From an uncultured Bacilli bacterium (GTDB lineage Bacteria; Bacillota_I; Bacilli_A; RF39; UBA660): DNA of 64,000 nucleotides. Shown here one piece after another: positions 1 through 64,000 of the stretch. The stretch is taken from contig CAJUIY010000001.1 of the NCBI GenBank assembly GCA_910586865.1, positions 19,828-83,827 on the forward strand, written 5' to 3'. How positions within the stretch are numbered: the stretch's first letter is position 1; each line of letters opens with the position of its first letter. A program made the translations under genes and the position numbers. The notes under the pieces were generated by a model. That model ran no database searches, had not been told where the DNA came from, and saw nothing but the letters and a program-made list of their open reading frames with translations.

Positions 1-1
1 A

Positions 2-61
2 ACAACGCCTCCAACACCACCACCAACCACTCCAGACCCTGATCCTAACCAAACTCCATAA
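2..61 (+). CDS. 3' end of an upstream gene, partial at the window edge: Pro/Thr-rich C-terminal tail (TTPPTPPPTTPDPDPNQTP*)
   Basis: Frame is open from the window edge to TAA at 59-61. Low-complexity P/T tail. Identity unknown. Confidence 0.3.
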   Translation, partial: TTPPTPPPTTPDPDPNQTP

Positions 62-72
62 AATCAAAAATA

Positions 73-103
73 AAATAGGGAAAATTCTCTATTTTATTTT
101 TTT
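73..103. terminator. bidirectional rho-independent terminator between the upstream + gene and nth
   Basis: Hairpin AAATAGGGAA-AA-TTCTCTATTT with an A-run before and a T-run after on the + strand. Confidence 0.45.
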
Positions 104-723
104 CTGCAAATATCTTTTAACTTGCACTCCTCACACAATGGCTTCATCGCTTTACAATGATATCTTCCAAATAGGACCATTTGCAAGTGTCTTCTCGCCC
201 AATCTTCTTTTTTGTAAAACCTCATAAGTTTTTGCTCTACTTCACTCACTGTAGCATCCATTTTAGCTATTTTTAACCTTTTGCTTACTCTTTCCACATG
301 AGTATCTACCGCAATGGCAGGCATATCATAGTATTCGCCAAAGAAAACATTAACCGTTTTTCTCCCAACTCCCGGAAGAGATTCTAATATTTCTCTATCA
401 ACAGGAACTTTAGAGTTATAGTTTTCCACTAAAATTGTGGATATTTTATTAATATACTCACTCTTCTTACGAAAAGATCCAAGCGAACGTATTATTTTTT
501 CAATATCCTTTATATTCGCTTTAGATAACGCCTCTAAAGTCTGGTATTTTCCAAATAAAACCTTCGTACATTCATTCACTCTTTTATCTGTTGTTTGAGC
601 ACTAAGCATAATAGCAAGTAATAATTCATAATCATTCTTATAATTTAATTCACATTTCGGATCTGGAAATAATTCCTCTAAATAGTCTTCTACTAATGCT
701 TTTTTATTACTCATCTTCATCAA
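94..723 (-). CDS. nth: endonuclease III (DNA glycosylase/AP lyase, HhH-GPD fold, 4Fe-4S cluster)
   Basis: LPGVGRKTVNVF helix-hairpin-helix motif, C-terminal C-x6-C-x2-C-x5-C cluster, ~210 aa. The ORF track start is TTG; MKMSNKK is a possible alternative. Confidence 0.9.
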   Translation of the reverse strand: MMKMSNKKALVEDYLEELFPDPKCELNYKNDYELLLAIMLSAQTTDKRVNECTKVLFGKYQTLEALSKANIKDIEKIIRSLGSFRKKSEYINKISTILVENYNSKVPVDREILESLPGVGRKTVNVFFGEYYDMPAIAVDTHVERVSKRLKIAKMDATVSEVEQKLMRFYKKEDWARRHLQMVLFGRYHCKAMKPLCEECKLKDICRKK

Positions 724-1393
724 ACCAATCCCAATCCATAATATCTAAATCAATTTCTTTCTTACTATCTTCCTCACTTTTTATTCTTCTTTTCTTATTA
801 TTTTTTAAAACATCCTCTTTTGTTTTAATTCCTGCTTTTTCCCATTCATATAATATCTTATCAATATATCTTAAATTAGATACCCCATTAAAGGTAGCTT
901 CTTTTAAAGCCTCTTTGATTAATTCCTCACTCATATTATTATCTAACCAAGCTTTTATAATCTCAAATTCAATGGGACTTAAAGTTCTTCCAAATTCCTT
1001 TTCAATCACTTCGAAAATATTTGATTTTGAATTATCTTTTTCCTCACTCATATTTTCCATAACAATTAAGGATAATTTATTGAAAAAACTCTCTAAATTG
1101 ATAACTTCTTCCATCACTTTTTTTTCGGTTTTTCTTACATCTACACTTAATAAATCCTTATCATTTAAAACAGATACTTTTTCCATTATAATACCTAAAT
1201 CCATATTCAAATCAAAAGCAAATTTAGAAGGATCAAATATCACTTTATTTCCTTGACTATATAAATACATAAGAAAGATGAAATCATCAAGTTCAATATT
1301 TAATTTTTTGTAGTATTTCATAATATATAGTGGAATTACAATATTGCCAGCACTATACATTTCAACAAGTTTAGAACTCTTCAAAATAATCAT
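707..1393 (-). CDS. dnaD: DnaD-domain replication initiation / membrane attachment protein
   Basis: C-terminal YIDKILYEW (YxxxIxxxW) motif. Size and the position next to nth match Bacillus dnaD. Confidence 0.7.
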   Translation of the reverse strand: MIILKSSKLVEMYSAGNIVIPLYIMKYYKKLNIELDDFIFLMYLYSQGNKVIFDPSKFAFDLNMDLGIIMEKVSVLNDKDLLSVDVRKTEKKVMEEVINLESFFNKLSLIVMENMSEEKDNSKSNIFEVIEKEFGRTLSPIEFEIIKAWLDNNMSEELIKEALKEATFNGVSNLRYIDKILYEWEKAGIKTKEDVLKNNKKRRIKSEEDSKKEIDLDIMDWDWFDEDE

Positions 1394-1458
1394 CTCCTTT
1401 TTTCCATATTATAAATCAAACTCTAATAAAAAACAAGAAAAGAGGATTTAATGCTTTT

Positions 1459-2550
1459 TTATTGATACCTTTTCCTTATATATTCTAATATTGTTTTTTC
1501 TTCATTAACAAGTCTATGATATAGAATTTTACTTTCTAAATCACAATATATTTCTTTTAAATACTCTCCTGGTCCTCTTTTTAGTAACTCCATAATTTGA
1601 TTACTAGTAATAGCAATATCACTCTTTGAATGAATTGGCAAACCATTATAAGCCTTGGTAATTTCTTTTCTTTCTATATTCTTCATCGTTCCAGCAATCG
1701 AATTAACATATAGACCATATTGATAAAGTGTCATGGGATCTAAATTATCCTCATTCATTACTTTATTTATATTATTAATTAAAGTCTTTTCGCTACTTGT
1801 AAAAGGATAAATATCTATCACATTCAACATACTCCATACGCTAATTAAAGAATCTGTATTTTTAATTTCTCTTAATCGTTCTAACTCTAGCTCTTTATCT
1901 AAACCAAATTCTAATAATAACGAGATACCTCTATTCACATTTTTACTAGCAAATATTTTATCTAATTCTTCTTTTTTTCTATTATAAGATAAATCTTTTA
2001 ATAAATGCTTTGTTAGTAAAATTGCTTCTTTTATCTCATCGCTTAATGAAAAATTAAGGCTAGTTGCAAATCGAATAGCACGAAGAATTCTTAAGGAGTC
2101 CTCTTCTAATTTTTCTTTTGCATTACCAATTGTTCGTATTACTCTTTCATGTAAATCATCTTGACCTTTCAAAAAGTCTAAAATCTCTTTATTTTCATCC
2201 ATACAAATGGAATTTACAGTGAAATCTCTTCTTTTTAAATCTTCTACTAAATCATCAATATATTCAATTTCTACTGGTTTTCTATTATTAATGTATTTTA
2301 TTTCTTTTCGAAAAGTAGTAATCTCATAACGAACTTTTTTTCGAACGATAGTAATAGAACCATAATCCGTTGTGGGTAATAAAGCATCCTTAAATATCTC
2401 TTGTAATTGTTTTGGAGTAGCATTTGTTGTAATATCAATATCATTAGATTCTATTTTTAGTAAATAATCTCTAACAAATCCTCCTACAATATAAGCTTTA
2501 TAACCCTTTTCTGTAATTTCAGTTAATACTTTACAAGCTTCTTCTACCAT
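1459..2550 (-). CDS. cca: CCA-adding tRNA nucleotidyltransferase (poly(A) polymerase family, HD domain)
   Basis: N-terminal GGFVRDYLL...DIDI nucleotidyltransferase signature, ~360 aa. Confidence 0.85.
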   Translation of the reverse strand: MVEEACKVLTEITEKGYKAYIVGGFVRDYLLKIESNDIDITTNATPKQLQEIFKDALLPTTDYGSITIVRKKVRYEITTFRKEIKYINNRKPVEIEYIDDLVEDLKRRDFTVNSICMDENKEILDFLKGQDDLHERVIRTIGNAKEKLEEDSLRILRAIRFATSLNFSLSDEIKEAILLTKHLLKDLSYNRKKEELDKIFASKNVNRGISLLLEFGLDKELELERLREIKNTDSLISVWSMLNVIDIYPFTSSEKTLINNINKVMNEDNLDPMTLYQYGLYVNSIAGTMKNIERKEITKAYNGLPIHSKSDIAITSNQIMELLKRGPGEYLKEIYCDLESKILYHRLVNEEKTILEYIRKRYQ

Positions 2551-2597
2551 TATACCACCTACTGTTATTATACCATTTCTAGGATAAAAAGTCTTTT

Positions 2598-3320
2598 TTA
2601 TATCTTAAGTTTTACAACAATTGGCAAATGATCACTTGCCTTAGTACCAACTTCTGCCACTATCTTTTCTTTGATAATCCAATTTTTAGGAACAAAAATA
2701 TGATCAATAGGATATTTTCTATTTTTAAGAGTAGGTTTATCCACTCTTACAAAACTTATATTTATTTTTTCCATCTCTTCTATAAAATGATTAAAATAAT
2801 CCTTTTTGATAGAACAATTAAAATCTCCCATTAATACACATTCACATCTATTTTTTTTTATCATAGATAAAATTACTTTTAATTGCTTTTTTCTTATATA
2901 GTCTGATTTTTGGTCAAGATGAGTATTATAAACATTGATTCTTCTGTTATGTATCATAAAACTTGTATAGGTAATAATACGAGGAATATGAGGAAAAAAA
3001 GGAAGTCTCTTTGTCTTAGAATCTAATAGATGGCATCTAGTAATAATAGAATTTGATTCATTATATCGTCTAATAATTGATATCTTATTACCAAAATTTG
3101 TATAGCGATACTTTCCTGTTATAAAATAATCTTTCGGTAAAATCATACATAAATTTTCTTTATAAGTTTTTGTTAATTCCTGTACACCTAAAATATCAAT
3201 ATGATAACGATTAATGAAATCTACCAAACTTTTTACATGATTACCAAATTGATCTACTCCAGTATAATTTTTTAATTTATATTTATTTTGTATATTAAAA
3301 GTTGCGATAACAAGTTCCAT
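2598..3320 (-). CDS. endonuclease/exonuclease/phosphatase (EEP) family protein
   Basis: N-terminal TFNIQ, GVQELT, C-terminal SDHLPIVV motifs typical of the EEP fold. Confidence 0.65.
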   Translation of the reverse strand: MELVIATFNIQNKYKLKNYTGVDQFGNHVKSLVDFINRYHIDILGVQELTKTYKENLCMILPKDYFITGKYRYTNFGNKISIIRRYNESNSIITRCHLLDSKTKRLPFFPHIPRIITYTSFMIHNRRINVYNTHLDQKSDYIRKKQLKVILSMIKKNRCECVLMGDFNCSIKKDYFNHFIEEMEKINISFVRVDKPTLKNRKYPIDHIFVPKNWIIKEKIVAEVGTKASDHLPIVVKLKI

Positions 3321-3330
3321 AAATCCTCCA

Positions 3331-3350
3331 AAAAAAACGCCTTCTGGCGT
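3331..3350 (-). terminator. rho-independent terminator downstream of hbs
   Basis: Minus-strand RNA: GACGCC-AGAA-GGCGUU followed by U8. Confidence 0.55.
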
Positions 3351-3363
3351 CTTATACTATAAA

Positions 3364-3636
3364 TTAATTTACAGCGTCTTTTAATGCAGATCCTGCTTTA
3401 AATGTAACTGCATTTCTAGCAGCAATCGTAACAGTTTCTCCCGTTCTTGGATTACGTCCTTCACGTGCTTCTCTTTTTGATACTGCAAAAGTTCCGAATC
3501 CAACTAGTGGAATTTTATCTCCATTTGCTAATGCCTTTGTAATTGTATTTAGCATTGCATCAATAGCTTTTGTTGCATCTGCTTTTGTTAATCCTGCTTC
3601 TTCTGCAACAGCTTCAACTAATTCTGCTTTTTTCAT
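3364..3636 (-). CDS. hup: DNA-binding protein HU
   Basis: MKKAELVEAVAE...GFGTF...RNPRTGE signature, 90 aa. Start chosen at the internal Met with a GGGAGG ribosome-binding site rather than the ORF-track start at 3663. Coding GC is visibly higher, consistent with a highly expressed gene. Confidence 0.9.
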   Translation of the reverse strand: MKKAELVEAVAEEAGLTKADATKAIDAMLNTITKALANGDKIPLVGFGTFAVSKREAREGRNPRTGETVTIAARNAVTFKAGSALKDAVN

Positions 3637-3805
3637 AATTCTATAATACCTCCCTTGTTTCATTAAGCATGTTATGCTTACATATCAAACTTATCATGAA
3701 ATGAAAGAAATTGCAATAAAAATGAGTAAAAAACATAAATTTTCCAAAATATTTGATACCTACTCCTCTACCAAAAGAGAGTATTTTTAAAAGAACTAGA
3801 ACTCC

Positions 3806-4144
3806 CTATTTTTTCTCTAACTTTTGGTTCATACCTCTTAAAAGAGAAATTATTTCACCCATGCCATAAAAAAATACGGTTACCATAAGACCTATAAACC
3901 AGATACCAATAGTAAGGGAGAAATTAAATTCTGTCATGGAACATTGATCATAATAAAGAGAAGAATAATTTCCACAAGATGGAAATAAATTACCAAATAA
4001 GAATCCAATACCAACAAAAATCCCCATGATAACATAACTAAATATCTGATAATTATTTACTTTATTTGAAGTTACATTTTTAGCTACTTTTTTTAATCTT
4101 GGAAAATCCTTTGCGACTTTATCAATTTCATCAAACATATCCAT
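3806..4144 (-). CDS. small membrane protein, hypothetical
   Basis: Two hydrophobic segments. Translationally coupled to the upstream ORF. Confidence 0.4.
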   Translation of the reverse strand: MDMFDEIDKVAKDFPRLKKVAKNVTSNKVNNYQIFSYVIMGIFVGIGFLFGNLFPSCGNYSSLYYDQCSMTEFNFSLTIGIWFIGLMVTVFFYGMGEIISLLRGMNQKLEKK

Positions 4145-4779
4145 TATTTCTTCACCTTCTTTTCTTTATTACTAATAGAATCTAGATGTACTTGGTATAA
4201 ATAGAGATATCTTGATATAGCAAAATAATAAGCTGTTCCTATTAAGGATAAAACAACGCCATCAAAACTTACTACATTAATCAAATTGACAATTAATAAT
4301 ATACTTGCAAGTATGATAATGGCATAAAAATAATTATCGTTACTTATCTCATTAAATGGAGAAGATTCTAATTTTAAATCCTTCCAAATTCTTGTATTCT
4401 TAAGTAATACGTGAATAATATAAATAAGTATTATAATATTTAAAAATAAATTTATCAACGATGTAATACCAAATGATCTTATAATTGTTAAGATTGAAGT
4501 AAGAGAAAAGATAAAATAAACTACTACTAGAAATAGATTTAAATAATGAAAATATTTCTTTAAAGAATTCATTTTAAGGGGGACGAAATAAATTAACCAT
4601 ATCAAATAAATACTATTATGATTTAATAAATTTCTAAGAATATTAGCTGTTGATAAATTATTCTTTACTGCAAATGATTCTGATAATAGTAACATTAATA
4701 CAATGAAACTAATAGCAATATTAGTTATTATTCTTGGATTATCATACCATTCCTTTTCTTCTTTTTCCATTTCTTTCAT
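4144..4779 (-). CDS. polytopic membrane protein, hypothetical
   Basis: Several hydrophobic helices. No recognisable motif. Confidence 0.4.
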   Translation of the reverse strand: MKEMEKEEKEWYDNPRIITNIAISFIVLMLLLSESFAVKNNLSTANILRNLLNHNSIYLIWLIYFVPLKMNSLKKYFHYLNLFLVVVYFIFSLTSILTIIRSFGITSLINLFLNIIILIYIIHVLLKNTRIWKDLKLESSPFNEISNDNYFYAIIILASILLIVNLINVVSFDGVVLSLIGTAYYFAISRYLYLYQVHLDSISNKEKKVKK

Positions 4780-4926
4780 GTAACCACCTTCTATATTATC
4801 ATTATATCATTAATAAAGAGAATAAAGTAAGAAAAATACGATTTTCCTATTACAACAGAAAAAATAAGTAAAGTTTTGTTAAATTTTCTACCTAAAAAAA
4901 AGAAAAAAGCAGTAAATCAATCACAA

Positions 4927-5763
4927 TTAATTTTTTCCTCTTTTTTTCTTTACAGGAACTACGTTTTCAGTATTTATTTCCATTTCTTTCATCAAGTAAG
5001 TATTTAGGTAATAATGCATATCAAAATAGCCAAATGGTATACCAGCCATAATGATATCTTTGGTAATAGCAACCTTTTTTCTTGAATCACCATACCACCT
5101 AATAGGACATCTCTCAAACCAAGCTGTCTCTCCTACTTGATAACTATTTCCATCCGATAATTGGATTTCCTTTTTTCCAAAACGAGGTTTTATTACCGTC
5201 TCTGTATAACGGCTTCCACCTTCTAATTCTATTTCCATTAATTCTTGTGGTCTAAATTCTTTTTTATAATCATTATAATTCCTAGAATCTATCGTATATT
5301 TTTTCACAATCATAGCTTCTTTTAATTCTTTTTTTAACTCCTCTAATTCCTCTTTTTTCGTTTTTGTAGCAACTTTATTTGGGTAATAACCAGCTTCTAG
5401 TTCCATGACATTATTATTTATTTTAACCATATCGGTAGCATTTTGAGCTACGATAGAATATGGTAAAACTACACGAATTCCAACATCTCTAGTAACTCCT
5501 GAGAGATAATTTAATGAACCATTATAATAAACAACCTTTCTTTTATCTTGCTTAAGCCTTGTTTCTGTCCAATAGTATCCTGTTCTATTTGCTAATGAAT
5601 TCTGATCTTCATTAATATAATCCGCATCACTTACATAGCCGCCTAAAGCAATCGCATAATCTGTTATTGCTGCTTTTATGCCAAATTCATGAAAGAAACT
5701 TAAAGATTGCCTACCAATAATTTGTTCTTTTGTTAATAAGGTCAAACTCATAAATATCACCAA
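4927..5763 (-). CDS. hypothetical protein (278 aa)
   Basis: Long ORF with coding-like composition. Family not recognised. Confidence 0.4.
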   Translation of the reverse strand: MVIFMSLTLLTKEQIIGRQSLSFFHEFGIKAAITDYAIALGGYVSDADYINEDQNSLANRTGYYWTETRLKQDKRKVVYYNGSLNYLSGVTRDVGIRVVLPYSIVAQNATDMVKINNNVMELEAGYYPNKVATKTKKEELEELKKELKEAMIVKKYTIDSRNYNDYKKEFRPQELMEIELEGGSRYTETVIKPRFGKKEIQLSDGNSYQVGETAWFERCPIRWYGDSRKKVAITKDIIMAGIPFGYFDMHYYLNTYLMKEMEINTENVVPVKKKRGKN

Positions 5764-5822
5764 ACATTATTATACACAATGTTTTTATTTTAGAAAATAT
5801 AAAAAAGAGAAGTTAATTCCCT

Positions 5823-6281
5823 TTATTGAAAACTTATATTTTTTAAATCCTTCATTACAGATTCAAATGGTTTCGTAATATCAGTAGGTAACTTATCTAA
5901 GTCGAAGAAACGAAGTTCTAAACTTTCTGAATCCCCTCTTAAGGATCCTGAATAAGTATTTGTTATAAAAAGAATATTAACAAAATACATTTCATCTTGA
6001 TTTGGATAAATATGATGTTGTTCTTCACCAGAATAGATCTTAAAAATTTTTAAATCTTTTTCTAAAATAGTCAGACCCGTTTCTTCTTTCACTTCTCTTA
6101 TCACGGTCTCATAAATTGTTTCTCCTAAATCCATAGCTCCTCCTGGATTACCCCATAACCCATCGTCACTTCTTTTTTGTAATAACACTTGTCCTTTTTC
6201 ATTAAAAATAAGACAGCCACAACCACACATTAGAATTGGATCATGTCCGATAAATTTTCTAAGTTTCTTTACATATTCCAT
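5823..6281 (-). CDS. NUDIX hydrolase
   Basis: Nudix box [24 protein letters not shown]. Start set at MEYVKK, preceded by AAAGGAGAG. Confidence 0.8.
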   Translation of the reverse strand: MEYVKKLRKFIGHDPILMCGCGCLIFNEKGQVLLQKRSDDGLWGNPGGAMDLGETIYETVIREVKEETGLTILEKDLKIFKIYSGEEQHHIYPNQDEMYFVNILFITNTYSGSLRGDSESLELRFFDLDKLPTDITKPFESVMKDLKNISFQ

Positions 6282-6330
6282 CGTATCTCTCCTTTTTAAA
6301 AGGATAACAAAAAAAAGAGAATAAGTAAAA

Positions 6331-6951
6331 TTATTTTCTACCAATTCCCTTTAATAATTGTTTTGGAACACCTACTTTATCCGTTTGAATCTTGTCTATT
6401 AATTCACTAGACAGTTTTTCTTCAAACGCCTCTATTTGTTCATTTAGAACATAAACTATTCCACTAATAGCATGTGATTTTTCTTCTGTCTTCGTAATAT
6501 CTTTTGCAGAAGTATAAGCCTCAAGTGCCATTTCACAACAGAATAAGCCTCCTGTTAAATCAGGATAATATTGTAATTTTTCAGAAACACTAATAGCATT
6601 ATGTGCTTCTTTAATAAATGTTAGATTCTCTTGCATAGCGTTATATCTTCTTTCTGCATCCAAATCTAAGTTAGCACCTAATACTCTAATACCAGTTTCT
6701 AGCGTTTCTATTGCACTAAGATAATTAAATTTTTGTGAAACTTCCCTATATTGATTATCCATATCTCTATATTTCTTTGTATATTCGTCTAGAATTTCTA
6801 GTTGTTCTTTTCTCTTTTTTCTAGTATATAGAAATAAATTGACTGAGGCTTCTTCTTTATCCACATAACTAGAAGCAGTAAGATATTGAAATAATGTAGA
6901 TAAGATTTGTTGCCAATCTGTATATTCTTCAAGAATAAAATCATAATTCAT
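6331..6951 (-). CDS. hypothetical protein (206 aa)
   Basis: ORF only. Confidence 0.35.
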   Translation of the reverse strand: MNYDFILEEYTDWQQILSTLFQYLTASSYVDKEEASVNLFLYTRKKRKEQLEILDEYTKKYRDMDNQYREVSQKFNYLSAIETLETGIRVLGANLDLDAERRYNAMQENLTFIKEAHNAISVSEKLQYYPDLTGGLFCCEMALEAYTSAKDITKTEEKSHAISGIVYVLNEQIEAFEEKLSSELIDKIQTDKVGVPKQLLKGIGRK

Positions 6952-7033
6952 CTTACCAGGATATTTCTGTTTTAATATTTCTATTGCTCTTACTTTTTTA
7001 TTAATATCTTCTAATAAGTATGCTCCTGCAAAA

Positions 7034-7906
7034 TCATCTATGGTCTTCTCTATAATTACTCATACCATGAATAAACTCACTAATTTCTTCATCTGTCATT
7101 TCTTTTCCCAAAAATATTTTATCTATTATTTCATTTTGCTTTCGTTTGCTAACTTTTTTTTCTTCTTCTTCGGCAGCTTTTACTCTTTTTCCACGCTTAG
7201 ATTCTTTAACAACTCTAAGTTGTATACCCATAATATCACTATATAAAATGTTATTACATATAATTTCGATTTTTTTCTCTAAGGATAATTGCTCAAATCT
7301 CTTATCAGTTATTTTCAACTTTTTTGATTTTAAATACTCTACTGCTACTTCGAGATACTCCCCATCATTAAAATCAAAATATTCTTTTTCTTTTAGTTCC
7401 CTTAAAGAAGGCTCTTCATATTCATAATCTGTCTCCTCTAAAGATACGCCACATTGCTCTGCTATTTTTCTTATTTGTATTGGAATGGAACTAATTTCTT
7501 CTATCTGTTTTTGTGATAAGAAAGAGTTCCAATTCATATTTTTTACTCTTTCTGCAATATCTTTCATTTGAAATACAGAAGATAAATCCATACTATTTGA
7601 ATCTTGTGTCGCTTGTGCTAATAATTTAAATGTGCAATCTTTCAACATAGACATAGTATTCTCTTGAAAATAATGCATCTGTTTTTTGATACGAATTACA
7701 TCGTCCATTATCTGGTCATAAGAAAACTCCTTTGTATAAAATTCCCAACTATTATTTGTATATTCTACTACTACCATTTTCCTCTTTTTTTTATCTACGA
7801 TGCTGACCTCTTTTATTCGCTCCCCATCTTTCAAATTACCATATACAGAGAAATATTGATATAATATTTTTTCTTGTTTTTCATAAAAGTCCGCATCTTC
7901 TAACAT
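7034..7906 (-). CDS. hypothetical protein (290 aa), acidic/charged C-terminus
   Basis: ORF only. Confidence 0.35.
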   Translation of the reverse strand: MLEDADFYEKQEKILYQYFSVYGNLKDGERIKEVSIVDKKKRKMVVVEYTNNSWEFYTKEFSYDQIMDDVIRIKKQMHYFQENTMSMLKDCTFKLLAQATQDSNSMDLSSVFQMKDIAERVKNMNWNSFLSQKQIEEISSIPIQIRKIAEQCGVSLEETDYEYEEPSLRELKEKEYFDFNDGEYLEVAVEYLKSKKLKITDKRFEQLSLEKKIEIICNNILYSDIMGIQLRVVKESKRGKRVKAAEEEEKKVSKRKQNEIIDKIFLGKEMTDEEISEFIHGMSNYREDHR

Positions 7907-8082
7907 CTTCCTAGCATAAAGGGTTGTTGCTATTTTCTCTGCAACCTCTCTATTACTGGATCTTTTTCCATAACTATCTCCTCCTTTTTTGTTCTATATG
8001 ATACAATATTTTAATAATAAATACAACTCATTTCTTTTTTTCTTAATTTATGATATACTACACATAGTTTGGAGGGGATACT

Positions 8083-9393
8083 ATGGCAGTTCCTACTATC
8101 GCTATTGTTGGAAGACCAAATGTAGGTAAAAGTACTCTATTTAATAAAATCGTAGGCAAGAAAATAGCAATCATCGAAGATATACCAGGAGTTACTCGGG
8201 ATCGCTTGTACCAAGAAGTAACTTATCATAATAAAAAGTTCTTCTTAATTGATACTGGCGGGATTGATGTGTCTGATGAAAAATTCAATGAAGAAATTAA
8301 AGTACAGGCAGAGATAGCCATTAATGAAGCAGATATTGTGTTATTTCTTGTAGATGGAAAAGAAGGAATTACACATAATGATATAGTAATTCGAGATATT
8401 TTAAGAAAGAGTAAAAAAATGGTTATTGTCGCTATTAATAAAATCGATACCAAAGAAGCACAAAACAATTTATACGATTTCTATGAATTAGGATTTGATT
8501 CTTATATTCCAATTAGTAGTATTCATAATACAGGATATATTGAATTAATGGATATGCTTACGATGGAGTTTAGAGAAAATGATATGGAAGAAGAAGATAC
8601 TCGTATCAAATTTTCTATAATAGGACGTCCTAATGTCGGAAAAAGTTCTTTAATGAATGCCTTATTAAACGAAGAAAGAGTTGTTGTTTCTGATATTGCT
8701 GGTACAACAAGAGATGCGATTGACACGGTATTAAAATATCATGGAGAAGAATACGTTATGATTGATACTGCTGGTATGAGAAAAAAAGGAAGAGTGTTTG
8801 AGACTATTGAAAAATACAGCCTGCTTCGTTCTATGCGTGCGATAGATCGGAGTGATATTTGTCTTGTTATCATTAATGCAGAAGAAGGAATTACCGAACA
8901 CGATAAACATATCGCAGGATATGCGATTGAAAAAGGAAAAGGACTTATTTTGGTTGTCAATAAATGGGATACCGTAAAAGATACCACAATCAATGATTAT
9001 AAAAAATTAGTTCGAGCAGAATTTCAATTTGCACCATATGCACCTATCGTCTTCTTATCTGCACTTACTAAAAAAAGAATCCATACCCTAATGCCAGAAG
9101 TCATCAAAGTAAGCGAGAACATAAAGAAAGAAATAAAAACTAGTCTTTTAAATGATGTGATACTTGATGCTTATCAATTAAATAAACCTCCATCTTATAA
9201 AGGAAACCGATTAAAGATTTATTTTTCTAGTCAAACTGGAATCAAACCTCCAAAATTTACATTAAGAGTGAATAATAAGGGGCTTGTTCATTTCTCTTAT
9301 GAAAGATACCTAGAAAATAAATTAAGAGAAAATTTTGATTTGGAAGGAACTCCTATTATTTTACAATTTAAAAATAGGAACGGTGATGAATAA
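8083..9393 (+). CDS. der: ribosome-associated GTPase Der/EngA (two tandem GTPase domains plus KH-like domain)
   Basis: Two G1 motifs GRPNVGKS, DTGG/DTAG, NKxD. Confidence 0.95.
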   Translation: MAVPTIAIVGRPNVGKSTLFNKIVGKKIAIIEDIPGVTRDRLYQEVTYHNKKFFLIDTGGIDVSDEKFNEEIKVQAEIAINEADIVLFLVDGKEGITHNDIVIRDILRKSKKMVIVAINKIDTKEAQNNLYDFYELGFDSYIPISSIHNTGYIELMDMLTMEFRENDMEEEDTRIKFSIIGRPNVGKSSLMNALLNEERVVVSDIAGTTRDAIDTVLKYHGEEYVMIDTAGMRKKGRVFETIEKYSLLRSMRAIDRSDICLVIINAEEGITEHDKHIAGYAIEKGKGLILVVNKWDTVKDTTINDYKKLVRAEFQFAPYAPIVFLSALTKKRIHTLMPEVIKVSENIKKEIKTSLLNDVILDAYQLNKPPSYKGNRLKIYFSSQTGIKPPKFTLRVNNKGLVHFSYERYLENKLRENFDLEGTPIILQFKNRNGDE

Positions 9394-9581
9394 TGTTTTT
9401 TCAAGCAAAAAATCCAAAAACAGAAATGGATAGTCTAAATCGAGCATTGGAAATACTCCAAGATAGATATTCTAAAAAAGTAATTTCTATTGAAGAATTT
9501 TCAAAAAAATGCGAAGAAATTGTGAAAAAGAAAGAGAAGTATCAAAAAAAATTAGAGAAAAAGGAAAAGAGCAATTATTAA
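9393..9581 (+). CDS. small SHOCT-like protein
   Basis: ISIEEFSKKCEEIV resembles the SHOCT short C-terminal domain. Start overlaps the der stop (ATGA/TAATG). Confidence 0.3.
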   Translation: MFFQAKNPKTEMDSLNRALEILQDRYSKKVISIEEFSKKCEEIVKKKEKYQKKLEKKEKSNY

Positions 9582-9640
9582 AGCTCTTTTTGTTTGAACG
9601 TTTTATAAGAAGGAACATATAATAAGATAGGAGGAGAACT

Positions 9641-9880
9641 ATGTTTGGAGATAATTTTTTTAAAAAAGTAGAGAAAAAGACAAATGTCAATAAAGATACC
9701 ATAATGTCTTTAGCAAAAAAACTTCAAAATTCCAATATGAAGGATGAAAAAGTGTTAAGGGATATGGTACAAGAAATATCAGCAATTACAGGAAAAGAAG
9801 TATCCAAAGAAAAAGAGGATAAAATTGTAAATGCAATCGTACAAGATAATGTACCAAAAGATATTGATAAAATGTTTTAG
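9641..9880 (+). CDS. stage VI sporulation protein F-like (SpoVIF/YjcC family)
   Basis: MFGDNFFKKVEKKTNVN...LAKKLQNSNMKDEKVLRDMV...KEDKIV...KMF matches the SpoVIF pattern as I recall it. Confidence 0.5.
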   Translation: MFGDNFFKKVEKKTNVNKDTIMSLAKKLQNSNMKDEKVLRDMVQEISAITGKEVSKEKEDKIVNAIVQDNVPKDIDKMF

Positions 9881-9901
9881 AACTATTAAGTTCTTTTTTT
9901 A
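9879..9901 (+). terminator. rho-independent terminator
   Basis: AGAACT-ATTA-AGTTCT then T7. Confidence 0.5.
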
Positions 9902-10189
9902 TACACAAAAGTAGCTAAGAATAAGAAGATAAATTAGAAAAACTAAATAATGGTAGTTATTTTAAAACATTATACGATAATTAGATTACTCAAAAAAGTT
10001 ACAAAGAGAAAAAAAGAAGATGCCTTAGCATCTCTATAAAAAAAGGAGAGTAATACTCAAATTATTTCAAAATATACTAATTTGCCAGGAAAAGAAATAG
10101 AAAATCTTAGAAATATAAAACACAACTAGGAAGTGAATGGAATTATCTTCTTTTTATATAACTGGTAGCCACTTCAATAGAAATTTTCC

Positions 10190-11059
10190 TTAGGATATCA
10201 TTTTTTTTACTTTTTTATACTCATCTTTTGTAATATCTAATCCTAAAGACAATCTTCTCTCTAGGGTATCTCTTTTAGTATCCTCTAATAAATGATAAAA
10301 CTCTTTTGTAAAATGTCTATTCCCTCTTATAAATTTAGCCTGTTTGAAATCGTTTATATATCTTTTTGTAGGAGATGAAATGTCAGAATTAAAATCATAC
10401 CCATCTAATAAAAAGTATGCTAAATACATTTTTAGTACACTAGTAATATCAGAATAATTAATATCACCACTAGATAAATAATTAATTACTTCCTTTAGGG
10501 AATGGTATTCCGCTAACTTTTCTGTAGGGCTAATAGAATCATATTTTTCTTTTAAAGATTTCAACATCATCGTATTTCTAATCATTTCCTCTTTTAAAGG
10601 TCGATAAGAATTAGATAGCATCAAAAGAAATGGTTTATATAAGGTATGAATGGGATGTAGTTCTAACTTTACCAATTTCGCTTCTATATCTGCATTTTTT
10701 TCTCTACTTATTTTATTTTGTAAAGCGTGGTCCATCTCATGTAATATCATATGTTCTAAAAATATTTTTACATACATATCTTGATGATTCTTTTTGATAG
10801 TATGTTCAACAGAAGAATTAATGCTTTTTAAAAATTCATTCATCTTATATAGATCAACAATTATCATTTTTTTCACCATACTATAGGCCATTGGAGAAGA
10901 ATAAGATTGCGATTTATCTATAAAACATATACCATTAACATACTCATCTAAATTTTTCTTATCACAAGTAGTGTATATTAACTTTTCTAAGGCACTCTCA
11001 TTAACCTCTGTATTCTTGTTTATTGCTCCATCTAGAATATCCATTATAGTATCATCCAT
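10190..11059 (-). CDS. hypothetical protein with HExxH (HEMDH) zinc-metallopeptidase-like motif
   Basis: LHEMDHAL motif. Start placed at MDDTIMD, preceded by AAGGAGAGA. Lies next to the IS3 element. Confidence 0.4.
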   Translation of the reverse strand: MDDTIMDILDGAINKNTEVNESALEKLIYTTCDKKNLDEYVNGICFIDKSQSYSSPMAYSMVKKMIIVDLYKMNEFLKSINSSVEHTIKKNHQDMYVKIFLEHMILHEMDHALQNKISREKNADIEAKLVKLELHPIHTLYKPFLLMLSNSYRPLKEEMIRNTMMLKSLKEKYDSISPTEKLAEYHSLKEVINYLSSGDINYSDITSVLKMYLAYFLLDGYDFNSDISSPTKRYINDFKQAKFIRGNRHFTKEFYHLLEDTKRDTLERRLSLGLDITKDEYKKVKKMIS

Positions 11060-11315
11060 GACATTTCTCTCCTTCTTGGCACTATATCTTAGCATTGATT
11101 TGGATTTATGTCAAGTTTTTAGACACATTTTTTCGAACAAATTCATCGCATTTACTTTTATTCCAATTTCCTTTTGACTAGCAGAAACATTTTAATTAAT
11201 TATTGCTCGTATTACTTATTAATTTTCAAAAAATGAAAATTAATAAGTAAACCCGTTTAAAGGATATACAATGTTTCTTTACTTGTCAAAAGTTTTCTCG
11301 GAATAATCGTAAATA

Positions 11316-12233
11316 CTAAGCTATTGCTAAGTTAGTAATATAATTATTATATTTTTGATTTGGTGTAATATATCCTAATGTACTATGTATACGTTTGTTG
11401 TTATACCAACTCTCTATAAACTCAAATATCACCATCTTTGCTTCTTCAAATGTTTCATACACACCGTTATTCACTTCCTCTTTTTTTAATATGGCATTGA
11501 AGCTTTCCATACTTGCATTATCATATGGGTAGCCTTTTTTGCTGTATGAATGTCTTATTTTTAATGTGGATAATAAAGTTTCATAATTGTTTGATGTGTA
11601 CTGACTTCCTCTATCTGAATGGAATATTCCATCTTTCTCTAATCCTCTGTTTGTAAGCGCTTTGTTAAATGCATCTATTACTAAGTCATCTGTCATTGAA
11701 GTACCATAACTCCAACCAACTACTTTTAAATCAAACAGATCCATTACTATTGCTAAATAAGTCCAGCCTGTTTCTTTTGTGTATATGTATGTTATATCTC
11801 CAACCCATTTTTGACTTGGCTTATCTGCTTTAAAGTTTTGTTCTAATAGGTTTGGATATTCTTTTGTATTATCTGTTTTAGAACTGCCTGAATGATTGTA
11901 TTTCTTAACTGTTATGCTTCTAAGTCCTAAAAATTTCATTCTTCTAGCAACTCTTTTTTGACTAACTTTTACTCCCTGACTATTAAGTATTTTGGTTATT
12001 TTAAGTGAACCATATCTTCCTTTGGATTCATCAAATATTCCTGTAATTTGTACAACTAATTCTCTATTGGATTCCTTATAGGAATTAGTTGTATGGTTAC
12101 AATGATAGTAATAAACTGAGTGGTGTAGTTCTAAACACTTACATAATAATCTAACATCATAGACTTCTTTGTTGTTATCTATGAATCTGATTTTATCTTC
12201 TATTTCTTTGAGAATATGGCTACTGCTTTTTTT
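11316..12233 (-). CDS. IS3-family transposase OrfB (expressed as OrfAB fusion by -1 frameshift)
   Basis: The -1 frame is open from the A-run (…YGSLKITKILNSQGVKVSQKRVARRMKFLGL) into the 207-aa ORF carrying the DDE core. Confidence 0.75.
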   Translation of the reverse strand, partial: KKSSSHILKEIEDKIRFIDNNKEVYDVRLLCKCLELHHSVYYYHCNHTTNSYKESNRELVVQITGIFDESKGRYGSLKITKILNSQGVKVSQKRVARRMKFLGLRSITVKKYNHSGSSKTDNTKEYPNLLEQNFKADKPSQKWVGDITYIYTKETGWTYLAIVMDLFDLKVVGWSYGTSMTDDLVIDAFNKALTNRGLEKDGIFHSDRGSQYTSNNYETLLSTLKIRHSYSKKGYPYDNASMESFNAILKKEEVNNGVYETFEEAKMVIFEFIESWYNNKRIHSTLGYITPNQKYNNYITNLAIA

Positions 12234-12478
12234 AGGATTTCCACCTCCTGTTCAAGCTCTCTATTTTTCCTTTGGAGTTTTAGTATTTCATCATTATTAG
12301 TAACTTCTCCAGTTGATGTTGTTATTGTTTTATATTTTTTAATCCAACTATCAATAGTACTTTTTCCTATGCCATATTCTCTTGATAATTCTGATATTCC
12401 TTTTCCAGATTCATATAAATTTACTACTGTCTTTTTAAATTCTTCATCATAAGTTTTATATTGTCTTGCCACAGACAC
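12200..12478 (-). CDS. IS3-family transposase OrfA (HTH)
   Basis: 92 aa, helix-turn-helix, leucine-zipper-like C-terminus, ends just after the A-run. Confidence 0.8.
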   Translation of the reverse strand: MSVARQYKTYDEEFKKTVVNLYESGKGISELSREYGIGKSTIDSWIKKYKTITTSTGEVTNNDEILKLQRKNRELEQEVEILKKAVAIFSKK

Positions 12479-12597
12479 GACCTCCTTCTTTGATTTGATA
12501 TTATATCACATCGTTCGAAATTTCGTGTCTATATATCTATACTAACACCAATTTTATAAAAAAACAAGTAGAACTATTTCTCTATTTTCCTTTTCAA

Positions 12598-12630
12598 TGA
12601 ATATATTATTTTTTCTTTACATAGATTTAA
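12598..12630 (+). promoter_or_regulatory. candidate sigma-E-type promoter for spoIVA
   Basis: ATATT (12603-07), ~12 bp spacer, then CATAGATT (12620-27), resembling my recollection of the sigE consensus ATATT-N14-CATACAnT. Spacer is 1-2 nt short. Confidence 0.25.
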
Positions 12631-12650
12631 ATGAATAAAGGAGAATGTAT

Positions 12651-14126
12651 ATGGAAAAGCAAGAAATTATTAAAAATATAGCAGCTCGTAGCGGTGGTGA
12701 TGTCTACTTAGGAGTTGTTGGAGCTGTTAGAACGGGAAAATCCACATTTATCAAAAAAATGGTTGAAACCTTAATTGTTCCTAATATTGAAGATGAATAT
12801 GAAAGAAAAAGAGCACTAGATGAAATTCCTCAAAGTGCTGCCGGGAAAACTATTATGACTACAGAACCAAAATTCGTTCCTAATAATGCTGCAACTATTA
12901 ATATTGAAGACTTTAGCTGCAATATTAGATTAGTAGATTGTGTTGGTTATGTAATTGATAAAGCAGTAGGTGCAGAAGATGAAAATGGACCAAGAATGGT
13001 AAAAACACCTTGGTACAACGAGGAAATACCCTTTGTAGAAGCTGCAGAAATTGGAACAGAAAAAGTAATCAAGGATCATTCTACAATAGGAATTGTAGTT
13101 ACAACAGATGGATCAATTGGTGAATTTAACAGAAATGATTATTTAGAAGCGGAAAATAGAGTCATAAGTGAGCTAAAAAGTATTGGAAAACCATTTATTG
13201 TACTTTTAAACTCTACACATCCTACTCTACCAGAAACAGAACGTTTAGCCTCATCCTTAAAAGAAGAACACAATGTTCCTGTTATGCCAATTAGTATTGA
13301 GGCAATGACAGAGAAAGATATGTATGATATTCTAAAAGAAGCATTATATGAATTTCCTGTATTAGAAGTAAAAGTAAACATGCCCGAATGGATTGCTATC
13401 TTAAATTATAGTCATCCAGTCAAAAAAGAATACATTAAATGTATTAAGGAAAGTGTCATAGAAATTGACAAATTAAGAGATATTGAAAACATAACGAAAC
13501 ATTTCTTAAGTAGTGAGATGATTGAAAAAAGTTATTTATCGGAAGTAGATCCATCAACTGGTATCATCACAATTACATTAACGGCACCAGCTTCCTTATA
13601 TAATAAAACATTGACAGAAATTATAGATGTAGATGTCAAAAATAAAGCAGATCTACTTTCCCTATTCCAAGATTTTAACATTGCAAAAAAAGAATATGAT
13701 CAAATAAAATATGCTTTAAAAATGGTAAAACAAACTGGTTATGGAGTAGCAACACCATCTCTTGATGATATGAAACTAGAAAAACCGGAGATTATTAAAC
13801 AAGGACCTAGATATGGTGTAAAACTAAAAGCCATTGCCCCTTCCATTCATATGATTCGTGTCGATGTAGAATCTACCTTTGAACCTATTATTGGTAGTGA
13901 AGTACAAAGTAAAGAATTAATTGATTATTTAATGAAAGATCAAGATGCAGATCCAACCAGTATTTGGAAAAGTGAAATATTTGGTAGAAGTCTAGATAAT
14001 ATTGTTCAAGAGGGAATCCAATCAAAGATTAGTTTAATGCCAGATAATATTAGATATAAATTACAACAAACACTTACAAAAGTAGTTAATAAGGGTTCTA
14101 ATAACATGATTGCGATTGTCATTTAG
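12651..14126 (+). CDS. spoIVA: stage IV sporulation protein A (spore coat morphogenetic ATPase)
   Basis: MEKQEIIKNIAARSGGDVYLGVVGAVRTGKSTFIKK...PQSAAGKTIMTTEPKF closely matches B. subtilis SpoIVA. Start set at the second ATG (AGGAG plus 7 nt). Confidence 0.92.
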   Translation: MEKQEIIKNIAARSGGDVYLGVVGAVRTGKSTFIKKMVETLIVPNIEDEYERKRALDEIPQSAAGKTIMTTEPKFVPNNAATINIEDFSCNIRLVDCVGYVIDKAVGAEDENGPRMVKTPWYNEEIPFVEAAEIGTEKVIKDHSTIGIVVTTDGSIGEFNRNDYLEAENRVISELKSIGKPFIVLLNSTHPTLPETERLASSLKEEHNVPVMPISIEAMTEKDMYDILKEALYEFPVLEVKVNMPEWIAILNYSHPVKKEYIKCIKESVIEIDKLRDIENITKHFLSSEMIEKSYLSEVDPSTGIITITLTAPASLYNKTLTEIIDVDVKNKADLLSLFQDFNIAKKEYDQIKYALKMVKQTGYGVATPSLDDMKLEKPEIIKQGPRYGVKLKAIAPSIHMIRVDVESTFEPIIGSEVQSKELIDYLMKDQDADPTSIWKSEIFGRSLDNIVQEGIQSKISLMPDNIRYKLQQTLTKVVNKGSNNMIAIVI

Positions 14127-14131
14127 AGGAG

Positions 14132-14605
14132 TTATCCTCTTTTTATTTTTTTTCCTCGTGCCATAATTTTCTTTACATCATCTCCATAGATGATAGTTGC
14201 CATATCTAAATACTTATTACAATTATCAATTTCATCAATATCAATATAAAATTTTCCATTATAATATCGGTTCGTAGCTTCTTTGCATAAATTATACTCC
14301 TCTGTTTCTAATAAAAATTTTTCATTCTTATAAATAATAATTCGAAAATCCACTTCATTTGTAAATTCATTATCATCTATTTTTATTAAATTTAAAAAGG
14401 CTCCTATTTTTTGATTCACATAAGCTTTTATTTTATAAAAGCCACTTAAATTTAAATGATATCTTCTATCTATTTTTAAAATAATGTCTCGAATAATCAT
14501 TAATAAATCATCCTTATCTTTCATATAAAAATCATCAAAATAAAATTGATTAACAAATACATTCATATCTTCTTCATTAAGCATTTCAATCTTCAAATCT
14601 ATCAC
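14132..14605 (-). CDS. hypothetical protein (157 aa)
   Basis: ORF only. Confidence 0.35.
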   Translation of the reverse strand: MIDLKIEMLNEEDMNVFVNQFYFDDFYMKDKDDLLMIIRDIILKIDRRYHLNLSGFYKIKAYVNQKIGAFLNLIKIDDNEFTNEVDFRIIIYKNEKFLLETEEYNLCKEATNRYYNGKFYIDIDEIDNCNKYLDMATIIYGDDVKKIMARGKKIKRG

Positions 14606-14629
14606 CTACACTATTGTATGAAAAAAGAA

Positions 14630-15226
14630 TTAAATGGTTTCTATTACACTTAATTCTTCTAACTTTTGTAAGACTTCTTTTACACCTAATTTTGTTACAC
14701 TGGAGAATACAATGAAGTCATCTCCAACTACTAAATCTAATGTATCTAGAATCGTTTTTATATTTTTATCCTTCTTACTACCACCTACTTTATCTGCTTT
14801 TGTGGCAATTACAGTAACTGGTACTTTATAATATTTTAAAAAATTATACATTAAAATATCATCATCAGATGGTTGATGTCGAAAATCGACTAATAGAAAT
14901 ACTCTTTTTAATTGTTCTCTTTTTTCTAAATATTCTTCTATCATCATTCCAAATTTTGCTTGTGTTTTTTTATCTACCTGGGCATAACCATATCCTGGAA
15001 CATCAATGATATAAAACGTATCATTTACAGAATAGAAGTTTAAAGTTTGCGTTTTTCCAGGTCTAGAGGAAATATGAGCAATATTCTTTCGTGATAAAAT
15101 CGTATTAATAAAACTACTCTTTCCTACATTACTTCTTCCTACCAATAAAAATTCTGGTTTAACGGTATCTGGATATTGACTTCTTCTTGTAGCAATTACT
15201 TCCAAATCTGCTTTTTTAATCTCCAT
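14630..15226 (-). CDS. engB: ribosome biogenesis GTPase EngB/YsxC
   Basis: GRSNVGKSSFIN G1 motif, DVPGYG, ~198 aa. Confidence 0.9.
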   Translation of the reverse strand: MEIKKADLEVIATRRSQYPDTVKPEFLLVGRSNVGKSSFINTILSRKNIAHISSRPGKTQTLNFYSVNDTFYIIDVPGYGYAQVDKKTQAKFGMMIEEYLEKREQLKRVFLLVDFRHQPSDDDILMYNFLKYYKVPVTVIATKADKVGGSKKDKNIKTILDTLDLVVGDDFIVFSSVTKLGVKEVLQKLEELSVIETI

Positions 15227-15227
15227 C

Positions 15228-16178
15228 TTATTCCACCTCCTGTGTCTCTCTATATTTTTTGACGGTCAAATCTAAATCATCCACTAATTTCATTGCTTCA
15301 TCAAAACTCTTAAACTTAACCCCACTAGCAAATTTATGTCCTCCACCATGATATTTTTCTGCCACCTGATTAATTTCTGGTCCACGAGAACGAATTGAAA
15401 CTCTTATCAAATCATTTTTCACATCCTCTGTTATCGTTAACCATACATAAACTTCTTCAATAAAATTAAAATTATTTACCATATTTCCAGCCGAAGCGGA
15501 ATCCACTTCCAATTCATTAATTATTTGATCCGTTATTTTGATATACCCTACTCCATTTTCGGTTACTTCCATATGAGTTGACATATATCCCTCTAATCGA
15601 ACTTCTCTTAATGGTCTTTGATACATTCTTTGATATACTTCATTGATACTAAATGGATAATGTTCTAAATAATAGGATACCAATTGAAAAGTTTTGGAAG
15701 TAGAACTATCAAATAGGAATCGGTTTGAGTCTGCAACTAAACCAATAAATAGAGTTCTGGCAATCGAAATATTACAGAATAATTTCGTTTCCTTTAATAA
15801 ATCCATAATTATTTCGCAGACAGAAGATTTTTCATCCTCAATCAACTCCAAATCACAAAATTTTTCAATAAATGGATGATGATCAATTTTAATCATTTTA
15901 CTAAATCCATCAAAACTAGGTATATCTACTCGTCTTTGATCTGGAGTATCTAAAACAATTAATAAAGCATCTTGATAATTTTCGTACTTATCTAACGCTC
16001 CAATATATTTAAACTTATTACTTCCCGTTCCAACGGCAGATACCTTTTTATCTGAAAAAGTTAGACGAATAGAATCTCTTAAAGCGATTTGGCTTGCCAT
16101 CGCATCCGGATCGACTCCTATATGTCTTGCGATTACAATGGTATCATATTTTTTTATCTCTTTTACTATTTTTTTATA
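15228..16178 (-). CDS. nrnA: bifunctional oligoribonuclease / pAp phosphatase NrnA (DHH-DHHA1)
   Basis: HIGVDPDAMAS, DHH motif IKIDHHPF, DHHA1 motif GGGHKFASG. Start moved to MYKKIV so it no longer overlaps ackA. Confidence 0.8.
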   Translation of the reverse strand, partial: YKKIVKEIKKYDTIVIARHIGVDPDAMASQIALRDSIRLTFSDKKVSAVGTGSNKFKYIGALDKYENYQDALLIVLDTPDQRRVDIPSFDGFSKMIKIDHHPFIEKFCDLELIEDEKSSVCEIIMDLLKETKLFCNISIARTLFIGLVADSNRFLFDSSTSKTFQLVSYYLEHYPFSINEVYQRMYQRPLREVRLEGYMSTHMEVTENGVGYIKITDQIINELEVDSASAGNMVNNFNFIEEVYVWLTITEDVKNDLIRVSIRSRGPEINQVAEKYHGGGHKFASGVKFKSFDEAMKLVDDLDLTVKKYRETQEVE

Positions 16179-16185
16179 CATACCT

Positions 16186-17367
16186 TTACCTATTAATAAA
16201 TGATACGGTATCTCTAGCAATCATTAATTCTTCATTCGCCGGAATGACATATACTAAAGCTTTTGAATCATTTGTATTAATCTTTCTAATCTCACCACGG
16301 AAATTATTTTTTTCTTTGTCTATTTTTATTCCAAGGCAAGATAATTTTTCAACAATTTTTTCTCTTATTCCTATATTATTTTCTCCAATACCAGCAGTAA
16401 AGACTAAAACATCTACTCCACCAAGCAAAACATAATATTGAGCAATATAAGAGACAACCGTTCTACAATATTTCTCTCGTGCTAAAATACATCTTTCATT
16501 TCCTTCTTCAATTCCCTTTTCAATATCTCTAGCATCCGAGCTTACTTCGCTCAATCCTAAAAGACCAGAACGATGATTCAAATCATCAATCACTTCCAAA
16601 GCATTTTTCCCTTCTTGTTCCATGATATACGGAATAATAGAAGGATCTACACTTCCCGATCTTGTTCCCATCATAATACCAGAAAGTGGAGTAAATCCCA
16701 TAGAGGTATCTACACTTTTTCCATCTTTTATCGCACAAACAGAACCACCACCACCTAAATGACAAGCAATGATTCTTAAATCTTTTCTACCTTCTAATTC
16801 TTCTATTTTAGAAACTAAATAACGATAACTAGTTCCATGAGCTCCATACTTTCTAACATGATAATTTTCATACCAATCATAAGGAACTGGATATAGATAA
16901 TTTTCAGGTTCTAAATCTTGATGAAAAGAGGTATCAAAAACAGCTACCATTAAGGTATTTGGTAATACTTCTTTAAAAGCTCTCATAACAAGTACATCAT
17001 CTGGATTATGTAGAGGAGCAAAATCCCTAATTTCATCAATATCCTCAATTACCTTATCTGTAATCAAAATCGAATCCTTATACTTATAAGCTCCCGATAC
17101 CACTCGATGTCCAATACCATCGATTTCATCTAAAGAATGAATAATATTAAGTGCAATTAATTTATCTAGTAACACCTTAACAGCAATCTCTTGATTGGGA
17201 AGATCAATTTCTTCTTTTATTTTTTCATTGTTAAATTGAATCGTATAGAAACTACCATCAATCCCTATTCGTTCAAACAATCCACTGGCAATCACACTTT
17301 CATCATTCATTTCCAATAAACTAAATTTTAAAGTACTACTGCCTGCATTTACTGATATTATTTTCAT
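16186..17367 (-). CDS. ackA: acetate kinase
   Basis: MKIISVNAGSSTLKF N-terminus, ~393 aa. Confidence 0.92.
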   Translation of the reverse strand: MKIISVNAGSSTLKFSLLEMNDESVIASGLFERIGIDGSFYTIQFNNEKIKEEIDLPNQEIAVKVLLDKLIALNIIHSLDEIDGIGHRVVSGAYKYKDSILITDKVIEDIDEIRDFAPLHNPDDVLVMRAFKEVLPNTLMVAVFDTSFHQDLEPENYLYPVPYDWYENYHVRKYGAHGTSYRYLVSKIEELEGRKDLRIIACHLGGGGSVCAIKDGKSVDTSMGFTPLSGIMMGTRSGSVDPSIIPYIMEQEGKNALEVIDDLNHRSGLLGLSEVSSDARDIEKGIEEGNERCILAREKYCRTVVSYIAQYYVLLGGVDVLVFTAGIGENNIGIREKIVEKLSCLGIKIDKEKNNFRGEIRKINTNDSKALVYVIPANEELMIARDTVSFINR

Positions 17368-17437
17368 TTTTGCACTTCCTTTCTATATTTATTATACTAT
17401 ATCTTTTCCTTTTTTCATACTAAATTTATGCTTTTTC

Positions 17438-17471
17438 CAAAAACAAAAGATAGCCCCTAATAAGGTCTATC
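17438..17471 (-). terminator. rho-independent terminator after the SASP gene
   Basis: Minus-strand RNA AGAUAG...CUAUCU stem followed by UUUUGUUUUU. Confidence 0.45.
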
Positions 17472-17484
17472 TTTTAAGCTATCA

Positions 17485-17706
17485 TTACTTATTGTTGTAG
17501 CTTCCACTAACTTGGTTAAGTCCATTTTGAACTAAACGTCTTGTAATTTCACCACCAACTGATCCGTTTGCACGAGAAGTAGCATCTGGTCCTAAATTTA
17601 CACCTAATTCGTTAGCTATTTCATATTTCATTTTTTCAATAGCTTGTTTAGCTCCTGGAACTCTCATTTTCATTGAGCTGTTTGAGTTGTTATTCATTTG
17701 TTTCAC
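17485..17706 (-). CDS. sspA: alpha/beta-type small acid-soluble spore protein
   Basis: [22 protein letters not shown]...[16 protein letters not shown] is the SASP alpha/beta signature. Confidence 0.85.
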
Positions 17707-17773
17707 CTCCTATACACTTATAGATTGTGAAATTTTTTGAATTTCATACACAATATTTATTGGAAATTTATTC

Positions 17774-18967
17774 CTATAAAATTTTCTCAAATTCAGCTTC
17801 GAAATCAGTTATCGTCATATGTTTTACTTCTTGAACTGTTTCTTCTATTAAACTTTTAAAATCAAAACGTTCTTCCATTTTCATACAAGCTTCTAACTTT
17901 GGATTAATAACAGGATGTTTTGGTACAAAGACGGTACAACAATCTTCAAATGGTAAAATACTAATATCATAAGTATCAATTTTTTTAGCAATATCTATAA
18001 TTTCCAACTTATCCAAACAAGCAACAGGACGAATAATAGGTAAATTAGTTACTTCATTAATTACATTCATACTCGATAAGGTTTGTGAAGCCACTTGTCC
18101 AATACTTTCTCCATTTACAATTACTAATGCATCTAACTGTTTTGCCAATAATTCCATAATTCGGTACATCATTCGCCTCATAATTGTAATACCATAGTCT
18201 TTATCCACATTTTTATAAATTTCTTCTTGAATTTTTGTAAAATTAACAATATGTAGATTTATTTTATTAGAATATTTTGCCAATTTTTTACATAAATCAA
18301 TTACCTTATTTCTTGCTTCTAGACTGGTATGAGGAATCGCCTCAAAATAAACAGCATCTACTAAAACTCCTCGCTTCATTGCAAGATAACCAGCAACAGG
18401 AGAATCGATACCACCACTTAACATTAAAAGTGCTTTTTTTTGAACTCCTAAGGGATATCCGCCACATCCTTTATAACCATTTGTATAAATATAAGATTTA
18501 CCTGGTCGAACTTCAATTTGAATCAAAACTTCAGGATAATGCACATCTACTGCTATCTGATCTATATTTTTTAATAAATAAGAACCAATCATAGGATTTA
18601 TCTCTGTACTTTGGTAAGGAAACGACTTATCACTTCTTTTGGTTTCAACCTTAAAAGTCTTAAAAGTTTGATTTTTCATTAATTCTAATACTGTTTCTTT
18701 GATAGTATCTATATTAGTATCCACAATATACGCAATATGATACATATGAATACCAAAGATATGATTTAATATATCTTTTATTTTTTCAATATCTTCTTCT
18801 TGAAATTTAATATACATTCTAGAAATATCTTTTGTAATAGTAACATCATAATTTTTTAATTTATTTTTAATATTTTGATACAAAGTATTCACAAAAAAAT
18901 TTCGATTTCCTTTTTTTGTGGTTAATTCTCCATATTTAATTAAAATAACTCTTTCCATCTTCACCAC
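17774..18967 (-). CDS. thiI: tRNA 4-thiouridine synthase ThiI
   Basis: THUMP plus PP-loop LLSGGIDSPVA. Position next to sspA as in Bacillus. Confidence 0.9.
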   Translation of the reverse strand: MVKMERVILIKYGELTTKKGNRNFFVNTLYQNIKNKLKNYDVTITKDISRMYIKFQEEDIEKIKDILNHIFGIHMYHIAYIVDTNIDTIKETVLELMKNQTFKTFKVETKRSDKSFPYQSTEINPMIGSYLLKNIDQIAVDVHYPEVLIQIEVRPGKSYIYTNGYKGCGGYPLGVQKKALLMLSGGIDSPVAGYLAMKRGVLVDAVYFEAIPHTSLEARNKVIDLCKKLAKYSNKINLHIVNFTKIQEEIYKNVDKDYGITIMRRMMYRIMELLAKQLDALVIVNGESIGQVASQTLSSMNVINEVTNLPIIRPVACLDKLEIIDIAKKIDTYDISILPFEDCCTVFVPKHPVINPKLEACMKMEERFDFKSLIEETVQEVKHMTITDFEAEFEKIL

Positions 18968-19038
18968 TCCGAATGTCTTTATTATATAATAATTTTAAAA
19001 TTTTTCATAGAAAAAAGGACTTAAATCCTTTTATTTTT

Positions 19039-20760
19039 CTATTTATCATAGAGAGCCAACATTTTACGGTATATTCCCTCATCCGCAATAGAACATGTTT
19101 TTAAAACTAAATCCAAAGATTTCTTATATTCTCCTTTATAAAAATAGTCTTCTGCTTGAGAAATTCCTTCATCTACTTCTTTATAATAAGCTCGAAACCG
19201 ATTCCCATAAACAATTGACTTTTCAGCTAGTATCGCTGTTTTTACCATTTCATTAGTTGTATGATATAATTTTAATACCAAATCACGTGCTGTATCAACT
19301 CTAGTGTTTAGTGTTTTAATCACGATTGGCTTTCTCTCTAGCTCTTTAATCACTTCTGCCATCGCTTCATTCGCTTCTTTTAATTCCACAAAATAAATAT
19401 CTGAAATAATAGGCAATTTATAACTACGCATTTTATTTTTTGATTCTTTTAAGAAATGTTCAATATCATTTAGTTGTTCTCTTGCTCTTAATTCGTCATC
19501 ATACATATTTCCAAGAGACTTTAAGGAAATATCCAAATCTTCTTCCATTTTTCGAAGTCGAAGCATCAAATCTTCTATCTCCTTATGTAACATAGAATAA
19601 GGAGCAGATAGATTTTCTAATTTCTTCATCAAATTAGCATAATCATCATTAATTACCATTAACACTTTTTTTACATCATGTATAATTTTGATATCATTCT
19701 CTTCTAAATCATACATATTCTTAATATCATCTAATTGATTATAAATATCTTCTACTATTTTATTCGTTTTATTTAATTTTTTACTAAAATCTTTTTCAAT
19801 TTCTTCAAATACTTTCCTACTTAATCTTTCTTTTTCAAAGTCAACAAATAAAGAATCTAAATAATCTAAAATTGTTTTCAATTCAAACATACAATCTGTT
19901 AGATTTAGAACTTTAATCTTATCTAAAATACCATCTACATTTTTTTGAGACTCCTCAATATTATAATCGATATTTAAATATTCCAAAGAATATTCTTCTT
20001 TCTCCATTGCTTTTACAGTATCATCGATTTCTTTTATTCTTTTAGGAATTAATTGTTTTGCCATTAGAAGCAAGTCTGGCATTTCCTCGACAACGATTGC
20101 CATATGATCAATCATTGCATCTAGAGCCTTCACTATTTTTACTACTTCTATGTAATCATTTGCTTCCATTACTTTTTCAAAATCCAAAAACTTCTTTTCA
20201 ATATTTTCTAACTGTAATTCAACTGCTTCTTGCATATCATCATATAGATTTTTATGATTTTGGTAAGAAGAATTTAGTTTTCGATATTTTGTCTTTAATT
20301 TTGTAATAATACTTCTATACTTTTCCTCACTTAAAGTAATATCTTTAATCTGCTCCAATAAATAATTAGATTTCTCTCTTGCTTTACAAATTTCTAATTC
20401 TGCTTGAGCAATTTGTTCAATACACTTTTTATAATCTCTTTTTTCTAGTGAAGAATCTAATTCAATTAAAATATCATCAATCAATAAAATATTCTTTTCT
20501 TTAATCGTTGTAAATTTCTCATTCCACTCATTGTATTTTTCTTCCATCATATCATTCTTTATAATAGGTTCTATTTTAGATAGCTCTAATGGTACAGGAG
20601 TACTTAATACTTTATTTTTCTCAACTTCTAAACGCTGTGCCATCTTTTCATAAGTATTTTTAATTTTTTTTCGAATAAATAAAAAGCAAAGTAGAAGAAT
20701 AATAAAACAAACGAAAACGATTGTACTAATCACTAAAATTTGTCCTTCCATTCTATCCAC
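19039..20760 (-). CDS. ezrA: septation ring formation regulator EzrA
   Basis: N-terminal transmembrane helix followed by ~540 aa of coiled coil. Size and architecture fit EzrA. Confidence 0.8.
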   Translation of the reverse strand: MDRMEGQILVISTIVFVCFIILLLCFLFIRKKIKNTYEKMAQRLEVEKNKVLSTPVPLELSKIEPIIKNDMMEEKYNEWNEKFTTIKEKNILLIDDILIELDSSLEKRDYKKCIEQIAQAELEICKAREKSNYLLEQIKDITLSEEKYRSIITKLKTKYRKLNSSYQNHKNLYDDMQEAVELQLENIEKKFLDFEKVMEANDYIEVVKIVKALDAMIDHMAIVVEEMPDLLLMAKQLIPKRIKEIDDTVKAMEKEEYSLEYLNIDYNIEESQKNVDGILDKIKVLNLTDCMFELKTILDYLDSLFVDFEKERLSRKVFEEIEKDFSKKLNKTNKIVEDIYNQLDDIKNMYDLEENDIKIIHDVKKVLMVINDDYANLMKKLENLSAPYSMLHKEIEDLMLRLRKMEEDLDISLKSLGNMYDDELRAREQLNDIEHFLKESKNKMRSYKLPIISDIYFVELKEANEAMAEVIKELERKPIVIKTLNTRVDTARDLVLKLYHTTNEMVKTAILAEKSIVYGNRFRAYYKEVDEGISQAEDYFYKGEYKKSLDLVLKTCSIADEGIYRKMLALYDK

Positions 20761-20945
20761 CTCTTATCATATATTTTATTGTAACACAAGTATTTCTCTT
20801 TTTCTACAAATTTCCACAAATTGTTAAAAATTACTATTCTCATTTTATTAGAATACCCAAAACTAAAAGAAAGCATTATAAAATAATAGGAAACCTAATA
20901 ATTTTTCAAGAGCCTAAAAAAAATGGAATCATGAAATTTCATTTC

Positions 20946-21698
20946 TTAATTAGATGGAAAGATATTCTTTGTTATCTTTTTTACTTTTTGTACTTCTTTT
21001 TCGATTTTTTTCAATTTTTCTATAGGTGATATCACCATATCCTCTGAAATCTGTTTAATAGGAGTGTGAGTTGTTAACATACCATTTTCTAGTGCTATTA
21101 ACCTATCCTGATAAGTAAATTCTCCTTTATTATCTAATGAAACCGTCTTTCCAGCAGTTGTTTTTTGAAACTTCGACCAAATACCATATTCTAAATCAAT
21201 AATATCTGTTTTAATGCCCTTCTTTTGTGTTTCCAAAACTACATGAGATATTAACTCTATATCCGTTAAAGATAATTCACATATTTTTTTATAAGCTTTT
21301 TCAATTTCAATTGGAAAGGATAATCCTAATAAATAGTTCGATAAATCTTCTTCATTTGGTAGCATAGAAACACTATCTTTTATCATTTCAGATTGATTAG
21401 TAACAGACAAGGAAAAGTTATTTTCTTCATTTAATATAGTAAAAACACATTTTCGCATTTCAAAATAACATTTGAAGATATAATCATGATTAAAACAAAT
21501 GGTACAAGATTCTGTTTTATCAATACCAGCTAATTTTAATAAATATCCAAATTGCTCAGCTGTATTCTCTCTACAACCATTCTTAGCATAACCTTGAGAT
21601 AACCATTTAGCAATATTTTCTTTTGCTTCATAATTTTCAAATTTTACTATTGGTATCTCCATCTTTTCATTATGTAATGTTTTATTAAATAAAGTCAT
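20946..21698 (-). CDS. hypothetical protein (250 aa)
   Basis: ORF only. Confidence 0.35.
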   Translation of the reverse strand: MTLFNKTLHNEKMEIPIVKFENYEAKENIAKWLSQGYAKNGCRENTAEQFGYLLKLAGIDKTESCTICFNHDYIFKCYFEMRKCVFTILNEENNFSLSVTNQSEMIKDSVSMLPNEEDLSNYLLGLSFPIEIEKAYKKICELSLTDIELISHVVLETQKKGIKTDIIDLEYGIWSKFQKTTAGKTVSLDNKGEFTYQDRLIALENGMLTTHTPIKQISEDMVISPIEKLKKIEKEVQKVKKITKNIFPSN

Positions 21699-21852
21699 TA
21701 TATTTCTCCCTCTTTCATAATATCCCTAATTACTTCATTTCTTTTCTACTAATAGAATAGCATTTTTCGTTTTTGATGATAACTAAATTTTATCATTTAT
21801 TCTACATCTATAAATACTAAAACACTATACAAACAAGAAAGAAGATAGACCA

Positions 21853-22233
21853 ATGAATATCTACTTTAGGAGTAAGAGGGAATGCAATAGAACAAGAAAT
21901 TAAAAAGCTTTCCGAAATAAGGTGAAAAAATACCACCCTGATATCAATCCAACAAAAGAAGCAGAAGATGAAATAAGAAAAATTACGGAAGCCTATGAAA
22001 TATTATCAAACGTTGAAAAAAGAAAGTCTTATGATGATGAATTAAAAAGAAATAATAGAATACATTTTGAAGAACAACCCAACAGTACTCAATCTAATCC
22101 TTATACTTCTTATTCGGAAGAAAGAGATGAAAGTGATTTTGAGGATTGGATTAAAATCTATTTAAAATCTTACGTTCCATGGACAATAAGAAGAATGCTG
22201 ACAAACATAGAATCTTTAAAGAAGAAAACATAA
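21853..22233 (+). pseudogene. decayed J-domain (DnaJ-like) gene, paralog of the intact gene at 36425..37345, at least two frameshifts
   Basis: Three frames encode MNIY / [16 protein letters not shown] / [45 protein letters not shown]. Together these align with [31 protein letters not shown]...[14 protein letters not shown] of the intact paralog. One break lies in an A-run. Confidence 0.55.
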
Positions 22234-22335
22234 CTTCTGATTACATACCATATTATTTGTAGATTTCTCTAAATAATCTTTCAATTCACAATCCCAATAT
22301 TCTTTTGAAGAAGAGCAAAATATAAAACCCAAGAT

Positions 22336-22358
22336 TAAAAAAGGGTGGTACCGCCATA
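22336..22358 (+). promoter_or_regulatory. orphan T-box core motif (AAAAAGGGTGGTACCGCC) with no recognisable leader or terminator
   Basis: Matches T-box consensus AANNNGGGUGGNACCGCG in + orientation. No stem I features upstream and no terminator downstream. Lies between the J-domain pseudogene and rpsD. Confidence 0.35.
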
Positions 22359-22559
22359 AAAATAATTTTATAAAACACTTGATATTTCAACCATTTTATC
22401 ATATAATTAATACTGCATATTGACTTAGATGGCAAATTTAGAGTTCTTTAATGTGTTATTTATCGTTTAGTAACTGAAGCCATTAGGTGAAAAATAACTC
22501 CCTAAAGTTCGACTAAGTTAGATTTAAGTATATGTAATATTTTAGAAAGGAGAAATATT

Positions 22560-23162
22560 ATGTCAAGATATACTGGATCAGAATATAAAAGAGCTCGTCG
22601 TGTTGGTTTTTCCATATCTGAAACGGGAAAAGAATTAGCTCGTCGTCCATATGGTCCTGGTCAACATGGTAATGCTCGTAAGGGTAAATTATCAGACTAC
22701 GGAATCCAATTAAAAGAAAAACAAAAAGTTAGATTTATGTATGGATTAAGTGAAAGACAATTTAGAAAGACATTTGATGAAGCTTCTAAAATAAAAGGTA
22801 TTCATGGTACAAACTTCTTAAGACTATTAGAATCTAGACTTGATAATTTAGTTTATAGAACTGGATTTGCATCAACAAGACGTGGTGCTAGACAATTAGT
22901 AAATCATGGTCATGTTACGGTTAATGGAAAAAAAGTAGATATTCCATCTTATCGAGTAAAAGTTGGAGATGTTATTTCTTTAAAAGAAAAAGACAAAGAG
23001 CTTAAAATAGTATTAGATTCTTTAGCAAAAGTAGTAAAAAGAGTGGAATTCATTAACTACGATGATAAGAAAATGGAAGCTACTTATGTTAGATTACCTG
23101 AGAGAAGTGAACTTAATGCTGATATTAATGAATCATTAATCGTTGAATTCTATAACAAATAA
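22560..23162 (+). CDS. rpsD: 30S ribosomal protein S4
   Basis: [18 protein letters not shown]...[21 protein letters not shown], 200 aa. Confidence 0.95.
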
Positions 23163-23192
23163 AACTTGGAAATTCCAAGTTTTTTTATTTTT
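23163..23192. terminator. bidirectional rho-independent terminator after rpsD
   Basis: AACTTGG-AAATT-CCAAGTT then T-rich run, with an A-run upstream. Confidence 0.6.
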
Positions 23193-23718
23193 CTAACTCT
23201 ATGTTACAACAATTTTCAATTTTTATTTTGGATAAATCACTAGTTAAATCGGTCTTCTTAATAAGATGATATAAAGCTTTAATAACCGCTCCATGTGCTA
23301 CTACTAATATTCTTTGATTACCATAATTTTCTTCTAAATCCATTAAAAATTCTTTACATCTTTTCATTAAATCCTGAATCGGTTCTACCTTATCTTCTTT
23401 ATAATTTAAGAAGTAATCCCAGTACTTTTTAGAATCATAAAGGTCTACACTCTTTCCTTCTAAATTTCCTAAATTCCGTTCTTCTAGTCTTTTATCAACT
23501 TGAATTAAAACTCTATCTCCTACTAGAATCATGGCTGTTTCTACGGTTCGCATTAAAGGAGAAGTAAAACAGATATCAAAATTCATATCTTTTAACTCAT
23601 CCTTCAACTTGTAACACTCTCTTCTACCAGTATCATTTAAAGGAATATTACTTTTTCCTTGGAGAATTTTCCTTTCATTATATTCTGTTGTTCCATGTCT
23701 CACTAATACAATTTTCAC
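23185..23718 (-). CDS. histidine phosphatase (phosphoglycerate mutase) family protein
   Basis: N-terminal LVRHGTTEYN RHG motif; AHG near the C-terminus. Confidence 0.8.
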   Translation of the reverse strand: MKIVLVRHGTTEYNERKILQGKSNIPLNDTGRRECYKLKDELKDMNFDICFTSPLMRTVETAMILVGDRVLIQVDKRLEERNLGNLEGKSVDLYDSKKYWDYFLNYKEDKVEPIQDLMKRCKEFLMDLEENYGNQRILVVAHGAVIKALYHLIKKTDLTSDLSKIKIENCCNIELEK

Positions 23719-24947
23719 TATTTTCCTCCAATCAACTTTCCAGATTTCGTATAATGAATAAAGTTTGCCACATAACTATGATCATCATAAGTAGAGTAAC
23801 CACTTATTAAATACCCATTCTTCTTTAATTTTATATCAGTAAAATAATCATCTTTTTCATCTCCATATATTTCTATGAATTGTTCTTTTAAATCCGTATC
23901 ATATTTAGCCAAAATACCATCATAAGAAAACACATTAACTTTATCGGTGGATTTCTTTTTATTATATACTCCTGTTTGTCCAGCAATCACAATATTTTGT
24001 TTATCATCAAGAAGAACTCTATTGAATCGTTCCATTCCGTCTTTTTTGTAAGTAGCTTCTCCTATTTTGTTAAGATCCAAATCATATTTCACTAATAAAC
24101 CATCTGTATCATAATCTTGTTTATCTTCTTTCACTTTTTTACCACCAACAACATATAAATAATTTCCGTCACTTACCATTCCAGTAAAACCAAAACTATC
24201 TGTAAACTCATAATTAACCGTATTTATTCTTTCCAAATTAGGAGTATATTTTGAAACAATCCCTACATTAGAAGCGTCTTTTCCTACCGTATAAAGAAAT
24301 TCTCCATTTATTATAATATCATTATAAATTCCTGACTTAGATCCACCATAATTACTTCTTGCAATTTCTTTTAAATTCTTATCGTATTTAACAATAAAAC
24401 CCCCACCTTCATCCGAAAAGCCAAGTGTCATATTCTCATAGATACTTTGACCAACAACAAGATAACCATCATCCACCACTAAAACATTGGTAAATTTAGA
24501 ATTCCCTAGTACTTGAAACGTATTTTCAACGATTTTTTCACCATCTAAATCATATTTTACAATAAGAACCGAACGAACACCATCCTCATGCTCTTTTTTA
24601 TTTTTCTCTATACTTCCAACAGCGATATAAGAATCATTATCTTTTTTTACACTAAAATAACTACTATTATATTTGTTATTATAAAGTTTTTCCCATTTCT
24701 TATTATCATTTTCATCATAAAGGGTTATTTTTGCTTTCTCAAAGCCATTTTCATTATTATTATTACTTCCAACGGCAATATAAGAATCCTCTAGAATTTC
24801 GAAACCATTGATACTATCAAAATACGTTTTCTTCGTGTTATTATCTTTATATAAAAATAGAACAAATGCATCTATTATTAAAACAACTATGCAAAAAATA
24901 ACAATACTTCTTAAAACTATTTTTAATTTATGATTCACTAGCAACAA
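23718..24947 (-). CDS. membrane-anchored repeat protein, hypothetical (beta-propeller-like Y..VG repeats)
   Basis: N-terminal transmembrane helix, then repeated YIAVGS/YLVVGQ/YTVGKD/YVVGGK/VIAGQT units. Confidence 0.4.
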   Translation of the reverse strand: MLLVNHKLKIVLRSIVIFCIVVLIIDAFVLFLYKDNNTKKTYFDSINGFEILEDSYIAVGSNNNNENGFEKAKITLYDENDNKKWEKLYNNKYNSSYFSVKKDNDSYIAVGSIEKNKKEHEDGVRSVLIVKYDLDGEKIVENTFQVLGNSKFTNVLVVDDGYLVVGQSIYENMTLGFSDEGGGFIVKYDKNLKEIARSNYGGSKSGIYNDIIINGEFLYTVGKDASNVGIVSKYTPNLERINTVNYEFTDSFGFTGMVSDGNYLYVVGGKKVKEDKQDYDTDGLLVKYDLDLNKIGEATYKKDGMERFNRVLLDDKQNIVIAGQTGVYNKKKSTDKVNVFSYDGILAKYDTDLKEQFIEIYGDEKDDYFTDIKLKKNGYLISGYSTYDDHSYVANFIHYTKSGKLIGGK

Positions 24948-24953
24948 CTCCTT

Positions 24954-26186
24954 TTAAATGAATTCTATAATATAATATTTCTTTTTTCCTTTTCTAATAA
25001 TTACATATTTCTGTTCTATAGACACACTTCTAGTAACCTGAAACTCTAAATCTACTTCTCTTTCTCCATTGATATAGATGGAACCATTGGTAATAAACTC
25101 ACGTGCTTCCCTCTTACTAGTACAAATATTACTAGTTACTAATAAATCTACCAAGTTTAATTCTTCCTCTATCATCATTGGTGGAATGCCTTTAAAAGCC
25201 ATTTCAATATCAGAAGATGTAAAGGATTTCATATTGCCACTAAATAAAGCTTCACTAATTTTTACCGCTTGTTCATATTCTTTTTCTCCATGTAAGAAAG
25301 TAATCACTTCTTTTGCTAATGTTTTTTGGGCAATTCTTTTTTCTGGTTGTTTATTATGTTCATCTAATATCTTCTCAATCTCTTGCTTTGATAGAAAAGT
25401 ATAGACTTTTAAATAATTATCCATCATAATATCCTCAAAATTGATTAGATATTGATATAATTCATAACTAGATGTTTTCTCTTTGTCTAACCATAAAGCA
25501 TTTCCTTCACTTTTTCCAATCTTTTTTCCAGTAGAATCGAGTGTTAGTGGACAAGAAAAAGCATATACAGATTCATCATTTAATTTTCTTATTAATTCAA
25601 TACCCGTCGTTAAATTTCCCCATTGATCGGAGCCTCCAAATTGCAAGGTAGCCCCATAGTGATCATGAATATATTTAAAATCATATCCCTGTATTAACAT
25701 ATAAGAAAACTCTGCATAGGAAATTCCGGATTCCATTTGTCTTTTTACTAAATCCTTATTAATCATATAAGACACGTTCACATACTTACCAATATCTCTT
25801 AAAAAGTCGATAAAATTATAGTTTTGAAACCAATCATAGTTATTAACTACTAGCGTATCTTCTCCAAATAACTTTTTCATCTGAATCTTTATTTTTTCAA
25901 AATTATTTTCTACCACTTTTATATCCGACTTTTCTCTTTCCTTTGTACCTCTAGGATCCCCAACTCGTCCAGTAGCTCCTCCCACCAAAATAATAGGTTT
26001 ATGCCCCCCTCTTCTTAATCTTTCAATAACCAAAAAGGTTGGAAGTTGCCCAATATGTAGGCTATCGGCAGAAGGATCCGCACCAATATAGAAAGTCAAC
26101 CCTCCTTGATTTATTTTATCTTCTAAGTCCTCTCCAGCGGTATCTTTTATTAATCCTCTCCATTTTAAATCTTCAAATAATGTCAT
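24954..26186 (-). CDS. tyrS: tyrosine--tRNA ligase
   Basis: HIGH-type motif SLHIGQ, KMSKS-type motif KIGKS, C-terminal S4 domain. Confidence 0.92.
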   Translation of the reverse strand: MTLFEDLKWRGLIKDTAGEDLEDKINQGGLTFYIGADPSADSLHIGQLPTFLVIERLRRGGHKPIILVGGATGRVGDPRGTKEREKSDIKVVENNFEKIKIQMKKLFGEDTLVVNNYDWFQNYNFIDFLRDIGKYVNVSYMINKDLVKRQMESGISYAEFSYMLIQGYDFKYIHDHYGATLQFGGSDQWGNLTTGIELIRKLNDESVYAFSCPLTLDSTGKKIGKSEGNALWLDKEKTSSYELYQYLINFEDIMMDNYLKVYTFLSKQEIEKILDEHNKQPEKRIAQKTLAKEVITFLHGEKEYEQAVKISEALFSGNMKSFTSSDIEMAFKGIPPMMIEEELNLVDLLVTSNICTSKREAREFITNGSIYINGEREVDLEFQVTRSVSIEQKYVIIRKGKKKYYIIEFI

Positions 26187-26189
26187 TTT

Positions 26190-26729
26190 TTAATCCTCCT
26201 CAAATACCAAATTTTTCATCTTTTCTAAGTCATAACCATAATCTGAATAAATTCCTTCCACATCTTTTGTGGTTATCTTCTCTTTATCAATTTCTAGTCG
26301 ATTCAAAGTTTCATAAACTTCTTTTTCACATTTTCCTTCAATCTCTAAATAAGTAGGAATAAATGGCCAACTATCCATATCAATTTCTACTCCATCTAAT
26401 AGATATTGGCATCTTCTATTTTCTTGATATCCTTTTGGTCGATATCCCAACTCATTAAGAATTAAATTTGTTTTTTCAAAATCATCTACTTCAATTTCTA
26501 ACTCTTTTGTGCCATCTATTTTTTCTGAAACAATGTCTTTTATAGTAAGTGTAGTCACCTCTCCATTCGTTCTTAAGCGAATCCATTTCTTATCCTGTTT
26601 TGGTATGAAATCATAAACATATCTTCTTTGTAAATAATCAAATTTTTTTACTGCTCCCAAACTCTCTAACTTCTTTGTAATCTTATCTACATCAATTTCC
26701 AATATTCTTACTTCAAATTCCGTATTCAT
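26190..26729 (-). CDS. CYTH-domain protein (triphosphate tunnel metalloenzyme)
   Basis: N-terminal EFEVRILEID ExExK motif, ~180 aa. Confidence 0.7.
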   Translation of the reverse strand: MNTEFEVRILEIDVDKITKKLESLGAVKKFDYLQRRYVYDFIPKQDKKWIRLRTNGEVTTLTIKDIVSEKIDGTKELEIEVDDFEKTNLILNELGYRPKGYQENRRCQYLLDGVEIDMDSWPFIPTYLEIEGKCEKEVYETLNRLEIDKEKITTKDVEGIYSDYGYDLEKMKNLVFEED

Positions 26730-26734
26730 CCTTA

Positions 26735-27238
26735 TTATCTTCTCCTTCCACCTTGTATTACTTTCAATTTCGCTTTCTGCTTCTCATGTTCCATTAAATT
26801 TAATCTCTCATTTATTAAAAACATAGATACTTTATATTTTTTTGATAATCTCCTATTATTCATACCTTTTTCAATATCCGTTTTAAATATCTTTTCTGGC
26901 ATTAATAATTTTAATGCATAATGATAAGCTTTTTTATCAAAAGACTCTTCTTCCAAAAGACCTTTACTAAAATACCCCTCATTATAATATAATTGAATAT
27001 AACAATACATATAAGTACTTATAAATCTCCTCGCTTTTTTTGATACTTTTTTATTAATATAGATACCATTCCATGACGAATCAATAACAGATAGAGCCCT
27101 ATAATCTTTCATCACCATAGATGGAGTTGACATTACTGTTATTCCAGAATCTCGAATCACTTTTCCTATATTTGGAACTCTATTAACATTTAATTGTTCA
27201 AGTAGTAAATCCTGACGATATATTTTTAAATTTTTCAT
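26735..27238 (-). CDS. ImmA/IrrE-like protein with degenerate HExxH (H->Y at all three His positions), hypothetical
   Basis: FISTYMYCYIQLY occupies the position of FTxAHELGHxxLH, and a C-terminal ALKLLMPE follows. First gene downstream of the Tyr T-box leader, with an AGGAGG ribosome-binding site. Confidence 0.35.
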   Translation of the reverse strand: MKNLKIYRQDLLLEQLNVNRVPNIGKVIRDSGITVMSTPSMVMKDYRALSVIDSSWNGIYINKKVSKKARRFISTYMYCYIQLYYNEGYFSKGLLEEESFDKKAYHYALKLLMPEKIFKTDIEKGMNNRRLSKKYKVSMFLINERLNLMEHEKQKAKLKVIQGGRRR

Positions 27239-27450
27239 AAAACCTCCTAAAACAAAAACTATCCATCCAAATAAGGACGAATAGTTCGTGGTACCACCTT
27301 AATTCATGAAAGAATCATGCACTCATTATCTTAACGCGAATAAACGATTTTTCTCCTAATAGGTAATTCATACTTATCATTATCTTAGTTTACACCAACC
27401 ACTAAGTCTCTTTTAGTAATTACTAAGTACTACTTGTTATTAATCATTGA
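27239..27450 (-). promoter_or_regulatory. T-box riboswitch leader, probable Tyr specifier, controlling the 26735-tyrS operon
   Basis: Minus-strand RNA has AGAGA (GA motif), then AAUUAAGGUGGUACCACGA (T-box; + coords 27288-27299), then a terminator CUAUUCGUCC-UUAUUU-GGAUGGAUAG followed by UUUUUGUUUU (27249-27284), then AGGAGG. Candidate specifier UAC at 27363-27365. Confidence 0.7.
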
Positions 27451-27495
27451 AAATTATATATTCACTATATCATATCTATCAATAAAAATAAAGTA

Positions 27496-27957
27496 TCACT
27501 TCTTTTTTTTCTGAAAATTTTCTTCTTTTCGATAATCTTCTATTTCTTTACCATTAAATAATTTAATATGAGTACAAAAATAATTTTCACCAATAACCGA
27601 ACTATTTACAAGATGTGTTATATACTGAGTTTGATTATCAAATCGCCATTCTAATGTTGGATGAAGAATATCTTCTCTATCTTTACAAATAAGCGAATAC
27701 TGAACAGTGGGAATATCTAGTTTATTTTTCAATATATTAGCAATTTCATATAAAGAAGAAACATCATTATCGTCCATAATCAATCGTAGGTAATCATTGC
27801 CATAATCAAGAGAAAAATAGTATTCTTTATCCTTTTTACAGGATATATTATGATAGTTTATTATAGCAGAGATATTATTTTTTCTCAGTAACTGAATTAG
27901 CTCATTTATATTAAAAAAAAGAGAGCTATTACCATTATTATCCATTTCTACCTCCAA
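27496..27957 (-). CDS. hypothetical protein (153 aa)
   Basis: ORF only. Confidence 0.35.
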   Translation of the reverse strand: MEVEMDNNGNSSLFFNINELIQLLRKNNISAIINYHNISCKKDKEYYFSLDYGNDYLRLIMDDNDVSSLYEIANILKNKLDIPTVQYSLICKDREDILHPTLEWRFDNQTQYITHLVNSSVIGENYFCTHIKLFNGKEIEDYRKEENFQKKKK

Positions 27958-28018
27958 CTAATTATATGCTAATTAGAAGAATTGTTGTTATTTTTATAAT
28001 TCTATTATCGTACTTTTA

Positions 28019-29371
28019 TTATTTGGTGACCACAATAACAGCACGAGCTCCATAAAAGTTTCGGGATACAGCAACATCTGTCAAATATCCTCCTTGATCA
28101 AGAATAATCGCTCTATTTTGAGAATCTGTATAAGCCTGCATAGTGTAATATCCATTATTATTAGTAGCACCATTTTCTGTATGAATATCGTCTACCGTTC
28201 CACCATTTTGAGTGGATTGTTTTAAATAATTATTCATCCAGATTGGACAGGTTCCACTTGAACTTGAACCAGTACATCCTACGACAAATGATTCTTGAAA
28301 CGTTATCATTCTCGCTTTTGCACTTCTACTCTCTAAAGTATATTTATTCTCTGTACATGCAGTGTAGACATCATTAGAAAATCTACAGCTAGTAAATGCA
28401 TTTGTTCCATTAAAATTTGTTGTTCCCATAGTATAAGTTTGTGTAGTAACATTACTCCAATTACTTGTAGTATCCTCTAACTTCTGAAGAATTTTTGATG
28501 GCCCTAACGTATTATTATTCTCATCATTCCATGCAGTATTATATACTGTATTTTCTCTTTGTTGTAGTGTCATTGATTCGCCATCGTCATGTAACACATA
28601 AAAATAATAAGAATTTTTATCATTTACTGCATATTTGATAATCGTACCTGGTAAACATGATCCTACCGTTTTGTTTGTATAACAAGTAGTTGCTACACAA
28701 GTTGCTTCTTCCCCTGTAACACAGTAATTACTAGACTCTGCTACTTGATTGTAAGTATAAGCTGCTGAAATATTTTCTTTTTCTGGAGTATTCGCTTCAC
28801 TATTTTTTATTTGAGAAGCACTTACTCTTATTTTACCATAAAAAATAGAACCCATTGCACTATTATCAGCATCCTTATCCATCCACACTTTTAAAGTATA
28901 ACGGTTTGTTTGCCTTTTTGAAATCGTTCCTGAATCTAATAGTCGATCAGAATCCTTACGAATAGTTGAAAGCAGGTCCGTTGCAACCTCTTGACCGTTT
29001 TTGGTCAAACTATATTTAACAAATCGATCTGGCATTTTTACCTCTGCAACATCAAGAGGTAAATCTGATAAATAAATACTATAATCAGAAGCAACCGTTC
29101 CTCTATTCCTTAATTCAAAAGTATAAGCCTTTGTCTGCAATCCTTTTTCATCAACCATTGGAATAGTGTTTTTTAATAAAATACCATCACTAATTTCATC
29201 GTCTAAAATCAAATCCAAATAACCAGCTCTTATAACATTTTCTGTTTTACCAGTTACTGAAATTCTTAACCAAGCATAACTTCCTACCATAATAGAAACT
29301 AAGATAAAAGCCAATAAAAACACTTTTTTATTATTTCCTGATTTTTTATCTTTCATGATTCCCACATCCAA
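28019..29371 (-). CDS. secreted Cys/Thr/Asn-rich protein with SipW-cognate (TasA/camelysin-class) N-terminal signal region
   Basis: Basic N-terminus, transmembrane helix, then ...YAWLRISVTGKTENVIRAGYLDLIL resembling the AGTLDL motif of SipW-dependent proteins. The C-terminal half has many Cys, Thr and Asn. Confidence 0.45.
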   Translation of the reverse strand: MDVGIMKDKKSGNNKKVFLLAFILVSIMVGSYAWLRISVTGKTENVIRAGYLDLILDDEISDGILLKNTIPMVDEKGLQTKAYTFELRNRGTVASDYSIYLSDLPLDVAEVKMPDRFVKYSLTKNGQEVATDLLSTIRKDSDRLLDSGTISKRQTNRYTLKVWMDKDADNSAMGSIFYGKIRVSASQIKNSEANTPEKENISAAYTYNQVAESSNYCVTGEEATCVATTCYTNKTVGSCLPGTIIKYAVNDKNSYYFYVLHDDGESMTLQQRENTVYNTAWNDENNNTLGPSKILQKLEDTTSNWSNVTTQTYTMGTTNFNGTNAFTSCRFSNDVYTACTENKYTLESRSAKARMITFQESFVVGCTGSSSSGTCPIWMNNYLKQSTQNGGTVDDIHTENGATNNNGYYTMQAYTDSQNRAIILDQGGYLTDVAVSRNFYGARAVIVVTK

Positions 29372-29606
29372 TCTCTATTATAATGAAAGTATAACATAAT
29401 AAATATTTTTTTTCAATTATATTTCCTTTTATATAATCAGTTAAACTGAAACCTGAGACTATATTATTTTGAATAATTACTCATTTTATGTAGAAATCCA
29501 TGAAATTTTTATTGAGACTTCAATATTTTTTTAAACAATAAGAGTAGCATATTTTTTCGTCTTACCAAATCTAACATTAATAAGGAAGCATACGAAATTA
29601 TTTTAT

Positions 29607-29633
29607 GAAATAAAAACCTCCAAAATTGGAGGT
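29607..29633 (-). terminator. rho-independent terminator after ytxH-like gene
   Basis: Minus-strand RNA ACCUCCAA-UU-UUGGAGGU followed by UUUUUAUUU. Confidence 0.55.
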
Positions 29634-29647
29634 CCATGAACTGTTTA

Positions 29648-30052
29648 CTATATTTCTATCGATTCTAATTTCTTTAAAACATCTTTTGTCACTTCTACTG
29701 CTTTATCTCTTACTTCTTCTGCTGCATTTTTTAAAATAGGAGTTCCTTTTTCAACAGCCAAATCTACTAGTTCATCTGCTTTCTTTTTGATTTCGGCACC
29801 TTTCTTTTTCGCAATTTTAAGTACTTTTTCTTTATCTAAATCCTCTAGTTCTTTTTTGATTTCAGCAATTTTTTTATCAAATTCCTCTTTTAATTCTCCT
29901 GGATCAATTTCTTTTGCTTTTTTGATTAACTCTTCCATTTTATTTTTTAAGTCTTTTCTTAATTCTTTTCCTGGTTTAGGTGCAAATAATAAACCTAATC
30001 CTGCTCCTACAGCAGCTCCTAATACAAATTTTCCTGCTCCTTTTTTATTCAT
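29648..30052 (-). CDS. ytxH: YtxH-family protein (DUF948-associated, general stress type)
   Basis: GKFVLGAAVGAGLGLLFAPKPGKELRKDL N-terminus. Start set at MNKKGAG with an AAAGGA ribosome-binding site. Confidence 0.6.
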   Translation of the reverse strand: MNKKGAGKFVLGAAVGAGLGLLFAPKPGKELRKDLKNKMEELIKKAKEIDPGELKEEFDKKIAEIKKELEDLDKEKVLKIAKKKGAEIKKKADELVDLAVEKGTPILKNAAEEVRDKAVEVTKDVLKKLESIEI

Positions 30053-30338
30053 AATAATCATCCTTTCTCTTTTTTCTTTTAAATATTTTATCAAAAACTG
30101 ACACTACACCATTTACTACACGTGCACTAATAAAGTCTATGCTTGTTGTAGTTTTATTAATAACATTAAATATATTATTCAATGAATTAACCTTATCTTC
30201 TATATTATTTAACAATGCCTCTATTCTATCAAATACTTGTATTAATCGTAATCCTAAGATAATTAGTATTACCATTAATATAATACCCAAAATATACAAT
30301 ATAATAGGCAAAACTTCTGCAAAAGTCATAAAAATCAC
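30045..30338 (-). CDS. DUF948-family membrane protein (YtxG-like)
   Basis: Single N-terminal transmembrane helix plus coiled-coil. Adjacent to ytxH and trmB as in Bacillus. Confidence 0.5.
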   Translation of the reverse strand: MIFMTFAEVLPIILYILGIILMVILIILGLRLIQVFDRIEALLNNIEDKVNSLNNIFNVINKTTTSIDFISARVVNGVVSVFDKIFKRKKRKDDYYE

Positions 30339-30343
30339 TCCTT

Positions 30344-31393
30344 TTAATCATTTTCATACATAGAATCAATTAAATCGAATAAGTTATCTTCATCTAAATC
30401 ATCACCATTATCTTTTGGTTCTTCTCTAATCATAGTATTCTTATTTTCATCATCATTTGATTCTACCTTAAAATCCGTATTTACTTCCTCATTCATAATA
30501 TAAGGACCTTCTTCTTGCTCCTCTTGGTATCTAGTATTTCTTTTTTCATTAGCAGTATCTTTATAATCAACATTATACTCTAAGCCTAGGTCTTCGAAAT
30601 ATTCTTCCGCATCTCCCATAGTAACCTTTTTTACTTCTGGTTTCGATTCACTTAAATCTAATAAATCATTGTCCATTAAACTACTAGCTTCCATTTCAGG
30701 TTCTTCGTTATGTCTTTCTGATGTCAATTCTTCTTCCAAAGTTCCATATGCCCTATTTCTTACTTCATCTACATTTAAGCTTTCTCTAGCATAAGTACTA
30801 GTAAGTCTAACTTCCCTTCTTGTTACTACATCCTCCCTTTTATAATTTTTATCTAAAATACCATAAATAGGAGATATAATCGGAGAAGGCTTGAAATATG
30901 TTTTTTCTTCCTTTTTCTCATAACCACCATATTCTGGTTCCTTAATTGGCATTTCATCAATACCATACGGTTTTATCTTCTTTTCCTTATTAGTGATTGC
31001 TGTATTCAGTCGTCTTCTTTCTTCAACACCTATTTTTGGAGATTCAATATTATCAACTTGAGGCTTCTTAAACTTTTCTTCTTTGGTATAAGTAAATTCG
31101 TTATCACTAACCATAGGAAATGTAAAATCTTTTTCCTCTTCTTTTTTACTTTCTACTTCTTTATGCACTTCTACTTCTCTTTTTGGCTCTTCTAAGTCTT
31201 CATGTGTTGTGATTCGCACTTCTTTCTTTTCTGGAAGAACAATTTTTTTTGCGATTGGTTTTTCTACATGACTTTCTTTACGTTGGGGTTTCGCTTCCTT
31301 TTTAGAAGCTTTCTTTCCTTTTTTTGTTTTTTCTTCCACCTCAACGTATTCTTCTTCGAAAAGAGCATTTTTTAACTTATCCATTAATTTCAT
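30344..31393 (-). CDS. highly acidic low-complexity protein, hypothetical
   Basis: E/K/D-rich, 349 aa. Confidence 0.4.
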   Translation of the reverse strand: MKLMDKLKNALFEEEYVEVEEKTKKGKKASKKEAKPQRKESHVEKPIAKKIVLPEKKEVRITTHEDLEEPKREVEVHKEVESKKEEEKDFTFPMVSDNEFTYTKEEKFKKPQVDNIESPKIGVEERRRLNTAITNKEKKIKPYGIDEMPIKEPEYGGYEKKEEKTYFKPSPIISPIYGILDKNYKREDVVTRREVRLTSTYARESLNVDEVRNRAYGTLEEELTSERHNEEPEMEASSLMDNDLLDLSESKPEVKKVTMGDAEEYFEDLGLEYNVDYKDTANEKRNTRYQEEQEEGPYIMNEEVNTDFKVESNDDENKNTMIREEPKDNGDDLDEDNLFDLIDSMYEND

Positions 31394-31399
31394 GCATAT

Positions 31400-32059
31400 C
31401 TACTCCCCTTCTTCAACTTTTAAGTTATCCTCATCGATTTCTTCTTCTTCAATCTTTTCATATTCTTTCACATAATCAAGGAAATCATCTGTCTTCTTCT
31501 TTGTATTAAATATATCATATGTCTCTTCTTTATAATCTAAAATATTTTCACCAATTGTTGTTGATAAGACATTTTTATTATACTTAACAGAAGAAAGCAT
31601 AGCACCAATATTAGTTAATGCATCCCTAAGACTATTTTTATTTACAAATGCTTCTACCTTCATATAATGATACATTCCCTCTACGAAATAACCATTCGCA
31701 TCCTCATTGATTTCTAAATAACCAAAAGAATCTTTATACTTAATTTTTTTAGAATAAAATGCATTTTTATCTACCTTATAATTCTTCTTGACTTGATGGT
31801 AGTAACTTACTACATCCACATATAAATAAAAATAATTATTGTCCTTATCTTTTAATGTTGCATTATAAGCATCTTTACTAATAAAGGTTAATCCTTTCGG
31901 AATATAGTAACTATAACCATCAAAATTAGAATTCTTAATATTGGTATTTCTTTTTATCATTGTATCAACAATAGAATCAATATCCCCACTTGATAAATTA
32001 GCATTACTACATCCTGTAATACATAAAACCATACCGAGTAATATCCATAATTTTTTCAT
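31400..32059 (-). CDS. lipoprotein, hypothetical
   Basis: Signal peptide MKKLWILLGMVLCITGC with lipobox ITGC. Confidence 0.55.
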   Translation of the reverse strand: MKKLWILLGMVLCITGCSNANLSSGDIDSIVDTMIKRNTNIKNSNFDGYSYYIPKGLTFISKDAYNATLKDKDNNYFYLYVDVVSYYHQVKKNYKVDKNAFYSKKIKYKDSFGYLEINEDANGYFVEGMYHYMKVEAFVNKNSLRDALTNIGAMLSSVKYNKNVLSTTIGENILDYKEETYDIFNTKKKTDDFLDYVKEYEKIEEEEIDEDNLKVEEGE

Positions 32060-32123
32060 ATTTCACCTACTCTTACATTTTATTATAACAAAATTTATAG
32101 AAAAATAAAAATATTTTAATCGA

Positions 32124-32765
32124 CTATTTACTCTTTTGGACAGATGAGGTAGCATCGAGTGAATAAATAGTCATTCCCCTACTTACAAATTTATCTTCAT
32201 ATTCTGTTGTAATAAAGACTTCCTCCTTACTATGTAAATCAAGTGAAACACTCTCTAATACATAACCTTTCTTACTGATTTCTTCTAACGAATATTCAAA
32301 TAATTCTCTATTGTCAGTTCGCATTTCTATTTCTTTTTTTTCTTTAAAGATAACATCATACTTATCTAAAAAAATAGGACTAGTTAATCTTCTTAAATGA
32401 TGTCTTTTTTTAGGCCAAGGATCCGAAAAGTTTAGATAAATTTTACGAATCTCCTTAAAAAAGACTTTATCAATTTCTAAAGCATCCATTCGTATGAAAT
32501 ATAAGTTAGAGTACTCTTCCTCTATATGATTTAATGCTTTTGCCAAAATACTATCAAATTTTTCAATACCAATAAAATTAATATTAGGATATTTTTTCGC
32601 ATTTTCCTTAATAAATTTACCCTTCCCCACTCCTATTTCAATATAAATGGGATTCTGATTTTGAAACAAAGCATTCCATTTACCACAATAATCGTCGGGG
32701 TTCTTTATTAAATACTTTGACTGATTTAGTATCTCCTCTTTATTTTTTACGTTTCTAAGTCTCAT
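32124..32765 (-). CDS. trmB: tRNA (guanine-N7)-methyltransferase
   Basis: IEIGVGKGKF SAM motif, FSDPWPKKRHHLRR. Confidence 0.88.
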   Translation of the reverse strand: MRLRNVKNKEEILNQSKYLIKNPDDYCGKWNALFQNQNPIYIEIGVGKGKFIKENAKKYPNINFIGIEKFDSILAKALNHIEEEYSNLYFIRMDALEIDKVFFKEIRKIYLNFSDPWPKKRHHLRRLTSPIFLDKYDVIFKEKKEIEMRTDNRELFEYSLEEISKKGYVLESVSLDLHSKEEVFITTEYEDKFVSRGMTIYSLDATSSVQKSK

Positions 32766-32847
32766 AATATCCTTCCTTTTTTGTTATCCTTATTCTATCA
32801 CAAACTAGTCCCATTTGCATATAATAAAAAGAATAAAGGAGTAAATT

Positions 32848-33063
32848 ATGAATTATATGCCTTATCCATATATGCCAGATATGAATAATATGCCACAAAT
32901 CGATCATTCATACCAAGAATTAGAAGGAAGAATTAGTAGACTAGAAAGAGAAGTTAGAAGATTAGAACAAAAAGTAAGTAGATTAGAACAAAAAGAGATG
33001 AAACCTCTATCTAGTACTCCAAATAATTCTATCAATGACAATTCTAGCATATATATGGTTTAG
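32848..33063 (+). CDS. small coiled-coil protein with YPYMPDM N-terminus, hypothetical (spore-coat-like composition)
   Basis: Good ribosome-binding site AAAGGAG. Heptad-like RLEREVRRLEQKVSRLEQ. Confidence 0.4.
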   Translation: MNYMPYPYMPDMNNMPQIDHSYQELEGRISRLEREVRRLEQKVSRLEQKEMKPLSSTPNNSINDNSSIYMV

Positions 33064-33347
33064 AACACAAAAGTGGTGTTCTTTTTTCTTGTGGGAAAAC
33101 GTCTTTTATGATAAAATATAAAGTAATTTCTGAAAGAAATAAAGGAGAGATTTGGTGGTAGCAAAAAAAGAAAAATATTTCAAAAATTAGATTATTTATT
33201 TAAGGAAGGAATAAAAAATGGTAGTATTTCTCCCTTTGATAAAGAACTTTATGAAAAAATGAATCATACTTATGTGAAAGGAATTCCTGTATCAATATTT
33301 AAATCCAGCCTTACAATCATGGAAAATGTCTCGATGAAAGTTTATAT

Positions 33348-33782
33348 ATGTTCTTTTGCTTCCAAGATGCTTTATTAGTAAGAGGAAATTGTATAGATTT
33401 AGAATTAAAGGATAAAAATCCCTATCATGGATGGATTGAAATAAAAGATGATGTATATGACCCCTCTCGTCTATTAAAATTTAAAAAAGAAGTTTTCTAT
33501 CAATTATATAAACCAACTAAAATTATAAGCTGTAATGTAGAACAATATAAAAAGATTAGCAAAGAAAACAAAGAACTTTTAGAAGAGGTACAAAATACAA
33601 CATTAGAAGATCTTCAACCAAATGGTAAAAGAAGAGGACAGTTATTTTTGATAGCACCAATATTACAAGCTTTGGCTAATGTATCTAAGGTAGAAGGATT
33701 CCAACAAGAAGTTTATCAATATTTTGAGTCTATCCAATATGAACCAATAGAATTAGAACTACCATTTCAAAAAAGAAAATAA
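33348..33782 (+). CDS. hypothetical protein, possibly the 3' part of a frameshift-disrupted gene
   Basis: An open frame without ATG (33127-33375, other frame) overlaps and precedes it. See findings. Confidence 0.3.
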   Translation: MFFCFQDALLVRGNCIDLELKDKNPYHGWIEIKDDVYDPSRLLKFKKEVFYQLYKPTKIISCNVEQYKKISKENKELLEEVQNTTLEDLQPNGKRRGQLFLIAPILQALANVSKVEGFQQEVYQYFESIQYEPIELELPFQKRK

Positions 33783-33880
33783 TTTATGAATAAGAGGTTT
33801 TTGAAAAATTTTTCTTCTTATTTATTTTTTTATGGATAACTTCGTCCTTTGTGGTATAATAAATATATATAGTAGATGAG

Positions 33881-35197
33881 GTGATATCTTTGAAATTAGT
33901 AGAACTAAAAGAAACAGATTATGAAAAATTTATAACAGAACACAAAGAAAAATCACATTTTCTTCAATCTTATATATGGGGGGAGTTTTCAAAAAAGAAA
34001 AAAAAATTAACTCCCTATTATTTAGGACTAGAAAATAAGAATCAGCAAATAGTTGCTACTGCATTGTTATTACAAAAAAAATTACCATTAGGATATTCCT
34101 ATTTCTACTCTCCTCGTGGATTTATGATTGATTATTTAGATAAAGATTTATTATCTGAATTGACTCATAAAATAAAAGATTATATAAAACCGAAAAAAGC
34201 AATCTTCTTAAAAATAGATCCACCTATTATCATTCGAAAAGAGAATTATTTAGGAGAAGAAAAGAAATTAGAATATAATGTGGATACTATCTTTCATAAT
34301 TTATCTCAAGTTGGATTTAAACATCAAGGATTTACTAAAAACTTTGAAACGATGCAACCAAGATATACTTTTCGAATTGACTTAGAAAAAACACAAGAAG
34401 AAATAGACAGTCATTTTTCAAAAACTACCAAACAAAGAATTCAAAAAGCAATTCGCTTAGGTACGAAGGTAAGAATTGGTACAGAAGAAGATATCGATAC
34501 TTTTTATAATTTAATGCTTCTAACAGAGGATAGAAAAGATTTTGTATCTTATTCAAAAGACTACTATGAAGAATTATTTTCTATTTTTAATAAAAAAAAT
34601 AATGTAAAATTATTTATTGGATATCTCGATTTCGATGAAGTATTAAGTCATTTAAAAGAAGAAGAAAAAGAGCTAAACAAAAAAATAGAGGAAATAGACC
34701 CTAATACTTCTAGTAAAAATGGAAAAAGAAAATTAAAAGATTATAAAACATCTTTGGAAAATTTAAAAAAAGAAATAGAAAAATACCAACAAGCAAAAGA
34801 AAAATATGGAAAGACAATTGCGTTAAATGCTCATATGATTATTCTTTATCAGGAGAAAGCATGGGTACTATATGCAGGAAATCATAATGTATTAACCGAA
34901 AGTTATGCCAACTATCATACTTACTATGAACATATTAAATATTGTAAAAATCACAACATAAAAATTTATGATCAATTTGGAACGATTGGAGATTTAGATA
35001 AAAATAATAAAAGAATGGGGTTACATGAATTTAAGAAAAAATTTGGTGGAGATTATATCGAGTTTATTGGCGAATTTGACTATATTACCAATCACTTTAT
35101 GTACTTTATTTTCACAAAGTTAGTACCATTATATAGAAAGATAATTCGATTTAAAAGTAAAAAGGAGGTAAATTATGAGGCTAAGGCAAATAAATAA
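33881..35197 (+). CDS. FemAB-family peptidoglycan interpeptide-bridge aminoacyltransferase
   Basis: N-terminal FLQSYIWGEF...YFYSPRGFMIDY and the central coiled-coil arm typical of FemA/FemX. Confidence 0.75.
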   Translation: MISLKLVELKETDYEKFITEHKEKSHFLQSYIWGEFSKKKKKLTPYYLGLENKNQQIVATALLLQKKLPLGYSYFYSPRGFMIDYLDKDLLSELTHKIKDYIKPKKAIFLKIDPPIIIRKENYLGEEKKLEYNVDTIFHNLSQVGFKHQGFTKNFETMQPRYTFRIDLEKTQEEIDSHFSKTTKQRIQKAIRLGTKVRIGTEEDIDTFYNLMLLTEDRKDFVSYSKDYYEELFSIFNKKNNVKLFIGYLDFDEVLSHLKEEEKELNKKIEEIDPNTSSKNGKRKLKDYKTSLENLKKEIEKYQQAKEKYGKTIALNAHMIILYQEKAWVLYAGNHNVLTESYANYHTYYEHIKYCKNHNIKIYDQFGTIGDLDKNNKRMGLHEFKKKFGGDYIEFIGEFDYITNHFMYFIFTKLVPLYRKIIRFKSKKEVNYEAKANK

Positions 35198-36353
35198 GAA
35201 AGAATTTGAAACGTTTTGTAAAGCATCTCCACTTAGTAACTTTTTTCAAACAAAAGAATATGCAGAACTAAAAAGAAAAGAAGGCTACCATACTTACTTT
35301 GTAGGTCTAGATGATAGTGGTAGACTTTTAGCAGCAACATTACTAATATCGAGTGAATTTACTATAACAAAAAAAAGGGTATTCTTCTGTCCAAGAGGAT
35401 ATATTATAGACTATAGAAATCAAGAACTACTAAATACATTTACCAAAGAGTTAGTTGCTTATGTGAAAGAAAAAAAAGGAATCTTAATAAAGATAACTCC
35501 TAACTTAATGTTAAAGGAGAGAGATAAAAATGGAGAACTTGTCTCTGGAGGAATGAACAATAGTAAGTGTGTTGAAAATTTACTAGATATTGGTTATAAG
35601 AGAATTAGCTCCTATTATCTTGTTAATCCTAATTTTTTATATACTTTAGATTTAAAAGGAAAAAATAATGAAGAGATATATGAAAATATCTCTTCAGATG
35701 TGAAAAGTATTATTGAAAGAAATGAAAAAATAGGAATTACAATCTCAAAAATAGAGAAAGAAGATTCTGATAAATTTTTAAGTATCTTAAGAAATTGTTC
35801 TAATCGTATCGACTATTTTAAAAAAAATGATAAGAGTTATAAAAATGTAATCTCTATATTATCGAATTATAATATGATTGATGTGATAACAGCCGAACTA
35901 GATATTGACAAGTACCTCGAAGTTACTAGAAGAAGCTTAGAAAATGTATTAAATGATAATGACCTATCTGCTCAAGTACAAAAACAATTGGAAATTATCA
36001 ATAGCCTCCAATATAAGTATGGTCATAAAGTATCTTTAGGTACCCTTCTTGCTGTTTCTTATAACAATCAATATTTAACCTTATGTATCGCAGGCATGGA
36101 TAAATTTAAAAATTTTGATCCAATCTCTACTTTAATATGGGAGAGTATAAAAAGAGCAAAAAAACTAAGTGCTACAAAATATATCTTTTATGGAATGGAT
36201 ATTAATCTTGAAAAGGAAAATAACTTGATACATTATTATCAAAAATTTAATGGAAAGGCTGTAGAATTAATTGGAGAATATGATTTCGTAATTGACCAAA
36301 GATATTATCAAAAATATTTGAAAAAACAAGAAAAAATAAAGAATAAGAAATAA
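35175..36353 (+). CDS. FemAB-family peptidoglycan interpeptide-bridge aminoacyltransferase (tandem paralog)
   Basis: FFQTKEYAELK...FFCPRGYIIDY. Overlaps the first fem gene by 23 nt. Confidence 0.75.
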   Translation: MRLRQINKKEFETFCKASPLSNFFQTKEYAELKRKEGYHTYFVGLDDSGRLLAATLLISSEFTITKKRVFFCPRGYIIDYRNQELLNTFTKELVAYVKEKKGILIKITPNLMLKERDKNGELVSGGMNNSKCVENLLDIGYKRISSYYLVNPNFLYTLDLKGKNNEEIYENISSDVKSIIERNEKIGITISKIEKEDSDKFLSILRNCSNRIDYFKKNDKSYKNVISILSNYNMIDVITAELDIDKYLEVTRRSLENVLNDNDLSAQVQKQLEIINSLQYKYGHKVSLGTLLAVSYNNQYLTLCIAGMDKFKNFDPISTLIWESIKRAKKLSATKYIFYGMDINLEKENNLIHYYQKFNGKAVELIGEYDFVIDQRYYQKYLKKQEKIKNKK

Positions 36354-36424
36354 ATTATTCTTTTTTATTATAAGAATGTAAAGTATCTGTCATCTTTTTA
36401 TAATTTATTGTAGATAAAAACAAT

Positions 36425-37345
36425 ATGTGCCATAATGAAGATAGAGGTGAAATAATGAGTAAAAATAATGACTATTATAAAACATTAGGAATTTCCAGAA
36501 ATGCAACTGAAGAGGAAATAAAAAAAGCCTATAGAGAAAAATCTAGAAAATACCATCCCGATAACAATCCTCAAGATCCAAATGCAGAAAAAATATTTAA
36601 AGATATAACGGAAGCATACAGTGTACTATCAGATGATAAGAAAAGAAAGAAATATGACTTAGAAACTCTTAATACATCGAGTGAAAGAAGAAATCAGGCT
36701 TATAACAATGGTTCAAATCAAAAAGGTTATGGAACGGTGAAAAGCGAAATGGATCACATTTTTAATCCTTTTGGCAATGTGAATTCCAAATCCTATAAAA
36801 AGAACTCTTTTGGTAATTCTTCAAATAAAAACAATAATTTTGATGAAATTATAGCAATTGAAAAGGCAATGAATGAGGCACAGGAGAAGTTAGACGCCTT
36901 ATACCGCGAATTACGAAAACAAAGAGATGATACTGATTATGAAAAGCAACTTCGCCTATTTGAGTCCAAATTAAAATCAACGGAAGAATATCAAGAAGCA
37001 GTAAATTTTATTCAAAAAATAAGTACTAAGAATAATTTAACCAAACTATTTATTACTAGTAAGAATAGAGTACGCTATGAAGAAAATAAAAAATATATAG
37101 AAGAAGTAAATAATAAAGTTAAAGAGGAAAAAATAAGATTAGATGAAAAAAGAGAGGAAAAGAGAAAGGAGTTAAAACAAAATGAGACAGAGATATTTAG
37201 AAAAATAGAAGAAACAAAACAAAGGAAAACTTCACTAGAAAGGGAATACAACTTCCATCCATTATTTAGTTCCTATGAAGTCCATAAAATGACAGCTAAC
37301 CAAAAAAAAGATAATAACCCAAAAACAGAAAAAAATAAAAAATAG
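36425..37345 (+). CDS. J-domain protein with Lys/Glu-rich C-terminal region (no DnaJ zinc-finger)
   Basis: [31 protein letters not shown]...[14 protein letters not shown]; likely start at MSKNNDYY. Confidence 0.7.
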
Positions 37346-37374
37346 GTATACTTACTATACTTATTTTTTGTTAT

Positions 37375-39039
37375 TTATTTTCTTCTCTTAGTAAATTTAT
37401 CCATCATTTTTTTACCAAAAATTGCTTCAATCGAGTTTGTTTTATACATATAGAAGAAATAGACTAGAATTCCAACTACAGCATACACTAAAATGATGAT
37501 AATATTTAAAAATCTAGTAGGAGAAGAGATTGGTATTATAAATTTAAGTAGAAATAAACTAATCACCATAATAGAAGTTCCTAATAGAGAATTTAACATT
37601 TGCTTTATTGTCATTTCATAGTTAACACCACATTTTCTGTTAAGTGCTACTAGACAAATCACAAAGGATAAAACATAACCTATAATAGAAGCAAAAATTG
37701 AGCCATAGTATGCAGGTAAGCCTAAATCATAGAATTGATGGATTAATCCAACATTAATTAATGATTTTAGTAAAAGACCAGATAATAGACTGATAAATAC
37801 AACCTTGTAATATTTTAATACTTGTGTAATCGTAATCGCTGTTGTAAATAAGGCCGTAATTAAAGCAACAAATACATAAAACGTTAAAACAGAAGAACCA
37901 TATTTACTTGGACCATAAAAAATCATATAAGCTGGTTCCGCTAAAAAACTTAAACCCACTGTCATAGGAAGAATAAGAAAAAATAACATTTGAAAGCTTT
38001 GATTAATCTTTTTATGAACATCTTTCATATTTCCTACTACTAAAGAGGATGTTAAGTTTGGAGTTAGAGAAACAATCATACCTGTTGATATCGAAATAAT
38101 AATCATATTAAACTTAGCTCCCCAAGTAGATAAAATACTCATAATACTTTCTGCTGTTTCCGTTCCATAAATAGGACCCAATGTTTTTACAACGGTTACA
38201 GTATCCACCATACTATAAAGAGATTTAAAAATATCAATCATAATAAGTGGAAAAGCATAAATCATTATCTTTCTGAAAATGGTCTTATTGCTAATTTTTG
38301 GCTCCTCTACTTTTATTTCCCTTTCTGTAAATTTACTTTTATTTTTCCATCTTTTTTCAATTAAATAAAAATAAGAAGCAAAAGATCCTAAAGTTGCACC
38401 AAAAACGGCTACTCCAACGGCAGTGGTTAAAGAAAGATGAAATACTTTTAATGCCATAAAGCTACCTATTACAATAACAGCAACTCTTACAATTTGCTCA
38501 AAAACCTGAGAAATAGCAGTTGGTGTAATAAATTTATGACCTTCGAAATAGCCTCGATAAATACTAAGAACTGGAACGACAATGATAGCAGTTGATATAA
38601 TTCGAATGACATAAGTAACATCTTGAATCGTGTTTCCACCTTTTAAATCTCCAAGTATGGCATTAGCAAGTTGTGGAGCAAAAATAAATAATATAATAAA
38701 GCATAAAATACCCAAAGTAATAGCAATTTGCTTTCCTATTTTAAAAGCTCTTTGCTTGGCATCATAATACCCTAAAGTTTGATATTCACTAATAATTTTA
38801 CTAATAGCGAGAGGAATACCTGCGGAAGAAATTGCCATAAAAACTAGATAAATTGAGTAAGCATATCCATATAATGCACCACCTTTTTCTCCAATAATTG
38901 AATAAAATGGAATCACATATAGAATACCTAATATTTTAGTAATGACAATTCCAAGAGTTGCAATAAAGGCACCTTGCATAAAATTATTTTTTTTCATGAC
39001 ATCCTTATTTCTATTTATTTTTTCTCTTTTTTTTCTCAT
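37375..39039 (-). CDS. MOP-superfamily polysaccharide/lipid-II flippase (SpoVB/YtgP/MurJ-like)
   Basis: About 14 predicted transmembrane helices. N-terminus GAFIATLGIVITKILGILYVIPF...YGYAYSIY is typical of SpoVB/YtgP proteins. Confidence 0.7.
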   Translation of the reverse strand: MRKKREKINRNKDVMKKNNFMQGAFIATLGIVITKILGILYVIPFYSIIGEKGGALYGYAYSIYLVFMAISSAGIPLAISKIISEYQTLGYYDAKQRAFKIGKQIAITLGILCFIILFIFAPQLANAILGDLKGGNTIQDVTYVIRIISTAIIVVPVLSIYRGYFEGHKFITPTAISQVFEQIVRVAVIVIGSFMALKVFHLSLTTAVGVAVFGATLGSFASYFYLIEKRWKNKSKFTEREIKVEEPKISNKTIFRKIMIYAFPLIMIDIFKSLYSMVDTVTVVKTLGPIYGTETAESIMSILSTWGAKFNMIIISISTGMIVSLTPNLTSSLVVGNMKDVHKKINQSFQMLFFLILPMTVGLSFLAEPAYMIFYGPSKYGSSVLTFYVFVALITALFTTAITITQVLKYYKVVFISLLSGLLLKSLINVGLIHQFYDLGLPAYYGSIFASIIGYVLSFVICLVALNRKCGVNYEMTIKQMLNSLLGTSIMVISLFLLKFIIPISSPTRFLNIIIILVYAVVGILVYFFYMYKTNSIEAIFGKKMMDKFTKRRK

Positions 39040-39238
39040 TTCAACTACTCCTTTTTTAAGTAATAGGTAACACCTATTATTTATTATATCATAATTTTGT
39101 AAAATAATTTTTTTATATCCTAATTTTAATAGAAAAGAAAAGGTTACGTTACGGTAAATAATTGATTTTCTTTTTTAAAATTATTGTTTTTTCAACTTTC
39201 ATTGTCATAATTAAAAATAGAAAAGAAAGAGAAGAATA

Positions 39239-39463
39239 ATGGATAATCAAAAAAGTTCAAATCAATCTATTGAATCAATCAAGAAAAAGAAAAATATACC
39301 AATAACAACCATCTTACTAGTAATAACCATATTAGGAATGAGCTTTTATATCATGTATGAAAAAGAAATTATCTTTTCTAATATCAAAGTACAAGATAAA
39401 AAAGAAAATAAAAAAACATTGAAGAAAAGAATAAGCAGGATAACAAAGAAAATGAATTACTAG
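39239..39463 (+). CDS. small single-transmembrane protein, hypothetical
   Basis: ORF with a weak ribosome-binding site. Confidence 0.3.
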   Translation: MDNQKSSNQSIESIKKKKNIPITTILLVITILGMSFYIMYEKEIIFSNIKVQDKKENKKTLKKRISRITKKMNY

Positions 39464-39540
39464 AAATAAAATCATTAGACATTTCAAAATGTTTAAACAA
39501 TACAACAAATATATATAGTAATTACACTGAATTTTACATA

Positions 39541-39771
39541 ATGAATAATCAAACAGTTAAATATACACCAATGTTTGTAAGAAAAACAGATAGTCAGAAT
39601 GATACCTACTATGAAATAAACTATCGTTTTCAAAAAGGAACAGATGGAAAAATAACGGGGACTCATTTCGCTACTAATGGTACTTTAGTTGATGTAAAAA
39701 GTGTTGTGAAATTGTATTCAGCAGATACTTCTAATAGAATTAGTTGGCGTACTACTAAAGGAGCAACATAA
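39541..39771 (+). CDS. hypothetical small protein
   Basis: ORF only; weak ribosome-binding site. Confidence 0.25.
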   Translation: MNNQTVKYTPMFVRKTDSQNDTYYEINYRFQKGTDGKITGTHFATNGTLVDVKSVVKLYSADTSNRISWRTTKGAT

Positions 39772-39858
39772 ATATAGTAGTTTCTATGATTTGGGAGCTA
39801 TGATACCACAATAATTAAAAAACTGATTTTAGAATTCATTTTCTAAGAATCAGTTATT

Positions 39859-40029
39859 TTAATAATACACAATCATAGCAGAAAAACAATAAATTTGCTC
39901 TTCTCCAAGCATCGCACAACTCACTTGATATTTAATATCTACTACTTCCTTTTCTAATCCATCTAAGAAGTTATTGACAGATTCTTCTAAATCTTTTTCA
40001 TTCTCTTCATCGAATATTTTTACCTTCAT
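39859..40029 (-). CDS. cse60: sporulation protein Cse60 (56 aa), absent from the ORF track
   Basis: MKVKIFDEENEKDLEESVNNFLDGLEKEVVDIKYQVSCAMLGEEQIYCFSAMIVYY matches B. subtilis Cse60 (…KVFDCEHEKDLEE…DIKYSV…QIYCFSA…). Confidence 0.7.
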   Translation of the reverse strand: MKVKIFDEENEKDLEESVNNFLDGLEKEVVDIKYQVSCAMLGEEQIYCFSAMIVYY

Positions 40030-40089
40030 TTAATCACCAAGGAAAGTATAAATAATTTTTTCCACAAAAATTGTTGAAAAAAGAGAAAA

Positions 40090-40893
40090 TTACCTTCTAG
40101 ACTTTAAATATCTTTTCACTTCTTTTGTATTTTTATAATCAATGCTCATAATCTCATCTAATCGCTTCATATTTAGATTGGCGTCATATTCTCTATTAAA
40201 GGATCTCATGAAGCTTTTTGCTCGTGCATAACCCTTGGATGGAAGGTCTCCATTGGCATACAACAAACTAAGCATTACTAACTTTAAAGTTTCATCTCTT
40301 AATACAATACTATCCTTATGATTTAAAACACGTTTCTCTAATTCTTGATAATCTATTTTCTGCGGATTTCTTTGTAATATACTATATAAATCTTCTACAC
40401 TTTCAATTTGTTCAGTATCTTCTAAAAATTCGTCTTTTTTTAATTCCCATATATCAAGGTCATCGATGACTCCTTCGGAATCAACAGAAATGAGCTTCCG
40501 ATGGGGAAAATCATAGGAATCATTCTTTGTTAAAGTAATCATTCCACCATAACTACATTTTAAAAAGCTTAATTGATCATGGCGTAATTGATACTGAAGT
40601 TGTTTCATATCCAATAATTTTGATAATTGAATACACCTATCAAGTTCTGCATCTTCTTCTCTAGATACCCATCCCACACTATCCAACATTTTTGATGGAT
40701 ATTTAAATTCATAAAAACGAGTAATCTGATTAATTAAATCTTGAATTTCATTTAAACTCAATATCGTAGAAAAGTTCTTTTTTCGCATTCTATTAAAGTG
40801 AGATAAAAATTTAGGATTTCTTTTAACAATATACTCCTTATTATCTAGTTTTTCAAAATTCTCCCATTCTATTCCAAGCATATGATATCGCAT
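40090..40893 (-). CDS. hypothetical protein (267 aa)
   Basis: ORF only. Confidence 0.35.
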   Translation of the reverse strand: MRYHMLGIEWENFEKLDNKEYIVKRNPKFLSHFNRMRKKNFSTILSLNEIQDLINQITRFYEFKYPSKMLDSVGWVSREEDAELDRCIQLSKLLDMKQLQYQLRHDQLSFLKCSYGGMITLTKNDSYDFPHRKLISVDSEGVIDDLDIWELKKDEFLEDTEQIESVEDLYSILQRNPQKIDYQELEKRVLNHKDSIVLRDETLKLVMLSLLYANGDLPSKGYARAKSFMRSFNREYDANLNMKRLDEIMSIDYKNTKEVKRYLKSRR

Positions 40894-40953
40894 CCTCTCT
40901 CTATTATTTTATCCAAAAAGTTTGTGGATAATGATTATTTACAATAAATAAGT

Positions 40954-43900
40954 CTATTTTACTACAATATTTACTATTTTGTCTTTAATTACAATTATTT
41001 TTACTATGGTTCCGTTTTTTGTATGATTAACTACATTTTCAGCATGTAAGGCTTTCTCTTTTATTTCTTCTTCGGAATCATTCTCCGTTATTTTAATCGT
41101 TGCACGAACTTTTCCATTGACTTGAACGGCTATTTCTTTCTCGTCTTCTTTTGTTTTTTCTTCCTCATAAGTTGGCCAAGATTCAAAAGCAATTGTATCT
41201 TTATGCCCTAACATCTCCCACAATTCTTCCGCAATATGAGGTGCTACTGGATTTAAAAGTTTTACAAAGCCTAAAGCATACTCTTTTGGAAAAACATCTT
41301 CTTTATAGACGGCATTAATAAAAATCATCATTTGACTAATAGCCGTATTAAAATTAAGTGTTTCAAAATCATTTGTAACCTTTTTTACTGTTTGATGATA
41401 TATTTTTTCTAGATTTTGATTTTCTTCTTCTTTTATCTTTCCAGATTCATAAAGTCGGTAGATTCGATCTAAGAATTTTTGAGCTCCTTCTACGCCTTGT
41501 TGGCTCCATGGTTTAGAAGCTTCTAATGGTCCCATAAACATTTCATAAAGTCTTAGAGTATCTGCTCCATAATCATTCACAATATCTAGGGGATTTACTA
41601 CATATTTAGGATATCTTTTTCCCATTTTAATTCCATTCGAACCCAAAATCATTCCTTGGTGAACTAATTTTTTAAATGGTTCTGCAACAGGAGATAATCC
41701 TTTGTCATATAAATAACGATTCCAAATTCTTGCATACATCAAATGACCAACAGCATGTTCAGGACCGCCAATATATAAATCGACTGGCATCCAATGTTTT
41801 AATAGTTCAGAGTTTGCAAAACAATCATCATTATCAGGATCAATATATCTTAAGAAATACCAAGAAGATCCAGCTGTACCTGGCATCGTAGAAGTTTCTC
41901 TAACACCTTTTAATCCATTCTTTTCATACACTTTCCAATCCGTTGCATTTTCAAGTGGAGCCTTACCATTATGACCTTTATAATCTTCAAGTTCTGGTAA
42001 AACAAGCGGAAGTTCCTCATCATCTAAAACATGAATACTACCATCTTCTAAATAAACAACTGGCATTGGTTCTCCCCAATATCGTTGACGAGCAAAAATC
42101 CATTCTCTCATACGATAATTTACTTGCTCTTTTCCACAATTATTTGTTTCCAACCAATGAATCATGGTATCAATTGCTTCTTTTTTATTCATTCCATTTA
42201 AATCTAAGAAGTGATGATTCTCTACATTTTTAGAATATTCATAGGTTCTCGCATGTAGCTCATCTTTGATTTCTGCATCCACCATATCCTTCGATACCCA
42301 TTCCACTAAAAAGTCTTCATCATCGTCTAAGTTTTGACTGTCTTTTTTGTCATTTATTAACTTAAATAAAAATCCTGTTGAAATAATATTAAAATAGATA
42401 TCTTTATTATAAGCATAATAATGATGATTAATCTTTGGTAGAACAGCCACCAATTCGATATTTTGGTAACCAGTTTCCTCCTTTACTTCTCTTAAAGCAC
42501 ATTCATATGGAGTCTCTCCCTCATTAATGGAACCTCCTATAAATAAACGACCACCATTATTCCCCCAATTAATAGTTAAATATTTATCATTCTTTTCATC
42601 ATAAACAATAGCAACAATAGAATTCTTATGTTTTTCATTTTCGTGAGGATTTCCAGTAATATCTAATGGTGGACAAGAATTGATATGGATTCCATCTTCT
42701 GTCATCGCACCTTCACCATTTATTACACGACTAGCATCATACTTATGTGCTTCCGTAGTTAAGGAATCGATTAATTTTTCTTCCTCTATCCATAAAACAT
42801 CTGCTAAATTAGATTCCTCTTTTGCTCTATCTTGCTTTTCTAAGCTATTTAATTTACCAACAATAGTATGACATGTAATATGACGATTCACATCTTTATG
42901 AGCAGCATAGAAATTATCAAAATAAATAAACTCTAATTCTTTATCTATTGTTATATCCGTATATCCTGTTTCTTCAACTACTTCTCTAATACCAGCTTCC
43001 ATTGGTGTTTCATCATCTTCAATACCACCCATTACAAAGTTAATCCAATTAAACTCTTTATTATGAACACATAAGTATTTATTTTCCGTTGGATGTTTTA
43101 TCACAACATTAACAACATTTCTCTCGGTCATTTTCTTATCTTCTCTAATAGTAGATTCTCCTGTACCTACAAATGACTTAGCTAGTACTTGAACTATAGG
43201 AATATCAAACTTTTTAGCGAATTCATAATCTCTCTCATCGTGAGCAGGAACAGCCATAATAGCTCCCGTTCCATAGCTTGCTAAAACATAATCCGAAATA
43301 TAAATAGGTATTTCTTTTTTATTGACAGGATTAATCGCATAAGCACCAATAAACACTCCTGTTTTATCATGATTAAGTTCCGTTCTTTCTAATTCGCTTT
43401 TTTTGGCACACTCTTCCTTGTACTTTCTTACTTCTTCCTTCTTATCTTCGGTTGTTATGATATCAACAAGTTTATGTTCTGGGGAAAGTACACAATAAGT
43501 AGCACCAAATAAGGTATCGCATCTAGTCGTAAACACCTTAAATTCTTTATCTGTATCTTTCACTTGGAAGGTTACTTGAGCACCGATTGATTTTCCAATC
43601 CAGTTTCTTTGCATTTCTTTTGTCGATTCTGGCCAATCAACTTCTTCTAAACCTTCTAATAATTTTTCAGCAAAAGCAGCTTGATCAATAACCCATTGCT
43701 TCATATTTTTACGAATAACAGGAAATCCACCTCTCTCACTTTTTCCATCAATTACTTCATCATTTGATAAAACTGTACCTAACTCTTCACACCAGTTAAC
43801 TGGCATATCAATATATTTGGCATAACCATCTAAATATAGTTGTTTAAAAATCCACTGTGTCCATTTATAAAACTTTGGATCACTTGTTTTCACAAGTCTA

Positions 43901-44262
43901 CTCCAATCATAATCAAAGCTTAAAGACTCTAATTGTTTCGTAAAGGTCTCAATATTCTTTTCCGTAAACCCGTTCGGATGATTTCCTGTTGTTACTGCAT
44001 ACTGTTCAGCAGGAAGTCCAAAAGAATCATATCCCATTGGATGAAGTACATTATATCCTTGCATTCTCTTCATTCTAGAAATGATATCCGTTGCAGTATA
44101 CCCTTCTGGATGTCCAGCATGAAGTCCTGCTCCTGATGGATAAGGAAACATATCCAAACAATAAAACTTTGGTTTACTAAAATCCCAAATATCCGTTTTA
44201 AACGTCTTATGGTCCTTCCAATATTTTCTCCATTTTTTTTCTATTTCTTTAAAATTATACAT
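40954..44262 (-). CDS. leuS: leucine--tRNA ligase carrying two internal NUDIX hydrolase domains
   Basis: HIGH region [16 protein letters not shown], editing-domain [28 protein letters not shown]-terminal anticodon-binding region. Two Nudix boxes lie inside. Start placed at [15 protein letters not shown], overlapping the upstream small-ORF stop as ATGTATAA. ORF-track start is 44307. Confidence 0.9.
42211..42675 (-). other. NUDIX domain 2 embedded in LeuRS (Nudix box [24 protein letters not shown] at nt 42469..42537)
   Basis: Perfect Nudix box. Flanking [18 protein letters not shown] and EWVSKDMV elements. Confidence 0.75.
42733..43131 (-). other. NUDIX domain 1 embedded in LeuRS (Nudix box [23 protein letters not shown] at nt 42961..43029)
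   Basis: Perfect GX5EX7REUXEEXGU spacing. Flanking [13 protein letters not shown] and LWIEEEKL elements fit the Nudix fold. Confidence 0.75.
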
Positions 44263-44608
44263 GTTTAACCAATCCTTTCTTTTTATAATATCTACCAATA
44301 AATCCATAGCTTACCATTACAATAGGAACCGTTAAGAGGAGTGCTACCAAAAGCTGAATAAATGTACTATCAAACAAGAATGTAATGGCAACTAATACCG
44401 TTATATCTAAGGAACTAACAATGGATACTACATTTAATAATCTCTGATAATTAACCTTTTTCATATCAATATGATACCGATAAATTAAATAATTTACTTC
44501 TGATAATTGTTTTTTTGTTTTCCCCTTTTTATACCTTTTCAGGATAAACATTTGATAAATTAGAAGAATAAACAGAAATATTAAAACAAAAAGAACAAAT
44601 TGCTTCAT
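44255..44608 (-). CDS. small membrane protein encoded between the Leu T-box leader and leuS
   Basis: Strong ribosome-binding site AAGGAGG 7 nt before the ATG. Three hydrophobic helices. Stop overlaps the leuS start. Confidence 0.45.
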
Positions 44609-44830
44609 AGAATGCCTCCTTAAATAAAAAAAGTCCCTATCATATAAGGACGAATTTTTTCCGTGGTACCACCTTACTTCATATCAAATATGCAGCTTAA
44701 TAGAGATAAAGGTCTTACCCTTAATATTATTAGGATAGTCAAGTTCATCATTCTCTTCCATCTATTTCCACCAATCATAGACTCTCTAAAGGAAAAAGAA
44801 TCACTACTGCTACTACCAATATTTAAAATA
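44609..44830 (-). promoter_or_regulatory. T-box riboswitch leader with Leu (CUU) specifier upstream of small ORF + leuS
   Basis: Minus-strand RNA has UAGAGAG (GA motif), UGGUGGAAAUAGAUGG, a specifier loop ...AUGAACUUGACU (CUU = revcomp of 44741-43), the T-box AAGGUGGUACCACGG (+ 44661-44673), and a terminator GUCCUUAUAUGAUAGGGAC followed by U7 (44626-44651). Promoter TTGAAA-N17-TATACT at 44837-44865. Confidence 0.7.
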
Positions 44831-44897
44831 TAGTTTTAGTATATAAAAGTTCTCCTACTTTTTCAAGATATTTTTGGTAAAAATAACACTAAAATCT

Positions 44898-45181
44898 TTT
44901 TCCAATCTCACGCTTTGTCATTGCATATCCTGTTTTTTTCTCATCAGACAATTTCGCTTCTCTTAACTCTTTAACCATTTGATTACTTGACTTTCCATAT
45001 GCAAAACACATATTTTCATTTTCAGATTCTTTTGCTAAGTCAGAGGGGTAAGCTACTTCGTTTTTTCTAGCAACTCCGCCTTCTTTTCTTCTAGCTCATG
45101 AATTAGTTCACTGTTTGACTTATTATTTGTTTTCCTATCTTTTTTAACAGGAGCACACCTCATTTGAAACACTCTACTCAT
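44898..45181 (-). pseudogene. small gene with good ribosome-binding site split by a frameshift (MSRVFQMRCAPVKKDRKTNNKSNSELIHELEEKKAELLEKTK* / ...EVAYPSDLAKESENENMCFAYGKSSNQMVKELREAKLSDEKKTGYAMTKREIGKRF*)
   Basis: GGAGGG ribosome-binding site before the ATG at 45181. The second frame is open across the first stop. Neither part is ≥60 aa, so both are absent from the ORF track. Confidence 0.3.
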
Positions 45182-45242
45182 TTTTTCCCTCCAGTAATAC
45201 TATAACAAAACGATTCCCATTAAGCAAGAAAAATATTCAAAG

Positions 45243-47672
45243 TTAAAACTCACTAATATATTCTAGCAGTTTTAAAAATAAACTCATATAGACTCTTGAT
45301 AAACCTTTCTTTCTAAGCTTTCTAATTGCAATACGTTTTTGGCTTACACTTTTACTACTTAACATAATACCATTGATTTCTTCTTTTAAATACGTATTAA
45401 TTTGCAAATCCATTAAGATACTTTTTACATCATCATTAATCACTCTTACAGCATCAATTTCAATATCATTTCCACGACAATTAACTGTAAGTTGTCCAAT
45501 GGTTGGTACTTTACCTATTTCCACAATAAAATCATTCCCATCGATAGTAGCACTAAATGGTAAAGGTGCATTGTTATAGAAAACAGTAACATTATCTGCT
45601 TCCTTGGTATTTCTAAACACCAACTTATAATTACGAGTATCTGGTACAATTCCACTTTTTCCTTCAATGGACCGAATAATAACAGTATAATTATTTTTCA
45701 TATAGTTATAATCAATCGAAGTTTTTAAGAAGTATCCTTCCTTATAAAGAGAAGTAATCCCATCATCATCATATAATGTATAGGTATTGGATACTCCCGG
45801 AAATATTTGTATCTCTAAATCGGTAGGAACACCAGTATTATTATAATCGCTTCGATTAGAAAGAGGAACAATCGAACCAGCATGGGCAAATACAGGATAG
45901 TCTTCTTCTTTATAAAAAGATACATACTTTTTATTTCCTGGAAATTTCTTTCCTGAGATGAAATCATACCAAACGCCTTCTGGAATAAAGAACCGATGAA
46001 TGGTACGATTCATAACAGGGTCCATCTTAGTTAAGATTGGACATACTAGAAGTTGAGATCCAAAATAATATTGATTCTTGTATAAAGCATCATCATAAGT
46101 CCACATATAATTATAGTAAAATGGTTGAATTAAAGGAGTACCGGACTTTGTATAATTATAAGATTCAGTATACAAATAAGGGATTAAACGATGACGGAGT
46201 CTTAAATAGTCCGCAGCAATGTTTTGCGTTTCAAAATCCCATACCCATGGTTCTTTTTTATAATACATTCCCCTAGCACCATGAAACCTTAAAATAGGTG
46301 AAAAAACACTTAGCTCTAAAAATCGAATATAAAGTTCCTTATCCTCCACACCACCATGATTTCCACCGACATCTTGAGACCAAAAAGAAACTCCCATATT
46401 CGCCGCATTTAAATAATTAAGTGGTGCTTGTCTTAAGGTATCCCAACTAATTTCGGTTCCACCAGCATAACAAATTGGATACTTATGAGGAGCATAAATA
46501 CCACTTCTTGCGAGATACATTCCTCTTTTTCCGGCAGTACGTGCCGAATCTAAATACATATAATGATTATATGCCCATAGATTTGTTAAATTAAGATTTC
46601 CTTTGTAATCACTCCAAAAGAAATCTACTCCCATTTCTTCTAGCGGATGAAGAAATACTTTAAAATAAACATCCATTAATTTGGGATTTAAGGGATCAAA
46701 ATTAATAATTCTTCCTGCTTGAACACCAAGATATTGAACTGCCTGTTGATAATTTGCTTCATGTGGATAGATACCTTGTTCTGGATTTAAAACCACTCCT
46801 ACTCGAATTCCCTTATCATGCAATTTTTTAATGGTATTTACCGGATTTGGAAATAAAGCTTTATTAAAAGTAAAACCTGTTTTTAGTGCTTTGTTTTGTC
46901 CAACATCTCGATAGTGCCAATCATTATCCAAAAGCAATATCGAAAGAGGAATTAATTTCTTCTCAAAATGACGTATTAATTCATCTAGTTTAAAATCATC
47001 ATAAGTAGTATTTCTACACCACCAATTACCTAAAGCATATCTAGGAATTAATTCTGGGAAGCCAGTCATTTTGTAATAATCCAGTAACGCTTGTTTAAAG
47101 TCTTTATCATACATAAAGACATAAATATCAATCGAATTCTGGCTTCTGTCTTTAAAAGTACCATCCTGATTTAATATTTTATTTGGTGTATCATCAATAC
47201 TAGCAAATCCTTCTAAGGAATATAACCCTCTTTTTAAGGAATTTGCACAAGGAACATCAAGAGAAACCATATTACCATTCATATTTCTAGCTTCTGGATG
47301 ATTATAATACCAATCTCTTTTTCGGTCATTTTCTCTAGAATTTAAGGTGATTTTTAGATTTTTCATGGGATCTGCTTTCGTACCAGTAAATGGTTGTCTT
47401 TTTAAATAAGTCAAAACAAAATATCGAGTAGTAATTTCAATAAAGTTTTGATCCTGGTTAACCCTAAATTCTGGAAATCCAAAATCTCTCTTTCGTATTA
47501 ATTGTGTTGGCTCATCTACAAATTGTCCTAAAGGACTATATTCTAGACGTACAACACGTTCGGTAATGATACTAATTCTATAATTAGGACCCTTAAAGAT
47601 TGCTTTTTCTTCTGCCCTTGTATCAGTATAATCAATGTTAAATTGACTGCCAAGTGAGTACATAGCCAACAC
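45243..47672 (-). CDS. glycoside hydrolase family 31 protein (alpha-glucosidase/alpha-xylosidase-like)
   Basis: PRYALGNWW...LLDNDWH, GVDFFWSDY (nucleophile region), FWSQDVGGNHGG (acid/base region), ILRFHG. Confidence 0.6.
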   Translation of the reverse strand: MLAMYSLGSQFNIDYTDTRAEEKAIFKGPNYRISIITERVVRLEYSPLGQFVDEPTQLIRKRDFGFPEFRVNQDQNFIEITTRYFVLTYLKRQPFTGTKADPMKNLKITLNSRENDRKRDWYYNHPEARNMNGNMVSLDVPCANSLKRGLYSLEGFASIDDTPNKILNQDGTFKDRSQNSIDIYVFMYDKDFKQALLDYYKMTGFPELIPRYALGNWWCRNTTYDDFKLDELIRHFEKKLIPLSILLLDNDWHYRDVGQNKALKTGFTFNKALFPNPVNTIKKLHDKGIRVGVVLNPEQGIYPHEANYQQAVQYLGVQAGRIINFDPLNPKLMDVYFKVFLHPLEEMGVDFFWSDYKGNLNLTNLWAYNHYMYLDSARTAGKRGMYLARSGIYAPHKYPICYAGGTEISWDTLRQAPLNYLNAANMGVSFWSQDVGGNHGGVEDKELYIRFLELSVFSPILRFHGARGMYYKKEPWVWDFETQNIAADYLRLRHRLIPYLYTESYNYTKSGTPLIQPFYYNYMWTYDDALYKNQYYFGSQLLVCPILTKMDPVMNRTIHRFFIPEGVWYDFISGKKFPGNKKYVSFYKEEDYPVFAHAGSIVPLSNRSDYNNTGVPTDLEIQIFPGVSNTYTLYDDDGITSLYKEGYFLKTSIDYNYMKNNYTVIIRSIEGKSGIVPDTRNYKLVFRNTKEADNVTVFYNNAPLPFSATIDGNDFIVEIGKVPTIGQLTVNCRGNDIEIDAVRVINDDVKSILMDLQINTYLKEEINGIMLSSKSVSQKRIAIRKLRKKGLSRVYMSLFLKLLEYISEF

Positions 47673-47865
47673 CTTCCCTATTATTCTAGTATAATAATAT
47701 CATAAAAACGAAATTATTCCAAGAAATTATTTTGACATTGGAAAATACACGAATACAAATAATTGAGAATAAATAAAAAAAAGTGAGTTTTTCATTATAA
47801 ATGGTTTTTTATTTTTTCTCACTTATCATAATGAAATATCACTCCATTAATAAATTAGAAATCTT

Positions 47866-48753
47866 TTATTCTTTTATTCTACTTACAAAAGAATACATAT
47901 CATCCTCATCTATTGAGAAAGTATAAATATAATCCGCTGTTTTATTATTGCTTGGATTTGTTTGATCTATTAACTCTGTATGCTCATATAATTTAACCTC
48001 AATGTTACTTTTGGAAGCCTTCGTAATCGTTGATTTATAAGTCATAGAAGAGGTACCTCCCGCTTCTACTGTATATTCAATATAAGAATCAGAATTTTGA
48101 ATATATTTGTATAGTGTAGTACTACGTACATTTGACACCATATTACTATTCGTATTCAAAATAGCATCTTGACCAAATAAATCTTTGTAAACATATTCTA
48201 TATATTCTTTTGAATAAGCAGTTCCTGAATTTAGTAAACTACAAGAAGTTACATAGTCTCCATATTGTTGTGGTGCTCCTTCACAATTTGTCCATTGTTC
48301 CTTAGATTTATTTAAATTAATGGATACCAATCTCATTTTCTGTTCTTCCGTAGCAGTACTTACACTAAAATTATCATTTCCTTCATACATCCAATATGGA
48401 TTTTCTATCGTTTTGGAATCTACTACTTTATTATATAAATATTTTACTAGTCTACCATTCACATCTATTTCTTTTGGTCTAGAATCATTTCTCTTATCTA
48501 CTTTATTTTTATCATTTAAATTGCTCTTAGAAGTATCACTAGTAGAAACATCGCCTCTTAATACATAATCATATACAATAAATCCTAAAGAAGCACACAA
48601 GGCAACTGCTAAAATAATAATGACTACGATATTACCTTTCTTTTTTCTTGTTCCATAAAAATAACCCTTTCTATTTTTAAATAGTATAGCATAAGAATCA
48701 ATTAAATAAGTATAAAATTTTACTAAAGAATAAGAATTTACATAATGATACAC
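47866..48753 (-). CDS. membrane-anchored extracytoplasmic protein, hypothetical
   Basis: N-terminal transmembrane helix VVIIILAVALCASLGFIVY, then a polar domain. Confidence 0.4.
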   Translation of the reverse strand: MYHYVNSYSLVKFYTYLIDSYAILFKNRKGYFYGTRKKKGNIVVIIILAVALCASLGFIVYDYVLRGDVSTSDTSKSNLNDKNKVDKRNDSRPKEIDVNGRLVKYLYNKVVDSKTIENPYWMYEGNDNFSVSTATEEQKMRLVSINLNKSKEQWTNCEGAPQQYGDYVTSCSLLNSGTAYSKEYIEYVYKDLFGQDAILNTNSNMVSNVRSTTLYKYIQNSDSYIEYTVEAGGTSSMTYKSTITKASKSNIEVKLYEHTELIDQTNPSNNKTADYIYTFSIDEDDMYSFVSRIKE

Positions 48754-48812
48754 AAATAATTATAATAAAAAAAGAGCCCTAGTTTTTAGATTATAAAGCC
48801 TTTATTCTGTAT

Positions 48813-49817
48813 TTATTTTTCCATCAAGTATTTAATGGTTCTTACCATTTGAGCAGTATAACTCATCTCATTATCATACCAAGCAACCACTTTGACAAGT
48901 TGTTTTCCATCCGTTTCTAAAATATCAGTAGATAACCCATCCACTAAAGATCCACATCTTCTATCAATTACATCACTTGAAACAATTGGGTCGTCCGTAT
49001 ATTGTAATGTCTCATTTTGGTTAGATTTTAAAACATTGTTTATTTCTTCTACCGTTGTATTTTTACGAAGTTCTAAAACTAAATCGATTACCGATCCAGT
49101 GGAAACTGGTACTCTCATAGCAACACCTGCTAATTTCCCATCCAAGTTTGGACATACTTTACCAATGGCAGAGGCTGCTCCTGTAGAGGCAGGAATAATA
49201 TTTGCCGCTGCCGCACGTCCTCTTCTCGCTTTGATTCCTTTTTTATGAGCAATATCTAAGGTCGCTTGATCATTAGTATAAGCATGTACTGTCGTCATAT
49301 AACCTCTCTCAATTCCAAATTCACGATCTAAAACATCAACAACTGGTGCTAAACAGTTAGTAGTACAACTAGCAGCTGATATAATCGTCTCCTCTCCTGT
49401 TAAAATATCATGATTTACATTATAAACAATCGTTTTCAAGTCACCTTTTGCAGGAGCAGATATGATTACTTTTTTAGCACCTGCTTCAATATGTGCATTA
49501 GCCTTTTCTTTCTCGGTAAATAGCCCTGTACACTCTAATACTACATCAATATCTAACTCTTTCCAAGGAAGATCTTTGGGATCTGTTTCACTATAAACAT
49601 GTACCTTTCTATTTCCAATCACAATATCATGATTTTCATATGAAATATCCTCTACTCTATAATTCCTATGATTCGTATCATATTTTAATAGATAAGCAAG
49701 CTGCTCTGCATCTGTTAAATCATTAATAGCGACAATTTCATAATCACTATCCTCTTCCATCAAACGAAAAGCAAGTCTTCCAATTCTTCCAAAACCATTG
49801 ATTGCTACTCTTACCAT
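48813..49817 (-). CDS. gap: glyceraldehyde-3-phosphate dehydrogenase
   Basis: VAINGFGRIGR, active site ASCTTNCLAP. Confidence 0.95.
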   Translation of the reverse strand: MVRVAINGFGRIGRLAFRLMEEDSDYEIVAINDLTDAEQLAYLLKYDTNHRNYRVEDISYENHDIVIGNRKVHVYSETDPKDLPWKELDIDVVLECTGLFTEKEKANAHIEAGAKKVIISAPAKGDLKTIVYNVNHDILTGEETIISAASCTTNCLAPVVDVLDREFGIERGYMTTVHAYTNDQATLDIAHKKGIKARRGRAAAANIIPASTGAASAIGKVCPNLDGKLAGVAMRVPVSTGSVIDLVLELRKNTTVEEINNVLKSNQNETLQYTDDPIVSSDVIDRRCGSLVDGLSTDILETDGKQLVKVVAWYDNEMSYTAQMVRTIKYLMEK

Positions 49818-49982
49818 TTTCTATCCATCCTTTCTCTTTTCATTATATAGTTTTAACCATTTTATTTCAATATATTTCACTTTTATTGACAAATTAATCT
49901 GTAAAGATTACTATAGAAAGGAAAGAACAAAACAGATATTGGCTCATTAGAAAGCGAATAGAAAAGATGGAGATATAAACAT

Positions 49983-50531
49983 ATGAAAATGATAGGAAAA
50001 GAATTACAAGAAAGAAACCGTCATATAGAAACACTTAATAAAGCAGAAGCTACTATTAATTCTTGTTTATGCAATCTACAAATTGATTTGATAAATCCAG
50101 TAACGGTTGTAAAAAGAAAATTGCATGAAATGGAAGACTTATTTTATCAACAAGAGATGAAATTCTATGAAAACTTTGCTTTAGGACTGACCATTAGAGA
50201 TTTTCTACTTTCTTACTTACAAGATACGATTAGTTATCATCTTAGAAAGATAATCAATTTTGAAGAAAAAATCACAATAAAAAATATTAGATTACCAATC
50301 CAAAATCCCTTTGTAAAAAATTTTAACAAAAGAATAGAAGAGATTAAAAGCTTTAATATTGACGAAAATCTACCAGAAAGATTAGGAAAACATATGGAAA
50401 TAGAAAATCTAAATAGCATCCTTTTTATTGATGATGATTTAATAAAACTAGGTTATCCTGATTTAGCAGAGAAAGCAGTAGAAAGAACATTAAAAGAGAT
50501 GAATAAAAGAAAAGTTTTTATCAAAAAATAG
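49983..50531 (+). CDS. hypothetical protein (182 aa)
   Basis: ORF only. Confidence 0.35.
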   Translation: MKMIGKELQERNRHIETLNKAEATINSCLCNLQIDLINPVTVVKRKLHEMEDLFYQQEMKFYENFALGLTIRDFLLSYLQDTISYHLRKIINFEEKITIKNIRLPIQNPFVKNFNKRIEEIKSFNIDENLPERLGKHMEIENLNSILFIDDDLIKLGYPDLAEKAVERTLKEMNKRKVFIKK

Positions 50532-50542
50532 AAAAAGTAGGA

Positions 50543-50570
50543 TAAAAAAATATCCACAGCTTTTGTGGAT
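50543..50570 (-). terminator. rho-independent terminator after the kinase-family gene
   Basis: Minus-strand RNA AUCCACA-AAAGC-UGUGGAU followed by AU8. Confidence 0.5.
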
Positions 50571-50597
50571 AGAGAAAGTATTATCTTGGAATACTTT

Positions 50598-52259
50598 TTA
50601 GTCTGCATGGAAACAACTATTACCAATAAACTCTCTGATAATAGAATCATCTGGTATTGCGTCTGAAGGAATCGGTAAGAATAATCTTAAGAAATCAATT
50701 AGTCGTTTTGCTTCTTCATAATATTCATCATCCTCATCTACCATATATAAAAGTGGCTCAACATAAGTCTTTAATACTCCTATTTCATATATCAAACCTG
50801 TGTTGAAGGTAAAATCAGCATCATCTTGATATGGAAATATGTATTTTTCCTCCCCTCTTCTTACATCTTTCCAAGAAGAAAGAGTTCTAGTAACATCATA
50901 GCCTCTAGTTCTATTATCTCTAATCATTCTTCTTAATAGACGATTATCACTAGTAGAAATTCGATTATGATTATCAATATTTAATTCTGTCAAGGCAGAT
51001 AAGTATATCTTATATTTGCACTCTCTTTTAATATTGGTAAGTACATTCGTATCAAGTGCATGAATTCCTTCTATAACTAATAGTTCATTTTCTTCTAGCT
51101 TTACCTTTTCTTTATATTCTTTTTTTCCTAAAATAAAACTATAGGTTGGTATCGTTACTTCTTCATGATTTAATAACTTTTCAATCTGGTCATCAAATAA
51201 TTTTAAATCAACGGCTTCTAAACATTCGAAATCTGGTTTTCCATCTTTATCTAGTGGTGTTTCTTCTTTTTCTACAAAATAATCATCCATCGAGATTGGT
51301 CGAATTTTCATACCAAAACTTCTTAAATACATCGATAATTTTCTGGAAGAAGTTGTTTTTCCACTAGAGGATGGCCCTGCGATTAAGATAATTTTAATTT
51401 TATCCCTGTTCTTACTAATCTCTTTGGCAACAGAAAGAAGTCGATTACTTTGTAACACCTCATCTATTCTTATCAAATCTGCTATTTTACCACTGGATAC
51501 TACTTTATTCAAATCCACTGCATTTTCTATTTTCATAATCTTTGCCCATTCTCTATATTCATGGAATACCGAAAACATATGGGGATGATGTTCGTACTTT
51601 TTAATTTTATCGGGAATATATGTGGTTGGAAATTGCAATATAAACCCATTATCACCAATATAGGTAAGATCAAATGCTTTTAGTTTGCCAGTAGAAGTTG
51701 GCATCATTGTATAAAAATAATTATAGAGATTTCCCATTCGATATAGAGTTATATAAGTATTGGTATTATATTTTAATATACCCGCTTTGGCATAATCCTT
51801 TACACTTTCAAAATATTTAATTGCTTCTATTCTGTCAATTGTCAATCTAGCAATCTCTAAATCATTTGTCACTAATTTTTGCATCTCTGATTTTATTTGT
51901 TCAAGTATCTGTTCATTTAAATCAAAGTTTGTTTCAATATAAAGCCCTTTATCAAGAGAGTGTTGAACATAAATATTGGCATTTGGTCCAAATAAACTCT
52001 TAACTGCATATATAATTAAATAAGTCAAACCAGAAATATGCACACGGTTCCCCTCTCTTGACGTTAAATCTAGAAATTCAATAGTAGCATCTTTAGAAAG
52101 TGTCGTCCCCATCTCTTTTAATGTATTCCCAACACGTGCTAGTATAATGGGATATTTATAAGAATCCATGAACTCTTTGGATACTTCTTCTAAACTCATT
52201 TCTCTTGGATATTCATATGTTTTATTATTTATCGTTAATATAATATTATCATTCATCAA
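50598..52259 (-). CDS. uridine kinase / PRK-family P-loop kinase with long N-terminal extension
   Basis: Walker A IAGPSSSGKTTSS, 553 aa. Confidence 0.55.
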   Translation of the reverse strand: MMNDNIILTINNKTYEYPREMSLEEVSKEFMDSYKYPIILARVGNTLKEMGTTLSKDATIEFLDLTSREGNRVHISGLTYLIIYAVKSLFGPNANIYVQHSLDKGLYIETNFDLNEQILEQIKSEMQKLVTNDLEIARLTIDRIEAIKYFESVKDYAKAGILKYNTNTYITLYRMGNLYNYFYTMMPTSTGKLKAFDLTYIGDNGFILQFPTTYIPDKIKKYEHHPHMFSVFHEYREWAKIMKIENAVDLNKVVSSGKIADLIRIDEVLQSNRLLSVAKEISKNRDKIKIILIAGPSSSGKTTSSRKLSMYLRSFGMKIRPISMDDYFVEKEETPLDKDGKPDFECLEAVDLKLFDDQIEKLLNHEEVTIPTYSFILGKKEYKEKVKLEENELLVIEGIHALDTNVLTNIKRECKYKIYLSALTELNIDNHNRISTSDNRLLRRMIRDNRTRGYDVTRTLSSWKDVRRGEEKYIFPYQDDADFTFNTGLIYEIGVLKTYVEPLLYMVDEDDEYYEEAKRLIDFLRLFLPIPSDAIPDDSIIREFIGNSCFHAD

Positions 52260-52362
52260 ATCACCCTTTGCCTATCTTATATAACATTATAGCATATTTT
52301 GACGATTTGCAATATGTATATTTTTACGTTTTCAAAACTATAATAAAACTGGGTGATAAAAA

Positions 52363-52947
52363 ATGAGTTTAGTACCAGTAATTGTAGAAAAAGAAGCAAA
52401 CGGAGAAAGAAGTTATGATATTTTCTCAAAATTATTAAAAGAAAGAATTATACTATTAACTGGAGAAATAAATGATGCAACTGCAAATGTAATTGTTGCT
52501 CAATTATTATATCTTGATTCCCTTGGTAATAAAGATATATCCTTATATATAAACTCACCGGGTGGATCGATTACTGCAGGAATGGCTATTTATGATACCA
52601 TGAATTTTATCAAAAGTGATGTTTCTACTATTTGTATTGGAATGGCGGCTTCAATGGGAGCTTTCCTACTATCTTCTGGGCAAAAAGGAAAAAGATATGC
52701 TTTACCTAATTCTGAAATTATGATTCATCAACCTCTTGGTGGTGCGGAAGGACAAGCTACGGAAATTAAAATTGCAGCGGAGCATATTTTAAAATCACGT
52801 GACAAATTAAATAAAATTCTTTCTGAAAATTGTAATCAAAATATTAAAACAATTGAACAGGATACGGAACGAGATAATTTCATGGATTCAAAAGATGCAT
52901 TAGACTATGGATTAATCGATAAAATAATAGAAAAAGCTAGCTCTTAA
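52363..52947 (+). CDS. clpP: ATP-dependent Clp protease proteolytic subunit
   Basis: Catalytic region [11 protein letters not shown]…IMIHQPLGG. Confidence 0.95.
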
Positions 52948-53863
52948 ATTTAGAGGCTAGCTCTGCTATTTTCCGAAAACGATGATTCAGGCCTGATTTT
53001 GTAATAGATTTTCCTGTCTCCATAGATAAAATACTACTTAATTCTTTCAAGGAAGCTTCCGGATATTTTTTTCGATATTCCAAAGCTTCTTTTGTTTTGT
53101 CATCTAATAATTCAACAGCCACATTTTCTTCTAATATTTCAATATTTTTTAATTGAATGGTGGCAGCTTCTACTATTTTATCTGTATTTGCTTGTTCACA
53201 ATTATTTAATCGATTCGTATGATTTTTCTTATCATGATAAATTCTAACATTTTCAAAATAGAGAGTCGCTTGCATAGCACCTATCATTTTTAAAAAATCA
53301 CTTATTTTTTCTGCTTCCTTTATATAAATCATATATCCCTTATCTCTATTTAATATTTTAGCATTTAACTCATATTGGTTTAATATTTTTTGAACAAAAA
53401 TAGCTTCCTCTGGTTTTGCTATTACTATTTCCATATGATATTGTGAAGTTTGTGGATCATTAATACTTCCTTGTGATAAAAATACACCTCTTAAATAAGC
53501 TTTTTCTTCTTCGGTAGAGCCTGTAATATACTCTGGTGGTATTTCTAAATACTTTAAATCTTCACCATAATAACCTAGGTCTTTTAAAATAATTTGGGAT
53601 TTTTCTTCTACTCTTATTACATATAAATCCCTTTTGCTAAAATTAAGACCAGGTTTGATATCAATTGAAACTTCAACATGATATAAATTCATAAAAGATT
53701 TTTCTAACATCTCTTTCATATAAATATTTTCTGTTGAAAGACAAAAAACATCATTATTAAAATAACCACTGTTTCTAATAAATCCTGACAATAAAGCAAT
53801 CGTTTCTGATTTCTGTATTTCCATTTTTAATAATTCATTTTTTATTTTTGTTGTATATGACAT
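52937..53863 (-). CDS. whiA: sporulation/cell-division transcriptional regulator WhiA
   Basis: Size, the position downstream of yvcK, and a C-terminal HTH region. Confidence 0.8.
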
Positions 53864-53868
53864 ACTCT

Positions 53869-54828
53869 CTACCTCATTAAATAAGAAAAAATTAAAGAAC
53901 TAAGTTTTAAACTGTTATGTCTAATCGTGTTATCGTCAACAACGATTAAATCATCCTCTATCAATTCGACATCAAGATGATCGAGTTTCGCATAATCAAT
54001 CTTTACTGGGTCTTTATCCTCTTCCTTTTCATACTTTTTTACTATATCCTTAGCAATAACAGAATTACTTGCTATTACAACATCAATGTGCCTTTTATTT
54101 AAGTATCTATTTAACATTTCTACATGATCTCCAACGGTAAAGTAATCGGTCTCTCCTGGCTGAGTAACGGCATTACACAAATACATAATTGGAGCTTTTG
54201 ACCTATCAAAAGCATTGCATACATCTCTACATATGATATTAGGTAAAATACTTGTATATAGACTACCCATACTAAGTATAATAAGATCTGCCTCTTCAAT
54301 TCCCGTTATTACTTCTTCTAAAACTTTAGGTTCTTTTTTATAACAAATGTATTCAATAATTCCTTCCGACTTTGTAATTTGCTCTTCTCCTTCAATCTCA
54401 TTACCATTTTTATCAATTCCAACTAGTTCTAGATTTGCTTCTTCTGAAAGAGGAAGTACCGTATGCCTCACATCTAAAAGTTTCGATAGACAAGCAATAG
54501 ATTCTTTTAAAGAACCTGTTATTTCTAGCATGGAAGTTAATATTAAATTACCTACTGCATGTCCATTTAAATCACTAGAAGTTCGAAATCGGTATTCCAT
54601 CATCTTCTTGATTGGATCATCGATTGTTGATAAATTAGTAATTACCTTTCTAATATCTCCCACTGCAGGAGTATGAAATTCTTTCCTTAATTTACCAGTG
54701 GAACTACCATTATCTGCTACCGTGATAATGGCTGTAATATCTAGAGGAAAGTCCTTTAATCCTCTTAACAAACAACTCATTCCAGTACCTCCACCTAGTA
54801 CTACAACTTTTTTATACATCTTCATCAC
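53869..54828 (-). CDS. yvcK: gluconeogenesis factor YvcK (UPF0052/CofD-like)
   Basis: VVVLGGGTGMSCLLRGLK...AIITVADNGSSTG. Confidence 0.85.
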   Translation of the reverse strand: MMKMYKKVVVLGGGTGMSCLLRGLKDFPLDITAIITVADNGSSTGKLRKEFHTPAVGDIRKVITNLSTIDDPIKKMMEYRFRTSSDLNGHAVGNLILTSMLEITGSLKESIACLSKLLDVRHTVLPLSEEANLELVGIDKNGNEIEGEEQITKSEGIIEYICYKKEPKVLEEVITGIEEADLIILSMGSLYTSILPNIICRDVCNAFDRSKAPIMYLCNAVTQPGETDYFTVGDHVEMLNRYLNKRHIDVVIASNSVIAKDIVKKYEKEEDKDPVKIDYAKLDHLDVELIEDDLIVVDDNTIRHNSLKLSSLIFSYLMR

Positions 54829-54862
54829 CTATTGATAGTATATAAAAAAAAACAACGAATTA

Positions 54863-55720
54863 CTACTGAATTTCTGATTCTTTTACAAATAGAGGATGTT
54901 CTTCTTTCTTTTCTGGCTCATTATAATTATATAAATATTCTGAAAAGTTCCCTACTCTTTTAATAAACTTATAATAGATAAACAAGAATACGCCTAATAT
55001 TATCATAATAATCGATGCTAGTTGTGCAACTTTAAGATTATTCATCATTAAGCTATCCACACGCATCCCTTCAATAATGAATCTTGCAGCAGAATACCAT
55101 ACAAGATAAAATCCTGATAATTGACCTATTTTTAAATATGGATATCGTCTAATAATTAATAATGCAACAAATCCAAAAAGATTCCACATAGATTCAAAGA
55201 AAAAGGTGGGCTCTCTGTATTCGCCTAAAATAAACATACCATCGACAACAAATTTAGGTATCCCCATAGATTGTAATTTCGTTGCTGTTGTGATAGCACC
55301 ATAGGCTTCTTGATTAAAAAAGTTTCCCCATCTTCCTATTGCTTGCCCAAGTATCAATCCTACAACAATAATATCAAATATTTTTAGTGGTTTGATTCTA
55401 TTTTTTCTACATTGATATAGGACAACCAAACAACCAGCAATCAATCCTCCATGAATCGCCAAACCACCATTCCATATTTCTAATATCTCAATTGGGTTTG
55501 CCTTATAATAGTCTAAATTAAAAAGTACATAATAAAGCCTTGCTCCAATCACTCCAAATATAATGGAATTAAAGGCCAAATTTAACATAAATTCTTGATC
55601 TATCTTTCTTCTTTTTGATTCTAAATATATCGTAATACATCCTGCTAGTATCCCCAAAAATATAAAGATGGAATACCAATATACTTGTATAATACCTAAA
55701 TCTAACGCTACTCTATCCAT
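54863..55720 (-). CDS. lgt: prolipoprotein diacylglyceryl transferase
   Basis: GRWGNFFNQE signature; polytopic membrane protein. Confidence 0.9.
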   Translation of the reverse strand: MDRVALDLGIIQVYWYSIFIFLGILAGCITIYLESKRRKIDQEFMLNLAFNSIIFGVIGARLYYVLFNLDYYKANPIEILEIWNGGLAIHGGLIAGCLVVLYQCRKNRIKPLKIFDIIVVGLILGQAIGRWGNFFNQEAYGAITTATKLQSMGIPKFVVDGMFILGEYREPTFFFESMWNLFGFVALLIIRRYPYLKIGQLSGFYLVWYSAARFIIEGMRVDSLMMNNLKVAQLASIIMIILGVFLFIYYKFIKRVGNFSEYLYNYNEPEKKEEHPLFVKESEIQ

Positions 55721-56141
55721 TCTTATTTACCCTCTTTATAATTGGTTTAATGATTATATTTTCCACCATAAGATTCGTAATAGAAAGTAATATGGCAACA
55801 ATTAAAGATATAAACAGTCCATGTAATTGAAAATGAGGTCCTAAAATCCAGTCTACTAATTTCAAAATAAATAAATTAATAAATGGATAAAATAGGCCTA
55901 AGGTCAAACCAGTGATTGGAATCGTAAGTGTAACTAAAATTGGTTTTACCGTTTTATTTAAAAAGTAAATCATTAATACAATGATAACAGAATAAATATA
56001 GGAATGTTCTAAATCAATATAAACACTCTTAAACATATTCGTTACAATAATAAATACTACGGTATAGCCAAATATATAAAGTACCCAATCTAAAAATTTA
56101 CTAATTACAAAACCATTTTTACTATCTTTAACTAAATGCAT
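55713..56141 (-). CDS. DUF360/YvlD-like four-helix membrane protein (phage holin IV-like superfamily)
   Basis: VTLTIPITGLTLGLFYPFINLFILKL...GPHFQLHG pattern. Confidence 0.5.
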   Translation of the reverse strand: MHLVKDSKNGFVISKFLDWVLYIFGYTVVFIIVTNMFKSVYIDLEHSYIYSVIIVLMIYFLNKTVKPILVTLTIPITGLTLGLFYPFINLFILKLVDWILGPHFQLHGLFISLIVAILLSITNLMVENIIIKPIIKRVNKNG

Positions 56142-56151
56142 ATTATCACCT

Positions 56152-58965
56152 CTAAAGAATCTTATGAAGGAAAGAACCAGTGTATGATTTTTCTACTTTA
56201 CTTACCTCTTCTGGTGTACCTGTTGCTACAATACTTCCACCATTATCTCCACCTTCTGGTCCTAAATCGATAATATAGTCAGCAACTTTAATAACATCTA
56301 AATTATGCTCTATTACTATTACTGTATCACCATTATCTACTATTTTCTCTAAAATTGCAAGTAGTCTTTTTATATCATCTGAATGTAAACCTGTAGTTGG
56401 CTCATCTAAAACAAATAATGTCTTTCCTGTTGCCTTCTTTTGTAATTCTTTCGCAAGTTTCACTCTTTCGGCCTCTCCTCCAGAAAGTGTTGGTGCACTT
56501 TGTCCTAATTTAATATAGCCAAGCCCAACTTCTTCTAATACTTTCAACTTATTCTTTATTTTTGGGACATTTTCAAAAAATTCTAATGCTTCTTTGACTC
56601 TCATATCTAAAACTTCTGCGATATTTTTACCCTTATATTTTACTTTAAGGGTTTCGCTATTATAACGAGTTCCATGACAAACTTCACAATCCACATAAAC
56701 ATCTGGTAAAAAGTGCATTTCAATTTTCTTTACACCATCTCCACGACAAGCTTCACATCTTCCTCCTTTTACATTGAAAGAAAAACGATTTTTCTCATAA
56801 CCATACATTTTTGCTTCTTTCGTAGTCGTATAAAGTGTTCTAATATCATCAAACACCCCTGTATAAGTAGCTGGATTACTTCGTGGTGTTCTTCCAATAG
56901 GACTTTGAGAAATATCTACAATTTTATCAATGTTATTTAATCCGTTTATTTTTTTATGTTTTCCAGAAATCACTTTCGATTGGTATAGTTTTTTAGATAC
57001 TTCTTTGCAAAGGATTTCATTAATTAAAGTGGATTTTCCACTACCAGATACCCCTGTAATACAAGTAAAGGTTCCTAAAGGTATTTTTACATCAATATTT
57101 TTTAGATTATTTTCTTCGGCTCCTACTATTGTTAAAAACTTTTTATTTCCTTTTCTTCTTTTTGTTGGAATGTCTATCTTTAATTTTCCACTAAGATATT
57201 TTCCAGTAATACTATTTTCATTTTCCATTACTTCTTTTGGTGTACCACTAGCCATAATCTCTCCACCCTGATCTCCAGCACCAGGTCCAATATCTACTAA
57301 CATATCTGCTGCCAACATCGTATCCGTATCATGTTCCACCACAATTAATGTATTTCCTAAATCTCTCATTTCCAGTAATGATTTGATTAGCATTTCATTA
57401 TCTCTTTGATGAAGTCCAATACTAGGTTCATCTAAAACATACAAAACACCTGTTAACTTAGATCCAATTTGAGTGGCCAATCGAATTCTTTGTGCTTCTC
57501 CCCCTGACAAAGTAGCAGCACTTCTCGATAGTGTTAAATATCCTAAACCTACATTTTGCAAAAATGATAATCTAGCAATAATTTCTTTTACTACTAAATT
57601 TGCGATTTGTTTTTTCTCTTCAGATAACTCTAATTGATTAAAAAATACTAATAAATCTTTAATACTCATACAAGTTACTTCATATATATTTTTTTTATTA
57701 ATTTTAATTTGTAAAATATCATCGCTTAATCTAGCCCCATGGCAAGATTCACAAGTGTGCTCTATCATATAATTCGAAATCCATTCTCGAATCCATTTAC
57801 TACTTGTTTCCATATAACGTCGTTCTAAATTATTAATGATACCTTCATAGAAATCTTTGTTATTCATAATATTTCCACTTTTTGTTGTATAATGATATGT
57901 TATCATTTCATCGGATCCATATAAAACAATATGCTGTTCTTTACTAGAAAGTTTTTTAAATGGTTTATTCATATCAATTTTATAATGTTTACAACAACAT
58001 TCTAATTTTTTATAGTAAATTCCATCTTGATCATCACTTAACGTCTTGATACAACCTTCATTAATACTTAGACTTTTATCTGGTATGACTAAATCTTCAT
58101 CCATTCTCAACTTGATACCTAATCCCTTACATTCAGGACAAGCTCCAAAAGGAGCATTAAAACTAAATACTCTAGGCTCTATTTCTGGAAGAGAAAAAGA
58201 ACAATAAGGACATGCAAAGTTTTCAGAGAATACCACTTCTTTTTTATTCTCTCCTAATATTTCTACTACTACTTTTCCATGAGACAATTTTACAGCTTGT
58301 TCGATTGCCTCACTTAATCTAGATTTAGAATCTTCTTTTAAAACAATTCGATCAATTACAACATCAATATCATCCTGTTTATTTTTCTCTAACGTTATGT
58401 CATCGGATAAATCGTACATCTTTTGATTCACTCTAACTCGAATATATCCATCTTTTCTCAAATCCTCTAATAAATCTTTGTGAGTTCCCTTTTCATGATG
58501 AACAACAGGGGAATAAATAATAAGTTTCGTATTCAAAGGATATTCTAAGACCTTATTTGTAATTTCTTCTACACTTTGCGAGGTAATAGGAATATTATGA
58601 TTTGGACAATAAGCCGTTCCAACACGAGCAAATAAAAGTCTCAAATAATCATAAATTTCAGTTACCGTTCCAACAGTAGACCTAGGATTTTTACTTGTTG
58701 TTTTTTGATCAATACTGATAGCTGGAGATAAACCCTCTATACTATCCACATCTGGTTTTTCACTACCACCTAAAAATTGTCTAGCATAACTAGATAAACT
58801 CTCTACATATCTTCTTTGACCTTCTGCATAAATGGTATCAAAAGCCAAACTACTTTTTCCACTTCCTGATAGTCCTGTCATGACGACTAATTTATTTTTT
58901 GGAATCTCAATATTCACATTTTTCAAATTATTTTCTCTAGCACCTTTTACAATAATTTTATCCAT
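56152..58965 (-). CDS. uvrA: excinuclease ABC subunit A
   Basis: Two ABC modules (GLSGSGKSSL, GVSGSGKSTL), zinc-finger cysteines, 937 aa. Confidence 0.95.
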   Translation of the reverse strand: MDKIIVKGARENNLKNVNIEIPKNKLVVMTGLSGSGKSSLAFDTIYAEGQRRYVESLSSYARQFLGGSEKPDVDSIEGLSPAISIDQKTTSKNPRSTVGTVTEIYDYLRLLFARVGTAYCPNHNIPITSQSVEEITNKVLEYPLNTKLIIYSPVVHHEKGTHKDLLEDLRKDGYIRVRVNQKMYDLSDDITLEKNKQDDIDVVIDRIVLKEDSKSRLSEAIEQAVKLSHGKVVVEILGENKKEVVFSENFACPYCSFSLPEIEPRVFSFNAPFGACPECKGLGIKLRMDEDLVIPDKSLSINEGCIKTLSDDQDGIYYKKLECCCKHYKIDMNKPFKKLSSKEQHIVLYGSDEMITYHYTTKSGNIMNNKDFYEGIINNLERRYMETSSKWIREWISNYMIEHTCESCHGARLSDDILQIKINKKNIYEVTCMSIKDLLVFFNQLELSEEKKQIANLVVKEIIARLSFLQNVGLGYLTLSRSAATLSGGEAQRIRLATQIGSKLTGVLYVLDEPSIGLHQRDNEMLIKSLLEMRDLGNTLIVVEHDTDTMLAADMLVDIGPGAGDQGGEIMASGTPKEVMENENSITGKYLSGKLKIDIPTKRRKGNKKFLTIVGAEENNLKNIDVKIPLGTFTCITGVSGSGKSTLINEILCKEVSKKLYQSKVISGKHKKINGLNNIDKIVDISQSPIGRTPRSNPATYTGVFDDIRTLYTTTKEAKMYGYEKNRFSFNVKGGRCEACRGDGVKKIEMHFLPDVYVDCEVCHGTRYNSETLKVKYKGKNIAEVLDMRVKEALEFFENVPKIKNKLKVLEEVGLGYIKLGQSAPTLSGGEAERVKLAKELQKKATGKTLFVLDEPTTGLHSDDIKRLLAILEKIVDNGDTVIVIEHNLDVIKVADYIIDLGPEGGDNGGSIVATGTPEEVSKVEKSYTGSFLHKIL

Positions 58966-59184
58966 AACCTCTTCACCTGCTCCATATTATAACACAAAAC
59001 TATATTTTTATTTCTTTTTTTCCACAAATATTGTGGAAACTTTCTCCCTTACATATACTATACATTGCATACATATGTTTGTCAATTTCTTTTTTATCTT
59101 CTTTCAAAGAAAAAATCCACCGTTTTTGTGAATTTCTTTCCTATAACTATTATAATAAATAAAATTTACTATTCTACTATACTT

Positions 59185-61149
59185 TTAATTTTCTAATTTC
59201 ATCTCAAACAAAATATCACGTAACTCCATAGCTCTTTCAAAATCAAGGTTTTTGGCAGCTTCTCTCATCTGTTGTTCTAACTCTTCGACTTGTTGTTCTT
59301 TTTCCTTCTTTGTAAGTTTTTTTGTTGGTCCTTTTTTACTAGAAGTATCAATATTACTAATGACTTCTCGTATATCTTTTTTAATTGTAGTTGGAGTAAT
59401 ATTATGTTCTTCATTATATTGATTTTGTATTTTACGTCTATTCGCCGTTTCTTCGATAGCAATTTTCATAGAATCTGTAATTTTATCAGCATACATAATG
59501 ACATGACCGTTAACATTTCTTGCACATCTTCCTATGGTTTGAATTAAACTTCTAGTACTTCTTAAGAATCCTTCCTTATCCGCATCTAAAATAGCAATTA
59601 AAGAAACCTCTGGAATATCAATTCCCTCTCTTAAAAGATTAATTCCTACTACTACATCATACTTTCCTACTCTTAAATCATGAATAATTTGCAATCTCTC
59701 TAATGTTTTAATTTCAGAATGAAGATAAGCGACTTTAATATCTAATTCTTTTAAGTAATTGGTTAGCTCCTCACTCATACGAATTGTTAATGTCGTAATT
59801 AAAACTCTCTCATCTTTTTCAATTCTCTCATTAATTTCTCCAACTAAATCATCAATTTGACCTTCTGTTTTTCGAATATCAATAGTAGGATCTAATAATC
59901 CAGTTGGACGAATAATTTGGCTAATGTATTTTCCATCCGTATAAGCGAGTTCCATATCTCCAGGAGTAGCAGAAACAAAGATTGCTTGGTTGATTTTTTT
60001 CTCAAATTCATCATATTGAAGGGGTCGATTATCTAACGCACTAGGAAGACGAAATCCATATTCCACTAGGTTCATCTTACGAGCACGGTCACCATTATAC
60101 ATTCCTCGAACTTGTGGAAGTGTAACATGCGACTCATCGACAACTAATAAATAATCCTCCGGGAAGAAATCCATTAACGTAGTTGGAGTTTCACCCTTAC
60201 TTCTTCCTGCCATTGGAGCCGAATAATTTTCAATTCCTGAACAAAATCCAGTTTCTTCTAACATTTCAATATCGTAATTCGTACGTTGTTCTAATCGCTC
60301 TGCAGCTAGCAACTTATTATCTGCTTTAAGTTCCGTTAATCGTTCTTTTAACTCTATTTTTATCCTTTTTATCGCCTCTTTTAATTTTTCATCACTAACA
60401 ACAAAGTGGCTAGCAGGAAATAAACTAATACTTTTTTTATTGGTTATAATAGCTCCTGTTAAGACATCAATTTCACTAATTCGATCAATTTCCTCTCCAA
60501 AAAATTCAATTCGATACCCAGTTTTATCTTTATTGATAGGAATAATTTCTAATATATCTCCTCTTACCCTAAAAGTGCCACGTTTGAAATCTAAGTCATT
60601 TCTTTCATATAATATATCGACAAGTTTTGTTAATACTTTATTTCGATCAATTTGTTCCCCTACTCCAAGTGTTAACATCTTATTTTTATACTCTTCTACT
60701 TCTCCAATACCATAAATGCAGGATACACTAGCAACCACAATTACATTTCTACCAGAAAGTAAAGCACTTGTTGCATAGTGTCTTAATTCATCAATTTCAT
60801 CATTAATAGAAGAATCTTTTTCAATATAAGTATCCGTAGATGGTACATAAGCTTCTGGTTGGTAATAATCATAGTACGATACAAAATAACAGACTTCCTC
60901 ATTCGGAAACAATTCTTTTAATTCTGAATATAATTGCCCTGCTAAAGTTTTATTATGAGCTAGAACAAGAGTAGGTTTTTGCACACTCTTTATTACATTA
61001 GCAATTGTAAAAGTCTTACCAGTTCCAGTAGCTCCTAATAATACTTGATATTTTTTACCATTGTTAATTCCTTCTGCTAACGCATCAATTGCCTTTGGTT
61101 GATCACCTATTGGCTGAAATTTAGATACTAAATTAAACATCCTTATCAC
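59185..61149 (-). CDS. uvrB: excinuclease ABC subunit B
   Basis: GATGTGKT helicase motif I, C-terminal UVR domain, 654 aa. Confidence 0.95.
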
Positions 61150-61769
61150 TTCCTAATTCTATTATGATTATTATCAACCCAATTATTCATCCTTAAATTC
61201 ATCCTAAAACAATATTTTAGTTATTTTAAAAGATTATCATTTATTAAAGACAAATAAAAGCTGCAAATTTCATATTTTAAACTAAATAATACTAAATGAT
61301 ATTAACCATAATTCTAACATTTTTAACTCATAAAAACAAGTTGACTACTAATAATAAATTGAAAGAAAATTCTTTTTCTATATCTCTAATGCCAATGATA
61401 TTATCATTTATTTACATCTAATAGCATACTTAAAAAAAATACTATACATCATTTAGATATGGCCTCCATATCTAAATAGCTGAAATTTCTTTATTTTGCA
61501 ACTATAATTACTATGTAGTTTTCAGTTAAAAAATAATTTTTTAGTATATTAAGAAAAATAGAATTCACAAAATAATATGAACCCTATTTTCCAACTTATT
61601 TAATTTATTTCGGATATCTAATTCTTTTAAGTCTTTTACCTCTATTAATCTGAAATCAATTTATCGAGAAAACAAATTGATTTTTTTCTTTCTAAATTTT
61701 ACTGAGACCTAAAAACCTTAGATACCTTATTCTTTATCTATTATAAATTATCTCCAAAAACTATTATTT

Positions 61770-62360
61770 TTATCTCTTCTTGCACAAAACAACTCTCTTT
61801 TCTTCTTCTTTTATATCGAATTGAATAACATTTCCCGAATCTTCATATTGTATATCAATAGGCTTTTCTCTTTTTTCACTAGATTCAATCTTTTGAATAT
61901 GATACGGATTTAACTCACTAATTGGAAAGCCTATATCTAAAATAGTACTTAAATATTGTTTGTTTAAAACCTCTTTATAAGATTGTAAATCAATTATATT
62001 TTCTGAAGAATCATAACAAAGAACAGAACTTGGAAGACACAATTTAACTTTTCTTGTATCGATAATAAGAATAGCATGGATATCTAAGTTATTTTTTTCT
62101 ATATATTTATAACACATGTTCTGTGAAAATGGAGAATTTAAAATACGATTTACTTGATGAGTAAATTTTTCATCCATTCCATAATCATACTTTACATGAA
62201 TAGGATATTCTCTGAATCCACATAAAAAGTAATACTCATTATGATCTGTTACTAGACGTGCTGTATTTCTACCATAAGTATAATATCCTATCTTTTTACT
62301 AAAATCAGTTCCCAATTTTTGAAGTAGATTTTGTTTTGAATCATATTCACAAAATAACAT
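61770..62360 (-). CDS. hypothetical protein (196 aa)
   Basis: ORF only, flanked by long AT-rich non-coding DNA. Confidence 0.3.
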   Translation of the reverse strand: MLFCEYDSKQNLLQKLGTDFSKKIGYYTYGRNTARLVTDHNEYYFLCGFREYPIHVKYDYGMDEKFTHQVNRILNSPFSQNMCYKYIEKNNLDIHAILIIDTRKVKLCLPSSVLCYDSSENIIDLQSYKEVLNKQYLSTILDIGFPISELNPYHIQKIESSEKREKPIDIQYEDSGNVIQFDIKEEEKRVVLCKKR

Positions 62361-63248
62361 AGGGCTTTTGCATTCTGATTTATAAACACGAAAATAATAG
62401 TCTAATACTTTTTTTTCATTTGATGTACATAATTTTTTTAATTTTTGTAATTCTTGTTGATGAAGCTGATATTCATCTGATAACCCTAGTATAATCTCTT
62501 TTAACGTAAAATAGTCTTTCTTTTACATTATATAAACCTCATATAATCAAGCTTATAAAAATTATTAATTTATCTACTTGATTCTTTCTATTTTTATTTT
62601 TTTGAATGATAATAACTCTTGCCTATGAATTTTGTTCATCACTTTCGAAAATAAACTAATAATACAATTTCTATAAGATAATAAAACACAATTTCTATTT
62701 CCAAGTGTCAAAATCTTTTTGTTATATTATTGATTCATTACTTATTTAAATCATAATCCCTATTAATAATATAATAATTATAACACACCTAGTTTAAACA
62801 GTATATAATTATTATAAAATTCTTATACACATTTTGATTCTCAAACCAATTTTCCTAAGACATATTTATATTTCTCTTTTTCAATGATAGAAGCCAATAT
62901 CTGTGTAGCAAGAGAATATTCCACTGCCATTTAGTTGTTTCATTATGAAACCAACATTTACTACTTCTTTTTATCTAGAACAAGTAGATTTCGAATCATC
63001 ACCAATATTTCCTACTATAAAGGAAGCATCATCTATATATCAGTAAATAAACAGTAGCTTTTGCAAATTATTCTTTGGTATACTCCTCTTCTTCATTTGC
63101 CAATATGGTAACAATGGTAAATTCCATATTTTTTACTTTTTCCATAAAGAATTATATTGATTTTTTTAGGAAAGTAAATTATTTTTTATTGATATATCGA
63201 AGTTTACTATATTCTTATTCTTATATCTTTTCTTTTATTCTATATTTT

Positions 63249-64000
63249 TTAATATGATTCTATCCTAATATCTGCTAAACAAGGACAGTGATCAGAGCCT
63301 AATTGATTTTCTAAATAAACTACATCTTTCAGATTTTTCTCTAGTTTCTTTGAAACAAAAATATAATCAATTCGCCATCCCATATTTCTTTCTCTAGCAT
63401 GAAATCCATTTGGCCACATGGAATAAATATGATCTTCCCTACTTAAACTGCGAAAACTATCAATAAGACCTGTTTGTAATAATTCATCTATCTTTTCTCT
63501 TTCCTCATAAGAAAACATATTGTTATGATAATTTGTCTTATAATTTTTAACATCTAATTCTGTATGTGCAATATTAAAATCAGTGCATAGGATAACATTT
63601 TTCGTAATTTTTTTTACTAATTGAATAAGTTTATTAATAGAACCAAATTTATAAGAATGATTTTCTTTTTTTCTTCCTCCATGAGGAATATAGATATTAA
63701 TTAAAACAAATTTTTCAAACTCTAATAATAAAAAGCGTCCTTCCGTATCAAATTGTTCCAAACCAATAAATCTTTGAACTTTTATTGGAACTTCTTTAGT
63801 TAAAACTGCTACTCCACTATACCCTTTTTTACTAGCATAATTATAATAATCATGATATCCATAATGATTTGGGAATGGCTCATTCATTTTAATTTCCTGC
63901 AAGCAGATAATGTCTGGTTGTTTTTCTTGAAGTAAAGAGGTAAGGTAACCTAATTTTTCTGCACTCCGATAACCATTTATATTCCAACTAATTATTTTCA
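63249..64000 (-). CDS. xth: exodeoxyribonuclease III (EEP family), 5' end runs off the window
   Basis: The frame stays open past the ORF-track Met. (M)KIISWNINGYRSAEKLGYLTSLLQEKQPDIICLQE... is the canonical Xth N-terminus; the ATG falls just beyond position 64000. C-terminal SDHCP motif. Confidence 0.8.
   Translation of the reverse strand, partial: KIISWNINGYRSAEKLGYLTSLLQEKQPDIICLQEIKMNEPFPNHYGYHDYYNYASKKGYSGVAVLTKEVPIKVQRFIGLEQFDTEGRFLLLEFEKFVLINIYIPHGGRKKENHSYKFGSINKLIQLVKKITKNVILCTDFNIAHTELDVKNYKTNYHNNMFSYEEREKIDELLQTGLIDSFRSLSREDHIYSMWPNGFHARERNMGWRIDYIFVSKKLEKNLKDVVYLENQLGSDHCPCLADIRIESY

Follow-up and report, generated by a model that had tools for sequence, protein, structure and literature searches.

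In cells, Ap4A-type dinucleotides come mainly from aminoacyl-tRNA synthetases, and whether these compounds act as signals or are waste is a long-running question. In one described arrangement, the synthetase makes the ApnN and a Nudix enzyme degrades it in trans, as is the case for LysRS and NUDT2 in mammals and for RppH/NudH in proteobacteria (PMC7705103, PMC4734340). The synthetase products comprise Ap3-5N as well as p4A, and the Nudix enzymes concerned are "asymmetrical" Ap4A hydrolases, while Gram-positive bacteria otherwise use YqeK (PMC7705103, PMC4734340). In this study, we describe a leucyl-tRNA synthetase (LeuRS) that carries two Nudix modules, here called N1 and N2, within its own polypeptide. 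Its gene lies in a stretch of 64,000 nucleotides from an uncultured gut Bacilli bacterium, referred to below as the window. We relate the gene to its homologues and weigh what the modules may do.

Results

The leuS ORF on the minus strand (40954..44307) is open over 1117 aa without interruption. This part of the original prediction stood, while the start that it had assumed lies 15 codons too far upstream. Because the starts of homologues agree on the ATG at 44262, and gene callers use it on 12 of the 13 contigs that carry the gene, we place the start there, and the true leuS probably encodes 1102 aa (Table 1). Residue numbers follow the 1117-aa numbering unless stated otherwise. The ATG overlaps the stop codon of an upstream ORF of 117 aa, the overlap reading ATGTATAA.

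Table 1 Features of the leuS locus in the window (residue numbers in the 1117-aa numbering)
Feature	Position	Strand	Remarks
T-box leader	44643..44823	-	RF00230, 99.6 bits (gathering score 93)
T-box specifier CUU (Leu codon)	44741..44743	-	context GAA-CUU-G, from alignment
T-box terminator hairpin and U-run	about 44624..44652	-	after the leader
Small membrane-protein ORF, 117 aa	44255..44608	-	first gene after the T-box; RBS AAGGAGG; stop overlaps leuS start
leuS, LeuRS with two Nudix inserts (probable start)	40954..44262	-	1102 aa
Catalytic domain, N-terminal half	43606..44262	-	HIGH motif is HAGH at 44110..44121 (aa 63-66)
CP1 editing domain, main part	43174..43605	-	TTRCDT 43513..43530 and AHDERD 43228..43245, both intact
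Nudix module N1	42733..43173	-	aa 379-525; box 42961..43029 (aa 427-449)
Native CP1 strand and linker between N1 and N2	42676..42732	-	aa 526-544; counterpart of the GDGxHINS strand in relatives with no insert
Nudix module N2	42211..42675	-	aa 545-699; box 42466..42534 (aa 592-614)
CP1 end helix, second catalytic half, anticodon-binding and C-terminal domains	40957..42210	-	Pfam, alignment
KMGKR replacing KMSKS	41614..41628	-	aa 894-898

Against the model for bacterial LeuRS (TIGR00396, leuS_bact) the protein scores 978.6 bits with a cut-off of 548.4, which identifies it as a member of this equivalog family. Pfam finds tRNA-synt_1 at aa 26-237, Anticodon_1 at aa 966-1080 and two NUDIX stretches. 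Its model of the LeuRS editing domain, PF13603, matches aa 234-378 (E=6e-60), covering profile positions 1-143 of 185. Within CP1, alignment and motif location recovered both editing signatures, the T-rich TTRCDT and AVPAHDERD. The KMGKR variant of KMSKS retains K1, M2 and K4, and is shared by L057 and by L056, a relative with no insert. With its HIGH motif, editing site, anticodon-binding and C-terminal domains intact, the product of the window gene is a complete LeuRS; its full-length AF2 model has a mean pLDDT of 82.7 and a pTM of 0.72.

Upstream, the T-box leader with its CUU specifier puts the leuS operon under the predicted control of a leucine T-box. A T-box of this specificity had been proposed before, and we add that the 117-aa membrane-protein ORF intervenes between it and leuS. 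This small ORF has no Pfam match, and homologous small ORFs occupy the same position in relatives both with and without Nudix inserts.

An identical 1102-aa protein is encoded on 13 independently assembled contigs (from NCBI, JGI, ENA and Logan assemblies), and an allele of roughly 97% identity has the same two-Nudix architecture; mis-assembly is therefore excluded. Comparison of the window gene with that of L097 gave a dN/dS (omega) of 0.032 for the backbone, 0.097 for N1 (21 synonymous and 10 non-synonymous changes) and 0.060 for N2 (30 synonymous and 10 non-synonymous changes), and both modules evolve under purifying selection. The chance that we are looking at an assembly artefact or at a decaying second copy of leuS is negligible, given the identical protein on 13 independent contigs, the uninterrupted ORF, an omega far under 1 throughout, the leucine T-box upstream and the lack of a G+C shift between inserts and flanks. 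The earlier view that this is probably a working leuS is supported by the T-box and by the backbone omega. Recent acquisition of the inserts as foreign DNA was considered and rejected, since they equal their flanks in G+C content.

The two modules had originally been read as lying in the core of LeuRS. Alignment places them instead in two adjacent surface loops of the CP1 editing domain, at its C-terminal end and outside the catalytic core. The module N1 occupies the site where LeuRS inserts are usually found, with IPIVQV on one side and the GxGxHINS strand on the other, and N2 follows the INS strand, about 15 residues downstream of the position at which single-insert LeuRS carry an N2-type module. 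The piece between them, which had been taken for native LeuRS sequence, does align with the corresponding strand of insert-free relatives. Alignment with T. thermophilus LeuRS reaches residue 364 of that protein, before the inserts.

Scanned alone, N1 and N2 match Pfam NUDIX (PF00293) with 41.2 bits (E=2.1e-10) and 58.2 bits (E=1.2e-15), respectively, at a cut-off of 21.1, and each contains an exact GX5EX7REUXEEXGU box, as expected of the two complete and canonical Nudix domains that had been predicted. In AF2 models, N2 has a pLDDT above 90 within the full-length protein, and N1 reaches 93.3 in a separate run with N1-type sequences, its value below 50 in the full-length model being an alignment artefact caused by MAFFT, which put all single-insert homologues under N2. 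Thus, both modules are confidently predicted to adopt the alpha/beta/alpha Nudix fold. Because they combine this predicted fold with a full catalytic box and purifying selection, the protein is a LeuRS joined to two presumably active pyrophosphohydrolases. That the modules are instead non-catalytic, and either sense a ligand or serve as appendages for structure or tRNA binding, is very improbable. Altered boxes in some CPR copies (for example, E to Q together with a displaced R, of the P0111 and P0121-d2 type), and the 49 of 257 clade domains that fail the strict box, would suit such a role; against it, the match to the full box is exact in N1 and in N2, and the box, strictly retained in 208 of the 257 domains, ranks with the best-conserved columns of the family. 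The pair shares only 24% identity, and each module is 70-79% identical to modules of other proteins. An origin by recent tandem duplication was rejected on these figures, each module being far nearer to LeuRS modules of other species.

Searches of the PDB with the sequences of N1 and N2 returned box-level matches only (E about 1e-3), which say nothing about the substrate. By structure (Foldseek), the best match of N1 is 2azw, a MutT/nudix family protein of Enterococcus faecalis with 20% identity, which is a structural-genomics entry of unassigned function. Behind it rank ApnA hydrolases together with DIPP-type and decapping enzymes. The Foldseek list names the Ap4A hydrolase of Aquifex, RppH of E. 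coli with Ap4A, and CT771 with Ap4A products; decapping effectors and DIPP/DDP1 enzymes stand further down. Enzymes acting on ADP-ribose, NTP and DIPP substrates score about level with the ApnA hydrolases and RppH. The best scores against equivalog models were 48.1 bits for RppH (PRK00714, cut-off 118) and 47.2 bits for YtkD (TIGR02705, cut-off 154.4), and those against the MutT model stayed far under its cut-off. An aromatic Tyr about 17 residues past the box is a suggested mark of the RppH/Ap4A-hydrolase subfamily of Nudix enzymes. As read from the sequence, tyrosines stand at +16, +17 and +19 after the box of N2, and the box of N1 is followed by F at +17 and Y at +18.

LeuRS with Nudix inserts are common in public metagenomic data, in many gut Bacilli and in CPR/Patescibacteria, and the class is not unique to the window genome. 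The architecture had been put forward as previously unknown; our literature search likewise found no publication on LeuRS-Nudix, and these widespread proteins are apparently unstudied. A Dus2 "Nudix" fusion from the literature proved to involve only the zinc ribbon of NADH pyrophosphatase. The inserts belong to one Nudix clade, of which a LeuRS may contain one, two or three copies; the insertion sites number about four, and further LeuRS with two or three modules exist in CPR bacteria. Of the best 150 cluster representatives, 82 are LeuRS of this kind; with one ProRS they make up the 83 multidomain hosts identified in this set. The same clade was found twice inside ProRS. Most LeuRS insertion sites lie in CP1 or at its edges, and some copies sit in the LeuRS catalytic core. 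Unrelated fusions are few (Ser_hydrolase in P0254, a second Nudix in P0175).

Relatives also contain a split form, a standalone CP1*-Nudix protein of 276-296 aa encoded beside leuS inside the T-box leuS operon, whose CP1 is degenerate and has lost most editing motifs. Chimeric LeuRS combine a type-B body with a type-A CP1-Nudix. Through several LeuRS sites, the CP1 relic with its Nudix domain beside leuS, these chimeras and the capture by ProRS, the link of the clade to synthetases has been kept repeatedly by evolution. Among free-standing members, one adjoins thrS, one adjoins a valS-like gene and two others lie in unrelated neighbourhoods. A general link of free-standing members to synthetase genes is not claimed, the neighbourhoods being mostly unrelated, and a link to defence systems was dropped, for which PADLOC gave weak matches only (PDC-S07 at 26 bits, KwaB at 18 bits).

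Discussion

For the function of N1 and N2, we tentatively favour the hydrolysis of Ap4A-type by-products of synthetases, a possible role suggested by sequence, predicted structure and analogy with enzymes that act in trans. The chemistry of aminoacyl-adenylates yields Ap4A, Ap3A, other ApnN and possibly p4A as side products, and the modules would hydrolyse these polyphosphate-bridged nucleotides. Two modules so diverged would probably cover different substrates, and the reduced host genomes may have no other enzymes that hydrolyse such compounds. The idea fits because the structural neighbours include ApnA hydrolases, DIPP-type and decapping enzymes, and because ProRS has captured the same clade. 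Hydrolysis of the aminoacyl-adenylate itself is chemically atypical of Nudix enzymes.

Several observations speak against ApnN as the substrate. The equivalog models for RppH, YtkD and MutT score far below their cut-offs, sequence similarity to solved Nudix enzymes is limited to the box, and free-standing members of the clade occur mostly in unrelated neighbourhoods. Further, many synthetases make Ap4A, and it is therefore not evident why LeuRS in particular should need a tether. Among the 80 closest LeuRS, about 55 are free of any insert, and close relatives can thus do without the modules.

An alternative is that the modules work on RNA termini in the manner of RppH or decapping enzymes, removing 5'-tri- or diphosphates, Np4N or NAD caps or acting on a phosphorylated tRNA end, with LeuRS and especially its CP1 as the RNA-binding platform. 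The domain CP1 receives the tRNA acceptor end, and most insertion sites are in it or border it. Moreover, RppH-RNA complexes, Dcp2, AvrM14 and the decapping effectors of oomycetes and fungi are among the nearest matches in sequence and structure. The split form adds to this, as it keeps the CP1 scaffold although the editing motifs have decayed, which suggests that CP1 is needed there for something besides editing. Nevertheless, we regard action on RNA ends as unlikely: some copies sit in the LeuRS catalytic core or in ProRS, far from any CP1, the RppH and YtkD models fall short, and mature tRNA 5' ends are monophosphates.

It is doubtful, too, that the modules are general sanitising Nudix enzymes (for example, NTP or NDP-X pyrophosphatases) that hitch-hike in permissive loops of leuS, an essential gene with good expression, in reduced genomes. 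On that reading they would be retained for a housekeeping function of their own that is mechanistically independent of LeuRS, and CP1 fragments would persist only since the Nudix fold packs against them. In keeping with such passengers, free-standing clade members occur in ordinary contexts. Close relatives also gain, lose and exchange modules rapidly: on LeuRS backbones of 84-94% identity there may be no module, N1 alone, N2 alone or the pair. Inserts of other kinds occur in LeuRS of CPR bacteria as well, P0079 having an alpha/beta hydrolase and P0116 a DUF559 endonuclease-like domain. Against this reading, the 83 multidomain hosts identified among the best 150 representatives are 82 LeuRS and one ProRS, with several sites in each. 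The CP1-Nudix piece stayed in the same operon after the gene body was displaced, and it is preserved in chimeric LeuRS.

Beyond these readings and hydrolysis of free ApnN, we consider it rather improbable that the modules have an activity, so far unrecognised, in the quality control or repair of RNA ends that the synthetase presents (for example, Np4N or NAD caps, 5'-polyphosphates or a pyrophosphate block at the tRNA 3' end), or an obligatory cis-acting sink that couples the levels of ApnN alarmones to leucine charging. If true, either would explain why one clade has been re-attached repeatedly to LeuRS and occasionally to ProRS, and why the CP1 scaffold is kept in split genes.

The Ap4A question becomes directly approachable through a fusion of synthetase and Nudix enzyme that is natural and recurrent, exists with one to three copies and at several sites, and has both a split version and a counterpart in ProRS. 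The finding further shows that the CP1 editing domain can persist as a free-standing scaffold, and it marks leuS as a hot spot of domain gain, loss and recombination in gut Bacilli and in CPR bacteria. It also flags a large protein family for which the public record has only the names "class I tRNA ligase family protein", "leucine--tRNA ligase" and "hypothetical protein".

As a synthetase, the window protein compares with bacterial LeuRS that have a CP1 domain (T. thermophilus 1h3n/2byt, E. coli 4aq7). It can be aligned with T. thermophilus LeuRS (1h3n) over the full length except for the inserts (E=3e-194), and differs in having about 320 extra residues, the two Nudix domains, where the T. 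thermophilus enzyme has a variable hairpin of about 25 residues (~365-389). It also lacks a long leucine-specific domain and has KMGKR in place of the canonical KMSKS. Another class Ia synthetase joined to an unrelated enzyme domain is the N-acetyltransferase domain-containing isoleucine--tRNA ligase of model NF040702; its extra domain is a GNAT and not a Nudix domain, and the window protein matches this model through the synthetase part only (45.7 bits, cut-off 1999). The CP1*-Nudix protein, which belongs to relatives and not to the window, resembles AlaX, YbaK/ProX and ThrRS-ed, the free-standing homologues of editing domains, in being a stand-alone editing domain of a synthetase. We know of no described free-standing CP1 domain, and in contrast to the AlaX type this one has lost most editing motifs and acts as carrier of a Nudix domain.

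On the side of the Nudix module, 2azw is free-standing and, with no assigned activity, uninformative on the substrate. The ApnA hydrolases and RppH (E. coli RppH 7sp3/4s2y, Chlamydia CT771 4mpo, Thermus Ndx1 1vc8, M. tuberculosis Rv2985 9cxx and Aquifex 3i7u) share the Nudix fold and the full box with N1, yet they are free-standing and only 12-23% identical, whereas the module of the window is embedded in a synthetase. The same difference separates the window protein from LysRS with NUDT2 in mammals and from RppH/NudH in proteobacteria: in those systems the hydrolase is a separate protein, and here a module with the function that we infer is built into the synthetase itself.

Results

As originally predicted, the minus-strand leuS frame is open without interruption, but its start is better placed at ATG 44262. 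Homologue N-termini match this codon, gene callers picked it on 12 of 13 contigs and the stop of the ORF upstream overlaps with it in ATGTATAA, all of which point to a true product of 1102 aa (residue numbers here follow the 1117-aa frame). This protein scores 978.6 bits against the NCBIfam leuS equivalog (cut-off 548.4), and Pfam finds two NUDIX stretches among the expected synthetase domains. Scanned alone, Nudix modules N1 and N2 match NUDIX with E = 2.1e-10 and E = 1.2e-15, and each carries an exact full Nudix box, so that the claim of two Nudix domains is borne out and the insert coordinates prove accurate. Their supposed position in the core does not hold. Alignment with T. thermophilus LeuRS breaks after residue 364 of the latter and restarts at about 390, and therefore the ~320 extra residues replace a short variable hairpin; by this alignment they lie instead near the C-terminal end of the CP1 editing domain, outside the synthetic core. 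The HIGH motif reads HAGH, and both editing motifs, TTRCDT and AVPAHDERD, are unbroken. The KMSKS loop reads KMGKR, a variant shared by two relatives, L057 and the insert-free L056; in L080 it reads KMSKS.

Coordinates of leuS, its encoded domains and associated loci (window positions, except L087 and L089)
Feature	Position	Strand	Residues (aa)	Remarks
leuS ORF	40954..44307	-		1117 codons
tRNA-synt_1 (Pfam)			26-237
LeuRS editing domain PF13603 (Pfam)			234-378	profile positions 1-143 of 185 only
N1	42733..43173	-	379-525
Nudix box of N1			427-449	exact
N2	42211..42675	-	545-699
Nudix box of N2			592-614	exact
Anticodon_1 (Pfam)			966-1080
KMGKR loop	41614..41628	-
117-aa two-helix membrane ORF	44255..44608	-		stop overlaps leuS start
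leuS T-box	44643..44823	-		99.6 bits
267-aa ORF	40090..40893	-		directly 3′ of leuS
Second T-box	27270..27456	-		115.8 bits
tyrS operon	23185..27456	-		five genes
CP1-Nudix protein, L087	10001..10855			free-standing, 276-284 aa
CP1-Nudix protein, L089	6001..6831			free-standing, 276-284 aa

The full-length AF2 model (mean pLDDT 82.7, pTM 0.72) places the LeuRS body and N2 each above pLDDT 90. N1 was poorly modelled there because the alignment stacked all single-insert homologues under N2; given an N1-type alignment, it reached pLDDT 93.3 and pTM 0.86 with a predicted standard Nudix topology. Both modules are thus predicted to fold, in keeping with the Nudix-fold features originally noted around both boxes.

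The Leu-specifier T-box proposed upstream of leuS was confirmed (specifier loop GAA-CUU-G, CUU being a Leu codon) and is followed by a terminator, a strong RBS, the 117-aa ORF and leuS. Neither this membrane ORF nor the 267-aa ORF has a Pfam match; the latter keeps its position on all contigs with this leuS. Homologues of the small ORF (117-156 aa) lie 5′ of leuS in relatives whether or not these carry Nudix inserts, where T-boxes are likewise found upstream, and also 5′ of the standalone CP1-Nudix gene. Elsewhere in the window, a second T-box heads an operon that encodes, in this order, a Peptidase_M78-like protein, a protein with a CYTH domain, TyrRS (tyrS), a protein of 409 aa (no Pfam match) and a histidine phosphatase, so a second synthetase gene shares its transcript with genes of phosphohydrolase type. 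Triphosphates are the substrates of CYTH enzymes, and tripolyphosphate can be adenylated by synthetases.

An identical 1102-aa protein, with the same neighbours, was found on 13 independently assembled contigs (NCBI MAG GCA_950059425.1, JGI 3300006149, ENA and several Logan runs), and there are four full-length variants in its 90% cluster. Compared with L097, which shares this architecture and is the most diverged of the variants, the LeuRS backbone has a dN/dS of 0.032, N1 of 0.097 and N2 of 0.060 (51 synonymous versus 20 non-synonymous changes over both modules together), and hence purifying selection on each module is strong. Inserts and flanks have the same G+C content. The contigs, variants, low dN/dS and uniform G+C effectively rule out a relic leuS or an artefact, the latter being of negligible probability. 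In the same comparison, dS is higher in the modules (42211..43173; 0.30 and 0.45) than in the backbone (0.12-0.22), which, at these small counts, may hint at separate recombination histories.

Of the 80 LeuRS nearest to this one among GTDB species representatives, all from uncultured gut Bacilli (variously labelled Tenericutes, Mycoplasmatota, Erysipelotrichaceae, Clostridium sp. CAG:609 or Candidatus Coprovivens), about 55 have no insert, 20 a single N2-type and three a single N1-type module; none combines both types. Backbone identity to the window (N-terminal core/CP1/post-insert/C-terminal region) is 94/83/84/89% for L008 (N2 only), 89/86/85/82% for L007 (N1 only) and 85/84/84/79% for L026 (no module), and therefore modules are gained, lost or exchanged fast. 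Single-insert LeuRS carry either type of module between IPIxQV and the GxGxHINS strand. N1 of the window occupies this site, whereas N2 follows the strand, ~15 residues downstream; P0147, a CPR protein, has two modules in direct tandem ahead of the strand. The window arrangement, also seen in the partial protein P0001, is therefore a variant of its own.

A search with the insert region found more than 100 LeuRS fragments combining PF13603 or PF00133 with PF00293. Their sources are MAGs labelled 'Bacilli bacterium' and numerous CPR/Patescibacteria groups (Parcubacteria, Saccharibacteria, Liptonbacteria, Kaiserbacteria, Paceibacterota), whose records, where they give a name at all, use 'class I tRNA ligase family protein', 'leucine--tRNA ligase' or 'hypothetical protein'. 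When 1.84 billion cluster representatives were scanned exhaustively with HMMER, 514 matched at E<=1e-3 and 182 at E<=1e-10. The implied uniqueness of the fusion was not upheld: 82 of the best 150 of the 514 join a LeuRS body to Nudix (one module in 70, two in 10, three in 2), the others being CP1 piece plus Nudix (20), Nudix only (42) and fragments (6). By BLAST segment ends, which locate insertion sites approximately, 67 domains lie in the CP1 C-terminal hairpin (site A), eight at the N-terminal junction of CP1 (site B), eight in the first CP1 hairpin (site C) and four in the catalytic core (site D). Two or three modules occur at sites B, C and D of CPR-type LeuRS; proteins with multiple Nudix or unrelated inserts are P0121, P0122, P0126, P0127, P0140, P0168, P0079 (alpha/beta hydrolase) and P0116 (DUF559 endonuclease-like domain). 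Within a single protein, Nudix copies share only 21-47% identity, and each has closer relatives in other proteins. W is abundant at expected G positions in P0168 and P0254, which suggests that their genes come from UGA-recoded lineages and that the wrong table was used to translate them.

Two rabbit-gut MAGs carry a split form of the operon: behind the T-box and the small ORF, a gene for a protein of 276-284 aa precedes a canonical leuS of 806 aa, whose backbone belongs to another type (type B, ~50% identical to the window). The smaller protein joins a far better preserved N2-type Nudix to a shortened, motif-degenerate CP1, from which one conserved Asp, the GTG loop, the helical subdomain and most of the T-rich motif have been lost. 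This CP1 remnant scores 62-65 bits against window-type CP1 versus 40-43 bits against that of the neighbouring leuS, and the protein looks like what remains of an old, displaced Nudix-bearing leuS after all but CP1-Nudix was lost. The split form has 13 cluster representatives, and N1-type versions (P0134, P0138) exist as well. P0001 and P0018 are chimeric LeuRS: their N-terminal catalytic part shares 87-88% identity with that of type B, as in the LeuRS of L087, and their Nudix-bearing CP1 shares 78% with the window type, which implies recombination at the CP1 boundaries.

Discussion

Retention of CP1-Nudix in the split form, together with the chimeras, argues that the link between Nudix and synthetase is selected. 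Complete free-standing proteins of 154-190 aa do occur among the Nudix-only representatives, and a housekeeping Nudix functionally uncoupled from LeuRS ranks second among the explanations, as a rather unlikely reading. A non-catalytic role is highly improbable; the strict Nudix box is kept in 208 of 257 domains.

Modelled N1 has as structural neighbours Rv2985 (diadenosine polyphosphatase), Thermus Ndx1 (Ap6A hydrolase), NUDT6, fungal and oomycete decapping effectors and DIPP/DDP1 enzymes, and Foldseek matches include CT771 with Ap4A products, E. coli RppH (with Ap4A and RNA complexes among its structures) and Aquifex Ap4A hydrolase. This neighbourhood leans weakly towards polyphosphate-chain substrates such as ApnA or caps, since ADP-ribose and NTP pyrophosphatases score just slightly lower. 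In PDB sequence searches, similarity to solved Nudix proteins is at box level only. Decapping enzymes and RppH among these neighbours might suggest activity on RNA ends, which we consider unlikely and place third. No Nudix equivalog model reaches its cut-off with the window protein, those for RppH, YtkD and MutT all falling far short.

Synthetases produce Ap3-5N and p4A, asymmetrical Ap4A hydrolases are Nudix enzymes, and Gram-positive bacteria otherwise depend on YqeK (PMC7705103, PMC4734340). The original idea of an Ap4A-type function is reasonable, and we tentatively propose, as the first-ranked possibility though short of even odds, that the modules would hydrolyse ApnN or related by-products of synthetases. 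A same-clade Nudix also lies between the anticodon-binding and C-terminal domains of P0182, a ProRS (class II), and in a second ProRS, P0272 (50% identical), the only two, diverged, examples found. Its presence in an unrelated class II synthetase favours a tie to adenylate chemistry, common to all synthetases, and argues against one to CP1 editing as such.

We found no description in the searchable literature of a recurrent, multi-site LeuRS-Nudix union, of the two-loop arrangement or of the CP1-relic split form, and the finding should interest those who study synthetases as well as those who study Nudix enzymes. LeuRS and Nudix as such are known kinds of protein.
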